64,000 bases of DNA, taken from contig OX597814.1 in NCBI GenBank assembly GCA_951406725.2, forward strand, positions 128,898,001 to 128,962,000. The letters are read 5' to 3'. Shown one piece after another: positions 1 to 64,000 of the stretch (position 1 is its first letter; every line of letters starts with the position of its first letter). Below the pieces are notes generated by a model. That model was not told where the DNA came from. It did no database searches and saw nothing but the letters and a program-made list of their open reading frames with translations. This DNA comes from Octopus vulgaris (lineage: Eukaryota). The position numbers and the translations under genes are program-made.

Positions 1-330
1 CGTCAGGGTTCACATTTAGCTCATGCAACTTCGGTAATCATTTTACCGTTGACTTTCGCATTATATGATACACATTAAACCAGTGGAATACCTTGGATTA
101 CATAATCCCTAATGAGGATATGACTTCCTCAAATTAACTATATATATATATATAATTTTCATTCTAACTGTTGGTAAAGTTAAGAATGGGAAACCAAAAA
201 AATAGAAAAAAAATATATTATATAGTAATTATTTTATTTACCTAATAGATGACTATTTCCAATAATACAACTGTCATTATTAAGACCTTTACTTACACTA
301 ATATTAACATTGGAAAAAGTAAAAGGAAGC

Positions 331-396
<66 letters not shown>

Positions 397-404
397 ACAC
401 ACAC
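331..404. repeat. (AT)n(AC)n microsatellite
   Basis: Direct reading. Similar tracts at 10457-10536 (CT), 13627-13714 (TA/TG) and 35962-36013 (CT). Confidence 0.95.
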
Positions 405-1410
405 TGACTTAATTGCTACATACTTTTCATTTACTCTCTTTCTCTCTACATGTGTGTGTGTGACACATGTATAATATGCAAAATCTTCCAACTCTTTCAA
501 CACTTATATATTCCCCACCACCTCACCTACGCCATTCACAACCCTACAAATACCTCCACACACACAGACACACCCACACATGAGCGCACAAGAAACACAC
601 ATAAACAGCCCTTATCTCAGGAAAATCCTTCCCACACATACTTTTACAAGTACACACATACCTGCCCATTCAAATACATGTTCTTTGCTTCTCATCTAAC
701 TGTTTCACCTATGACTTCTTTGAGGCAGCTAAGCAGTTGAAAAGTGCTATTTTCCCCACATAACCAAAACACCCTACTCCTTAACCATGTGTGGGTTCAC
801 TGATTCTGTTGTAGCTGTATTAGCTGTATAGGTAAGGAAAAAAAATCATATCTCGAGGAAGTCACCCCCTTTTGTAATTTTAGCATAGTAACAACCAATA
901 AAACCAAAGGATGTCTTTCTGTACTGTATGGTCTATAAGCTCTATCATCTTCTTCTTAAATTGATGTAGAGAATTTTGGTCTCTTTTCTAGGGTTCTATG
1001 AACTCAGCAAAATCCTTCTGTTCACAACCCCCTCGCTCAACCAAAATGAAAACTGTTGATTAAAGTTTGCACAGCTGCTGTACAGGCCCTAACATTTGTA
1101 TTTACAATCTCCTATAGTAATTCTTCAATGTTGCATTCTATTATGCTGATTACAGGGCACCATTCCAATATCACATTGATATAATTTTTGAAATAGATGA
1201 GTATCTTGTAACACAGTATAAAAAAAAATTGCAAAAAAAAAAATTATGCAAACTACTAGTGTCAGTACTTGCAAATTTTGATCAAATTTTTATATGCATA
1301 TATTATACTATTTCTAGTTGTGAAATCTAAATATATTTACAATGCCAGATATATTGAGAGAACTATTCTGAAGATATCGCTCTGAATTTGAAGTGGTTAA
1401 AGAGAAATAA

Positions 1411-1732
1411 TATTTTTTTAAAAATTTATGCGCCCTTTTCAAGCCTAGCCAGGCTCATGGGCCCAGTTTCCCGGTTTCTGTGGAGTATGTTTTTCCCCCA
1501 GCTGGACAGGACGCCAGTCCATTGCAGCATTACTCAAGAAACAGGAAGAGAGAGTGGGAGAAAGTTGGGGCAAAAGAATACAACAGGAGTCGCCACCAGC
1601 CCCTGCTGGAGTCTCGTGGAGTTTTAGGTGTTTTCGTTCAATAAACACACACAACGCCCAGTCTGGAAATCGAAACCGTGATCCTCTGACCGCAAGTTCG
1701 CTGCCCTAACCACTGGGCCATTGCGTCTCCAC
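1411..1732 (-). mobile_element. tRNA-derived SINE family C
   Basis: A/B-box head (tggcccagtggttagg...ggtttcgatttcc); TSD aagagaaata; homologous to the copies at 9575 and 52098. Confidence 0.9.
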
Positions 1733-2653
1733 AAAGAGAAATAGCAGCAGAAAAAGACATTAGTGCACAGATGTAATGCTCTTTACATTGGATAAATTGA
1801 TCATACTTATATGTAAATGATAATCTGAAGTAGCACATCATATATGTAAGTTTATGTGTAAGCATGTGTGAATGAAATGATATTTACTTTCATTTTTATT
1901 TACATGCTGAGAGTAAACAAAAGCTTCACCATTGAAACAAATGGTGGCTTTGCTTTGCAGTCCACTTGAAAAGCATGTCTGGGCTTCTTAACATGTCCTG
2001 CCATGTTTCATACACCTTGTAATCAAAAGGCTTGCATTCAAACAAATGGTATCCTTTATTTTCAGTTCTCCATGTAATTATGTCAAGGCTGTTCATTGTT
2101 TGATAGATTGGGGGATTATAATTTTGCTTAGAAACAAGTGTGGGTTGCTTTCAGGAGGAACAGCCATCCATAGAAAACCTCTTTCCCAATATAGTTCATC
2201 TGATCCATGCAAGCATGAAAAAACAGGCATTAAAACAATGATGATTTGATATATATATCATCAACATTCAATGTCTGTTTTCCATGCTGGCATGAGTTGG
2301 ACAGCTTGACAGGAACTGGCAAGGCCAGAAGCTACATAGTCTGTTTTGGCTTCATTTCTACAACTGGATGCCCTTCCTAGCACCAGCCATTTTACAGTGT
2401 GCACTAGGTGCTTTTTACTTGGCACCAGTGCTTTTTACATGGTACCTTAGTTTTAGGTTCTCAGTTCTGTTGTGGTGGGTGGGTCTTCTCAAATACAACA
2501 CTGTAACACATATCTCAGTCTTCTATCATCTCCTTTGTAAGGTTCAGTGTTTTGAGATTGGCCTTCAACACTTTGTGACCTGCCTCCCTGGGTCACCCAC
2601 TTCCATTACTTTCCTCCACTTAAATATAAGATATATATATATATATATATATA

Positions 2654-3243
2654 ATTATATGATAAGGGGAGAAATTGATATTAATCATTTAAAACCAGTG
2701 GCTTAGCATATTTAAAAAATCTGAAAATTAAAAATTGTGTTACATACAAAATTAAGAAGAATGACTACCAAAGCAGACACCTAATATGCTAAACATAGAC
2801 GTCAAATTGTTATTACCACAAAGAATGTGTTCTCAAGAAAAAATCTCAGCAGAAACACCAAAATGTAAAAACAGGTAAGACAAATGAAAATATACGAAAT
2901 AAAAAGCGATTAGCTATGTACCATTGTTTTCACTTGATAATATCTATGTATACAAACATGCAGATATCTGCAAGATCATTAGCGTAGTCTGTTGCTTACA
3001 AAACACAATTTCCAATTGCAGATATCTGTGTGTTTGCAGACATAGATTTTAACAAGTGAAACTAATGGTACATAGGTAATCATTTTATATTTCATATATT
3101 TTCATTTGTCTTGCTCATTTTTACATCTTGGCATTTTTGCTGAGATATTTTCTTAAGAACACATTCATCGTGGTAATGGCGATTTGACTTCTATGTTTAG
3201 CATATTACATGTCCACTTTAGTGCTCATTCCTCTTAATTTTGT
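2654..3243 (-). mobile_element. Older fold-back element in (TA)n, probable PLE-type insertion
   Basis: Imperfect arms of about 230 bp (2744-2973 / 3016-3245), 42-nt loop, about 90-bp unpaired tail, (TA)n on both sides. Confidence 0.65.
2914..2987 (-). ncRNA. Degenerate hammerhead ribozyme motif
   Basis: Minus strand reads ctacg-CTAATGA-t-cttg...caag-t-GAAA-acaatgg-TA-catag. One core mutation and one stem I mismatch consistent with CpG decay. Confidence 0.45.
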
Positions 3244-3296
<53 letters not shown>

Positions 3297-4629
3297 GTGT
3301 GTGTGTGCGTGGCATTTGCTGATATACATCAGTAAAAGATGCAAGCATTAAGAAAACTGAAAATCAGTGCTTTTAATTAGAAATATTCGATCTGGTGTTT
3401 GTTCTGCCCATTTTGTACAGGCAACTCTTTTCTTTCTCATCAGAAATGTAGTTAACCAGTGAGCCCCACAGGGAACTTGAAACCTGCAATGCTATTGTTC
3501 ATAAATTCATACCTATATAAAAATATATAGGTAAATGTTCCATTCAAGGAGTGGTTTCTTATTGCAAATCAGATGCATGGAAGTAGTGAATCAATTACTA
3601 AATACAAATAAATCACTTAAATGTATAGTGTTTAGGCTGCTTATAGCAGTAACGTTAACCTTCTCATGCAAGGGAGCTTAACCTTCTCACACAAAGCTGT
3701 CTACAATGATAAGGTTAACCTTCTGACGCAAGAGAGCTTTGCCTTGGTTGCTCAGAAAGCTAGAAATAGCAGCCAAATCTCCCACAAATACTTAAGACAA
3801 TAAATAATGTAGTCCTACATATACAATGCCTCAAAACAAAAAATAACAGATGGGATGGTTATAGCAGAAATGTTTTTGGCTGTAAGTCTGCTTGGTCAGG
3901 GCTGTCCTGGTGCTAAATAATAATAGATAACCTACTAGATAAACTACACAAATAGTTGTTTGGCTCTGTAATATCACAGAACAATTAACAGGATACAAAT
4001 TGAATATACCAGCCTGTAGGCCTACACATTAACAATTTGGTTGAGTGTAATTTAGTTATTCTGTATCTATGGCTCAGTTAGGATTAAGAAAATGATAGAC
4101 TCATTCACAAGTCTTATAGGATTTTCTGGTGTATATACTCCTTCCTGGATGGGATGCTGGTCTGTTGCAAGAATACTCATTTTTGCCAGCTGAGTGGAGC
4201 AATGTGAAATGAAGTGCTTTGCTCAAGAACACCACACACCAGGAATCAAAACCATAATCTTACAATCATGAGTCCAACATCCTAATCACTAAGCCACATT
4301 TTTCTACTTTGTAGTTGGGATGCTGGGTTCATAATCATAAATGTATAGGTTCAATTTTTGTACTGGGTGGTGCGTTATTTCTTTGAGCAAGATACTACCA
4401 GCCTGATGCTGGTTCTGCCTTCTCCAGCTGTCACATCTTTGATGTTCTACTGGACCTAATGTGAAAGGGCTAAGAGTATGTCTGTCTGCTTGTGACTACA
4501 TAGGTATTGAGAATAATTAATGAAAGAATGGTACCAGCTACCAAGTCATACTACCTTGTGAGTAATGGTTAAGCATGCTTCAGTTATGAGAAGATATAGC
4601 TAATTAGGAAATTGTGCAGGGTTCTATGA

Positions 4630-5190
4630 AATTGTTCCAGTCAAAAACCTTTACTTTTATTTTCCTTCAGTATTTCTTATTTGTATGAAAAGTTAGTTCA
4701 AATAACAAAGATGATTTATTGTAAACTAATGTCACCTGAGAACTGTTATGTATATTGAAGCTTTTAATTTAGAGATGCATTCCAGTGAGAAGGTACTCAC
4801 AGATCCAAGAAACAATTATTGTTTAGACAGCCTTAAGAAAGCTATGATAAAGCTGATGATAAAGATGATGATGATTATATTGTTGATGAACGATGCCATT
4901 TAAAGATGGAAATGTTTTTAATTGAAATCCTAGGGAAAATTTACAAAAGATAAAACAACTATAAAATACCACTTCCTTTTCTCAGGGATTGAAACAGGTG
5001 ATTCTTAGGATATTCATAGAAATTGTTGTGCTAAAAATTCTTGAACACCTTCCAAAGAAGCAGCAGAAATGATGGCCATTTTCAGGTACTCTGAGCAAAA
5101 CCACTTCAGTAATGTCCCCTACCCAGTCTACATTAACTACAGCAAGGCTTGAATATGTTGTCCAGTAATCTATTAAGGTCTGTGAAGTTG
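4630..5190 (+). pseudogene. Possible heavily decayed processed pseudogene of a DEAD-box helicase
   Basis: Ordered motif-like remnants: KTFTFI(F)P near 4645 (motif I region), frameshifted SP..REL near 4732 (motif Ia), and KILEHLPKKQQK*WPFSGTLS at 5034-5096 (LP..Q..FSAT, motif III). No intact DEAD motif. Confidence 0.33.
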
Positions 5191-5297
5191 GATTACAATC
5201 TCTTGTTACTGCCGGGGAATTGTTACTTTTGGTCTATCTTTTTCCATGCACTAGCATAGCTTCAACAGAAATTGATTTGAGGCAGAATTTTGGTTGT

Positions 5298-5548
5298 CAA
5301 ATAGTTGTTTGACCCTGTGATAACACAGTGCAATTGACAGGATGCAAATTGAATATACCAGCCTGTAGGCCTACACTGTAACAATTTGGTTGAGTGTAAT
5401 TTAGTTATTCTGTATCTATGAAGATAAAGGTGCATGGCTCAGTTAAGATTAAGAAAATGATAGACTCATTCACAAGTCTTATAGGATTTTCTGGTGTATA
5501 TACTCCTTCCTGGATGGGACAATGGTCTGTCACAAGAACACTCATTTT
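5298..5548 (+). repeat. Local direct duplication of 3949-4183
   Basis: Shared non-repetitive-looking sequence gaatataccagcctgtaggcctacac...tactccttcctggatggga, with one indel of about 15 bp. Confidence 0.9.
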
Positions 5549-5726
5549 CTATCACCTGTTTTACTAGCATGAGATTTTTATTCTGAAGGAATTTGAAAGC
5601 ACAGCCAATGGTTGATTTGTAGACAGGGAAATGTAAACAATATTCACTGGCAGCAGCCCAAACAAATAGCATCATTGTTTACAGCTGAGCCATGGAAAGT
5701 GACTTCAACTCAGTAGTCTTATAAAA

Positions 5727-5761
<35 letters not shown>

Positions 5762-6703
5762 ATGGGTTTCTTTAGTTTCGGGTTACCATATTTCCTAACA
5801 AGGATTTGGTCAGTCTGGAGCTTTAGCAAAACACAGTTGGTCAAGATGCTAAGCAGTGGGGCTGAACCTAAAGCCATAGGTGTGAGGAGTGAGTTTAACT
5901 ACACAGCCATGCCTGTGTCTGTATACCATCCATAAGAAAGCCTGGATATTTCTCTGAGAAGAGTTATCTTTCATAAGTTCTTGCTGAATACTTTTCTAGT
6001 ATTTTTCTGTATTTAGATAAAGCTGAATAAACAAACACACACACACATGAAAAAAAAAAGGAAAAAGAAAAAAGTGGTCGTGATATTGCATATTGAAGTT
6101 ACTCATGCATGAAGTGAAGGAATTACAGCATGGAGATACAATAATGTTTACTTCAACAGCCAGCACTTCATTTCATCTTGCTGGCAAAAAGGGAAAAATC
6201 TATTTGAGAATTTCACGAATATTCTGAAGTGATAAGGAAAGGAATAGCTTGGAATTGGGAAAAAAAAAAAACGGACATTAAGATGTGAGGAAAGGTATAA
6301 ATGTTGGACTAATATTAATCTTCAGGAAGAAATAAACTGGTTTATAAAACTCAGTAAAGAGATTTAGTCGTTTATATATTTCTTTATTTCTCTTTCTCTA
6401 AATCACCAAATGGTTGAAATTGTATAGATGGAAGTGTACTTAAAGGAATCGGAGAATTATTTATCTACTGAGTGATCCTTCATATTCCATAACCTGACGT
6501 AATTTCTGACCATTCTATTCAACATGCTATCCAAGCTAGTGAGCTGACAGAATTACTAGAGCATCTTAGAATATTTCTTCTGACTCTATACATTCTGAGT
6601 TCAAATCATGTCAGGTCAACTTTGTCTTTCATCCTCTTGGGTGGGGAGGTGATGAAATAAAGTACCAGTGATGTGCTGGAGTTAGTGTAGTTGACTAATT
6701 ACC

Positions 6704-6940
6704 GATTTCTTTACTATCCACAAGGGGCTAGACACAGAGAGGACAAACAAGGACAGACAAACGAATTAAGTCAATTACATTGGCCCCCAGTGCATAACTG
6801 ATACTTATTTAATTGATCCCGAAAGGATGAAAGGCAAAGTCGACCTCAGCGGAATTTGAACTCAAAATGTAGCGGCAGATGAAATACTGCTAAGCATTAT
6901 CGCCCTGCATGCTAACGTTTCTGCCAGCTCACTGCCTTTA
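6704..6940 (-). mobile_element. SINE family B (Meta-domain-like) monomer nested in an older SINE
   Basis: Contains gtcgactttgcctttcatcctttcggg..aagta(c/t)cag, similar to the MetaSINE central domain; TSD tagttgactaatta. Confidence 0.85.
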
Positions 6941-9244
6941 ATAGTTGACTAATTACCTCACCTCAAAACTGTTAGCCTTGTGTCTTAGAAACCATCCAGT
7001 TCGTCTTTGACACTAATAAAGAAGATTCTATATCAAGTATGTAAGATCTCTTGCCCACAGGAAATATTTCACCTGTTTTCAAATTTGAAACCACTGACTA
7101 ATGAAGTCCCTAAAAGCCTCTGGGAGGTGGTTGGGTGTGGAGCTTAAGTCTAAGGATCAAAACGCTAATATACATTGCATACTTATGAATTTGTAAAATT
7201 AAAAATTTATTATTGTTTCAGCACATCCCCTCCTAACCACTAGAGGTTCACAGGTACTAAAAATTTCCCTGCCCTTGCTCTTTGAGGTCTCTCAACCTGC
7301 TTGAAATAGACCCAAATGTCTCCCATACCATGCCCTACTGTTCTGAACCCGCTGGATGATTGTAATTAAACAGTGAATGATTGTCTGAAACATGATGAGA
7401 TGTCATGGATGGAATACCTTTGATCATAGTTGCTCTATCAGGTTTGATCTTGAGAAAGACAACAACTGTTAATCGGTCATTGATATCAGTAAATCCTTTG
7501 ACTGTATTGACTTTGGTAGAATGTTAGCATCAGGTATTTGATATGACTTCACAAATCTTTCATTGAATAATGAGAGAAATTTTGGGGTGTGGGGAACAAT
7601 CAACCACAATACTTTTGAGGAGAGAAGGTAATGCCCAAGACCCTTCACAAGCCTTCCAAGACTAATGCATGGGAGAGAGAGGAGGGAAACCTGGCCTGAA
7701 CTCTTGCAACAGAGTGGACCCTACTAAAGACACCTAAAATGATTGGTTGTAGTGGTATTAGACTAGGCAGCAGATTGTCTACCTTAGAAAAATTAAAGGT
7801 AAAGTTGACCTCATCAGGATTTGAACTTAGTATGTAGGTTACCATTAACTAAGTATTGGATATTTTGTCCATTTTAATGATTCTACCAATCCATTAATCT
7901 CATCATTATCATCATCATTACTAAATACCAACAATAATTAAGTAGAATTTAATGCAAATTTAGTTTTATCATTAATATTTAATTATAAAATCATTGATTA
8001 TGCATTAACTTGGTAAAGTGAATTTGATGAAAGGAATTATTTTAAAATCTATTTTGGGAAGCATGTCAACTTGAGAGTGTGAAACATTATGTAAATCCAA
8101 AGAATTTAATATCTTAAATCTTTTAAAAAGGTCTTCCAGTTTGATAAATTAATATCATATTCTCTTCATACTACAATGTCCCTGTTAAGCCTACTAAGTC
8201 ATGAAACATGAACACTGAATAATTGTAATGTTAATTGCTTTTAAATTCTTTTAAGTACAAAGCTTATTTTTGCAATGTAGTGTGACACACATTACCTGCA
8301 AGATATTGATTCCATCGAATGAGATGAAAATTGAAGTTGATCCTGGCAGAGTTTAGACTCAAAATTTAGAAGAATGAAATTAAACTGTTAGACATTTCAT
8401 TCTGGCAATATTATTTCAGCCAACTTACATTTCTTTTTATGTTTTACTTGTTTCAGTCATTGGACTGTGGCCATGCTAGGGCACTGCCTTGATGGGTTTA
8501 GTCAAAGAAATAGTCAAACAAGACATTTTAGTCTTTTGTTTCATTCACTGGATTGTGACAATGCTGGGGCATCGCCTTTATCAAAATGATGCCATTACTC
8601 AAGTAATAAGTTTGGTGCTTATTCTATTAGTATTTCTCTCTACCAAACTATGTTATGAAGACATAACCAAGTGTACACTGTGAAATGATAACATACATAC
8701 AAATGTAGCACAAGCTTCTCATAGGTTTTCACCTACCAAATTCACTCCCAAAACAATGGTCTGCCAAGGAATCCAGTAGATGTTTGTCTAAGCTTTTATT
8801 ATTAAAACAAACTAAAGAAATAGATAATATTGTTTTGTCTTGCTTTTGCTTTAATTGGAACATAGAGAAATCATTGCATTTGTTTCCTTACTTGTTCTGT
8901 GTGAGATCTAGTGTCCGGGTCAGAAATCTATATTTTGGGTCTTGATACATTTTAGACATCTTCAGACTGCTTCATATCAACAATTCCTATGGCCAGTCAT
9001 TGCTTAAACTACATAGCATCCATTATCAATGAGTAATATTTGTTTGTTCAATATAATTGTTCTAATTCATTTTTCTTTCTCACAAAAAATATTATTTTAA
9101 TGTTCTATCTCCTCTCTTTCAAGCTTTTGAAAATTCATTCCCATCCTTAATTCTTAATCTGTATTAAATCACTCATACTGATATATTCATCTTTGTTCAT
9201 AACTACTGCAACAACAACACAGCAGTATCTGTAATTAAATTAAC

Positions 9245-9275
<31 letters not shown>

Positions 9276-9441
9276 TAATAATAATTAAAAGTAATAAATT
9301 AATTTAACACTAACAAAAAAAGTTACAATGATAGTTAAAAGAATAATTTATTTGATGTGAGGGTAACAAAGGTTAGATATTACATTTCAGATTTTGCAGA
9401 AAGTTCAATATTATACAATAAACATTCATTGGAAGTTTGAT

Positions 9442-9472
<31 letters not shown>

Positions 9473-9574
9473 TAAGGCTGGCTTGATGTCACAAGGTGGA
9501 TATAAGCATTAGTCACAATGTGGATACAAGCATTAGATAATTGACAAGGCTGCTGAGTCCTTGTGTGTCAATAT

Positions 9575-9895
9575 TTATTTTTTTATCTATGTGCCCTTTT
9601 CAAGCCTAGCCAGGCTCATGGGCCCGGTTTCCAGGTTTCTGTGGCGTATGTGTTCCCTCCAGCTGGACGGGATGCCAGTCCATCGCAGCGTTACTGAAGA
9701 AACAGGAAGCAAGAGTGAGAGAAAGTTGGGGCGAAAGAGTACAACACAGGTCACCACCACCCCCTGCCAAAGCCTCGTGGACCTTTAGGTGTTTTCGCTC
9801 AATAAACACACACAATGGCCGGTCTCGGAATCAAAACCGCGATCCTCCGACTGTGAGTCCACTGCCCTAACCACTGGGCCATTGCACCTCCACAA
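9575..9895 (-). mobile_element. SINE family C
   Basis: Full-length homology to 1411-1732; TSD gtgtcaatat. Confidence 0.9.
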
Positions 9896-10475
9896 GTGTC
9901 AATATGGAGAGCATGTAAGACTATCATATGTACTTTGAGTCTTCTGCACTTGATGGGATCATAGGTGCTCTGTCATAACATAAGAGAACTTGAGCATTTT
10001 TTTATTTAGTCTAACTGCAGCTGTTTCCTTCTTAGAGAAGTCCATAGTGTTGGGTTGGTACTTCAGTTGTTGGTCCATCATTTGAACATTCATTTTTCTA
10101 TGTTTGCATGGGTTAGAATTCGTTGAGGTAGATTTTCTCTGGCTTTTCTTGTTACTAGCCTCAACTATTTCCAAGCAAGGTAATAATTCCCCATGGCCTA
10201 ACATGCTTATCATGGGAGATAGGAAATTAACAACTACAGATATGATGATGATGCTCATTTACAACCCTCACATGATGTCAAGACAAGGATACACACTAAT
10301 ATATATGATGAACTTCTTTCAGACTCCATCTGTTGAATCTACTCACCAGGCTTTGATTGGCTGGAAGCTGTAGTGGAAGACCTTTGCCCAAAGTGTTATG
10401 CAGTGGTAATGAAACTGAAACAATGTGGTTGGGAAGCAAACTTAGCCACTTATGCACCTCTCTCTCTCTCTCTCT

Positions 10476-10539
<64 letters not shown>

Positions 10540-10938
10540 CGACCATAGCCCATTTCTTCCAGAAGGATAGAGTGAAGAAGTGACTCTAGTGCTGAACTGG
10601 TACACAATTAACCTTGACTTTGGTGTGATTTGAACTCCGTGTGACTAAGACATACTATCCATTCATTGTTAATTGACTACCTTAGTACAAACAGGTCGAA
10701 TGTAGAATGGATTTAAATGTTAAAAGGAAGAGACAAAAGTCAAACATTTTGAACAGGACATTTTGAATCCCTTTGTTGGGGGAGAGAAATTTTTCTGGAG
10801 GTAATGAATTGAAGGTGATCTCTACTCCATCACAAAATGCTTTATATCTCTCTGCAACAAAAATGTCTACTTGAAATGTTAAATTTTTCTTCCTTATGGC
10901 AAATGAAATTAATCCACATCTGATTTGTTTATAGTTTG

Positions 10939-11027
10939 TTATGGTTTCCATTCTATCGACTGAATTGCTTTATCAACAACTGTGAGACAATCTGACAATA
11001 TAGCCGACCTGACAGGTGCAATACAAA
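10939..11027 (-). CDS. Candidate terminal coding exon
   Basis: ttgttgttacag| acceptor; phase-1 join with 12822-12945 gives F-CIAPVRSAILSDCLTVVDKAIQSIEWKP-stop. Confidence 0.3.
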
Positions 11028-11444
11028 CTGTAACAACAACAACAACAATAACAATGAACAAACAAGAATGACAATATTAATAATATTTATTAATGATTAG
11101 CATTAGATTTCCTAATCTAATCCATCAATCTTTCAAAAGCATCTATTCAGATTAGAACAAACCAACAATATGCAAAAAAAAAAAAATCATTTTGAATATT
11201 ACCATCTAAATGTGATTGAGGATCAAAGTTGATGTGTGTCAAGAACTGGTACAAATTAATGACACACATTTATGGAAATAGAATAAAACGATCTTAAATT
11301 ATCCATAGTATTCTTGATTAGCTGTGAACTTGTGGCCTATGAGCTGAGAGGTTGATGCTGTGTAATCTAATTAACTCGTTTTGTTTTAAAGAGAAATGTT
11401 AAATAGCTGTCTTAAATAACTGAGAAGTAATAAATAGCCCATGT

Positions 11445-11913
11445 CTTTCTCAGTCTTACTCTTCAACAGTTTCTTTCCACTCGGATCTCCTAGCTCTCCT
11501 TTACCCGTTTGTCATCATCCATGTGTATTACACACCTGTAACAATGCAGTCATCTCTCTTGCACACATCTGATACCTCTAACATCCACTTTATCTCTCAG
11601 CTCATCTGTGCCATGTTGCTCATGCACACTAACATTACATATCCACTGGAGCATACTTGCTTCATTTCTCTCTAATCTTCGCATATCTCCTCCACTCAAT
11701 CTCCATATCTTACTAAGCAGCATCACACTTCATATACAAGCAATGTACAATCAATTCTTCACTTGAAAAGGATACTCTTGCTGCCAACAGAAGTAACAGC
11801 TCTTTGAACTTTTCCACCTATTTTTTTTTTCTGACTACCATGCTTTCAAAGCACACCATTCTTTACAACTACTTAATCACCTAGGTAACAGTAGCTATCA
11901 ACTATTTCTACAG
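11445..11913 (-). mobile_element. Degraded RTE LINE fragment (ORF C-terminus)
   Basis: Reverse complement is collinear with about 20280-20860 of the intact LINE (EVVDSFxYLGD, RNEASMLxW, VQERxL regions), with many indels. Confidence 0.7.
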
Positions 11914-12821
11914 AACCTTTTAAGAATTGAAAAGAATTTATATTATCAGTGTTCTGTGAACTACAACTGTACATCTGTCGCAGTCTTTCTTCACTGTTAG
12001 TTGATAAATAGTGAGTGAAAAAAAAAAAAAGAAACAGAGGCTCTGCCTGGTTCTTGAGTTAGACAAATAATGACCAAATTTCCCTCAAATCCTACCCAAT
12101 CACTTTAGAAAAGGAAAGGTCTTGTTAAATAATGTCCTCCTACATACTTTTTCCAAAAGAGACTGGGTCATCAGGGCTTTGATCATAGGCTTGTTGAATC
12201 CGGATTGTCCTTGGGCTATACTGCAACAGTATGCAGGATGAAGCCAGAAATGTATATCAATATAGAGATCATAAAACAATAAACAAAAAGAATACTAATT
12301 TCACCAATTCCAGTTCTGTCATGTAAAAAGTTAGAAGGGGAAAATATTCTAGTTTTGATTCTTTTCAATATTTTTCTTCCAGTAAGTTGTGATTTGTATT
12401 TTAAAATATCTGAGTAGCAACTACATTGATCTCTAGAATTATTGGTTTTAGGCTCTGATAAGAAGAGATGGAAATATTTTACAGCCAGATGGAATTGCAA
12501 TCAGTTTACTGATTATAATCATTCTACTAACTCATTCACGTCAAAATATGCAAAAGAGAAAGAAAAAATTTGAAATAAAGCTATGAAAAAAAAAATCTTT
12601 TCTAAGATATATTCAGCATAAATCGGTGAATGGAGGAACAAGGCCAACTGAGAAATTTGATTTCATGGTAGATTGGAGCTAGAAACAATTTAAACCTTGG
12701 TAATAACCTTGCCTGAAGTGTGTGCATGCAAATATCTAAATTAACCAATACTGTTAAACAAACTTCTGATATGTTAAAAGCTATCAAGACATGTGAAGTA
12801 CTCAATATATTCACAGCTTAC

Positions 12822-12945
12822 ACTGTTGTTTGACCAATCTCTGAACAGCATGTAAATATGTTCGTAACACTGTTGCATACAACTCACAAATATATTTGTC
12901 ATCTGTAAATCTCTTCTCGTTGAGCCTACCAAACACTAAACATAC
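12822..12945 (-). CDS. Candidate internal coding exon of an unidentified host gene
   Basis: catag| acceptor, |gtaagc donor, 124 bp open: VCLVFGRLNEKRFTDDKYICELYATVLRTYLHAVQRLVKQQ, ending in phase 1. No recognised homology. Confidence 0.33.
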
Positions 12946-13124
12946 CTATGTATGGAATTAGCTTTGAATAACCAGCTGCCCTGTACATGTGTGCATTGCT
13001 GCTGCTATGCAATTGTAATTTGAGTAATGCTATCTTGGTTATCAAATTGTAAATGCCACGAACCCAACAAACTAATAACAGAGCCTTTTTTGTTGTTTCT
13101 TAGTTTGTGAAAATGTTTGTTGTT

Positions 13125-13289
13125 TGTTCCTTCTCGAGCCATGCCTGGCTCATTAGGGCCAGTCTCCCAGTTTCCTTGGCATATAGGTTCCCTGCCTCAT
13201 AAACACACACATCACACAGTCTGAGATTTGAACCTGCATTTCCTCGATCACGACTCCACTGCTCTAACCACTAGGCCATGTGCCTCCAC
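13125..13289 (-). mobile_element. Short family C-related SINE
   Basis: Head gtggaggcacatggcctagtggttagagcagtggagtcg and tail similar to family C; middle missing. Confidence 0.65.
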
Positions 13290-13632
13290 AGTTTGTGAAA
13301 ATAATACCTAAATATCCCTCAAACCAACCTCAATGTGTTAAAAAAAGACCTTGGATAAGGTAAGCTTAGGTATACAGTCAGAAAAAAATGGTATACTGGA
13401 TGAAGGCAAACCTAAGCCAAAACAATATGAACTAAAGTTTCTATAAATTCCTGAGTGATATTGTTAAAAAGACAAAAACAGGCTTAGTGCTTTTTCAATT
13501 ATATGAGACAATTTGTAACTAGTTGATTAACTAAACCAATTACTAAAAGGTGCTCTACTGATGACCATCCCATCTATTCATCTATTTTCAGAAATACATC
13601 TATGACTACATTATTCACTGTACCTTTATATA

Positions 13633-13715
<83 letters not shown>

Positions 13716-13730
13716 CTGTATTATAAAGGT

Positions 13731-14042
13731 GTGGAGGTGCAATGGCCCAGTGTTTAGGGCAGCGGACTCGCAGTCGTAGGATCGCGGTTTCGATTCCCAG
13801 ACTGGGCGTTGTGAGTGTTTATTGAGCGAAAACACCTAAAGCTCCACTAGGCTCTAGCAGGGGGTGGTGACGATCTCTGCTGTACTCCTTCGCCACAACT
13901 TTCTCTCAATCTTTCTTCTGTTGGCCTGCTCATTTAGCCAGCGGGGTGGTGTCATTAGAAGGCTAAAACAATGCAAAGCGCATTGTGACCAGCGATGTGT
14001 AGCAATATCTCATAGCCTGGTTGGTCAGGTGATCACGTGATA
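13731..14042 (+). mobile_element. SINE family C variant with a different 3' half
   Basis: Same head for about 190 bp, then an unrelated tail ending ggtgatcacgtgata; TSD tataaaggt. Confidence 0.85.
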
Positions 14043-14479
14043 TATAAAGGTATGGTGTGATTTTATGGAGAGTTGGCTGCTATTTCTAACAGCTTGAGCA
14101 ACTACATTGAGGCATCCTTCTTTGACTAGACTAGCTGTGATAGTGAAAATGTGTAATGAGCAAATATTGAATAAAAGAAAAAGATTTCTAATTAAATAAT
14201 AGTTCTTTAGATCTTTAGAAGAGGTGAGTAGATGAGAAAAATCTTTGTCTTGATTTGGGCATTTCTCTTTCTTAGATATATTTCAAAGATGAAATCACTC
14301 ATAAGGCATTGGTTGGTCCTGGCCTAAAGTCGAAGACAATTGCCCAAGATGCCAAGCAGTGGCACTGAACACATGATTTCAAAGTGAGCTTCTTAGCCAC
14401 ACAGCCATGCCTGCAGCTGTATGGTCTTTTTTCTGTTAAAAAGACTGAGTATATTACAAAATGCTTAACACACGATACT

Positions 14480-14701
14480 AATATTGGTTTCAAACTTTGG
14501 GACAGGGCCATCAAGTTTGGGGGAGGGTGTAAGTAGATTACAGTGACCCCAGCACTCAACTGGTACTTTAGTTTATCAACCCCAAATAGATGAAAGACAA
14601 AGTTGACCTTGGTGGAATTTGAACTGAGAATGCAAGAATGGACAAAATGCCATTAAGCATTTTGCCTGGTATGCTCATGATTCTGCCAGCTCGCCTCCTT
14701 A
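14480..14701 (-). mobile_element. Family B-related SINE with a different 3' tail
   Basis: Same head and central domain as family B; tail ccaaagtttgaaaccaatatta; related copy at 51300-51514. Confidence 0.7.
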
Positions 14702-15057
14702 GCACACAATGTTAATAATAGCAACAGGCCAATTCAGTAAGGGGAACTCTCCGTCAGGTGAGAGAAATTCCTTCCCTTTAGGTGAAATTTCTCCCACATT
14801 AATTTTTGAAACCATCCATTGACAAATTTGATTAAAAATCTATGTGAAAAATGATTTAAACCTTGATGAACAAAATGGAAATTTGATACAAGTTTAGTAG
14901 AGGATACTTCATGTAATTATGATAGCCGTTTGTCCATCCAACAGACAAATACTCGCATTTACAACAGTTTTGTATGAATCACAAGCCTAAGTTAATCTTG
15001 AAGGGATTTGAATTCAGAACATAAAACTCTATACTTGAAACATTTTGTATGACAATT

Positions 15058-15596
15058 CTTATTTCTTTATTGCCCACAAGGGGCTAAACTTAGAGGGGAC
15101 AAACAAGGACAGACAAAGGGATTAAGTCGATTATATCGACCCCAGTGCGTAACTGGTACTTCATTTATCAACCCCAAAAGGATGAAAGGCAAAGTTGACC
15201 TCGGTAGAATTTGAACTCAGAACATAATGGCAGATGAAATACCGCTAAGCATTTCACCTGGCATGCTAACGTTTCTGCCGCTTGCCGCCTTAAGAAATGA
15301 AAATGGAATGTAGCGGCAGATAAAATACCGCTAAGCATTTCACCCAGTGTGCTAACGTTTCGTATTTCTTTATTGCTCACAAGGGGCTAAACACAGAGAG
15401 GACAAACAAAGACAGACAAAGGGATTAAGTCGATTACATCGATCCCAGTGTGTAACAGGAACTTAATTTATTGACCCCGAAAGTATGAAAGGCAAAGTTG
15501 ACCTCGGCGGAATTTGAACTCAGAACATAACGGCAGACGAAATACCGCTAAGCATTTCTCCCTGCATGCTAATGTTTCTGCCAGCTCGCCGCCTTT
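15058..15596 (-). mobile_element. SINE family B cluster (two units plus a partial head)
   Basis: Repeated tttctttattgcccacaaggggctaaac...gctcgccgcctt. Confidence 0.88.
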
Positions 15597-15829
15597 AAAC
15601 TCCTTACCAGAAATAGCAGCTAAACAGCTTATAAAGGACATTTTGCTGTCCTAATATAATGAAGGACATGTAAAAGTAGGGCATTGACACTGTCTTGAAT
15701 AGACAGCAAATGGAGGGGTGATAGTCTCAATGGAATGTCTTTGATTAGAGGTCTACTTGATTAGAGATAACCTGGAGCCAAACAGCGACCACCATCACTG
15801 CCACTATCATAAGTCATCCACCTTATTAA

Positions 15830-16050
15830 CCCTTTTCTTACTGTATTTATTTTGAGATACTCTGTGTTTCTTTAAATCACTTTAAATATGACAAAGAATT
15901 TAGTAAAATAACTTGGTTATCATTCAGCTAGTGTTAGGAACATAAATTGTGACTAAGGTTTAGTGGAAGATTTTAATTCAAAACTTATGAAAACAAGACT
16001 TTTGTACTACAGAACCAGAGCCAGTTTCAGCCGGGTTGGTAATGAAAGGG
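15830..16050. mobile_element. piggyBac-type MITE (about 220 bp)
   Basis: TTAA-ccctttt...gaaaggg-TTAA; homologous to the copies at 51072, 60313 and 60524. Confidence 0.85.
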
Positions 16051-17760
16051 TTAAATATGAGAAATTGAGGAAATGAATGTAGAATACATATTGCAAGATA
16101 GAATCTGAGAATAAGGCAGTGTATCAGTGTGTATATAAAACATACACACACACACTAGTCTGCCTAGGAAAGTGGTACTTTAGTCATATATCCACTATAC
16201 CTCCCTCATAGACTATATTGTATTTTGGACAGATTTCTGTCAGAAAGAAAGAAAAAGTGGGGGAAGAGAGGTTGTGTGAAGTAGATTGAAGTTAATTGTG
16301 GTGAGGTGAGTGGGGAGATAAACGAGATGAGATGAGTTAAGGAGAGGTGAACTGATGAGGTGGGATGGAATTAGATGGGAATGTATGTGAGCAAGAATGA
16401 AGTTCAGTGAAGTGTAGGAAGAGGGAGATATAAGTGTTCCTCGTATTGTCTTGGCACATATTTCTTCAAAATCTTATTTCATGATGAGTCTATTCATAGC
16501 TTTAAATTGATTTCTTTCACGATGTAAAACCATCTTGAAGGCAACGTGAGCTCTCGCTGTTTGTCTCAATTGATGATAGCCAAAAATAAAATAGTTGTAA
16601 CAGATTAGTATCTACTTCATTTACTGTTAATATCTTACACATTTACACTCATGTGTACTTACAAACATGCATGTACACTTGCACATACTTCCACACAAAG
16701 CTGTCTCTCTCTATAAATATGTATATGCAATGTTATGCATTTTCAAATACTGTCAGTTCATAAGTCTCTCTTTCAACTTTATATCTTGTATTGAGTTCTT
16801 CATTTAGTTTTTGAATATGAACAATTTACCTAATACATGTATGTATGTGTGTAAGAGAAAAGTGAATGCTTTTATAATGCTAAAATCTGGTTGTTTGGAT
16901 TCGTCTTATGTCACATTCCTGGCAAAAATGTCTAATTCTTTCTACAAACTTCCTTTCAAATTTAATCATGTGTCTTAAGGTAAATAATATTATTTATTTT
17001 AATCTCAGTTTATGAAAACATTGCAAGTGATATGTATCAAACTAGCGCGCGTGCGTATAAAATATGACGGACTCTCCTGTCAAAAACATGATTATTCAGC
17101 TTTTGCCAAATGACCTGCATAAATGATTTGTATATAGTGATAAAATGTATATGCCATACATTAGCTTACTTTCTCCGTCAAATTAACATAGCCTGAAGAG
17201 GTGCATGGTGTACATTATGTCATGTGTTGAAGTGACAGTAGAGCAAAGTGTGATGAAGTGTTTTGCTCAAGAACACAATGCACCACTGGTTTAGGAATTG
17301 AAACCATGGTCCCGTAATCGTGAGTTCAACATCCTAACTATTAGGTCATACATAATCATTATTCTAACACCCATTTTTCCATACTTGCATGGGTTGGATG
17401 GAGGTAGATTTTCTATGGCTGGATACCCTTCCTGTAGACGACCCTTATCTGTTTCCAAGCAGGGTAATATTTCCCTATGGTCATACTTGTTTTTGCAGAA
17501 TACTGGAAATTAGTGATAGTCATATACACCAATCATGGGATGTCAAGATGAGGAGACACTCTCACACATACACATATATAAGTGTTCCTCGCTGTTGTTC
17601 CTTCGAGGTGACCCCGCCCTCCCTCCCACCCATCCACCAGAACCGGAAGTTTCTGTTTTCTATCTTTCTTGACCCCCCCCGCACCCCTATGTAGGGTTTA
17701 TTGTGATCATATAGCGCAAAAACTGTGAAATTTATGCAGGTTGTAGTCTAGAGTCTCAGT

Positions 17761-20700
17761 ATGATATCTGGCAAATGCAAGCTTTCTTTTCAGGTACATA
17801 ACACTGCTGTCCCTCATCCCAGGGTCTCAGAGGCCCACACCTCCCACACCCTCAACGTTGGCACGCTGAAAGGTAGGTCTGGCGAGATAGTCGAGATGCT
17901 TGAACGGAGACGTGTTGATGTATGTTGTATGCAAGAAATAAGGTGGAGAGGAGGATCTGCTAGGGTCCTCACAGGCAAGGAACACAGGTACAAGATTTTC
18001 TGGGCAGGGAACACTGACGGGGTTGGTGGCGTGGGTATACTTATCGCTGAGAAATGGATAGATAGAGTAATTGAGGTAATCAGAGTAAGTGACAGAATAC
18101 TTAAGATTAGAATAGTGCTTCATAATAGATTAGCAACCATTATATCGGCCTATGCCCCTCAGCCAGGGCTACCCGATGGACAGAAAGACAGTTTCTATGA
18201 CACCCTACTGCAGACCACCTCATCGACGAACGACAGGGACCTTCTCTTTGTGGCTGGTGATTTCAATGGGCATGTTGGACGACATGCTGGGGGCTTCCAT
18301 GGCGTACATGGAGGCTACGGTTATGGTTCCCGCAACGAGGAGGGAACCAGGCTGCTGGAGTTCTGCGATGCGAATAGTCTTATGGTCTGCAACACTAACT
18401 TCAGGAAACCAACAAGCCACCTGGTCACCTACCGATCGGGCCGGCATACTAGCCAAATCGACTACATCCTTGCCAGAAAAAGGGAAAGATGGCTGCTTAT
18501 AAATGCCAAAACCTTCCCAGGCGAAGAATGCACCCCACAACATAGACTGGTAGTTAGTGACTTTAGGATCAGGACTAAGAGGGCGACTAGAAGACGACCA
18601 ACATGGAGAAGAAGGGTCTGGAAGCTTAAAGCCCCTGCGAATGGACAGAGATTTAGAGATATGTTACTTGAAGCCTTTGACGAAGTGGAAGGGGGTATAG
18701 CTACACATGGGGTAGAAGACAACTGGACGTTTCTGAGGGACAACCTGCTGAAAGCCGCTGACCAGATCTGTGGCTGGTGCAAAGTCCCCTTAAGACCCAA
18801 AATAACGTGGTGGTGGAACAATATTGTTGACAGGGCTATTAGACAAAAGAAACAGGCTTGGAAGGCCTGGAAGAACGGTGGTAGCAGGGAAGGGTATCAG
18901 ACTGCCAGAAGGGAAGCTAGGAGACAGGTCTATCTAGCCAGAGGGGAAGCAGATAAGAGAAAATTTGCCAATGTCCTGCGCCGTGAGGATGAAAGACTTG
19001 AGGTATTTCGTGTTGCAAGACAGTGTGTGAGAGAGAATCGTGATGTGGTAGGAGAGAAATGTGTTCGCATGGAGGATGGTTCACTTGCGCTAAATGAGGA
19101 TGCAAAGAGAGAAGCTTGGAGATGCCACTATGAAAGGTTACTGAATGAGGAAAATGAATGGGATAAAGAGAGTCTGCCGAATGTTGACCCTACAGAGGGA
19201 CCAGCTATCCGAGTTGATAGTTCCGTGGTAGCTAAGGCAATTAGAAGCATGAAGACAGGGAAAGCCCCAGGCCCATCAGGAATTACTGCAGAGATGCTCA
19301 AAATATCTGGCAGTGTCGGCTATAACCTAGTCACCCGTATAGTCAACCAGGTGATACACGAAGGAGTCATACCCAATGACTGGTGCAGCAGCATACTAGT
19401 CAACTGCTACAAAGGTAAAGGTGATGCCCTAGATACAAATAATTACAGAGGTATCAAGCTGTTGGATCAAGTAATGAAGGTTACGGAGAGGGTCATAGCC
19501 CAACTAATTAGAGAGAGAGTTAGTTTAGATGAGATGCAGTTTGGGTTCGTGCCAGGGAAAAGTACCACTGATGCTATATTCCTGGTAAGGCAGCTGCAGG
19601 AGAAATACCTAGCCAAAGATAAGCCCCTGTACCTGGCTTTCGTTGACATGGAGAAAGCTTTTGATAGGGTCCCCCGATCCCTTATCTGGTGGTCAATGAG
19701 GAAACTAGGGATAGATGAATGGCTGGTGAGGACTGTGCAAGCCATGTACAGAGATGCCGTAAGTAAGGTTAGGGTTGGCAACATGTACACAGAAGAATTC
19801 AAAGTAGAGGTTGGGGTCCACCAGGGTTCAGTACTCAGCCCCCTCCTATTTATCATAGTACTCCAGGCAATTACGGAGGAATTCAAGACAGGCTGTCCCT
19901 GGGAGCTCCTCTACGCTGACGACCTTGCTCTTATTGCTGAGTCACTATCAGAACTGGAGGAGAAGTTCCAGGTGTGGAAGGAGGGTTTAGAATCAAGGGG
20001 CCTTAGAGTCAACCTAGCTAAAACCAAAGTACTAATAAGTAGAAAGGTAGACAATCCACAAATATCTTCAGGAAGATGGCCCTGCTCGATCTGTAGAAAA
20101 GGTGTAGGTAGAAACTCTATAAGATGTACCCAGTGTAAGCTATGGACACATAAGAGGTGCAGCAATGTCAAAGGTAGGCTAACTGGGAAGATAGTTTTTG
20201 TATGTGGCAGATGCTCGGGAGCATTAACCTCCGAAAATCTGCAGAAAACAACTTCCGTCACTTTCCAGGGGGAAAAACTAGAAGTAGTTGATAGCTTCCG
20301 TTATCTAGGTGACCAAGTCAGTAGTGGGGGTGGGTGCGCTGAAAGTGTAACTGCTAGAATAAGAATAGCCTGGGCAAAGTTTAGGGAGCTCTTACCTCTG
20401 CTGGTGACTAAAGGCCTCTCGCTCAGAGTAAAAGGCAGACTGTATGATGCGTGTGTACGAACAGCCATGCTACATGGCAGCGAAACATGGGCCGTGACTG
20501 CTGAGGACATGCGTAAGCTCGTGAGGAATGAAGCCAGTATGCTCCGATGGATGTGTAATGTCAGTGTACATACTCGACAGAGCGTTAGCACCTTGAGAGA
20601 AATGTTGTACCTAAGAAGCATCAGTTGTGGTGTGCAAGAGAGACGATTGCGCTGGTATGGTCATGTGGCGAGAATGGATGAAGATAGGTGTGTGAGAAAG

Positions 20701-20868
20701 TGCCAATCCCTAGCAGTTGAGGGAACCCGTGGAAGAGGTAGACCCAGGAAAACCTGGGACGAGGTGGTGAAGCACGACCTTCGAACTTTAGGCCTCACTG
20801 AGGAAATCACCAGAGACCGAGACCTTTGGAAATATTCTGTACGTGAGAAGACCAGGCAGGACAAGTGA
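17761..20868 (+). CDS. LINE polyprotein: APE-type endonuclease + reverse transcriptase with inserted PHD-like zinc finger
   Basis: EN motifs TLNVGTL, MQEIRW, SAYAPQ, AGDFNGHVG, SQIDYIL, PQHRLV. RT motifs KAPGPSGI, NYRGIKLL, QFGF, FVDMEKAFDRV, GVHQGSVLSPLLF, YADD, FRYLG. RTE-type C-terminus RRLRWYGHV..RGRGRPRKTW. Start codon uncertain. Confidence 0.95.
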   Translation: MISGKCKLSFQVHNTAVPHPRVSEAHTSHTLNVGTLKGRSGEIVEMLERRRVDVCCMQEIRWRGGSARVLTGKEHRYKIFWAGNTDGVGGVGILIAEKWIDRVIEVIRVSDRILKIRIVLHNRLATIISAYAPQPGLPDGQKDSFYDTLLQTTSSTNDRDLLFVAGDFNGHVGRHAGGFHGVHGGYGYGSRNEEGTRLLEFCDANSLMVCNTNFRKPTSHLVTYRSGRHTSQIDYILARKRERWLLINAKTFPGEECTPQHRLVVSDFRIRTKRATRRRPTWRRRVWKLKAPANGQRFRDMLLEAFDEVEGGIATHGVEDNWTFLRDNLLKAADQICGWCKVPLRPKITWWWNNIVDRAIRQKKQAWKAWKNGGSREGYQTARREARRQVYLARGEADKRKFANVLRREDERLEVFRVARQCVRENRDVVGEKCVRMEDGSLALNEDAKREAWRCHYERLLNEENEWDKESLPNVDPTEGPAIRVDSSVVAKAIRSMKTGKAPGPSGITAEMLKISGSVGYNLVTRIVNQVIHEGVIPNDWCSSILVNCYKGKGDALDTNNYRGIKLLDQVMKVTERVIAQLIRERVSLDEMQFGFVPGKSTTDAIFLVRQLQEKYLAKDKPLYLAFVDMEKAFDRVPRSLIWWSMRKLGIDEWLVRTVQAMYRDAVSKVRVGNMYTEEFKVEVGVHQGSVLSPLLFIIVLQAITEEFKTGCPWELLYADDLALIAESLSELEEKFQVWKEGLESRGLRVNLAKTKVLISRKVDNPQISSGRWPCSICRKGVGRNSIRCTQCKLWTHKRCSNVKGRLTGKIVFVCGRCSGALTSENLQKTTSVTFQGEKLEVVDSFRYLGDQVSSGGGCAESVTARIRIAWAKFRELLPLLVTKGLSLRVKGRLYDACVRTAMLHGSETWAVTAEDMRKLVRNEASMLRWMCNVSVHTRQSVSTLREMLYLRSISCGVQERRLRWYGHVARMDEDRCVRKCQSLAVEGTRGRGRPRKTWDEVVKHDLRTLGLTEEITRDRDLWKYSVREKTRQDK

Positions 20869-20953
20869 GCCCAGCCCACTTATGAATGCCTTTCCTCCCT
20901 TGGACACAAAGACCGGTTGAGGCAAGCGAAGTCGATATAGAACCTCATCCGAC

Positions 20954-21405
20954 GACAGACACCCATGCCAACCCCCCATGCTTGCGAAGACATGTTGGGG
21001 CAAGCGAAATCGAAATCGAAACCGAATTGAACCAGCCAGGATCCCTGGCCTGGTGGTACGTAAAAAGCACTATCCGACTCGTGGCCGTGGCACGTAAAAT
21101 ACTCCAATGCAACCGTACGACAGGCACCCATGCCAACCCCCTTTGCTTGTGAAGACATGTTGGGGCAAGCGAAATCGAAATCAAATTGAACCAGCCAGGA
21201 TCCCTGGTCTGGTGGTACGTAAAAAGCACTATCCGACTCGTGGCCGTGGCACGTAAAATACCCCAATGCGACCGTATGACAGGCACCCTTGCCAACCCCC
21301 TTTGCTTGTGAAGACATGTTGGGGCAAGCGAAATCGAAATCGAATTGAACCAGCCAGGATCCCTGGTCTGGTGGTACGTAAAAAGCACTATCCGACTCGT
21401 GGCCG
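20954..21405 (+). repeat. Tandem repeat in LINE 3' UTR, about 160-165 bp x 2.8
   Basis: Units start at 20954, 21119 and 21278 (gacaggcacccatgccaacccc...gaagacatgttggggcaagcgaaatcgaaatc...). Confidence 0.93.
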
Positions 21406-22624
21406 ATGCCAGCACCGCCTCAACTGGCTTCCGTGCCGGTGGCACATAAAATACACCAATCTGACCGTGGCCGTTGCCAGCCCCGCCTGGCACCTGTGCA
21501 GGTGGCACGTAAAAAGCACCCACTACACTCACGGAGTGGTTGGCGTTAGGAAGGGCATCCAGCTGTAGAAACATTGCCAGATTAGACTGGAGCCTGGTGC
21601 AGCCTTCTGGCTTCCCAGAACCCCGGTCGAACCGTCCAACCCATGCTAGCATGGAGAACGGACGTTAAACGACGATGATGATGTATTGTCTTGGCACATA
21701 TTTCTTCAAAATCTTATTTCATGATGAGTCTATTCATAGCTTTAAATTGATTTTCTTACATACAGTTTCTATCTACCAAATTCATTCACAAGGCATTGAT
21801 CATCCAGGGGCTAGAGCAGAAGATAAGATTTTGAAGACAATACGAGGAACACTTATATATACGTGTATTTGTGAGAGTGTCTCCTTATCTTGACATCCCA
21901 TGATTGGTGTATATGACTGTCACTAATTTCCAGTGTTCTGCAAAAACAAATATGACCATAGGGAAATATTACCCTGCTTGGAAACAGATAAGGGTTGTCT
22001 ACAGGAAGGGTATCTAGCCGTAGGAAATGTACAATGCACAAATACAGTTTCCTTTGAGTTTCCAGCTAACAACTCCACTCACTGGGCATTTGGTTGACCT
22101 GGCACTATTGTAGAAAACACATGCCCATGGTGCAATGCGGTGGTACTTGATCCTAAACCTTGTGTTGGGAAGCAAACTGTTTAACCTCACAGCCATGCCA
22201 GACACACACACATGCACACAGATTAAACCTATATTTACCAAGAGCTAACTTAGAAGTTCAAAGCAGTAATTTATATATATTTTCAATAAGCTTAAGTAGA
22301 ATCAAATTCAAATGACCTATCAACATAGAATCAAAATCTGTGTATACATTAGGACTTGAAGCCGTATTTTCTGAGTGAACTGTTTTGCTCTCTCTCACAC
22401 TCACACATATGCATATATATATATACACACATATGTGTGTGTGTGTATATATTTTTATGCACTGATACATATCAGTAGGGAAATTTCAGTTAATATTTCA
22501 GAGAGAGCTTTCAGTACACAGCTCCTTAACTTATCCAAGTTCATGTCATTAGCCTATATGAGTTATTTCCTTTGAGCTCATTTTAATTTTTAATTATATT
22601 TATTCATAACATTTTTCTGTACAT

Positions 22625-22787
22625 GCAGGAGTGGCTCTGTGGTAAGTAGTTTGCTTACGAACCACATGGTTCCGGGTTCAGTCCCACTGCGTGCCACCTT
22701 GGGCAAGTGTCTTCTACCATAGCCTCAGGCCGACCAAAGCCTTGTGAGTGGATTTTGTTGACTGTGGTATGTATGTATGTATGTATG

Positions 22788-22822
<35 letters not shown>

Positions 22823-23020
22823 CTGTGTTTGTCCCCCACCCCCAACATCGCTTGACAACCAATGCTGGTATGTTTACGTCCCCGTAACTTAGCGGTTCGG
22901 CAAAAGAGACTGATAGAATAAGTACTGGGCTTACAAAGAATAAGTTATGGGGTCGATGTGCTCGACTAAAGGCAGTGCTTCAGCATGGCCGTAGTCAAAT
23001 GACTGAAACAAGTAAAAGAG
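22625..23020 (+). mobile_element. tRNA-derived SINE family A (internal TA/TG microsatellite)
   Basis: A box ggagtggctctgtggtaag, B box ggttcagtccc, tail aaatgactgaaacaagtaaaagag. Confidence 0.9.
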
Positions 23021-23217
23021 CATGTAATAATCTTTTGTCAAATTATCTCGCCATATTATTCTTTCTGGAGATCATCTCCAAAAATGTGTAGTTTTCCTTG
23101 TAACCATGTGGTTTCAGGTTCAGTCTTATTGTGCAGTACCTTGAGCAAGTATCTTCTGCTCTAGCCCCTGGCTGATCAATGCCTAGTGAATGAATTTGGT
23201 AGATAGAAACTGTATGT

Positions 23218-23634
23218 AAGGCGGTGAGCTGGCAGAAACTTTAACATGCCTGGCGAAATGCATAGCGGTATTTCGTCTGCTGCTACATTCTGAGTTCAAA
23301 TTCCGCCGAGGTCAACTTTGCCTTTCATCCTTTCGGGGTCGATTAAATAAGTACCAGTTACGCACTGGGGTTGATGTAATCGACTTAATCCATGTGTCTG
23401 TCCTTGTTTGTCCCCTCTGTGTTTAGCCCCTTGTGGGTAGTAAAGAAATAGGTATTTCATCTGCTGCTACATTCTGAGTTCAAATTCCACCGAGGTCAAT
23501 TTTGCCTTTCATCCTTTCAGGGTCGATTAAATAAGTACCAGTTATGCACTGGGGTTGATATAATTGACTTAATCCGTTTGTCCATCCTTGTTTGTCCCGT
23601 CTGTGTGTAGCCCCTTGTGGGCAGTAAAGAAATA
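23218..23634 (+). mobile_element. SINE family B dimer inserted in a family A-type SINE
   Basis: Junction aagaaata|ggtatttcatctgc at about 23450; TSD agaaactgt(a/g)tg. Confidence 0.88.
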
Positions 23635-23989
23635 AGAAACTGTGTGGAAGCCTAGTGTGCATGTGTTTGTGTGCCCACTGCTTGACCACCAGTGCTGGTG
23701 TGTTTACATTTTAACTTAGTGGTTTGATAAAAGAGATCATTAGAATAAGTACCAGGCAAAAACAAACACAGGGGATATTTTGTTCAACTAAAACCTTCAA
23801 ATGTTCCAGGATTGCAGTAGTGAAATGACTGAAGCAAATAAGTTAAAACAACTTGAGACAAAAATTGAATTCTTTTGATATCACTGTCAGTAATTATATT
23901 GACAATGACATCAAAAGATATCACTCTTATGGCATACGTTTCATCAAATGATGACCTTATTAACTGAAATAAGTTTTTTTTATTCTTTT

Positions 23990-24381
23990 CATTATTGTTT
24001 TATTTGTTTCGGTCATTTGACTGTGGCCATACTGGCGCATCACCTTTAGTCGAGCAAATTGACACCAGGACTTATTCTCTGTAAGCCTAGTACTTATTCT
24101 ATCAGTCTCTTTTGCCGAACCACTAGGCTACGGGGACGTAAACACACCAGCATCGGTTGTCAAGCGATGTTGGGGGGGGACAAACACAGATACAAACACA
24201 CACACACACACACACATATACGACAGGCTTCTTTCAGTTTCCATCTACCAAATCCACTCACAAGGCTTTGGTTGGCCCTAGGCTATAGTAGAAAACACTT
24301 GCCCAGGGTGCCATGCAGTGGGACTGAACCCAGAACCATGTGGTTGGTAAGCAAGCTACATACCACACAGCCACTCTTGCA
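23990..24381 (-). mobile_element. SINE family A
   Basis: Reverse-complement homology to 22625-23020. Confidence 0.9.
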
Positions 24382-24569
24382 CCATAAGCTTGTAATAAGT
24401 GTCTATAAGCTTGTAATAATGGAGTGTAATCTGATGGTGTGTTGCTTTCAGATCCAGTTTGTTGAATTTGTTGTAGAAATAAAACAAAATCTTCCATATT
24501 AGGAAGTGGGTAAGCAATCCAAAAAGCCCTACTGATTATTGTTTGCTATTATTTGTACAAATTAGCTCT

Positions 24570-24992
24570 ACAGGCACAGGTATGGCTGTGTAGTTAAGCT
24601 TTCTTTCCCACTGTGTGGTCTTGGATACAGCCCTACCGCATAGTGCCTTAGGTATTTATTTATTACTATAACTCCAGGCCAACCAAAGACTTGTGAATGG
24701 TTTTGGTAGAAAGAAACTAAAAGAAGTCCATCATGTGTGTGCGTGTGTATGAGTGTACCATTGTCTATACATTATATAATGGTATACATTATATAATGGC
24801 TTTAAAAGAACATCACTATCATATGAGTGATGTTGTTTACTTCCAGTCTTCTATGTAAAACATGTTTCGTCATGGGAAATATTACCTTGCTTGATAACAT
24901 GATAACAAGAAGGGTCTCCAGCTGTAGAAATTCTGCTTCAACAGATTTTGTCTGACCCATGAAAGCATGGAAAAGTGGACATTAAATGATGA
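24570..24992 (+). mobile_element. Old SINE with family A-like head and RTE-derived 3' tail
   Basis: Ends gaagggtctccagctgtagaaa...acccatgaaagcatggaaaagtggacattaaatgatg, matching LINE 21550-21683. Similar copies near 10077-10450 (-), 17357-17575 (-) and 45560-45915 (+). Confidence 0.7.
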
Positions 24993-27900
24993 ATAATCAA
25001 TATGTTGTCACTGTTTCTTGCTGATATCACTTGAACATGTCATGGGAAAGACAGATGACTTAATAGTGCTGCTGTCAAGAAGCCATTTGGTCTCTTTTTT
25101 AAACATTTCCTTTGGTGGAGAAAAGTAAAGTGGTAGGAAACTCTCAAGAGAGCTGAACAGCAGGTCTTTAGAGAAGAAACCCACCATACGTAAGTGTTTT
25201 GGCCCTTCATTGAGTGGAGAAAAGCAGAGAAATTTAAGCACAAGGAACATCATAATCATCATCGTTTAATGTCCACTTTCCATGCTAGCATGGTTGGACA
25301 ATTTGACTGAGGGCTGGCAAACCAGATGGCTGCACCAATCTTGATCTGGCACAGTTTCTACAGCTGGATGCCCTTCCTAACGCCAACATTGTTATCAAAT
25401 CACTACATAGGTGGGAAAAATATGCAGGGTCATCAACATTAGAAAATGAGTAGCAGTAAAATTTGAAATTAAAATTTAGAATGATCCCAATTTAAGTATA
25501 AAGGTCACTCATTTAAGGAAATAAATTTTTGAGGAATATATGTTACTCAAATCATTTATATATACTTTATCTGAGAAAATATTCACTTAAGATATTTGAA
25601 ACATGGAAACATGAAGAAAGAGTTTTAAATTGACTAGCCAGGCCAAATTCAAGATGTTGCCAAGCTGAGTGGAGTGAGAGATTCTTGCAAACATCCTTAT
25701 CTATAAAATTGGCAACACTATCAGGACCAAGTCAAGAATCAATATACAAGATATTGGTTTGCTGATAGTAACTGTTCTCAAGTTTATTTCCTTGATGTGC
25801 TGTTGTTGTATTGAGGACCGTAAATACTTTATTGTGCTCTTTCTTAGCCAACATGCTCATGAAAAATGTCCTGCCTTTTCATTGTTGCATCAAATTTTGT
25901 TCTTTTCTGAAAAAAAACAAAAACAATGCCTTCATGGTAAGGGGGAGCTTGCTTCTGAACCACATAGTTTTGGGTTCAGTCCTATTGTGTGACACCTTGG
26001 GCAAAATCTTCTACTTTAGCCTTGGGCCAACCAAAATCTTGTGAGTGGATCTGGTCAACTGAAACTAAAAAAAGCCTGTCATGTATATATATATATATAT
26101 ATATGAGACAGTATGTGGTGTTCCATTAAATAATAAGTTAAAAAACATAACTGCACAAATGAATGGAAAACTGGCATAGAAGGTTGCCAAATCCTCATCA
26201 GTTAGGTTAGTGGCTAAAGGATCAACACAATCTCATGTCTTCAAATGATAATATTGATCCCCTCTGCTAACAGAGAAAGAGAGAGAGATATAGTGTGTTT
26301 ATATCACCTTGTCTTGATACTGTCATACAATCAGTGTTATTTCAATTTCAAGATTCTATAAAAATATATCTGGGCATAGGAAAATATTTCCTTGCTTGGA
26401 AATGGGTGAAGGTTAGAGACAGGAAGGGCATGTTGAAAATCTGCCTCCATCTAACTAATCCAAGAACAGACATTAAGGAAGAAGTAACATTATGTTAAAG
26501 GAAGTGAACTTTTCTTTTATTACTGATTCAAAAAGGAAATTGAGAAGTTGGGAGGGTTAGCAAAACTTTTTATTTCTTTGAATAACTTCCAGGGAATAGA
26601 TTTCATTGATTGATTATATCAAATTCGATGAAGAATTATCAAGAGATTTTTATAAAATATGGTAAAATTAATTTCTGGAAATAAATGAATCTCTGAAGTT
26701 TTCCTCTTGATCAGCAGTTACAGCCTAAAATTGGCTGGTGGGGTTATGTAGAATTGTGATGTAAGATTCACTGTCTTCACCTCATTATTGTTCCCATGAC
26801 AGCAATTAGAATCTACAAAAGATTTGTATTATGCTTTTTAATGAAGATGCAATTGGAATAACCATTGTGTTATTGTAGTTTGTGAAATCTAAACTATAAC
26901 TGGAGATCAAAGATAAGATGAAGTTAGTAAGCAGAGTGAATCTTTGTTATTGAGATAAGTCTGGGAATGCAGCAAGAATATTTAGGAATGTAAATTTCCA
27001 GTGTGTCTTTTGTGTTGATATCTGAAGAACCAGCAAAGAAAGAAATTTTATTGTATTTTACTGTGGAGAGACATGTCACAGAGTACTTTCCAGCTGTGAA
27101 AAGAATTATTTTCAAACATTTAAGCTAAATAAATTTTTGTACAACAAAAGAGATATGTACTAAAATATCTTATGTTTATACATGGTGAATGGAATATGAA
27201 TAAATTCAAAACTAAACTTCAAGTGCAAAAAATAAAAGAAATCAAGAACAAAAGATGGGGGTGAAAGCAATGATATATACAAAGTTGTAAATGGACAGCA
27301 AAATGAAACCTGGAAATAAATATTGATGACCAATATCAAGAGGTCACAATCAATCAACATGAGTACAAGATGCATATCTGCATGTTTAATATGAAAGGGG
27401 GGAAAAAAAAAGACCCGAAGGTCTAAAGGAATTAGCCTTTGTTTCAAATAGTTTTAAAATGACAGATTGCAGCAGTGAAACAAAAATTTTGACATCTCAG
27501 AAAATAAATGGCATATGAATTTTAACAGTTTTCTGTATTTGCTTTTTCAAAGAATAATATGGCTTCTTCCACGTGGCAACTGCTTCAATTTCAACATTCA
27601 GTATTAAAATGATGTTGCTTGTTAGATTTGTAAAATTCTGAATATCATTCAATGCAACCTACCCAACCATGTCATCTCTTTTTCCTCCTTCCTCTGTCTA
27701 TAGTATCATCACTATTGATCTGCTTTCCTCCTTTTTCTTTTTACACAATAACACATTCTCTCAACTTATGCATCATTGGTCAACCCCAACCCCTTATCCA
27801 GTATTCACTACATCCATCTTTCAACCCTCTCCAGTTTTTACATTTGTTACCTACCTCTTTTCACCCATTCCTTAATCTCTCACTATCACATACTCTTGCA

Positions 27901-28526
27901 GTCTTGCACTCATATTCCTGTTTCCTCTGTCCTCGCTCATCTGGTACTTCGAGGGTCCCTTCAGACAAATTGTCACCACTATTTTACCTTTTTCCTGTTT
28001 CACCTGGTCATTCTCACTCTCTCTTGTAAATGTGAGCAGTCATGTAGAGAGTGCCTCTACACCAAGACATGTGCTCTGCCTCCCTTTCTCATGCTTTAAT
28101 CTCTCATCTCCTAGCAAAAAAGCCATCCCCTCACCCTGGCATTTTGCCTGGCATGCTAACAATTCTGCCAGCTCACTGCCCTCTAATGGAATAATATTGA
28201 AGTATTGTATGCTCTTTCATCCTCTGTTCAGTCATAGACAAAAGATATCTCAACATAAGGGGGGGGAAACTGGCCACATCTGGCTAAAATATTCAACCTG
28301 TTTTAGGTTCAAACTGACCAGATCTTGCCTATCATACCTACCCTATAATGTCATTTTAAAAATAGTCACATTGAAATCTTGAAGATACACAATAATGCAT
28401 TTACATTCCAAGCAATTTAGATAAGCATTACATTTGACAAAATAATCTAAAGGATTAAGGATCTTTTGTTTTTGGATTTGGTTTGCAAGATTCTTTATAT
28501 GAGTTCGTGTGTTGAAGCATATTCTG

Positions 28527-28696
28527 TTGTGTCAGGGGAGAGTCATTTTCTTTTTGTGTCTTATAATTTAACACACTCACCGGTAAAATTTCCATGAAAA
28601 TTTTAGCAAAATAAAAATAAGAAATAAGTGGAAATTTTACAGGTGAGTGTATTACATTATAAGGCACAAAAAGAAAATGACTCTCCCCTGACACAA
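28527..28696. repeat. Palindromic fold-back repeat (arms of about 68 bp), probable MITE core
   Basis: ttgtgtcaggggagagtcattttctttttgtg...aatttcca / tggaaatt...cacaaaaagaaaatgactctcccctgacacaa. Confidence 0.8.
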
Positions 28697-30052
28697 GAGA
28701 TTAAGGATCTGTTTCATGGCATTAAAAGGAGATTAATTTTCCCCTGGAGAGGCTGCTAGCCACCAAAGACTGTTTGAGATGATATGATACTTATTTCTTA
28801 CTGTACATAGAATTAAGTGTAGCTAAAAATGCTTTAAAAAATTGTTTATAATGAATTTCAAATCAAGGCCAGTAGTTTAATTTTATATCCACTAAGCAAT
28901 TTCATTTGTGTGTGTAAATGTGCTTGTATGTATATGTGTGTGTATATGCATATATATGTACATATCTATATAAGAGTGATAAATATATATAGATATCATT
29001 ATAGATTTATAGGTAGATATGTCATATATTACAAATGTGTAAACACATCTGTATATGTATGAGTTGGTGTGTATACGCATGAACAAATATAAGAAGTCTA
29101 AAACCTATTTAATTGCCAAAGCTATTTCTGTGTTAGATGCTTTCAGAATTATATAAACACTTAGAACTTCTACTTCATTATTTCAAGTCATTTGAAAATC
29201 TGCCTTCTAACCAAATTTTATTCTCTTGCCTTCTATATAAATATTTCCTTTTCAATGTTAACACTCTCTAGTTTTAGAGACTGTTAAGATCTTCACTTTG
29301 AAATCAACCATGTTTCATTTTAATTCTGAATTCAGTGACTTACTTCTACAAGTGAGAAATCTCTCTCCATTTCAGTTAGATTTCAATGGTTCATAACATA
29401 ATCGTCAGGAAATTTTTAATGTATTTTTATATTGAACTTTATCAAGAGATCAGTGTGTTTTAATGTTGGAAAACTGCTGGAAATAAATAACTTTAAAATA
29501 AAATAGTGAAAATGGTTGGGTCTTAATGTTGTGGGTTATTGTTTGTAAGAGATTTGTTTAAATCATATTTCTGAGCTTAGTGTATCATAAAGGGTTGAAC
29601 CATACACATATTTATGATATTTTAATATAATGATATAGGAGTAAATTCTCACTAGACATCATTCATCTTTGAGTTTTAGTGCTCTAGTCAATGACCTGAG
29701 ATTATTGTTACTTAATGTAACAGTTTTCTGAAGCAATTGTATATATAGTCAATAACTATATATACATGAGTATGTATGTGTATATATGTATAAAAGCAAA
29801 TAACATTTGGAGTAGTTATATATTAAGCTGTAAAGTAAGCACTCACACAATGTAAGAAACCATTTTAACTTTAACTCAAAGAGGCAAACATTGAACAATT
29901 CTTAAAAATCAAATAAAGGAATGAATGACAATTTTAATTTTAAAAATACATTGAAATGAATTGGTGCATCAAAATCACAATAAAATTGGAAATAAGCAAT
30001 GCAATGAAAGGAGGAAGAATCTCTTTGGCAGATGTGGTGACAACTCTGGACA

Positions 30053-30433
30053 TACTCTTTTACTCTTTTATTTGTTTCAGTTATGTGAGTGTGGCTATAC
30101 TGGAGCACCACCTTTAGTCGAGCAAATCGATCCAAGGACTTATTCTTTGTTAGCCTAGTACTTATTCTATCAGTCTATTTTGCCGAACTGCTAAGTTACA
30201 GGGACGTAAACACACCAGCATCGGTAGTCAAGCGATGTTGGGGGGACAAACACACACACATATACACATACGATGGGCTTCTTTCAGTTTCCGTCTACCA
30301 AATCCACTCACAAGGCTTTGGTCGGCCCGAGGCTATAGCAGAAGACACTTGCCCAAGGTGCCATACAGTGGGACTGAACCTGGAACCATGTGATTCGTAA
30401 GCAAGCTACTTACCACACAGCCACTCCTATGCT
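30053..30433 (-). mobile_element. SINE family A
   Basis: Full-length homology to family A. Confidence 0.9.
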
Positions 30434-30669
30434 TGTTTAGATATTATTAGCTCTCCTCAACAAAATGTAATGTGTCTTGTCACACCAATAGAAAGGAATA
30501 AAATATTGAACAATATTGGTATAGGCATGATTATGTGATTTAGAAGTTCACTTCCTGGTCACATTGTTTCAGGTTTAGTTCCACTGTGTGGCGCCTTAGG
30601 GCAGTGTCTCTTGCTATAGTCTTGGACTAATCAAAGCTGTGATAGATGAGTGAGAGGTATGAGGTGTAC

Positions 30670-31025
30670 TCTCTCTTTTTACTCTTTTACTTGTTTCAGT
30701 CATTTGACTGCAGCCATGCTGAAGCACCACCTTTAGTTGAGGAAATTGACCCTAGGACTTATTCTTTGTAAGCCAAGTACTTATTCTATCAGTCTCTTTT
30801 GCCGAACTGCTAAGTTACAGGGACGTAAACACACCAGCATCGGTTGTCAAGCAATGTTGGTGGGGAAAAACACAGACACACACATATACATATATGATGG
30901 GCTTCTTTCAGTTTCCATCTACCAAATCCACTCACAAGGCTTTGGTCAGCCTGAGGCTATATAGTAGGTGGGACTGAACCCAGAACCATGTGGTCGATAA
31001 GCAACTTACCACACAGCCACTCCTG
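30670..31025 (-). mobile_element. SINE family A
   Basis: Homology to family A, with a small internal deletion. Confidence 0.88.
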
Positions 31026-31323
31026 TGTGTGTGTACATGCACAGATACTTGATCGTTTACCCAGTTTCCATTGACCAAATTTCACTCTGAAGCTTCTGAT
31101 CAACACTGAGCTTTGTCAGAAGAAACCTAGCCTAAGTGCCATACATTAGAAACAGATTTGGGAGCAGGCAAGGCTGTACAGTAAGAAGTTTGCTGCTTCC
31201 CAACCACATGATTCCAGGTTCAGTCCCACTGTGTGACACCTTGGGCATGTCTCTTCTACATTAGCCTCAGGCCAACCAAAACCTTGTAAGTGGATTTGGT
31301 TCATAGAAACTGAAAGAAGCCTC

Positions 31324-31921
31324 AAGGTGACAAGGTAGCAGAAACGTTAGTACGCCGGGCAAAATGCTTGGCAGTATTTTGCCTGCCACTACGTTCTGAG
31401 TTCAAATTCCTCTGAGGTCAACTTTGCCTTTCATTCTTTCAGGGTTGATTAAATAAATACCAGTTACGCACTGGGGTCAATGTAATCGACTTAATCCGTT
31501 TGTCTGTCCTTGTTTGTCCTCTCTGTGTTTAGCTCCTTTTGGGTAGTAAAGAAATAGGTATTTCGTTTGCTGTTACATTCTGAGTTGAAATTCCATTGAG
31601 GTTGACTTTGCCTTTCATCCTTTCGGGGTTGATTAAAAAAAGTACCAGTTATGCGCTGGGGTCGATGTAATCGATTTAGTCTCTTTGTCCTTGTTTGTCC
31701 CTTCCATGTTTAGCCCCTTATGGGTAGTAAAGAAATAGGTATTTCATCTGCCATTACGTTCTGAGTTCAAATTCTGCTGAGGTTGACTTTGGCTTTCATC
31801 CTTTCGGGGTCGATAAATTAAGTACCAGTTATGCACTGGGATCGATATAATCAACTTAATCCCTTTGTCTCTCTTTGTTTGTCCCCTCTATGTTTAGCCC
31901 CTTGTGGGCAATAAAGAAATA
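31324..31921 (+). mobile_element. SINE family B trimer inserted in a family A-type SINE
   Basis: Junctions at about 31557 and 31737; TSD agaaactgaaagaa(g/a)cct. Confidence 0.88.
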
Positions 31922-33424
31922 AGAAACTGAAAGAAACCTGTCAGGAGTGTGTCTGTGGTTGTCCACTATCACCACTTGAAAACTAGTGTTGGTGTATTAA
32001 TGTCCTCATAACTTAACAATTTGACAAAAGAGAATGATAGAATGGGATTTATACATTCAACTAAAATTCTTCAAGGTGGTGTCCCAGCATGACTGCAGTC
32101 TAGACTGAAACCAGCATAAGATAACTGATAAGATGTGAAGCAAACTCCCTAACCCCTGCTTGTATCCCAAAGGTTGCTTAACAGCACTGAGGTTTCCCTA
32201 ATAGCCAACCTTCTAATTATTAATCAGGCTTAACATTGCTTGACTCTGTTGATCAAACAAGAGATAATTTTTCATGGTGATAGGGATAAGATTTTAATAT
32301 ATGTGATATTAATATAATAAGCATCAATTTGAGAACCCAGCAGCCTACTGATGGCTTGTTTGGCAAATAACAGATACATCATTTTGATTTTCATTAATGA
32401 ACCAGTTATTCTTTATAGGTCTCAAATTGACACACATTATGTCTGTGTGTACACACAGACACAAATACACGTTCAATACACACATACACATAGTTATACA
32501 TACGCATACATATTCGTTTATTTTTGCTCGCAGAGACATATATATTTAATTTGAAATGGTAGCTGGTTGATTGAAATGCTTGCCTCCTGCTGAAAAGAAT
32601 AGGGATAACAATGATGCTGATGATAACAACAACAGCATAGGATACAACCAGCCATTCATTACACAACTCTAATTCAGTGTTAACACAGAAACATTCTATA
32701 GTTTGATAGGTGGAGAGAGAAATACACTGTAATATTGAAATTATTTCATTTTATTTTCTGTATTTATTTAATTATTTATTAAAATTTTCATTGAAAAATT
32801 TGCTTGTTTGTTTATTAACAAATTTATTTATATTTAGTTATTTTTATATTTAGTTATTTTTATATTTATTTCTATTTCTATTTATTTATTTATTAATGTA
32901 TTCCTTTCATAGTGCGCCTGCATTGTTTGGTTTGACAACTGGCACTCTGTGAACAGTTCTCTCAATAGCTCTGATAAACTGACTGCAAAGGTATATTTGA
33001 TTAGTTAGTTGTTCACTTGATTCATAACCAACAGATTAACTCAATCCAAAGCTTTCTGGTTGAAATTGCAGGATACTGGCTGAGCTGGACATCGTTTTCA
33101 TGGCTGACTGATTAAACACATTTTCTAGCCTTTTGCGAAGAGAGGGAAAGAAAGTAAGAAAGAGACAAGGTATACTGCATATATGCAGAAAGAGTGGAAG
33201 ATAGAGATGGGTCTCTATGTGTACATACAAACACATGCACACACACACATACAGTGAGAGAGTGTGTGTGTGTGTGAGATAATGGTGTTTGTGCATGTGC
33301 ATGTATAAAGATAGTGAAAGGGATTGATTTAATGTAGATATATATACACACACAATCATAAAATTTACAGAAAGAGTGAGTGACAGTGAAAGAGAAAACG
33401 GGTGTAGGGGCATGTGTTTACATA

Positions 33425-33473
33425 TACAGGGAGAAAGAAAAAGAGACAGATTTGCCTGCATCTTTCTGTAGAT

Positions 33474-33512
<39 letters not shown>

Positions 33513-33565
33513 CATACATACAGGGAGAAAGAAAAAAAGAGAGATTTTCCTGCATCTTTCTGTAG

Positions 33566-33596
<31 letters not shown>

Positions 33597-33725
33597 CATA
33601 CAGGGAGAAAGAGAGATTTGCCTGCATCTTTCTGTAGATATATATATATATATACACATACAGGGAGAAAGAAAAAAAGAAAGAGATTTACCTGCATCTT
33701 TCTGTAGATATATATATACATACAC
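33425..33725 (+). repeat. Minisatellite: four copies of an about 45-bp unit separated by variable (TA)n
   Basis: tacagggagaaaga...agattt(g/t/a)cctgcatctttctgtagata repeated four times. Confidence 0.9.
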
Positions 33726-34974
33726 ACTGAAAGAAAAAGCAAGTGTGTGTGTGTAAACACATACAAGGAGGGAATGGTAAATACATACACTGTTATATAC
33801 AGAAAGAGGGAGATATGGTGAGAGAGAAATGTAAAGAAACAGTAACAGAGATAGAGTACACATACACTGCAAAAATATATGCACACAGGTATGTGTGCAT
33901 GTGTGTGAGTGTAAGTATGCATAAAGAGAGAGAATGGGGTTGGGAGCAAACCTTGTTTTGCATAAAGTTCTCTTTGTAGTAAAAGCAACAAGACATGACA
34001 AATTATTGAAATTATAGCCATCTATAGGTTGTTTCTCAAAGAGAAACCTATATTTGTGAATAGATTGGTAATAAATCACCAATTGGCATAATAGGAACGC
34101 ATAAATGGATTTATGTGTTTTGATATTTTTCTAGAATTATTTCAGTAAAGCAATTACTATCTACAGTAATGTTTCTGCTCTGATATTGCAGATCTTGTGC
34201 CTGTTTTGTCAGACTGCTGTTTTTGCAATACTATATGCATCTCACCAAAAATATATGCTTAGTATAAATAATATAGAAAATCTTACTGGTTTTTATATTG
34301 TCTGGATAGATGGATATATGTTTATTAAGAAATTTACACAGGTGTGTTTGTGTGCATATAAATGCAAGGAAGCAGGTGTGTGAATGTATTTGTGATGTAT
34401 GTACGCCTGACTGAACAAATGAAATGGGAAGTCTATTAACCAATTTAATGTTGTGCTGTTTGTATGTTTTCTCTTGCAGCTCATTTGGTTAGTAAGAGAA
34501 GTGGGCAATTTATGATATCTATGTTAAGAAGAGGATGTTAGTTCAGCTAAAAAAGATGAGCTGTTAATATGGATAGAACAAAAAATTAAAGAAGCTAACA
34601 GATTTTTCTCTCATTTTCTTCAATGTTTGAACAAACATGTATTCAGAAAATACACATTTTTTTCATTTTTGCTTTTTCTTTTTTATCTTGTTTTATTCAT
34701 TGGACTGCTGCCATGCTGGAGCACTGCTGTGATGGGTTTAGTCAAATATTTTTAAGGTCTGGTACTTATTCTATTACTCTTTTTTGCTGACCAGCTTAGT
34801 TATAGGAGCATAAACAAATATCAGTTTTCAAGCAGTGGCAAGGAACAAATACAAAGACACATGCATGTGTGTGTGTGTCTTCTACCTGACCAGCTCCTGT
34901 CAAACTGTCCAACCCGTGCCTGCATGGAAGATGGACATTAAACGATAATGATGATGATGATATACATGATGCTT

Positions 34975-35358
34975 TTTTCTTTTTACTGGTTTCGGTCATT
35001 TGACTGCGGCCATGCTGGAGCACTGCCTTTAGTCAAGCAAATCGACCCCAGAATTCATTCTTTGTAAGCCTAGTACTTATTCTATTGGTCTCTTTTGCCG
35101 AACTGCTAAGTTACGGGGACGCAAACACACCAGCATTGGTTGTCAAGCGATGCTGGGGGAACAATCACAGACACACAAACACATATACATATACGCAATG
35201 GGCTTCTTTCAGTTTCCATCTACCAAATCCACTCACAAGGCTTTGGTCGGCCCGAGGCTATAGTAGAAGACACTTGCCCAAGGTGCCACATAGTGGGGAA
35301 AGAACCCGGAACCATGTGGTTGGTAAGCAAGCTACTTACCACACAGCCTCTCCTGTGC
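34975..35358 (-). mobile_element. SINE family A
   Basis: Full-length homology to family A. Confidence 0.9.
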
Positions 35359-35959
35359 CTTTATGTATGTTTGATATATATATTTGTGTGTAAATTCAAT
35401 ATAGCAATATCTTCACCTTACTGCAACTTGACGGTACACCCTGTCAGATTTTCACCATTTTTCTTTCCCAGCTGGGGTAACTATATATCTTCCTGTTTCT
35501 AACCCTATCGCATACTTTAGCCACTCATCATCTGGTATAAAGCCACTGCTCTCTCTCAGTTCAGGTCTTGTCTTGCAAGTTACTTGGTGACCTCGCTAAC
35601 CCTGGTGCCATGTATAAAAAGAAAAAATCAAAAACACCCAGTACACTCAGCAAAGTTGTTGACGTCATGAGGGGCATTTAGCCATAGAAACCATGCGAAA
35701 GTAGATATTGGAGTTTGGTGCAGTTCTCTGGATTTTCAGCTTCTGTCAAACCATCCAACTCTTGCCAGTGTGGAAAGTGGACCATTAAATAGTGATGATG
35801 ATGATGAAATACAGACTATATGCAATAATGGGAAAAACTTTGCACATAAAATATATTGTTCTAAGAACTTGACAGCTATGCGTGGACTGTGTCACTGAAG
35901 AAATGTAATAATACCAAAACATGTCATGAATTATTAACTTAACTGCTGAACAGAAGTTT

Positions 35960-36017
<58 letters not shown>

Positions 36018-36923
36018 ATTCACTCACCTTTATCTAACTTTTGGTTGAATAAATGTTCAGGATTTCTCTCCCTTGCTCCTTTTGAGATAAATTTTCATTG
36101 ATACTAATGATTTTTCCTCATGCAGTTACAGTTCAAACTGATAAAATTATTTCTTGTTCAGCACCCAAAGTATGGTGCAATGCACTTAACTATACATCCA
36201 TTTAATAGTTACACTCTTGCATAATAATTGCAAACAATGCCTTAGGATATTGTATACTCTATAGCACAACAGCAACATGATAGCATGGCTATTGTGCTGA
36301 ACAACAGATCATATCAGATGGTAAATGGAGGACTGAGATGCCTGGCACAGCATTGTGAGACACGTCTCAATTGCAGCCACTTGAAGAATAAGATTATTAT
36401 TATACACTAAATATATTAATCATATTTAGATGAACTTTCAGTTAACTTGTCATTTTTATGGCAGCTTTCTTCACTGATTAATTTTAATTTTATCTTCATA
36501 AAGTACACATTCCAAAATGAAATTCATCTCAATTATTTCTTTGCTATTTGTTTCCCAGCTTGATCATGTAAATTATAAATATATATTATTTACATATATG
36601 TGTATGTGTGTGAGTGGTTTTGTGCCTTGTGCATCTGTTCATTTTATAGAATAGTTTTTTTCTTCTCCATCAAGTTTTGTCTTCCTACTAAGTTATCTTT
36701 TACCAAATCTCTACTATTTAAATCTGATAACTATTACATGCACCATGCACACATGCATTTATACTCTCTCTCTCTCTCTCTCTCTCTCTCGCACACACAC
36801 ACTGAAAACCTCTTCCATTCACCTCTGGTCACTGACATGCACTTCTCACACCCTCCACTAAACACTTCATCCAATTCTTCTTCCTCATAACTGTGACCCT
36901 CTAACTTCTTCTCCTTTCTTTTC

Positions 36924-37148
36924 ATATTTCTTTATTACCCACAAGGGGCTAAACATAGAGGGGACAAACAAGGACAGACAAAGGGATTAAGTCAATTACA
37001 TTGACCCCAGTGCTTAACGAGTACTTAATTTATCGACCCTGAAAGGATGAAAGGCAAAGTCAACCTCAGTGAAATTTGAACTCAGAACGTAACGGCAGAC
37101 GAAATACCGCTAAGCATTTCACCCGGCATGCTAATGTTTCTGCTAGCT
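36924..37148 (-). mobile_element. SINE family B monomer
   Basis: Homology to other family B copies; TSD ctcctttcttttc. Confidence 0.85.
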
Positions 37149-37539
37149 CTCCTTTCTTTTCTAACAAACATCAACCAATAGATTTTAAGGCTCAACATGA
37201 ACCATTTTGATCACACTAAGCAGACAATGATTGTAGGCCCTACTTCCCTTCCCATCTCTCACAGTTTTATATATAAACTAAACCTCATCACATTTCCATG
37301 TTGTAATAAGGTGGGAGGCTGAGTATAGTCAAAACTGCTTGGATATACCATCAAGCATCCCAGTTTAAGATCTTGCTTACTCACTCTTGGCCTTGTCCAT
37401 GTTTTCAAGTATTGAAGCCAGTAGCAATATAAATTAAACATAAATTTATTGTACTAGCCCCTAATACCACAGGCATCTACATCAGGACGGTTTGAGAAGT
37501 CAATGAGCATGCCTGAATCCTCCATACATACACGTCACA

Positions 37540-37910
37540 TATCTGTATCAGCACAGTCTTCTCTCTTGCATATAACATAATATTCCTCTCATGTCCTTCT
37601 TCACTTTCTGTTTATTTGTGTCTTATCATTAATGTACATTGTGATAACACATGCAGCAGAGAAAGAATGCTTGCTTTATTTTTTTCTAGCATTCACAACA
37701 CTTCCACATTCGAAGCTCATATCTTGTTTCCATGCAACATTGCTCTTTATACACATCATGTTGTCTCCTTTTGCTCTGAAGGAGAAACCTTTATCAGTGG
37801 GAGCAGTTGCATGCTGAAATTTTTCTACCCAGTTCTTACTCTGGTTATTATATTTTCAGAACTTCTTCGCCTCTGTTAAATACATAGCAAAAACTATCAA
37901 CTACTTCTGG
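37540..37910 (-). mobile_element. Degraded RTE LINE fragment
   Basis: Reverse complement resembles about 20280-20650 (gaagtagttgatagttt, atgttgcatggaaac, tgcaagagag). Confidence 0.6.
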
Positions 37911-38024
37911 AGAACCTGCTAAGAAAAATATTTCATGTATTGGCCTGACTCTCCATCAGTTACAACGAGTGTTCCAGTTGATCTAATCAATGGAACAGAC
38001 TGCTCCTTGAATAAAATATCTACT

Positions 38025-38182
38025 TAGGAGTGGCTGTGTGGTAAGTAGCTTGCTTACGAACCACATGGTTCCTGGTTCAGTCCCACTGTGTGGCACCTTG
38101 GGCTCGTGTCTTCAACTATAGCCTCAGGCCAACCAAAGCCTTGTGAGTGGATTTGGTAGACGGAAACTGAAAGAAGCGCATC

Positions 38183-38227
<45 letters not shown>

Positions 38228-38456
38228 ATGTGTGCATGTGTGTGTGTGTTTGTGTGTCTGTGTTTGTCCCCCAACATCGCTTGACAACTGATGCTGGTCT
38301 GTTTACGTCCCCGTAACTTAGCAGTTCGGCAAAAGAGACTGATAGAATAAGTACTAAGCTTACAAAGAATAAGTCCTGGGGTCGATTTGCTCGACTAAAG
38401 GCGGTGCTCCAGCATGGCCACAGTCACATGACTGAAACAAGTAAAAGAGTAAAAGA
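38025..38456 (+). mobile_element. SINE family A
   Basis: Full-length homology to family A. Confidence 0.9.
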
Positions 38457-40465
38457 CTTCAAGTCCCTATTGTCCAGTCAGTGGCGCATGATATTGAACT
38501 ATGAAGATATTCAATCACCTATACACTGTAATTATATCCAACCAGCCATTGAAGTGCCTCTGCACTGTCATTCAACCTGCGATAAAATAACCAAATCTCC
38601 TCAAATCAGATCACACTGTTGTAAAGGACGAACACATTGAATAATGTCCTCTTAGATATATAAAATGTTGGAGTGCTCATTGCCTGCAATTTTTTTATTG
38701 TAGGGTTGGTTCCATCAGGGCTGATCAGGGACTAAAAAAACAATTATATCAAATTTTGCTACTAATTGATAGTACTTAGCTATTTTCATAAAGTACCCAG
38801 CTAAAAGATATTAAATATTAAATAACTTTATGATAATATCCACCCTTTCAGACATTAAAAAATCAATCATCTTAGATATTCAATTTGGTATGCAGCCTGA
38901 AGATGAAATATCTAACTACCATGTTTTATAATTGAGTTACTTGGATACAATACCAAGCTGCTTAGTTATACAATATCCAAGTACAATAATATGTTCAGTA
39001 TCCATTTAATCCATACTAGCATGGATTGGATGCGTCTGTAGCCTATAGCATTTCTTCTCTATAGTTGTCTTTACTCCTTTCTCACTTCCTTCTTTTTTGC
39101 ATTGTAGTATCCAGTTAAAATATCTCACTGACATATCCTAGATTTAGGAAGAGCCTTGAGATATTGATTTTCTAACTTAAACAAAAGACCCCCATATTTG
39201 GCTGGAAGAGGAAGTGGTTTATAGCGATCCCAATACTTCATGGGTATTTATTTTATTGACCCCTGAAGAATGAAAAGTAAAGTCAACTTTAGTGGGGTTC
39301 AAACAAGGAACATAAAGTGACATAACTAAATACTTCAAAGCATTTTTATCCAATAGTTTACCAATTCTGCCAATCCAATTCCTGCTAGCTAAATAAATAT
39401 TTATAGATAAAAACCTGCTACTTATGATAGCCTACCATTTATGGAATGGTATCAAATTAATGGAATGATGTATCTCACTCACATGATACAAAATTGAGCT
39501 GCTTGGATACAACATGAAGCATCATAGATCATTATCTGCTGACTGAACTAAAATATGCATGTATTTAGAATATTGAGTAGTGGAGATAAAATATCAAAAT
39601 ACTAATTTATAATAATATACCCATAATGATACAGACATGGCTGTGTGGTTAAGAAGTTGACTTTTCAAACACATGGTTTGGGGTTCAATCTAACTGTAGG
39701 GTACCTTGAGCCTCGGTAAATGTTTTTCTACTGGAGTTTCAAGTTGACTATTGCCTTCTTAGTGAAATTTGGTAGATGGAAACTGTATGGAAGCCTGTGT
39801 ATGCATACATGCATGAGTCTCTTTCAGTGTGTCTTCATATTAGCACTGTTTGAATAGCAATGACAATGATATTCATGTCCCACTTAAAGAAAATGTTTAG
39901 TAATTCAGTGGTTGACACATCAAGAGATGAAATAGAAAAAAAAAAACATTCTTGAGAACGGGTCTGACATCAGGAAGGATATGTAGCCATAGGAAACATC
40001 CTCAAAAAATCTTGTCCAACCTGTGCCAGCATGGATGTGAAATTACTGTGGTGTAATGTCTTCAAAACTTTTACAATATGAGAAGATAACTTTCCTTTGG
40101 GGTACGGTTATTAGTTTGCTTTACTTCAGTGGCTTTTCATCATCATCGTTTAACATCCGCTTTCCATGCTGGCATGGGTTGGACGATTTGACTGAGGACT
40201 GGCAAACCAGATGGCTGCACCTGGCTTTCGATATATTCCATTTTGAACAACAAAAACCAGCCACCCTTTAGTCTTTTTGAGGACATGACACTTCCTTAGT
40301 GATGGTGTCAAGAGAAAAGCATTCAGTGTATTCAGTACCGTTCTGTAGCTTGTAGAAACTAAACCCAGAAATGGTATTCCAACCCATCTAAATGTGCAGT
40401 GCTGCAAATATGCTTTGACTTAAAATGATGAATAATGATGGTAATGTTAGTATAATGGTAATATT

Positions 40466-40882
40466 AAGGCAGTGAGCTGGCAGAATTGTTAGCACACCAG
40501 GCGAAATGCTTAATGGTATTTCGTCTGCCATTAGGTTCTGAGTTCAAATTCTGCCGAGGTCAACTTTGCCTTTCATCCTTTCGGGGTCGATAAATTAAGT
40601 CCCAGTTACCCACTGGGGTCGATGTAATCGACTTAATCCGTTTGTCTGTCTTTGTTTGTCCTCTCTGTGTTTAGCCCCTTGTGGGTAGTAAAGAAATAGG
40701 TATTTCGTCTGCTGTTACATTCTGAGTTCAAATTCCGCTGAGGTCGACTTTGCCTTTCATCCTTTCGGGGTTGATAAATTAAGTAGCAGTTGCACACTGG
40801 GGTTGATGTAATCGACTTATTCCCTTTGTCTATCCTTGTTTGTCCCCTCTATGTTTAGCCACTTGTGGGCAATAAAGAAATA
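40466..40882 (+). mobile_element. SINE family B dimer
   Basis: Junction aagaaata|ggtatttcgtctgc at about 40698. Confidence 0.88.
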
Positions 40883-43344
40883 AATGTTGATAGAATGAAA
40901 TTGATTTGTTAAATATGAAGAAACTTGAAATTATAAATTCAAATGGAAATATTCACAAATTTTCGTTTTCATCTCAAACATACAAACAACATAATTGAAG
41001 TAAAATAGCTTTAATCTGAATTTAATCTGGGAGTCATACTCATTGCTTAGAGAATCATGATGTGATGGGTTGCAGATTCTTTTGATGCTTTGCCAAATGA
41101 AGGAACAGCAAGACACTTAGTGTCTTGGTTTGCTGAGCAACCTTCACAATGAATATTATTACAGTGGGCGTGGTTTGTGCAGAGCAAGTCCCACCCTATC
41201 ATCCTTCAGACTTGTATTGATTTAGTACTACAAGTGCCACAAGCCAAGTAGTCATCAGAATGAGGATTTTTGTCGAGTTACCGTCTCTTAGATGAATAGC
41301 TAAAAAGCTGAGGAACTTCCTCTGACCTGGGTCCTTCGGGGAATCCATGAGCGACCTTTTTGTGGTAATTCTGCAACATGCTGATTAACTCATAGTTGAG
41401 ATACTACCAGATGCTACTACTATGGGTCAGAGTAGATCTGGGAACAATAGGGGCTAAGAGGTGATCTCACATCCTCAAAAACCTGGGCCCACACAACTGG
41501 ATGCAGTTTAAGGGCATACTTTCAGCTTAGAGAATCAGAATGATGATATATAAACTAGTGAAAAGAAAAGGTAATGAGATGAAGAATAATATGAAATTGC
41601 CATTTTTATCGCATTCACTAGAAATAACAAAGAATGGAAATTATGATGCAAAAACCATTGCAAGGATATATTGGAACATAATCACACAGTCTTCCATCCC
41701 AAATAGATATAAAATGTATAACTGGCAGCTTTGTCTCAGCAATTGTGCCAAAACTGAAATTACAGATGCTTTGTAGAGAAGGTATTAGGAATGTAAATGG
41801 AATGAAATGGCTTCAGTTGATAACTGCAATTAAAGTTTGAATGATTTGCACTACTTTGGTTTTAATTAATTTTGAAAATAATTAAGAATTTTCAAAAAAT
41901 ATCAGTAATTATTAAGCTGGTGTTTGGAACATAAATTAACAAGAAATTATGATGGAAAGCTTTAATTTAAACCACTTTAAAATAGAAGGTTTATATGATA
42001 GGACTGAGAGCAATTTCTGTGGATTTGGTAACAAAAAGATTCAACAATCATAACATTGATGGTTTCTTAGCTTTATATTATACTGTCTGAGAGTTATTAT
42101 CAAGGGAAAATGGTATTCTGCTATATACATACCTTTCCTGGAGATATTAGTCAGATAGGAAATTTTAGAGTTCTATGAAAAGACAAAACTAAGTTAAGGA
42201 GCAGTGAATAAAGAATTCGCAAAGCAAGGATAGAACTGATTTATTCAAAGATTAGTATCAGTGGGAAGCCATTGTGTTGATGCTCACCCACTACATTTCA
42301 CATATAAAACATTAGTGGCAGCAACATTGGTAGTAATGGTAATAAGAGCTGCAACATTAGTTTTCTTTGACACACTAACTTCATTATAGTAAGCCGTTCT
42401 TATCAATAGCCTCATAAATTACTACTATGCATTACAGTTGTATTGGTATTTCTTCAGAATATCTTGTATCATAGATATAAAGATATTGGATATACTATGA
42501 TTGCTAGAATATAAAACAAACCAGAGAGCTAAAGGCACATTGGAATATATAAAGTTCTATCTCTACAAGAGTGTTTGGAGAGGGAGGTGAAAAATGTGTT
42601 TTCCAATTACATTTATTGAAGTAAATAATTCCATGTATTAAAAGATACAATGGAATTTCGAAATATATATTTTGGAGTAAACAAAATTCTGTCTAATATA
42701 CTGCCAAATATGGTACAATTCGTTTTAGTTTAATCTTGTTTTGCTTACAGATGAAAACAAAAATGATAAAAATAAAACATTGATTTTGATGGGATTTTGT
42801 AAGATATTCTTCAGGAATAATCACTTGAATTGTGACATTTAAATCTCACATATCATCCTCTCCACATAGTCTTCATCCTCACCACCTCTCTCACTCTGTT
42901 AGATGCTCTCTCTCTTCTCCCCTCCATCTTTCTCTCTCTCTCCCTATTATTCTCTCTCTCACTAATAACTATATATATATATATATATCTCAAATGGATG
43001 TCTTATAAAACTTTTCTGCACATACAATAACAGCCATACCAATAATCCAACATACCTCCATCATCAGCTGCCCCACAGATATCACTATGGTTTCGACACC
43101 TGGACATTACCATTCAATTCGGTGGTGTCAACAACACTAAAATAAGTATTGTTTGGAAAAAAGCATACCTTAGATATGACCACATTCACTCAATCTTAAC
43201 TCTAGGAAGGCTTAAGCACTAACATTATTAATTAAATTACAACAAAGAAACCACATTTACTCTATGTACAAAAACAGTATTGGTAAAAAAAATCAGTAAG
43301 TAAACATATATATATATATATATAAAATCAATTAGTAAACCTAT

Positions 43345-43560
43345 CTATTATATAAAATCCGTTCTGTCTGTCTGTGTGTGTGTCTTCTAGGATCTCGGGC
43401 ATCCTCCATCCAATTGCGCTCAAATTTGATATGTAGATACCGACGGTATCACGGCGTGTATAAGCCTTGAAAAAATGACAAAAATCGATTCCAGGTGAGA
43501 ATGCGATCGATAAAGTCATGGGAATGTGCATTTGTAAAATCATTTTTCTTGGAATAGAAA
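43345..43560 (+). mobile_element. Helitron-like non-autonomous element, 5' portion
   Basis: a|TCtattatataaaa start followed by (ctgt)/(gt) microsatellite and a CpG-rich body. No 3' hairpin/CTRR end found, so the right boundary is approximate. Confidence 0.5.
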
Positions 43561-45050
43561 AAAAGTCTATCTTTATTTCTTCTTTTACTGGTGTCTCAAA
43601 TTTAGGTTAAATCAGTGTTTCTCAAAGGGGAGGCCTATGGGACGCAGTATGTCACCATTTGTCATCTCTTTCATGAGTCTCAAATTCTTGGAATTAGTCT
43701 TCATCACTTCATTACATTTCTTGTTTGGTCTCACTCTTGTACAAGTTCTATCCACAATACCACACATAGTATTTCCTTCTGGATACTACATCCGATTCTT
43801 TTATATCCAACTTTTCTCTCAGCTTAATCGTGTTCTGTCATCTCTTACACCTTCAACAGAGTATTCAAGGTTATGTGGAGCAGAAATAACCCCACCCCTG
43901 TCTAGGATGACAGCATATTACAAACACCCATATCAATCATGATGTAGACCTATGACAAAAAACATTCAAACCTGTATTATCTCATTCTTTTAGTTTTTGG
44001 TTGGGTGGAAGATATTTTAAGCTACATTATCTTATGTACCCTGTTCTTTTTTCTTTTTTTTAAGATAAGGTGTGATTTGAAGGAGATTAGGTTGCTATTT
44101 CTAAAAGTTTGAATAACCGCATAGAAGCTCAGCTCCATCATAATGTTGTAAAGTGATATGGTGCATAACACCCTCCAGCAATTTAAACTGATGCAATGCA
44201 GAGTGGTGTGTTTTGCTCAGAATCACCAGTCTCGGTTCTGACACTTGTATTCACATACCAGTTGATTGAAATCTCATGTATTGATGACACTGGTCTAATT
44301 TTAAAAGTAACGAAATGAAACAGAATAAAAATAATCATCTGTAGCATTATTGGTTATGTCTGTGAATACATATATGTATATATGTGTGTTTATATTGACT
44401 AACTGACCAATCAATAAAACCTATACAAAGATTTGATGTTGTGGAGTATATATGACTTCAGGGCGAGATGTTTTGAGGAACTCACATATAAATCTTATTA
44501 ACAAATAGTCGACGTGTTTTATAAAAGTGACACTTGAAAATTACTTCTGGCCAAGCAAAAGCTGACAGTCTTGAACAGTTTCATAGATCAGATGAAAAAT
44601 ATATTTAAAAGCTAAAAAATTTACAAAAATTGTATACAGAAATGAACAATTGCATATAAAAACGGTTGTGTGGTAAGAAATTCGTTTTGCAACAATGTGG
44701 TTCTGAGTTCACTCTCCTTGTATGGCACTTTGGGCAGTTTAGCATCTTTTACTAGTGCCATAGGCCAACCGAAACATTGTACAAAGCCCATTGTAGATTT
44801 GTGAAAATGTTTACTTTCAGCAATCATATGAACTTTGATCAGTGTTCTTCATTGCTTTTTTTCTATCAACAATTTGTTCTGTAGCTCTGTGGTTTTGAAG
44901 ATGAGCAGATAAAGGTTAGTAGTTGAAAAAGCTGTAAAATACAATTTCTGTATTTATCCAATTCATGCTAGCATAGAAAGAAATGGCATAAAATATCAAA
45001 TTTGTGCACACATACACATGTGTGTATGTATAATATATATATATATATAT

Positions 45051-45366
45051 TTGAAAAAGTGTAGGTGGCATACAAGTAGGTATATATTTATAAAAAAGAA
45101 ATTTGAAAACACCACTATATAAGATAAATTTAATTTTCTTAGAGATTTTACATGTTTCGGTTCTTATTGAATAAACAAACCTTATCAAAAATATTTTAAA
45201 AAGTTAAGTTTAATAAAAAAGTTCATAATTGTTTCTTACTAGTCTCAACAGAGTCCACGTGGTGGTATTTTGTGGGGGAAAGCATAATGGCTGTCTTGTG
45301 CATTGACTAGAATCGTTGACTGTAATCATGAAGGTGACTGTTGGTTGTAATAGCAGCTGTAGCAGA

Positions 45367-45368
<2 letters not shown>
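45051..45368 (-). mobile_element. Insertion between (TA)n tracts with decayed minimal hammerhead (PLE remnant)
   Basis: 45145-45192 on the minus strand reads attt-TTGATAA-ggtt...aacc-GAAA-CATG-TA-aaat: palindromic stem III and two core substitutions. Confidence 0.45.
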
Positions 45369-45415
<47 letters not shown>

Positions 45416-45651
45416 GATTGTGACCTAACACTCCGTTGTGCCCCTAGTGTAAAACCGATTGGTAAAATTAGCTGTAATGGATGTACAATACCGTACGCTT
45501 CAGATATTATATATACACATATATGTGTGTGCGTGAGTGTGTGAGAGGGAGAGAGAGAGAGCTGTTGTGATTAAGAAGTTTCCAAAGCCATGTGAATGGA
45601 TTTGGTGAACAGAAGCTGAAAGAAACCCATTATATATATATATGTGTGTAT

Positions 45652-45698
<47 letters not shown>

Positions 45699-46875
45699 GA
45701 TGCCAGGAGACAATTGTAAATAAATGTCACTATCATGCAAGCAGTCTCCTGCATTTCTGATCATCCATCTAACCAAATCTATCCACAGGGAAATACTTTG
45801 TTGCTTGGAAATAGATGAGGGTTGGCAACAGTGAAGGCATCATGCCACAGAAAATCTGCCCCATCAAATTCCATCTAACCCATGCAAACATGGAAAAGAG
45901 GACGTTAAAATGATAATACATTTGATTGCGAGATAGTGTGTGCATATTTATGCTATCATTATTCAAACTGAGGTTTTTGCTTCTTCTTTTATCAAATATT
46001 TTACCATCTGAAAGTCATTTAATAAAGCATTTACATTCTTCCAAGCTGTGGAAGTACATAAGTCAGCCAAAGTTTGACATTTTCCAAATAATTTATTACC
46101 TTAGAGTCACATTTTTATGACTATTTTGATACTAAACTACAAGAAACTGACTAGTTCTGATGCAAAATCTCTTGTTTTAAAGTGTTCATACATAAATTGA
46201 AAAACCAAAAAGAATTGAATTAAAACATTCCATTATAATTACATGTAAAAATCTTTTATGTTATGTTCCAAAAACAATGAAAATGGCGTGTGCAACATAA
46301 CTGATAATGAAGAAGTTAATTGTTTTACTAGATCCCTTTAAATTTTTAATTTTCAAAATAATATTGAGTGAACCTAGGAAATGCGTTTCTTTGTTATATT
46401 TAAAGTAATTGAAAGAAATACAGAGCATCTCAAAATAAATACAGTAACGAAAGGATTGAGGTATAATTTGAGGGGTTTTGGTTGCTGTTTCTAGTAAGTC
46501 AAGTCATGCTCTTGTAAATTGTGCTCCAAATATGTAGCATAAGTTTATAAATTAGTGGTATAGCTTGAGTGTGTGCTGCTCAGGGAAGCCCTTGAGATTG
46601 TGCTCCCATCTGGACCCCTATAAAGAATATAACATATTGCTCAGTAATTTCCACTTAAAGTTATATATAAACCAAAAGTGAACTGTTCCCTAACTATGCT
46701 ACTGCAGTAAATAATGGATGGTCTGTCATACATTGGTTTACTTGTCCAAATTAAACTCTTGCTTTGAGCAGAGAGCACCTTATCTAAAGGCAGATTTATT
46801 CCTCATCAATTTAATGCAACAAAGTTGGGTTCACTACATCACAAAGCTCCTGCTATATGGATGCTTGTGGCAGAG

Positions 46876-47287
46876 TTTACTCTTTCACCTATTTTAGTCA
46901 TTTGACTGCGGCCATGCTGGAGCACCGCTTTTAGTCGAGTAAATCAACTCCAGGACTTATTCTTTGTATGCCTAGTACTTATTCTATCAGTCTCTTTTGC
47001 CGAACCGCTAAGTTATGGGGACATAAACACACCAGCATCAGTTGTCAAGTGATGTTGGGGGGACAAACACAGACACACAAACATACACACACACACACAT
47101 ACATATATACATATACATACATATGTCAGGCTTCTTTCAGTTTCCGTCTACCAAGTCCACTCACAAGGCTTTGATTGGCCCAAGGCTATAGTAGAAGACA
47201 CTTACCCAAGGTGCCACGCAGTGGGACTGAACTCGGAACCATGTGGTTGGTAAGCAAGCTACTTACCACACAGCTACTCCTGTGCCT
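46876..47287 (-). mobile_element. SINE family A
   Basis: Full-length homology to family A. Confidence 0.9.
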
Positions 47288-48639
47288 GTGTGGAAAAAAA
47301 CCCCCCGAAAAACAAAGGATAAGAATATAAATACATTGCTGTTGTTCTGCTTTAAGTCAGCTATGAAAGACCTATGACTGAAGATGTTCCAGCTTTGATA
47401 ACCCCACTCTCAACCATTTTTATTCTTTGTTTTTAGTAAAGTGTATTTAGGATAACATTACTGAATATGCTCTTTCCTTTTGTTAAGTCAGTAGGAATTG
47501 ATTTTTGGGGAATTTGGCAACTATTTATGTAGGCTGAGCAACCTGTTGGCTACATTTAGTTTTAGGCCTACTCTGATCAATTAAATCTATGATCAAAGTC
47601 ATTCTGACTATGACCAACCTGTCTTTAAAGGAGTGCATTAGGGTACATCATTGAATATGTTTTCCTTACTTCAGATGATAATGTGAAATTTGAGGATGAA
47701 TTTAATTGCAATTTCTAGCAAGTCATGCAAAAACATAGAAGCTCCTGTTTGTTCTTCACATGTGTAAAGGCTTATTTAACCCCAGGTCAGCCCTGATCAA
47801 CTATACCTGTGATCAAAGGCTTCAAGTTATGACTATTCCATTTTTTATTTATTAATTCTATATCCTGAACTATATAATCCAATGTGCAATTTTTTAAGAC
47901 AGTAGGACATGTTTCGAGAAAGATTTGGTTGGTATTTCTAGCAATTGAATGACCACATAGACTCTTTTGAATGATAATGAGACTACAATGGAATTATCCT
48001 CTCTCAAAACTATATACAGCAGCAGTTGCAGCTGCAAGAGCAGCAGCAACCACAGGAGCTGCAGCAGCAACTACAGCAGCAGTAAGGTTTGTAGATTTAA
48101 CAGGCATACCACTGTGAGAGGCACTATAATGTGGCTTTGTTTAAATATTATGAATATTGATTTCTAACAAAGGCACAAGACCATACTTTATTTGTAAGGG
48201 AGGGCTGTAGTCAATTAAACCGACAATTATTTTAGGATCAAAGGCAAAGTGGATCCCCATAGGATTTGAACTATGTTGAGTGACAGTTTTATTCAGCGAA
48301 CCTGATAATGAAAACAGTGTCTGTGAAAAGAGCTAAATAGCTGCTTCATAAATCATGGAAATATTCTCAACAGTGATATTGAGTTCGTTGGCAGTGGCTT
48401 TATTGTGTAGTTCTATTTAGAAGCACTTGGTTTATTCAGTAATATAAATGGCTCTGATTCAGTGTATGTATAAATCAGGATATTACCAAAATGCATTAAA
48501 CCAAAGCCCAGTGTAAAAACTAAAACACCTTCATATTATAAAACCCCTTCAAACTGTTTGATGATAATCTGTCTCAAAGCACCTCTGGTTTTCTTCCAAA
48601 ACTTCTCATTTTAAAGGGTCAATAATTAAATTAGATCCT

Positions 48640-48882
48640 TCTCTTTACTCTCTTACTTGTTTCTGTCATTTGGCTGCGGCCATGCTGGAGCACCACCTTT
48701 AGTTGAGCAAATCGACCCCAGGATTTATTCTTTGTAAGCCTAGTACTTATTCTATCTGTCGCTTTGGTCGAACCGCTAAGTTACGGGGGACGTAAACACA
48801 CCAGCATCAGCTGTCAAGCAATGTTGGGGGGACAAACACAGACACACAAATTCACACACACACACACACACACACACATGTG

Positions 48883-48914
<32 letters not shown>

Positions 48915-49073
48915 ATGGGCTTCTTTCAGTTTCTGTCAACAAAATCCACTCACAAAGCTTTGGTCGGCCCGAGACTATAGTAGAAGACACTTGCCCAAGG
49001 TGCCATGCAGTGGGACAGAACTCAGAACCATGTGGATGATAAGCAAGCTACTTACCACACAGCCACTCCTGCA
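48640..49073 (-). mobile_element. SINE family A
   Basis: Full-length homology to family A. Confidence 0.9.
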
Positions 49074-49375
49074 CCAATCTAAATTTTATATAAAAACTTC
49101 TCAATTCTTTTTAATATAGAACCAAGGAAATTTGGGAGGGATAAGTAATGAATTACATCCCTAGTATTCAACTGCAACAGAATTTGAATTCAGAATGTAA
49201 AAGTGGACAAAATAGGCATAGGAGTGGCTGTGTGATAAGTAGCTCGCTTACGAACCACATGGTTCTGGGTTCAGTCCCACTGCATGGCACCTTGGGCAAG
49301 TGTCTTCTACTATAGCCTTAGGCCGATCAAAGCCTTGTGAGGGGATTTAGTAGATGGAAACTGAAAGATGCCTGT

Positions 49376-49408
<33 letters not shown>

Positions 49409-49566
49409 TATATATGGATAGGCGTAGGAGTGGCTGTGTGGTAAGTAGCATGGTTCTGGGTTCAGTCCCACTGCGTGTCTTCTACTATAGCCTTGGGCCG
49501 ACCAAAGCCTTGTGAGTGGATTTTGTAGACGGAAACTGAAAGAAGCCCGTTGTGTGTGTATATATA

Positions 49567-50401
49567 TAAGAAAAAGGGACAGGCAAAACAAGTTGCTTGA
49601 CCGCATACCGAAAAAATAGAAATAGCAGTCAAGAATGCTTATTTCTATCAAAGTTGGACTCCGGGCATGACAGACCCTGTAATTCACATATGCAAAACAG
49701 AAGGAATAGATAACGAATACGAAGTCTGGCGGTTATCTGTGAACATCATGTTTCTGGATTATAAACATATTGAATATATATTCCATATATATTCCATATA
49801 TTTTTTCACTCCCTTTGACAACCTATTTTTGTAATGCGCATGGCAGAATTTTTGGAGGGAAGATTTATGAATTCAAACGTCTATGTAGATTTAGCCTTTG
49901 CTCACTCTCTTCAAATATTTTGATGTTGCATGGTCGGAAGGTTTGAGGTACGTAGCATTTGATAAATCTATGATAAATCTTTTTCAATGGAAAGCTGTGC
50001 TGAAGAAGGATGTGAAATATATATGCAATATATATGAAATATATTTCAAAAATATATGGAATATATATTCAATATGTTTATAATCCAGAAACATGATGTT
50101 CACAGATAACCGCCAGACTTCGTATTCGTTATCTATTCCTTCTGTTTTGCATATGTGAATTACAGGGTCTGTCATGCCCGGAGTCCAACTTTGATAGAAA
50201 TAAGCATTCTTGACTGCTATTTCTATTTTTTCGGTATGCGGTCAAGCAACCTGTTTTGCCTGTCCCTTTTTCTTATATACAATATATATACTGAACTTTA
50301 CAGAAGTTCCTGCCGGTAATCGGCTATATTTACATACCGAATTCTACCAGTAAATAATTGGGGTTTTTTTAAAAGCCTTTATAGAAATTATTTACTCTTA
50401 T

Positions 50402-50405
<4 letters not shown>
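49567..50405 (+). mobile_element. Fold-back element in (TA)n, probable Penelope-like (PLE)/retrozyme-type insertion
   Basis: 228-bp inverted arms 49563-49790 / 50052-50279 with one mismatch seen, about 260-bp spacer, about 125-bp unpaired tail. It splits the TA microsatellite of a SINE and contains a hammerhead-like motif. Structure is clear; PLE assignment is inferred. Confidence 0.7.
49995..50105 (+). ncRNA. Putative type I hammerhead ribozyme
   Basis: Stem I ctgtg(49995)/cacag(50101); core CTGAAGA; stem II ggat/atcc with an A.A pair at its base and a long AT-rich loop; GAAA; short palindromic stem III catgatg; GUU cleavage triplet ending at 50100. Confidence 0.6.
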
Positions 50406-50451
<46 letters not shown>

Positions 50452-50758
50452 ATATGTTTGGGTGTCTGTGTTTGTCCCCCCAACATCGCTTGACAACTGA
50501 TGCTGGTGTGTTTATGTCCCCCGTAACTTAGTGGTTTGGCAAAAGAGAACTGATAGAATAAGTACTAGGCTTACAAAGAATAAGTCCTGGGGTCGATATG
50601 CTCGACTAAAGGCAGTGCTCCAGCATGGCCACAGTTAAATGACTGAAACAATAAAAAAAAAAGAGTCAAAAAGAAAATTACTAAAGCCTTTTGTCTGCAA
50701 AATGCTGCTAAAGCATTTTGTCTGGTGCAGTATTGATCCTGTCAGCTTATTACTTTAA

Positions 50759-51057
50759 CCCTTTTGCATTCAGATTATTCTATCAAACGTAATGTTGATT
50801 CATTTACATTGTTTTAAAGTAATCATGCATCATCTTGTAGCTTTGAGATTTTGATGAAGTAACTGTTAAATTTTAGAATGATATTGTAAGGCTGGTGTAA
50901 GAGGCTAGATATGGCCAATTTTGAACATAAAACAGAATACTTTGGCTTTAACCCTTTAGTGTTCAGATTATTCTATCAAACATAATGCTTATTGATTCCC
51001 ATTGATTTGAATTAATCATGCATTATCTCATATCTTCAAGAGCTTGATGCTAAAGGG
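50759..51057. mobile_element. Two adjacent copies of a second TTAA MITE family
   Basis: Both begin ttaa-cccttt..ttcagattattctatcaaa (50759 and 50952); the second ends aaaggg-ttaa. Confidence 0.6.
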
Positions 51058-51071
51058 TTAAACCTTCTTAA

Positions 51072-51291
51072 CCCTTTCACTACCAACCCGGCTGAAACCA
51101 GCTCTGGCTCTGTGTATAAATGTCTTGTTTTCAAAAGTTCTGAATTAAAATCTTCCACCAAACCTTAGTCACAATTTATGTTCCTAACACTAGCTTAAGG
51201 ATAACTAAGTTATTTTACTAAATTCTTTGTTATATTTAAAGTAATTGAAAGAAACACAGAGGATCTCAAAATAAATACAGTAAAGAAAGGG
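51072..51291. mobile_element. piggyBac-type MITE, opposite orientation to 15830
   Basis: TTAA-ccctttc...gaaaggg-TTAA. Confidence 0.85.
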
Positions 51292-51299
51292 TTAATAAT

Positions 51300-51514
51300 T
51301 ATTTCAAATTTTTGGCACAAGGCCAACAATTTCAGGGTCGGGGATAAGTTGATTGCATTGACCCCAGTATTCAACAGGTACTTATTTTATTGACCCCAAA
51401 AGAATGAAAGACAAAGTTGACCTCAGCAGAATTTGAACTCAGAACATAAAGATGGATGAAATATTACTAAGCATTTTGCCCCATGTGCTAACAATTCTGC
51501 CAGCTTGCCACCTT
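51300..51514 (-). mobile_element. Family B-related SINE
   Basis: Homologous to 14480-14701. Confidence 0.7.
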
Positions 51515-52097
51515 AAAATTTTCTTAATAGTAACAGTTGTTTCACATAATCCAGATGGAGTATTTTATTAGAAATTTTATGAAAGAGTTGAGCTCTGATC
51601 AGAAGAAAGCTTGTGACAAGTGTTAGGGTTGGCATTTTATATTAGGCAAGCTAAGTGATTGTCTGGAGTGATACCATCATGGGGTGCCACAAAATGTCTT
51701 CATCCAATTAACACACAACCTTAGTAAAGAAGAGAGCAGGTGAGATCATTCACAAAACATGGGTGATGGTTAGAGACTCATGGGGTGTGTCCAGTAACAT
51801 ATTCAGTGTTATGGTTTTGATACTTTTGTGATTGATACATAATAATTAGTAGTCAGCATGTAATTGCTTTGACTCAATCAACTTCACTCTTCCCATATTA
51901 ATTTGTAGCTTTGTATCAATCTGAGAAATTTATACAAGCCCCATATAACCTGTGTTAGTCTTACTAATTTTTTTCTGAGAAAGGTATGAAAAAAAAAAAT
52001 CAGAATATAGAGGTTTCCCAAAACTAAAATGGTCAGCAGTTGAGTCTTTTACTCTGAATGTGCCATTCTTAGAAAGTGATGTATTTCTGTTGCAAGA

Positions 52098-52406
52098 TTT
52101 TGTTGCCCTTTTCAAGTCTGGCCAGGCTCATGGGGCCCAGTTTCTTGGTTTCTGTGGCATATATGTTCCCCCCGGCTGGACGGACGCCAGTCCATTGCAG
52201 CCTTACTCAAGAAACAAGAAGAGAGAGTGAGAGAAAGTTGTGGTGAAAGAGTACAACAGGGGTCGCCACCACCCCCTGCCAGAGCCTCATGGAGCTTTTA
52301 GATGTTTTCGCTCAATAAACACACACAACGCCCGGTCTGGGAATCGAAACTGTGATCCTCCAACTGTGAGTCTGCTGCCCTAACCACTGGGCCATTGCGC
52401 CTCCAC
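52098..52406 (-). mobile_element. SINE family C
   Basis: Homology to 1411-1732; TSD gttgcaag. Confidence 0.9.
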
Positions 52407-52780
52407 GTTGCAAGTTTTACTTCATAGAAAGTAACGTATTAGATGTTATCAAATCAGGCAACCTTCCATTCTTAGCAAGACTTCATTACTACTGAAGGAT
52501 GAACTCTTCTCTAGATTTTTTTCTACTGCTGTCTCTCTCTAACCAGTCATAGCTCATAGCCATATAGGCCCCACATAGCAGGGGAGATCATCTTGCCATC
52601 TTGTCTCTGGTCAACCTCTTGATTTTGTCCATTAACCTTAGGCCATTCTATCACCCTTCTTTATAGGTGGGAAAAAAATAGCTAATTTATGTTGACAAAA
52701 CAATAACAATTAAAGGAGGATTTTAATTAATGTCTCATCTACCAAACTGAATTCTAATGTTCTTTAATCATTTGTTATTA

Positions 52781-53293
52781 CCGTAAATCCTCGAGTATAG
52801 TCCGCCCTTGAGTATAATACACAGGGGATTTTTAGGGGGCTGTACCTCTGAAAAACCTAAACCTTGTGTATAATATGCACCCCTTCTCTAACTTGAGTCA
52901 AGGAGGTCTATATAACGTCCTTGGTTTGTAAAAATGTATATGGTAACGTCCTTTATTATTATTGTATGTATAACATAATGCAAACGTGTAGCTTATTTGT
53001 GCATTTTGTTTGCAGAAAATACAGAAATAACAGTAATAACATTTAATAAATGTTGCTTAGTGCAAGTTATGGATGATTCTTTTATGGCTTCATTGCTTTC
53101 AGGCTTAGCTTAAGGTATTTTCGTGCCTGACATCACAAAATGCGTCTGAATAAACATTGCCAGACAGCAAATAGAGACTTGGACATTGCTTAGAAAATAT
53201 TTTTCATTTTTAACCTCGTATATAGTACGCATAAGGGATTTTGACCTTTAAATTTTGGGGGAAAAAATGTGGATTATACTCAAGGATTTACGG
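52781..53293. mobile_element. Tc1/mariner-pogo-type MITE, copy 1
   Basis: TIRs ta-ccgtaaatcctcgagtata / tatactcaaggatttacgg; highly similar to 59593-60107. Confidence 0.85.
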
Positions 53294-54131
53294 GATAATT
53301 TCACTAGTTTATGCTAATGAGTTGTAGCCCTGCTAGGATGCAACCATCTTATTGTTCAGCCTGATAGACATATCAAAGGCATTCCAACTGTGACCATTCC
53401 ATTTATTTTTAACTTGGAGTTAATACATACAAAACTGCAATATCCAAAGTGATCTTTATAAAGACAAGATGATTTGAGGGAAATTTTGCAGCTGCTTTTA
53501 ACAAGTCCAGCAACCATGTAGAGGGTCCCTTCATTTGCTTACTCTTTAGTTAATTAAGTCTGTCTGCTATGTTATGTGACTAGAGTATCTGGCTTCTTTG
53601 CCATATTAATGTTGTTCTTTAAATTCAATATATTTGATTCAAGAATAGTAATAAGAAGCATAGCAACAGAGGCCATATTTAGCTGAATCTTCATTCTAGG
53701 ACATTGATTATATATATATATATATATATATAATCTTTTACTTGCTTCCTTCTTTGGACAGCAGCCATGTTGGGGCATCACTTTGAAAGATTTTTGTTGA
53801 ATACATTGACCCCAGTACCTATATTTGCTTTAAAGTCTGGTATTTATTCCACTAGTCTCTTTTGTTGAATTACTAAGTTACAGGGGTGTAAACAAACCAA
53901 TACTAGTTATTGTGTATGTGTGTGTGGGGGGAACAACCAAAAGATACACGCACATATATATGTATATATACAACAGGTTTCCACGTACTTTCTATCTACC
54001 AGTGACAAATGTTATCAAGTGAGGCAACCTTCCATTCTTAGCAAAACTTCATTACTACTGAAGGAGGAACTCTTCCCTAGACATTTTCTACTGCTGTCTC
54101 TCTCTGACCAGTCATAGCACATGGCCATATA

Positions 54132-54865
54132 CAGTCAACTCTCGCTACTATGCCACCCTGCGAGACTGAGCCAAAGTGGCATAGTACCGAGGGTCTGTTA
54201 TCTAAACACTACATAACCAAAAATTTACTGAACATACGAATAAAAATTCATAGGGTAGGAAGTAAGGCCAATAAGAAGTTCAATGCAATGGTAAAAAGAA
54301 GACATCCAAGTTTATTAAGTTCAGATTGCTTTTAATTAATCCCGAAGCTCTCAAAAATTGTCGGCTGACGCATCTTCTTTCGGCGGATTTCATTTATTTC
54401 GTTGTCTAGCCTATCACACGCCTGCATGACGCTGGGTTTTCCGCTGCTCTGCTGCTGCATAAACTTTCGGATAGTGCTCCATGCTCTCTGGGCATCTGCA
54501 AACGAAACGTATTCCTCTTCCACAATTACCTTGTCGTCTTCACTTTCCACTGGCTCTTCGTTATGCATTACCTCCTTTGCTATTTCTTCTAGAGTGAAAG
54601 ATCCTCCAGTTACGAGGCGATCGTCAGCACTGAGAAAATCAAACAGCTCAATTGTTTTGTTCTCATGTGTCTTTTCCTTGTGAGGTAAAGCTTTCTGAGC
54701 TGACATTGTGTGCTACTTTCTGAACTTTTCCACAAGATTACAAATACGAAATGTACAAAATGTAGGAGTACAAAATTTCGAAAAGTTGCGTGCGCTTCAG
54801 TTTACAAGTGGCATAGTAGAGATAGTGGCATAGTAGCGAGGTGGCATAGTAGCGAGAGTTGACTG
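54132..54865 (-). mobile_element. Non-autonomous Tigger/pogo-like DNA transposon (734 bp)
   Basis: TIRs cagtcaactctcgctactatgccacc / ggtggcatagtagcgagagttgactg, TA TSD, empty-site paralog at about 52564, subterminal gtggcatagtag repeats. Confidence 0.9.
54332..54706 (-). pseudogene. C-terminal remnant of Tigger/pogo (TIGD/CENP-B-like) transposase
   Basis: Peptide DFLSADDRL..TLEEIAKEV..acidic stretch..VSFADAQRAW..KMRQPTIFESF resembles pogo-family C-termini; lies inside the TIRs; no DDE domain. Confidence 0.7.
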
Positions 54866-55486
54866 TAGGCCCCAGGTAGCAGGGGAGATCATCTCACCTT
54901 AATGAAATGTGTATTATCCTGTTTTATTATCATTCTACTATAGAAGACACTTGCCTGAGGTACCACACAGTGGGACTGAACCCAATGATATCCGGTTACA
55001 AAGCAGGTTTCTTAACCACAGAACCACACACACACACACACACACATGCATGTATTGAATTAATGAAAGAGTGTCAGTAAGTATGAGTGATTTGCTTGAA
55101 ATAGCAACCTAATCACTTTACCATCACAAAAAGAACTTGTAGTGTGTGTATATTTCACAAGTGGGACATTATTTTACACACTTAAACCAAAATATTGCTT
55201 ACATCAATCATGTACTTCCAGCTGATTCAATTAGTTCTTACTTTCAGGTTTAATCTTTCTATTACCCCATTAACCAATTTGTTCATTCATTTTTTTTTTC
55301 AGACACATATTTGAGACAGAGTTAGTTTCTATTTCTAGCAGGTTAAGTAACTACATAGAGGTGTCCTCATTCATTTGAAGTAATTGCTGTGTAGCTCTCA
55401 GCCAGCTCTGATCTAAAAGGTGTTTTCAAATATATTGTATCTATTGAGTAAATTATCCAGTATGTCCTTTTTAAAAACACAAGGAT

Positions 55487-56058
55487 GTCCTTGTTTGTCC
55501 CCTCTGTGTGTAACCCCTTGAGGGCAATAAAGAAATAAGAAACATTAGCACACCAGGCGAAATGCTTAGCGGTGCAATTTGAGATAGATCTGGCTGCGAT
55601 TTCTTATTTCTTTACTGCCCACAAGGGGCTAAACACAGAGAGGACAAACAAGGACAGACAAAGGGATTAAGTTGATTACATCGACCCCAGTGCATAACTG
55701 GCACTTAATTTATCAACACCGTAAGGATGAAAGGCAAAGTCGACCTCGGCGGAATTTGAACTCAGAACGTAATGGCAGACGAAATACTGCTAAGCATTTC
55801 ACCCGGTGTGCTAACGGTTCTTATTTCTTTATTGCCCACAAGGGGCTAAACACAGAGGGGACAAACAAGGACAGACAAACGGATTAAGTTGATTACATCG
55901 ACCCCAGTGTGTAACTGGTATTTATTTATTTAATCGATCCCGAAAGGATGAAAGGCAAAGTGGATCTTGGTGGAATTTGAACTTAGAACATAACGGCAGA
56001 CAAGATACGCTAAGCATTTCGCTCGGCATGCTAATGTTTCTGCCAGCTTGCCGCCTTA
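55487..56058 (-). mobile_element. SINE family B dimer (55600-56058) preceded by an inverted junction fragment (55487-55573)
   Basis: Two tandem units on the minus strand; a short plus-strand piece spans a tail-head junction. Confidence 0.8.
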
Positions 56059-57229
56059 CATGAATGTACACGTGTGTATATATACACATATAAATCTGCA
56101 CTTATGTGTGCATGTATGTATACACACACGTGTTTGTATGTACATACATATATGTATCTATTAAATAGGATACTTTTTTGTTGTTTTAATTGTCAATTAA
56201 AATTCTCTTATTCTCTTGAATCTTAGAATAGTTGACAGCGTACCAATTATGATATGCTGTGAGAAGATACATCCCTCTCTTAAGCAAGTCTGTCAAAACA
56301 AAACAGACTAAAAAAACAAAGGATGTAAAGTATGTAAGATATACCACACCATCACACCCTTGACCTTTGACACCACCATTAACACCAACAACCACTTGTA
56401 GAACCCACCACTCCACTACACACACTCCCTACCATTCCTCTACTCCACTCCCCAAACACCCCACTATTAATATCCTATCACTGACCACTAACAGCCCTCC
56501 CACTACACTGTCACTGTACTCTCACCACCACTCCACCATTAACACTAGCCAAATATTATTTTCCTTAACCAACAAAACCGCTGAGAGTTTCTAAGTGCCA
56601 AATGATTGTTAGGTAATCATTGTCTCACTTATGTTGTTAGAGCTAATTGGCATTAGAAATAGTGGTTTTTTTCGTTAAGGTCTCTCAAGTCAAGCTGTTT
56701 CCTGCTAATACAATAGCTAGAATGGTGACCTGTTTATGATGGTCCCTTTTATTTTGCTTTCATTTTCATAGAACTTCTTCACTGTCATTTCAGACACAGG
56801 TGCTATAAGATCAGGTCAATAAAATACCAGTCAGATACTGAACGAGGGTGGAGGGTGGGTCAATGCTATTGACCAACCTCCCACTCTTCAAAACTGTTGA
56901 CCTTGTGCCTATGTTAGAGACAGTCATATTTAAGGCAGTGGACTGGCAAACTTGTTATAGCTTTGAACAAAAGGTGAACTTTGCTTTTCCTCCTTTAGGG
57001 TTTGATGAAATAAAATACCAGTTAGTCTACTGGGGTTGATGGTATTTATGAGGTCCATTCCAAAAGTTTTGAGACTTTTCTTAGGAGATCCAGTTATTAC
57101 TGTCTTAGATTATTGTAATTTTAGTATATTACTATACATCTAATAAGCTGACCCACCAACTTTTGTTATTCCAGACTGAAGATGAACACACCCTATCAAA
57201 CACTTTTTGTCACTGCTGACTTGTTTCTA

Positions 57230-57782
57230 TTGGGTTGTCCGGAAAGTTCGTGCCAATTTATAGTAGCTTACCTTTTGATTTATTTTAGAACATGGTTCAG
57301 TCCATAAAATAGGATTTGACTACACCTCCATTTAGAACACAGTTTAAGCTATCTTTTCGTGGAAGAAGGTTTATGTTCCTATAACCTGTGTTAATTCTGT
57401 AACCCTTTAAAATGGAAGATAAGGAAGTTCATTTTCAGCACTTGATGCTTTGGGAACCAGACAAAAATTGTGGCAGCTCGGCTGTGATGTGTTACTCCAC
57501 CCTCCTTATTCACCAGATATTGCTCCTTCGGATTTCCACTTATTCAGGTCTCTGTAGAATAGTCTTAATGGTAAAAATTTCAATTCCTTGGATGACGTAA
57601 AAAGATACCTTGATGAACTCTTTGCAATAAAACCACCTCAGTTCTGGGAAGAGGGTATTTTCAAGTTAAAGGAAAGATGGAGACGCATTGTGCAACAAAA
57701 TGGTTCATTTTTGGTTGATTAAAAATGTAATGGCAAGTATTTATTGAGCTTTTTCTTTCCTTTAAAAATTGGCACAACCTAA
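57230..57782 (+). mobile_element. Internally deleted mariner (second family) nested in the first
   Basis: TA-flanked ttgggttgtccggaaagttcgtgcc...ggcacaacctaa. N-terminus MEDKEVHFQHLMLWE is joined to C-terminus HPPYSPDIAPSDFHLFRSL*...FWEEGIFKLKERWRRIVQQNG. Confidence 0.88.
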
Positions 57783-57822
57783 TAGAATGCATTCAGAACG
57801 TTTCGAAGCTTGTAATGCCATA

Positions 57823-58193
57823 ATTATTACCTCTGCATTAGTGAAGACTGAAGTATTGTTTTCTGTCATGTTTGTGTGTTTGTCCGTGGATAAAACATCT
57901 CAAGAACCACTGGATGGATGATTCAGATGAAACTTTCAGGAATGTTTGGCCTCATGACTCTCACAAACTGATTAGATTTTGGGATCAATCCAATACTGGA
58001 CAAAGATTCTGGATTACTTTTCCTGTTTTTTATTAAATTTTTGAGAGCTGTTGGGTTCATTTTTAGTATTCTCATTTGTGAGAACAATTGAGTTTATTTC
58101 AGATATTTTCATTTTAAAAATCATCTCTGGCTAATCGTTGAGAGGATGTTGGTGTTGCCTTGGTGGAGGTTTGCACTCTCTGAGTGCTCTTGT
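57823..58193 (+). mobile_element. Helentron-associated non-autonomous element (HINE-like)
   Basis: 5' ttattacctctgc, a gtttgt microsatellite, and 3' ggtggaggt followed by the hairpin gcactctctgagtgc. It interrupts the mariner coding remnant. Confidence 0.6.
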
Positions 58194-58464
58194 ATTGTGT
58201 GTTAAACTGGCCAAAACACTACAGAAACTTATGAAATATTCCAGACTGCTTAATGATAAACATTCTTGCTGGCACAAGAGGTTCAAGGATGGTAGAGAGG
58301 AGGTGAGAGATAATAAGAAGTGTGGGAGGGAGAGGGATGTCAGAACTTCAAAGCTGGTTGGGGAAATTCACAATTTTCTGGATGGAGACTGTTGTGTGTC
58401 TGTGAAGACAAGAATCAGACAGTTTGGAGTTGCTGTGGACACAGAATTATTCATAACGCACATA

Positions 58465-58890
58465 AGGTGCAGGAGTGGCTGTGTGGTAAGTAGCTTGTTT
58501 ACCAACCACATGGTTCCAGGTTCATTCCCACTGTGTGGCACCTTGGGCAAGTGTCTTCTACTATAGCCTCGGGTCGACCAAAGCCTTGTTAGTAGATTTA
58601 GTAGACGGAAGCTGAAGAAAGCCCATCGTATATATGTTATATATGTATGTATATATATATATATGTGTGTGTATATGTTTTTGTGTCTGTGTTCGTCCCC
58701 CCCCCCCCCAACATCGCTTGACAACCAATGGTGGTGTGTTTATGTCCCTGTAACTTAGCGGTTTGGCAAAAGAGATTGCTAGAATAAGTACTAGGCTTAC
58801 AAAGAATAAGTCCTGGGATCGATTTACTTGACTAAAAGGCGGTGCTCCAGCATGGCCGCAGTCAAAATTACTGAAATGAGTAAAAGAGTA
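58465..58890 (+). mobile_element. SINE family A nested in the mariner remnant
   Basis: Full-length homology; short flanking repeat taacg. Confidence 0.9.
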
Positions 58891-59395
58891 ACGATTTGAA
58901 CATGTGTAAAATTCGTGCAAAGTTTGTTCCTAGGGTGCTCAGTGACATCAATCCTGGTAACCAACTACTTGATAGAGACGGACATCAAAACTACCCTCAT
59001 CCTTCTTATAGTCTAGACCTTACTCTCTATGACTCTTCAATGTTTCCCAAGCTAAAGAAGAAACCAAGAGACAGTCATTTTGAAGACAGAGGCTGTGAGA
59101 TGGGTCCTGGACACCTTCACTTTGGAGGACTTCCATAGGGCCTTCACAGAGTGGCGGCTGGAGTGCTACAACAAATGCAGTGAAGTCAGAGGATTTTCCT
59201 TTGAAGGAGATTAAAGTTTTGTACTTTGAAATTAATAAATGTTTCTTCTAGAACTTCTGGAATGCACTTTGTAGTACAACAAAACTACTGATCTTGTGTC
59301 TAAATCAGAAATCACTGAGTCAAATCAAGCTCTCCTACTGGTACCATTTAACTCTGTACAACCTGTATGATTCGGTGGCCAGTGACTACCTCCAC

Positions 59396-59428
<33 letters not shown>

Positions 59429-59592
59429 TGCTGGATGAGGAAGATGTATAGGTACTCTGCAGAACTAAAAAATAAAATGTGCCAGAGAAAAGAAATAGCT
59501 TTCACATAGAAACCAATGACTAACCATTCCTGGAGAGGAGACAGGAATCCTCATATTATCTGCCTATTACCATACATCAACAGTCCATATTA

Positions 59593-60107
59593 CCGTAAAT
59601 CCTCGAGTATAGTCTGCCCTTGAGTATTATATGCAGGGGATTTTTGGGGGGTGGGGGGTACCTCTGAAAAACCTAAACCTTGTGTATAATACGCACCCCT
59701 TCTCTAACTTGAGTAAAGGAGGTTATTATAATGTTCTTGGTTTGTAAAAATGTATACGGTAATGTCCTTTATTATTATTGTATATATAATATAATGCAAA
59801 CGTATAGCTTTTTTGTGCATTTTGTTTGCAGAAAATAATGAAATAACAGTAATAACGTTTAATAAATGTTGCTTACTGCAAGTTATGGACGATTCTTTTA
59901 TGACTTCATTGCTTTCAGGCTTAGCTTAAGGTGTTTTCGTGCCTGACATCATAAAATGCATCTGAATAAACATTGCTGGACAGCAAATAGAGACTCGGAC
60001 ATTGCTTAGAAAATATTTTTCATTTCTAACCTCGTATATAGTATGCACTAGGGATTTTGAACTTTATATTTTGGAAAAAAATGTGGATTATACTTGAGGA
60101 TTTATGG
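59593..60107. mobile_element. Tc1/mariner-pogo-type MITE, copy 2
   Basis: Same TIRs with TA on both sides; full-length similarity to 52781-53293. Confidence 0.85.
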
Positions 60108-60312
60108 TATACTTATCATAGTAAACAGCCTCAGCCTTTTTATGCCTATAAACTGATCACACAAGATAGCCAACCAATAATTTTGTTGCTGTTCAGCAGG
60201 ATTACAGTCATTCCAGCAGTGACCATAGCTTATTTCAGACATAGCAATTCTATGACTGCATTATTCAAAATATTCTTCTCTTTTAAAATTTAGGTTACAG
60301 ATAAACAATTAA

Positions 60313-60743
60313 CCTTTTCGTTACCAACCTGGCTGAAATTGGCTCTGGTTCTGTAGTTCAAATGTCTTGTTTTCATAAATCTTCCACCAAACCTTAGTTA
60401 TCATTAAGCTAGTGTTAGGAACATAAATTGTGACTGTTACTTTTTTAAAATTCATTGTTATATTTAAAATAGTTGAAAGAGACACAGAGCATCTCAAAAT
60501 AAATTCAGTAACAAAAGGGTTAACCCTTTCATTACTGTATTTATTTTGAGATGCTCTGTATTTCTTTCAATTACTTTAAATATAACAAAGAATTTAGTAA
60601 AATAACTTAGTTATCATTAAGCTAGTGTTAGGAACATAAATTGTGACTAAGGTTTGCTGGGAGATTTTAATTCAAAACTTATGAAAACAAGACATTTGTA
60701 CTCAGACCCAGAGCCGGTTTCAGCCGGGTTGGTAACGAAAGGG
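60313..60743. mobile_element. Two piggyBac-type MITEs in inverted orientation sharing one TTAA (60520-60523)
   Basis: 60313-60519 and 60524-60743, each bounded by TTAA and cc(c)ttt/aaaggg. Confidence 0.85.
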
Positions 60744-61277
60744 TTAAACTCTTTATTGGCTGCGACTACAGTTTCCATAATATTCATTTTAGCATAGAAT
60801 GGGGTAACATGAAATAAAAAAAAAACCTTGCTCAAGCATACAACACACTGCCAAGCCCAGGAACTGGCCACACACATTCCCTGCACAAAATACACACATA
60901 CATATGCATTGGTTTTGGGATGGTAAAAAAAAATGGATGTAACAAATGAAATTAAGTTGTAGTATTCAAATTTATGATAATGATCTGTTGACATTGTCCT
61001 TTTCTGATGCTGATGAAACAAATATCAGACAATGAAGTATAGGTCTGTATAATGAACTAAAACGTTTGAAGTAAGTGCTCCAACATGGCTACAGTATAGC
61101 GACTAAAGATCATACATACATAAATAATATACACATACAGAACAAAATACACATACATAAATAAAAGAAATAATATACACATACAGAATAAAACATACAT
61201 ACATACTCATATGCACATGCACACACACACACATAAATATCTCATCTTTTTTTAACCAGATTTTGATTATAATCCAT

Positions 61278-61369
61278 TATATAGATATGTGTGTGTATAT
61301 ATGTGTGTGTGTGTGTGTGTGTATATATGTATATATATATATATATATATGTGTGTATATATATATATA

Positions 61370-61424
<55 letters not shown>

Positions 61425-61443
61425 ATATATATATGTGTGTGTG

Positions 61444-61474
<31 letters not shown>

Positions 61475-61523
61475 ATATATATATGTGTGTGTGTATATAT
61501 GTGTGTGTATATATATGTGTGTG

Positions 61524-61622
<99 letters not shown>

Positions 61623-61707
61623 GTGTATATATATGTGTGTGTGTGTGTATATATATACGTGTGTGTGTATATATATGTGTGTGTGTGTGTGTGTGTATAT
61701 ATATGTA
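61278..61707. repeat. Compound (TG)n/(TA)n microsatellite, about 430 bp
   Basis: Almost pure alternating purine-pyrimidine sequence. Confidence 0.97.
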
Positions 61708-62150
61708 CAGTATTTAGCTAGCTGCAATAATGACTGATAAAAATCATTAAACTGGTCTGATTGTCTGACTATTTTCCAGTATAATCACTAGAAATTATAA
61801 TATCCTTGCAAATCTATAAGATGTTAATAATTTTCTGGATGATTTCTACAGTGATCACTAAAATTCAGTGTCCCTTTGGATAAATGAAAATTATCAAGTC
61901 TTCTTCACTGATGATAAGAATGCAAATTACAGCTCTGTTGCATGGAACAAGCTATTAACAATCATTTCGTTCGTTAAACATGGGTTCTTTTGATACAGCC
62001 ATCTTAATGACTGCTTCGTAGAAAGTAACACCCATTATTTTGATTATTGCAAATCTCTGACACTATGTTGCTAGGTACAATAAATAAAATTCCTCATAAA
62101 TTTAATTTCAGAATATTTAAGGTAGAACCTTAATGACTTGCTCTTTCTAT

Positions 62151-62322
62151 AGGCGTAGGAGTGGCTGTGTGGTAAGTAGCTTGCTTACGAACCACATGGT
62201 TCCAGGTTCAGTCCCACTGCGTGGCATCTTGGGCAAGTGTCTTCTACTATAACCTTGGGACGACCAAAGCCCTGTGAGTGGGCTTGGTAGATGGAAACTG
62301 AAAGAAGCCTATTGTATATATG

Positions 62323-62354
<32 letters not shown>

Positions 62355-62591
62355 ATATGTATGTGTGTGTGTGTATACGTTTGTGTGTCTGTGTTTTTCT
62401 CTCCAACATCACTTGACAACTGATGCTGGTGTGTTTACGTCCCCGTAACTTAGCGGTTCAGCAAAAGAGACCGATAGAATAAGTACTAGGCTTACAAAGA
62501 ATAAGTCCTGGGGTCGATTTGCTCAACTAAAGATTATGCTCCAGCATGGCCACTGTCAAATGACTGAAACAAGTAAAAGAGAAAAGAGAGT
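62151..62591 (+). mobile_element. SINE family A
   Basis: Full-length homology to family A. Confidence 0.9.
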
Positions 62592-63234
62592 AAGGTGGTC
62601 ATTTGTTTCTAGCTCTAAGTCAGCCCTTGGTTGAGCAGACCTATATAATCAAAGGTATTCCAGCTGTGACCATCACATCTTTGTTTTCTTTGTCATAGAA
62701 TAACCTGGATTATATTATCCAATGTGTTCTTACTTTTTTATATAAGATCATAGTCTGATATGAGAGATTTGGCTACTATTTCTAGCAAGTTCAAAGATCA
62801 CGTAAACTTTTATAATCAGTCATTCCAGCCATGATCACCACATTTTTTTAAAATTTGGCTTAGTGTACTCTGGACCGTATTATCCTATGTGTTCTTTGTA
62901 TGTTTTTATATGATGAGATGTGATCTGAGAGAGATTTGGTAGTTATTTCTAGCAGGTTGAATGACCTGACCACATAGCTGCTTTCTTCTTGGTCCAGTAA
63001 GAAGCAAGGTGCAAGTAAACTCTCTTGCTTATTGGATAATATGAATTGATGTAGAGTTGAAGACTGGTGAACTCTGTATTCTGAAATTACTAAAAAAAGT
63101 ATAGCAGGAAAATATAAATATCGTATTTGCTATGTATAATGGTATGTTTCTGATAAATTCAACCGTGGAAGACGCTTGTACATACTAGCATGAAGAGATA
63201 AACAATAGTACATGGCTACACAAAAATACATAAT

Positions 63235-63273
<39 letters not shown>

Positions 63274-63632
63274 GCCTCTTTATACACACATATTGTAATT
63301 ATATATATATATATATATATGCATAATCGGTAAACGGTGGAATATACCTCATGAACTGGTATACCTATCTAGCAGATATGAATTTCTAAAAAATGTAAGA
63401 TAAACCAAATGCTGTGTGCCAAGAATTTCCAGACTCATCTGTCTGGCACTTTGACCTGAGAATTTGTATCTCTCCACCCACCCACCTATTTACCAAAATT
63501 TCAAGGATTGTTATTTTTATTATGAAAAAGAATAACCGAATTAGTAGAGCAGAGAGCAATTTTTATTTTGTTTTTTGTTTTTCTTTGGTATTTATTTAAG
63601 TCACTTTATGATCTGAGTTCAAATTACGTTGC

Positions 63633-63779
63633 CGTAACTTAGCAGTTCAGTATAAGAGACTGATAGAATAAGTACTAGGCTTACAAAAATTAAGTGCTGG
63701 CGTCAATTTGCTCAACTAAAAGGCGGTGCTCCAGCATGACCTCAGTCAAATGACTGAAACAAATAAAAGAGTAAAAGAG
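63633..63779 (+). mobile_element. SINE family A, 3' half only
   Basis: cgtaacttagcagttc...taaaagagtaaaagag. Confidence 0.8.
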
Positions 63780-64000
63780 ATATGAAATTGTGACCATGTA
63801 AATTTTGAAATGTAATTTTTTCTGCTCATGGGGAAAATGGAAAAATAAGAGTGAATATTTATTTTATGAGTGTTGTGTATTAAGTCTATAAAATTGTGCA
63901 TAAAGTATATAAAGTGCATTAAGTATACCAATTTCCTTCACTTTTTAATAAATAGCAGATGAACAACTACCTTTTGATACAAACACAACACAGGTTGTGC

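Follow-up and report, generated by a model that had tools for sequence, protein, structure and literature searches.

Results

The Insert Lies in the TA Tract of a SINE

The window analyzed here, a stretch of 64,000 nucleotides of Octopus vulgaris DNA, is AT-rich (36.8% GC) and microsatellite-rich and contains numerous copies of one SINE. One copy, which we take to resemble an octopus SINE, is interrupted by the insert that is our subject. On the plus strand, its 5′ part, which is the target and lies outside the element, runs from 49418 to 49562 (the start is that of repeat family D9, and 49475-49561 has 18 blastn matches in the window, including itself). Beyond the insert come a (TA)15.5 tract at 50405-50435, detected by Tandem Repeats Finder, and a TG tract with the 3′ part of the SINE at 50436-50651, which has ten full-length matches in the window with 86.5-91.6% identity. 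The two SINE halves around the insert are 878 nt apart. By comparison, for 10 of the 17 matches of the left half elsewhere in the window, the right half follows at a distance of -10 to 52 nt beyond a TA/TG tract, so that these represent empty sites. These 10 copies without insert bear out the claim of a first-pass annotation of this DNA that the element had inserted into the TA tract of a SINE. Directly upstream of the host SINE (49418-49561, 50436-50651) lies a partial tandem duplicate of it, with an inverted copy farther up (48657-49070, 49212-49393), and the insert is nested in a larger, imperfect SINE-SINE fold-back that is 80-90% complementary.

Other repeats and reading frames are found in the window. 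An unbroken ORF of 1038 aa on the plus strand (17752-20868), with an endonuclease (PF03372), a reverse transcriptase (RT) (PF00078), and a weak PHD-like finger, is apparently an intact LINE judging from its sequence, presumably of the RTE type. It is bracketed by an inverted pair of ~94% identity (17404-17591/21843-22032), and another pair of ~94% identity is found at 51068-51295/60520-60747. Four short tandem arrays, at 20952-21405, 23267-23634, 31383-31921, and 40515-40882, have periods of 159-184 nt, and the three of 181-184 nt have a common unit. On the minus strand, 54332-54712 is an open frame of 126 aa with no Pfam match above cut-off, which we assume to resemble the C-terminal end of a pogo/Tigger-type transposase.

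The Insert Has Inverted Arms and a One-Sided Tail

The left arm of the insert, at 49563-49790, is the reverse complement of 50052-50279 over 228 nt with a single mismatch (49591/50251), as near-perfect as had been claimed. Three inverted pairs of at least 80 nt and at least 93% identity exist in the window, and the 49563/50279 pair is the only one above 94%. Ungapped pairing of the arms extends to 243 nt with 97.5% identity (49563-49805 versus 50037-50279). Because the left arm contains one additional 11-nt repeat unit in its innermost 15 nt, its inner junction can be placed at ~49805/49806, equivalent to ~50048. The left arm as a whole (49563-49805, minus strand, defined by inverted-repeat comparison) is an inverted, 5′-truncated, tail-less second copy, whose outer 6-7 nt are TA letters common with the target and whose inner end bears the 3′ half of a hammerhead motif together with the extra 11-nt unit. 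The direct copy is truncated at 49806 and begins with a unique upstream part (49806-49994, plus strand), a putative 3′ untranslated region (UTR) or pseudo-LTR (pLTR), which is single-copy in the window, negative in protein searches, and folds no better than its shuffles. Farther down, the portion that the left arm duplicates (50048-50279, plus strand, from the arm comparison) terminates in TCTT and a short internal TA stretch, the putative first priming site. The insert then ends with a tail of ~125 nt on this side only (50280-50404, plus strand), which terminates in TCTT ahead of the TA tract, the putative second priming site. This tail had been described as unpaired; nothing in the left arm does pair with it, but it has structure of its own, folding into local hairpins (z -2.4, with 3/200 and 5/200 shuffles folding equally well in two runs). 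The hairpins may mark a protein-binding or start region. Element GC content is 33%.

Read in element sense, TCTT precedes TA at both outer ends of the insert, and a short TA run at the left end is also present in the internal TA stretch at ~50273-50279. A target-site duplication is unreadable inside the TA tract. The insert contains no long direct repeat, and therefore no direct pLTR or partial tandem, which is optional for truncated copies of Penelope-like elements (PLEs); head-to-tail repeats of the unit, as expected of a retrozyme, are likewise absent from this locus.

The layout, called a fold-back element in the first-pass annotation, is the published layout of PLE insertions (PMC8557442) rather than a kind of its own. 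These insertions are 5′-truncated, often with an inverted 5′-truncated copy at the 5′ end (Penelope-13_HM is annotated with one in File S1 of that work) and a tail of 30-40 bp at one end (PMC8557442). The insert shows both features, although its one-sided tail of ~125 nt exceeds the published 30-40. The arms might also have arisen in two steps, a simple PLE fragment coming first and the inverted arm being added later, when the AT-rich palindrome in stem II of the hammerhead was locally repaired or served as the site of snap-back synthesis. The inner junction does fall within the self-complementary 11-nt repeat and the arms are one unit apart, which fits such a history and indicates that the stem II repeat tract is unstable. 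However, the outer end of the left arm coincides with an internal TA stretch and is joined cleanly to the TA of the target, as a second priming predicts, and this layout is common among PLEs (PMC8557442). We regard later addition of the arm as very improbable.

The insertion appears young. The arms diverge at 1 of 228 nt (95% interval, 0.01-2.4%) versus 8-14% between full-length SINE halves. With the octopus calibration of 0.09 at 25 million years (PMC13282606), its age would be ~0.6 million years and at most ~3.4, provided that the arms have not been homogenized. In O. vulgaris, 31 recently active Penelope-like families have been reported (PMC13282606).

A Type I Hammerhead Motif with an Unusual Stem II

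A type I hammerhead motif, found by descriptor and fold, spans 49995-50105 on the plus strand, with a predicted cut after 50100 (GUU). It displays CUGANGA, GAAA, and NUH in order, three helices, and an open stem I. Stem I has 5 bp (49995-49999 with 50101-50105), and the core strands are CUGAAGA (50000-50006) and GAAA (50088-50091), the two core halves being 81 nt apart. Stem II has 4 bp (50008-50011 with 50083-50086) and encloses a loop of 71 nt (50012-50082, plus strand), while stem III consists of 3-4 bp within a 9-nt near-palindromic region that is followed by GUU. The loop is a minisatellite of period 11 with 5.1-5.5 copies according to Tandem Repeats Finder, that is, about five imperfect AT-rich units predicted to fold back as a long, irregular hairpin. 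The base of stem II is A·A (50007/50087) rather than the G10.1-C11.1 pair. The motif agrees with the published description of hammerheads that have a short palindromic stem III and lie in a terminal repeat (PMC4209133).

The lowest-energy fold of 49985-50115 has the hammerhead topology (z -2.81, 1/200 shuffles). With the observed stem lengths, a hammerhead descriptor matches 0/2000 shuffles of the element and 1/60 block-shuffled whole windows, rising to 6/2000 and 10/60, respectively, when relaxed; because the descriptor was written after the motif had been seen, these chance rates flatter the motif. Two more matches from the relaxed scan, with spacers of 106 and 141 nt, were taken as chance. 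Fold and shuffles therefore uphold the complete hammerhead topology that had been proposed at 49995-50105, and the arm comparison confirms that the inverted arm copies its 3′ half only. Stem II is indeed unusual, as had also been claimed: A·A occurs in 0/25 of the published Hydra-clade families, and the loop has 71 nt versus 3-10. One check suggested by the first-pass annotation, a search with hammerhead models, gave a different answer, since Rfam returned no hammerhead on the element at gathering score nor up to E = 10, the best match being a biased miRNA hairpin far under the cut-off. The 71-nt loop is the likely cause of this miss.

Another minimal motif resembling a type I hammerhead, unrelated to the first, is found on the minus strand at 45145-45192. 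Its core shows the U3/A8 covariation, its stem II starts from a G-C pair, and its stem III is a palindrome of 6 nt; the 320-nt segment around it (45049-45368) has TA tracts on both sides. A descriptor tuned after the fact matches 1/200 shuffled windows, and its folding is at shuffle level. This segment, which has no significant similarity to the main element, is probably an older PLE fragment.

Arms and motif together bear on another origin, in which a fold-back or long terminal inverted repeat (TIR) DNA transposon (49570-50272) inserted at TA, with the hammerhead present by chance or captured and the tail unrelated. The near-perfect inverted arms of 228 nt, each terminating at TA letters, are what recommends it. 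Yet the inner edge of the arm splits the hammerhead, a motif that is rare by chance; 125 nt of non-SINE sequence separate the right arm from the resumed TA tract, meaning that the inverted repeats are not terminal; and no transposase-like frame was found when six frames of the element were compared with Pfam. We regard a DNA transposon as very improbable.

Predicted Folding of the Hammerhead Depends on Its Context

For RNAs of different extents, we computed the fraction of molecules in which the three stems are all formed and the core is open (the hammerhead-fold share). When the left arm is left out, the motif by itself reaches a share of 0.06, compared with 0.005 once ~20 nt of flank are added and 1e-6 for 49950-50150; the share is 0.0008 for 49806-50110 and 0.016 for the monomer, whichever 3′ end it has. 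Including the left arm lowers the monomer values to about 1e-42 and 1e-50, in line with the earlier claim that the antisense arm blocks folding in read-through RNA. In this model, the hammerhead fold is thus fragile and context-dependent even without the left arm, which counts against our preferred explanation below. Two copies are predicted to co-fold as a double hammerhead sharing stem III, at -60.6 kcal/mol versus -50.0 for two monomers; the ribozyme would probably fold best as a dimer, via its near-palindromic stem III, and be slow alone. At the present locus, the model suggests that the hammerhead at 49995-50105 is probably a passive relic, and in a plus-strand transcript entering from the left, the arms would form a long duplex instead of the hammerhead. 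A near-perfect duplex of 228 bp in a host transcript would be a likely substrate for A-to-I editing or silencing.

Coding Remnants, Related Sequences, and Public Reads

Six frames of the element matched 0 Pfam families, with no RT or GIY-YIG endonuclease remnant in its 599 nt. The search with a 46-aa frame of the element gave no protein match, while the sole match of a 34-aa frame, to a bacterial repeat protein (P0001), is due to chance. A likeness of 49808-49900 to a PLE RT motif, noticed by eye, is unsupported by Pfam (six frames) and by the searches with the 46- and 34-aa frames. An ORF with RT and GIY-YIG would not be expected in a copy as short as 599 nt.

No second copy of the element exists in the 64-kb window. 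In collections not aimed at animals, a 20-nt word of the element has 0 matches in viral contigs and a 22-nt word has 0 in prokaryote genomes; the 20-nt word has 1 match in metagenomes, a contig (L001) that agrees with the 3′ half of the hammerhead over 25 nt (521-545) but shows no further similarity and was dismissed as chance. Five words of 12-14 nt are absent from the published file of Naiad, Chlamys, and Hydra consensuses (PMC8557442), in which words crossing line ends would escape such a search. Among the matches listed, 19/24 public sequencing runs contain, in assembled contigs, at least half of the sampled words of the element, and some part of these words occurs in 20 rows from 9 studies, 10 of which (3 studies) are guessed to be RNA, for a query that included both arms and cannot tell alleles of the present locus from other copies. 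Five rows with a small or zero share of the words were set aside. The word content is compatible with a young, possibly transcribed family.

The first-pass annotation had read the insert as a non-coding, self-cleaving retroelement. On this reading, it would be a dedicated, non-autonomous, retrozyme-like hammerhead retroelement, mobilized by PLE enzymes through the same insertion mechanism from a parent that encodes nothing. The lack of any coding trace in 599 nt agrees with this, as do the published non-autonomous PLE derivatives (bioRxiv 10.64898/2026.07.22.740005; PMC8557442) and the public runs (19/24 with at least half of the words, 10 guessed to be RNA). Against it, there is no head-to-tail unit at the locus, and the 71-nt loop misfits classical retrozymes with contacts between loops 1 and 2 (PMC7229834). 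Moreover, the 189 nt upstream of the hammerhead are too short to exclude an ORF, because the two coral Hydra consensuses have their stop ~175-240 nt before the core when inspected by eye (PMC8557442). We keep a non-coding parent as a possible reading but a less likely one than a coding parent.

Discussion

The Insert as the Probable 3′ End of a Penelope-Like Element

We favor the explanation, to which we assign a probability of roughly 55%, that the insert is the 3′ end (3′ UTR or pLTR) of an endonuclease-bearing PLE that recently inserted into the (TA)n of a SINE. That it derives from a PLE in one way or another, whether through this route, through a non-coding parent, or through an arm added later, is very probable. 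Most likely, the hammerhead is the pLTR ribozyme of the parent element. From its sequence, its style seems nearest that of Hydra-clade PLEs, although the clade itself is unproven. A (TA)n target together with a canonical-type hammerhead, the combination seen in the Hydra clade and found here, is not exclusive to that clade. The tail of ~125 nt, the 71-nt loop, and A·A count against the favored explanation. So do the negative searches, which gave no RT or GIY-YIG remnant in the frames compared, no second copy in the window, and none of the five words in the published consensus file, and so does the unreadable target-site duplication. Much of the earlier interpretation stands, namely a young, RNA-derived, Penelope-type insertion in a TA microsatellite carrying a hammerhead with an odd stem II. 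That the insert is a dedicated non-coding, self-cleaving element does not follow, because the 189 nt upstream are also expected from the 3′ UTR of a truncated coding PLE and because there is no tandem unit.

From the observed layout, target, and hammerhead fold, we infer the following mechanism. The GIY-YIG endonuclease/RT of the element would nick both strands of the TA tract. One nick would prime reverse transcription at the distal RNA site (~50404), so that tail, hammerhead, and upstream sequence are copied as far as 49806. The other nick would prime on what is probably a second RNA molecule, at the internal TA stretch (~50273-50279), and synthesis of this cDNA would stall near 50048, where stem II forms its AT-rich hairpin. 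Joining of the two cDNA ends would then leave the 5′ end with an inverted copy that has no tail, the tail being confined to the other end. Two priming events from opposite nicks of the TA tract are suggested by the fact that both ends are TCTT-TA and that the left end matches the internal TA stretch. Since the target SINE has many empty copies nearby, both ends of the insert can be read, making it a clean natural case of a two-start-site, two-strand PLE insertion product.

A bolder proposition, which we hold only tentatively and consider doubtful, is that the insert belongs to an active, expressed, and undescribed PLE or PLE-derived non-coding family, each copy of which has an AT-rich minisatellite hairpin with a variable number of units in stem II. 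If true, ribozymes with such long loops would evade Rfam and the published descriptors (core spacer of 7-17 nt, "half cores" 35-50 nt apart), and therefore some PLE lineages scored as ribozyme-less could have working ones. The stem II hairpin would also be a stall or switch site that yields fold-back insertions and long double-stranded RNA. Should the long stem II be family-wide and the ribozymes cleave, PLE hammerheads would be undercounted by standard searches, which bears on the half cores of Naiads. Our literature search, limited in range and outside Repbase, Dfam, and the octopus repeat library, found no account of this element family and no PLE hammerhead whose loop is a minisatellite of 70 nt.

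Comparison with Known Systems

Animal non-LTR retrozymes resemble the insert in their type I hammerhead, AT-richness (33% GC here), lack of coding trace, and relation to PLEs (PMC7229834; bioRxiv 10.64898/2026.07.22.740005). Unlike them, the insert has no tandem unit at its locus, and its hammerhead is of the PLE type rather than canonical. Classical retrozymes are described as tandem, with units of 170-400 nt and canonical hammerheads with loop 1-loop 2 contacts (PMC7229834), and a 2026 preprint reports retrozyme units of 51-972 bp, many of them monomers, derived from PLEs (bioRxiv 10.64898/2026.07.22.740005). PLE hammerheads, in turn, are described as minimal ribozymes whose stem III is palindromic, whose activity is low even in the dimeric form, and which occur in pairs on opposite strands 100-700 bp apart (Cervera and de la Peña, PMC4209133); a review concurs on the dimers (PMC6765202). 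A precedent for a long loop 2 is offered by the PLE-X1 hammerheads of spike moss, with ~29 and 35 nt, which are flagged as deviating (PMC8557442, File S2). These loops are half as long as that of the insert and are not shown as a repeat tract, and the elements are endonuclease-less, rDNA-targeting plant elements.

Naiad PLEs share with the insert a (TA)n target (in 3/3 octopus families), inverted copies, and tails (PMC8557442). In contrast to the insert, they are described there as lacking canonical hammerheads and, in cephalopods, as old remnants, and the published 3′ ends of octopus Naiads show no likeness to it by eye. Some Naiads have split cores 35-50 nt apart, annotated as "HHR_half_core" (PMC8557442).

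For the proposed mechanism, the relevant system is the PLE protein PAc (Poseidon, Anolis), a predicted dimer that cuts and extends both strands and favors AT-rich DNA (PMC11167929). Its reverse transcription starts at two internal RNA sites whose spacing equals the tail, and hammerhead cleavage is not required in vitro (PMC11167929). The two start sites with a one-sided tail, use of both strands, an AT-rich target, and a pLTR hammerhead would, on our reading, all have their counterpart in the insert. Two differences are that the PAc ORF begins in stem II, whereas the insert has no ORF after its hammerhead, and that PAc primes without target homology, whereas both ends of the insert adjoin TA letters common with the target.

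The closest match is with Hydra-clade PLEs, for which the following counts were made by eye from the published tables (PMC8557442). A (TA)n preference is found in 26/27 families. Among 25 hammerheads, 19 have a 9-nt stem III region, 10 have U at the cut, and 4 have an A7 core; positions 10.1/11.1 are unpaired in 15/25 (14 U·U, 1 U·C, and A·A 0/25), and loop 2 has 3-10 nt in all 25. At this position, U·U occurs naturally and is the mismatch that hammerheads tolerate best (Perreault et al., PMC3088659). The clade itself is defined by its protein, through RT and endonuclease motifs DKT, RWK, and CxCX5C without CCHH (PMC8557442). The insert departs from these PLEs by its 71-nt loop 2 instead of 3-10 nt, its A·A instead of U·U or U·C, and its tail of ~125 nt; it also has no ORF in which the protein motifs that define the clade could be read, and no word match to the published consensus file. 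The (TA)n target and an inverted 5′-truncated copy at the 5′ end are common to both. So is a type I hammerhead close to the 3′ end, in which stem III is near-palindromic over 9 nt, stem II is unpaired at its base, and the cut is at U, as it often is in the clade. The architecture, the target, and the ribozyme class of the insert are all already published.
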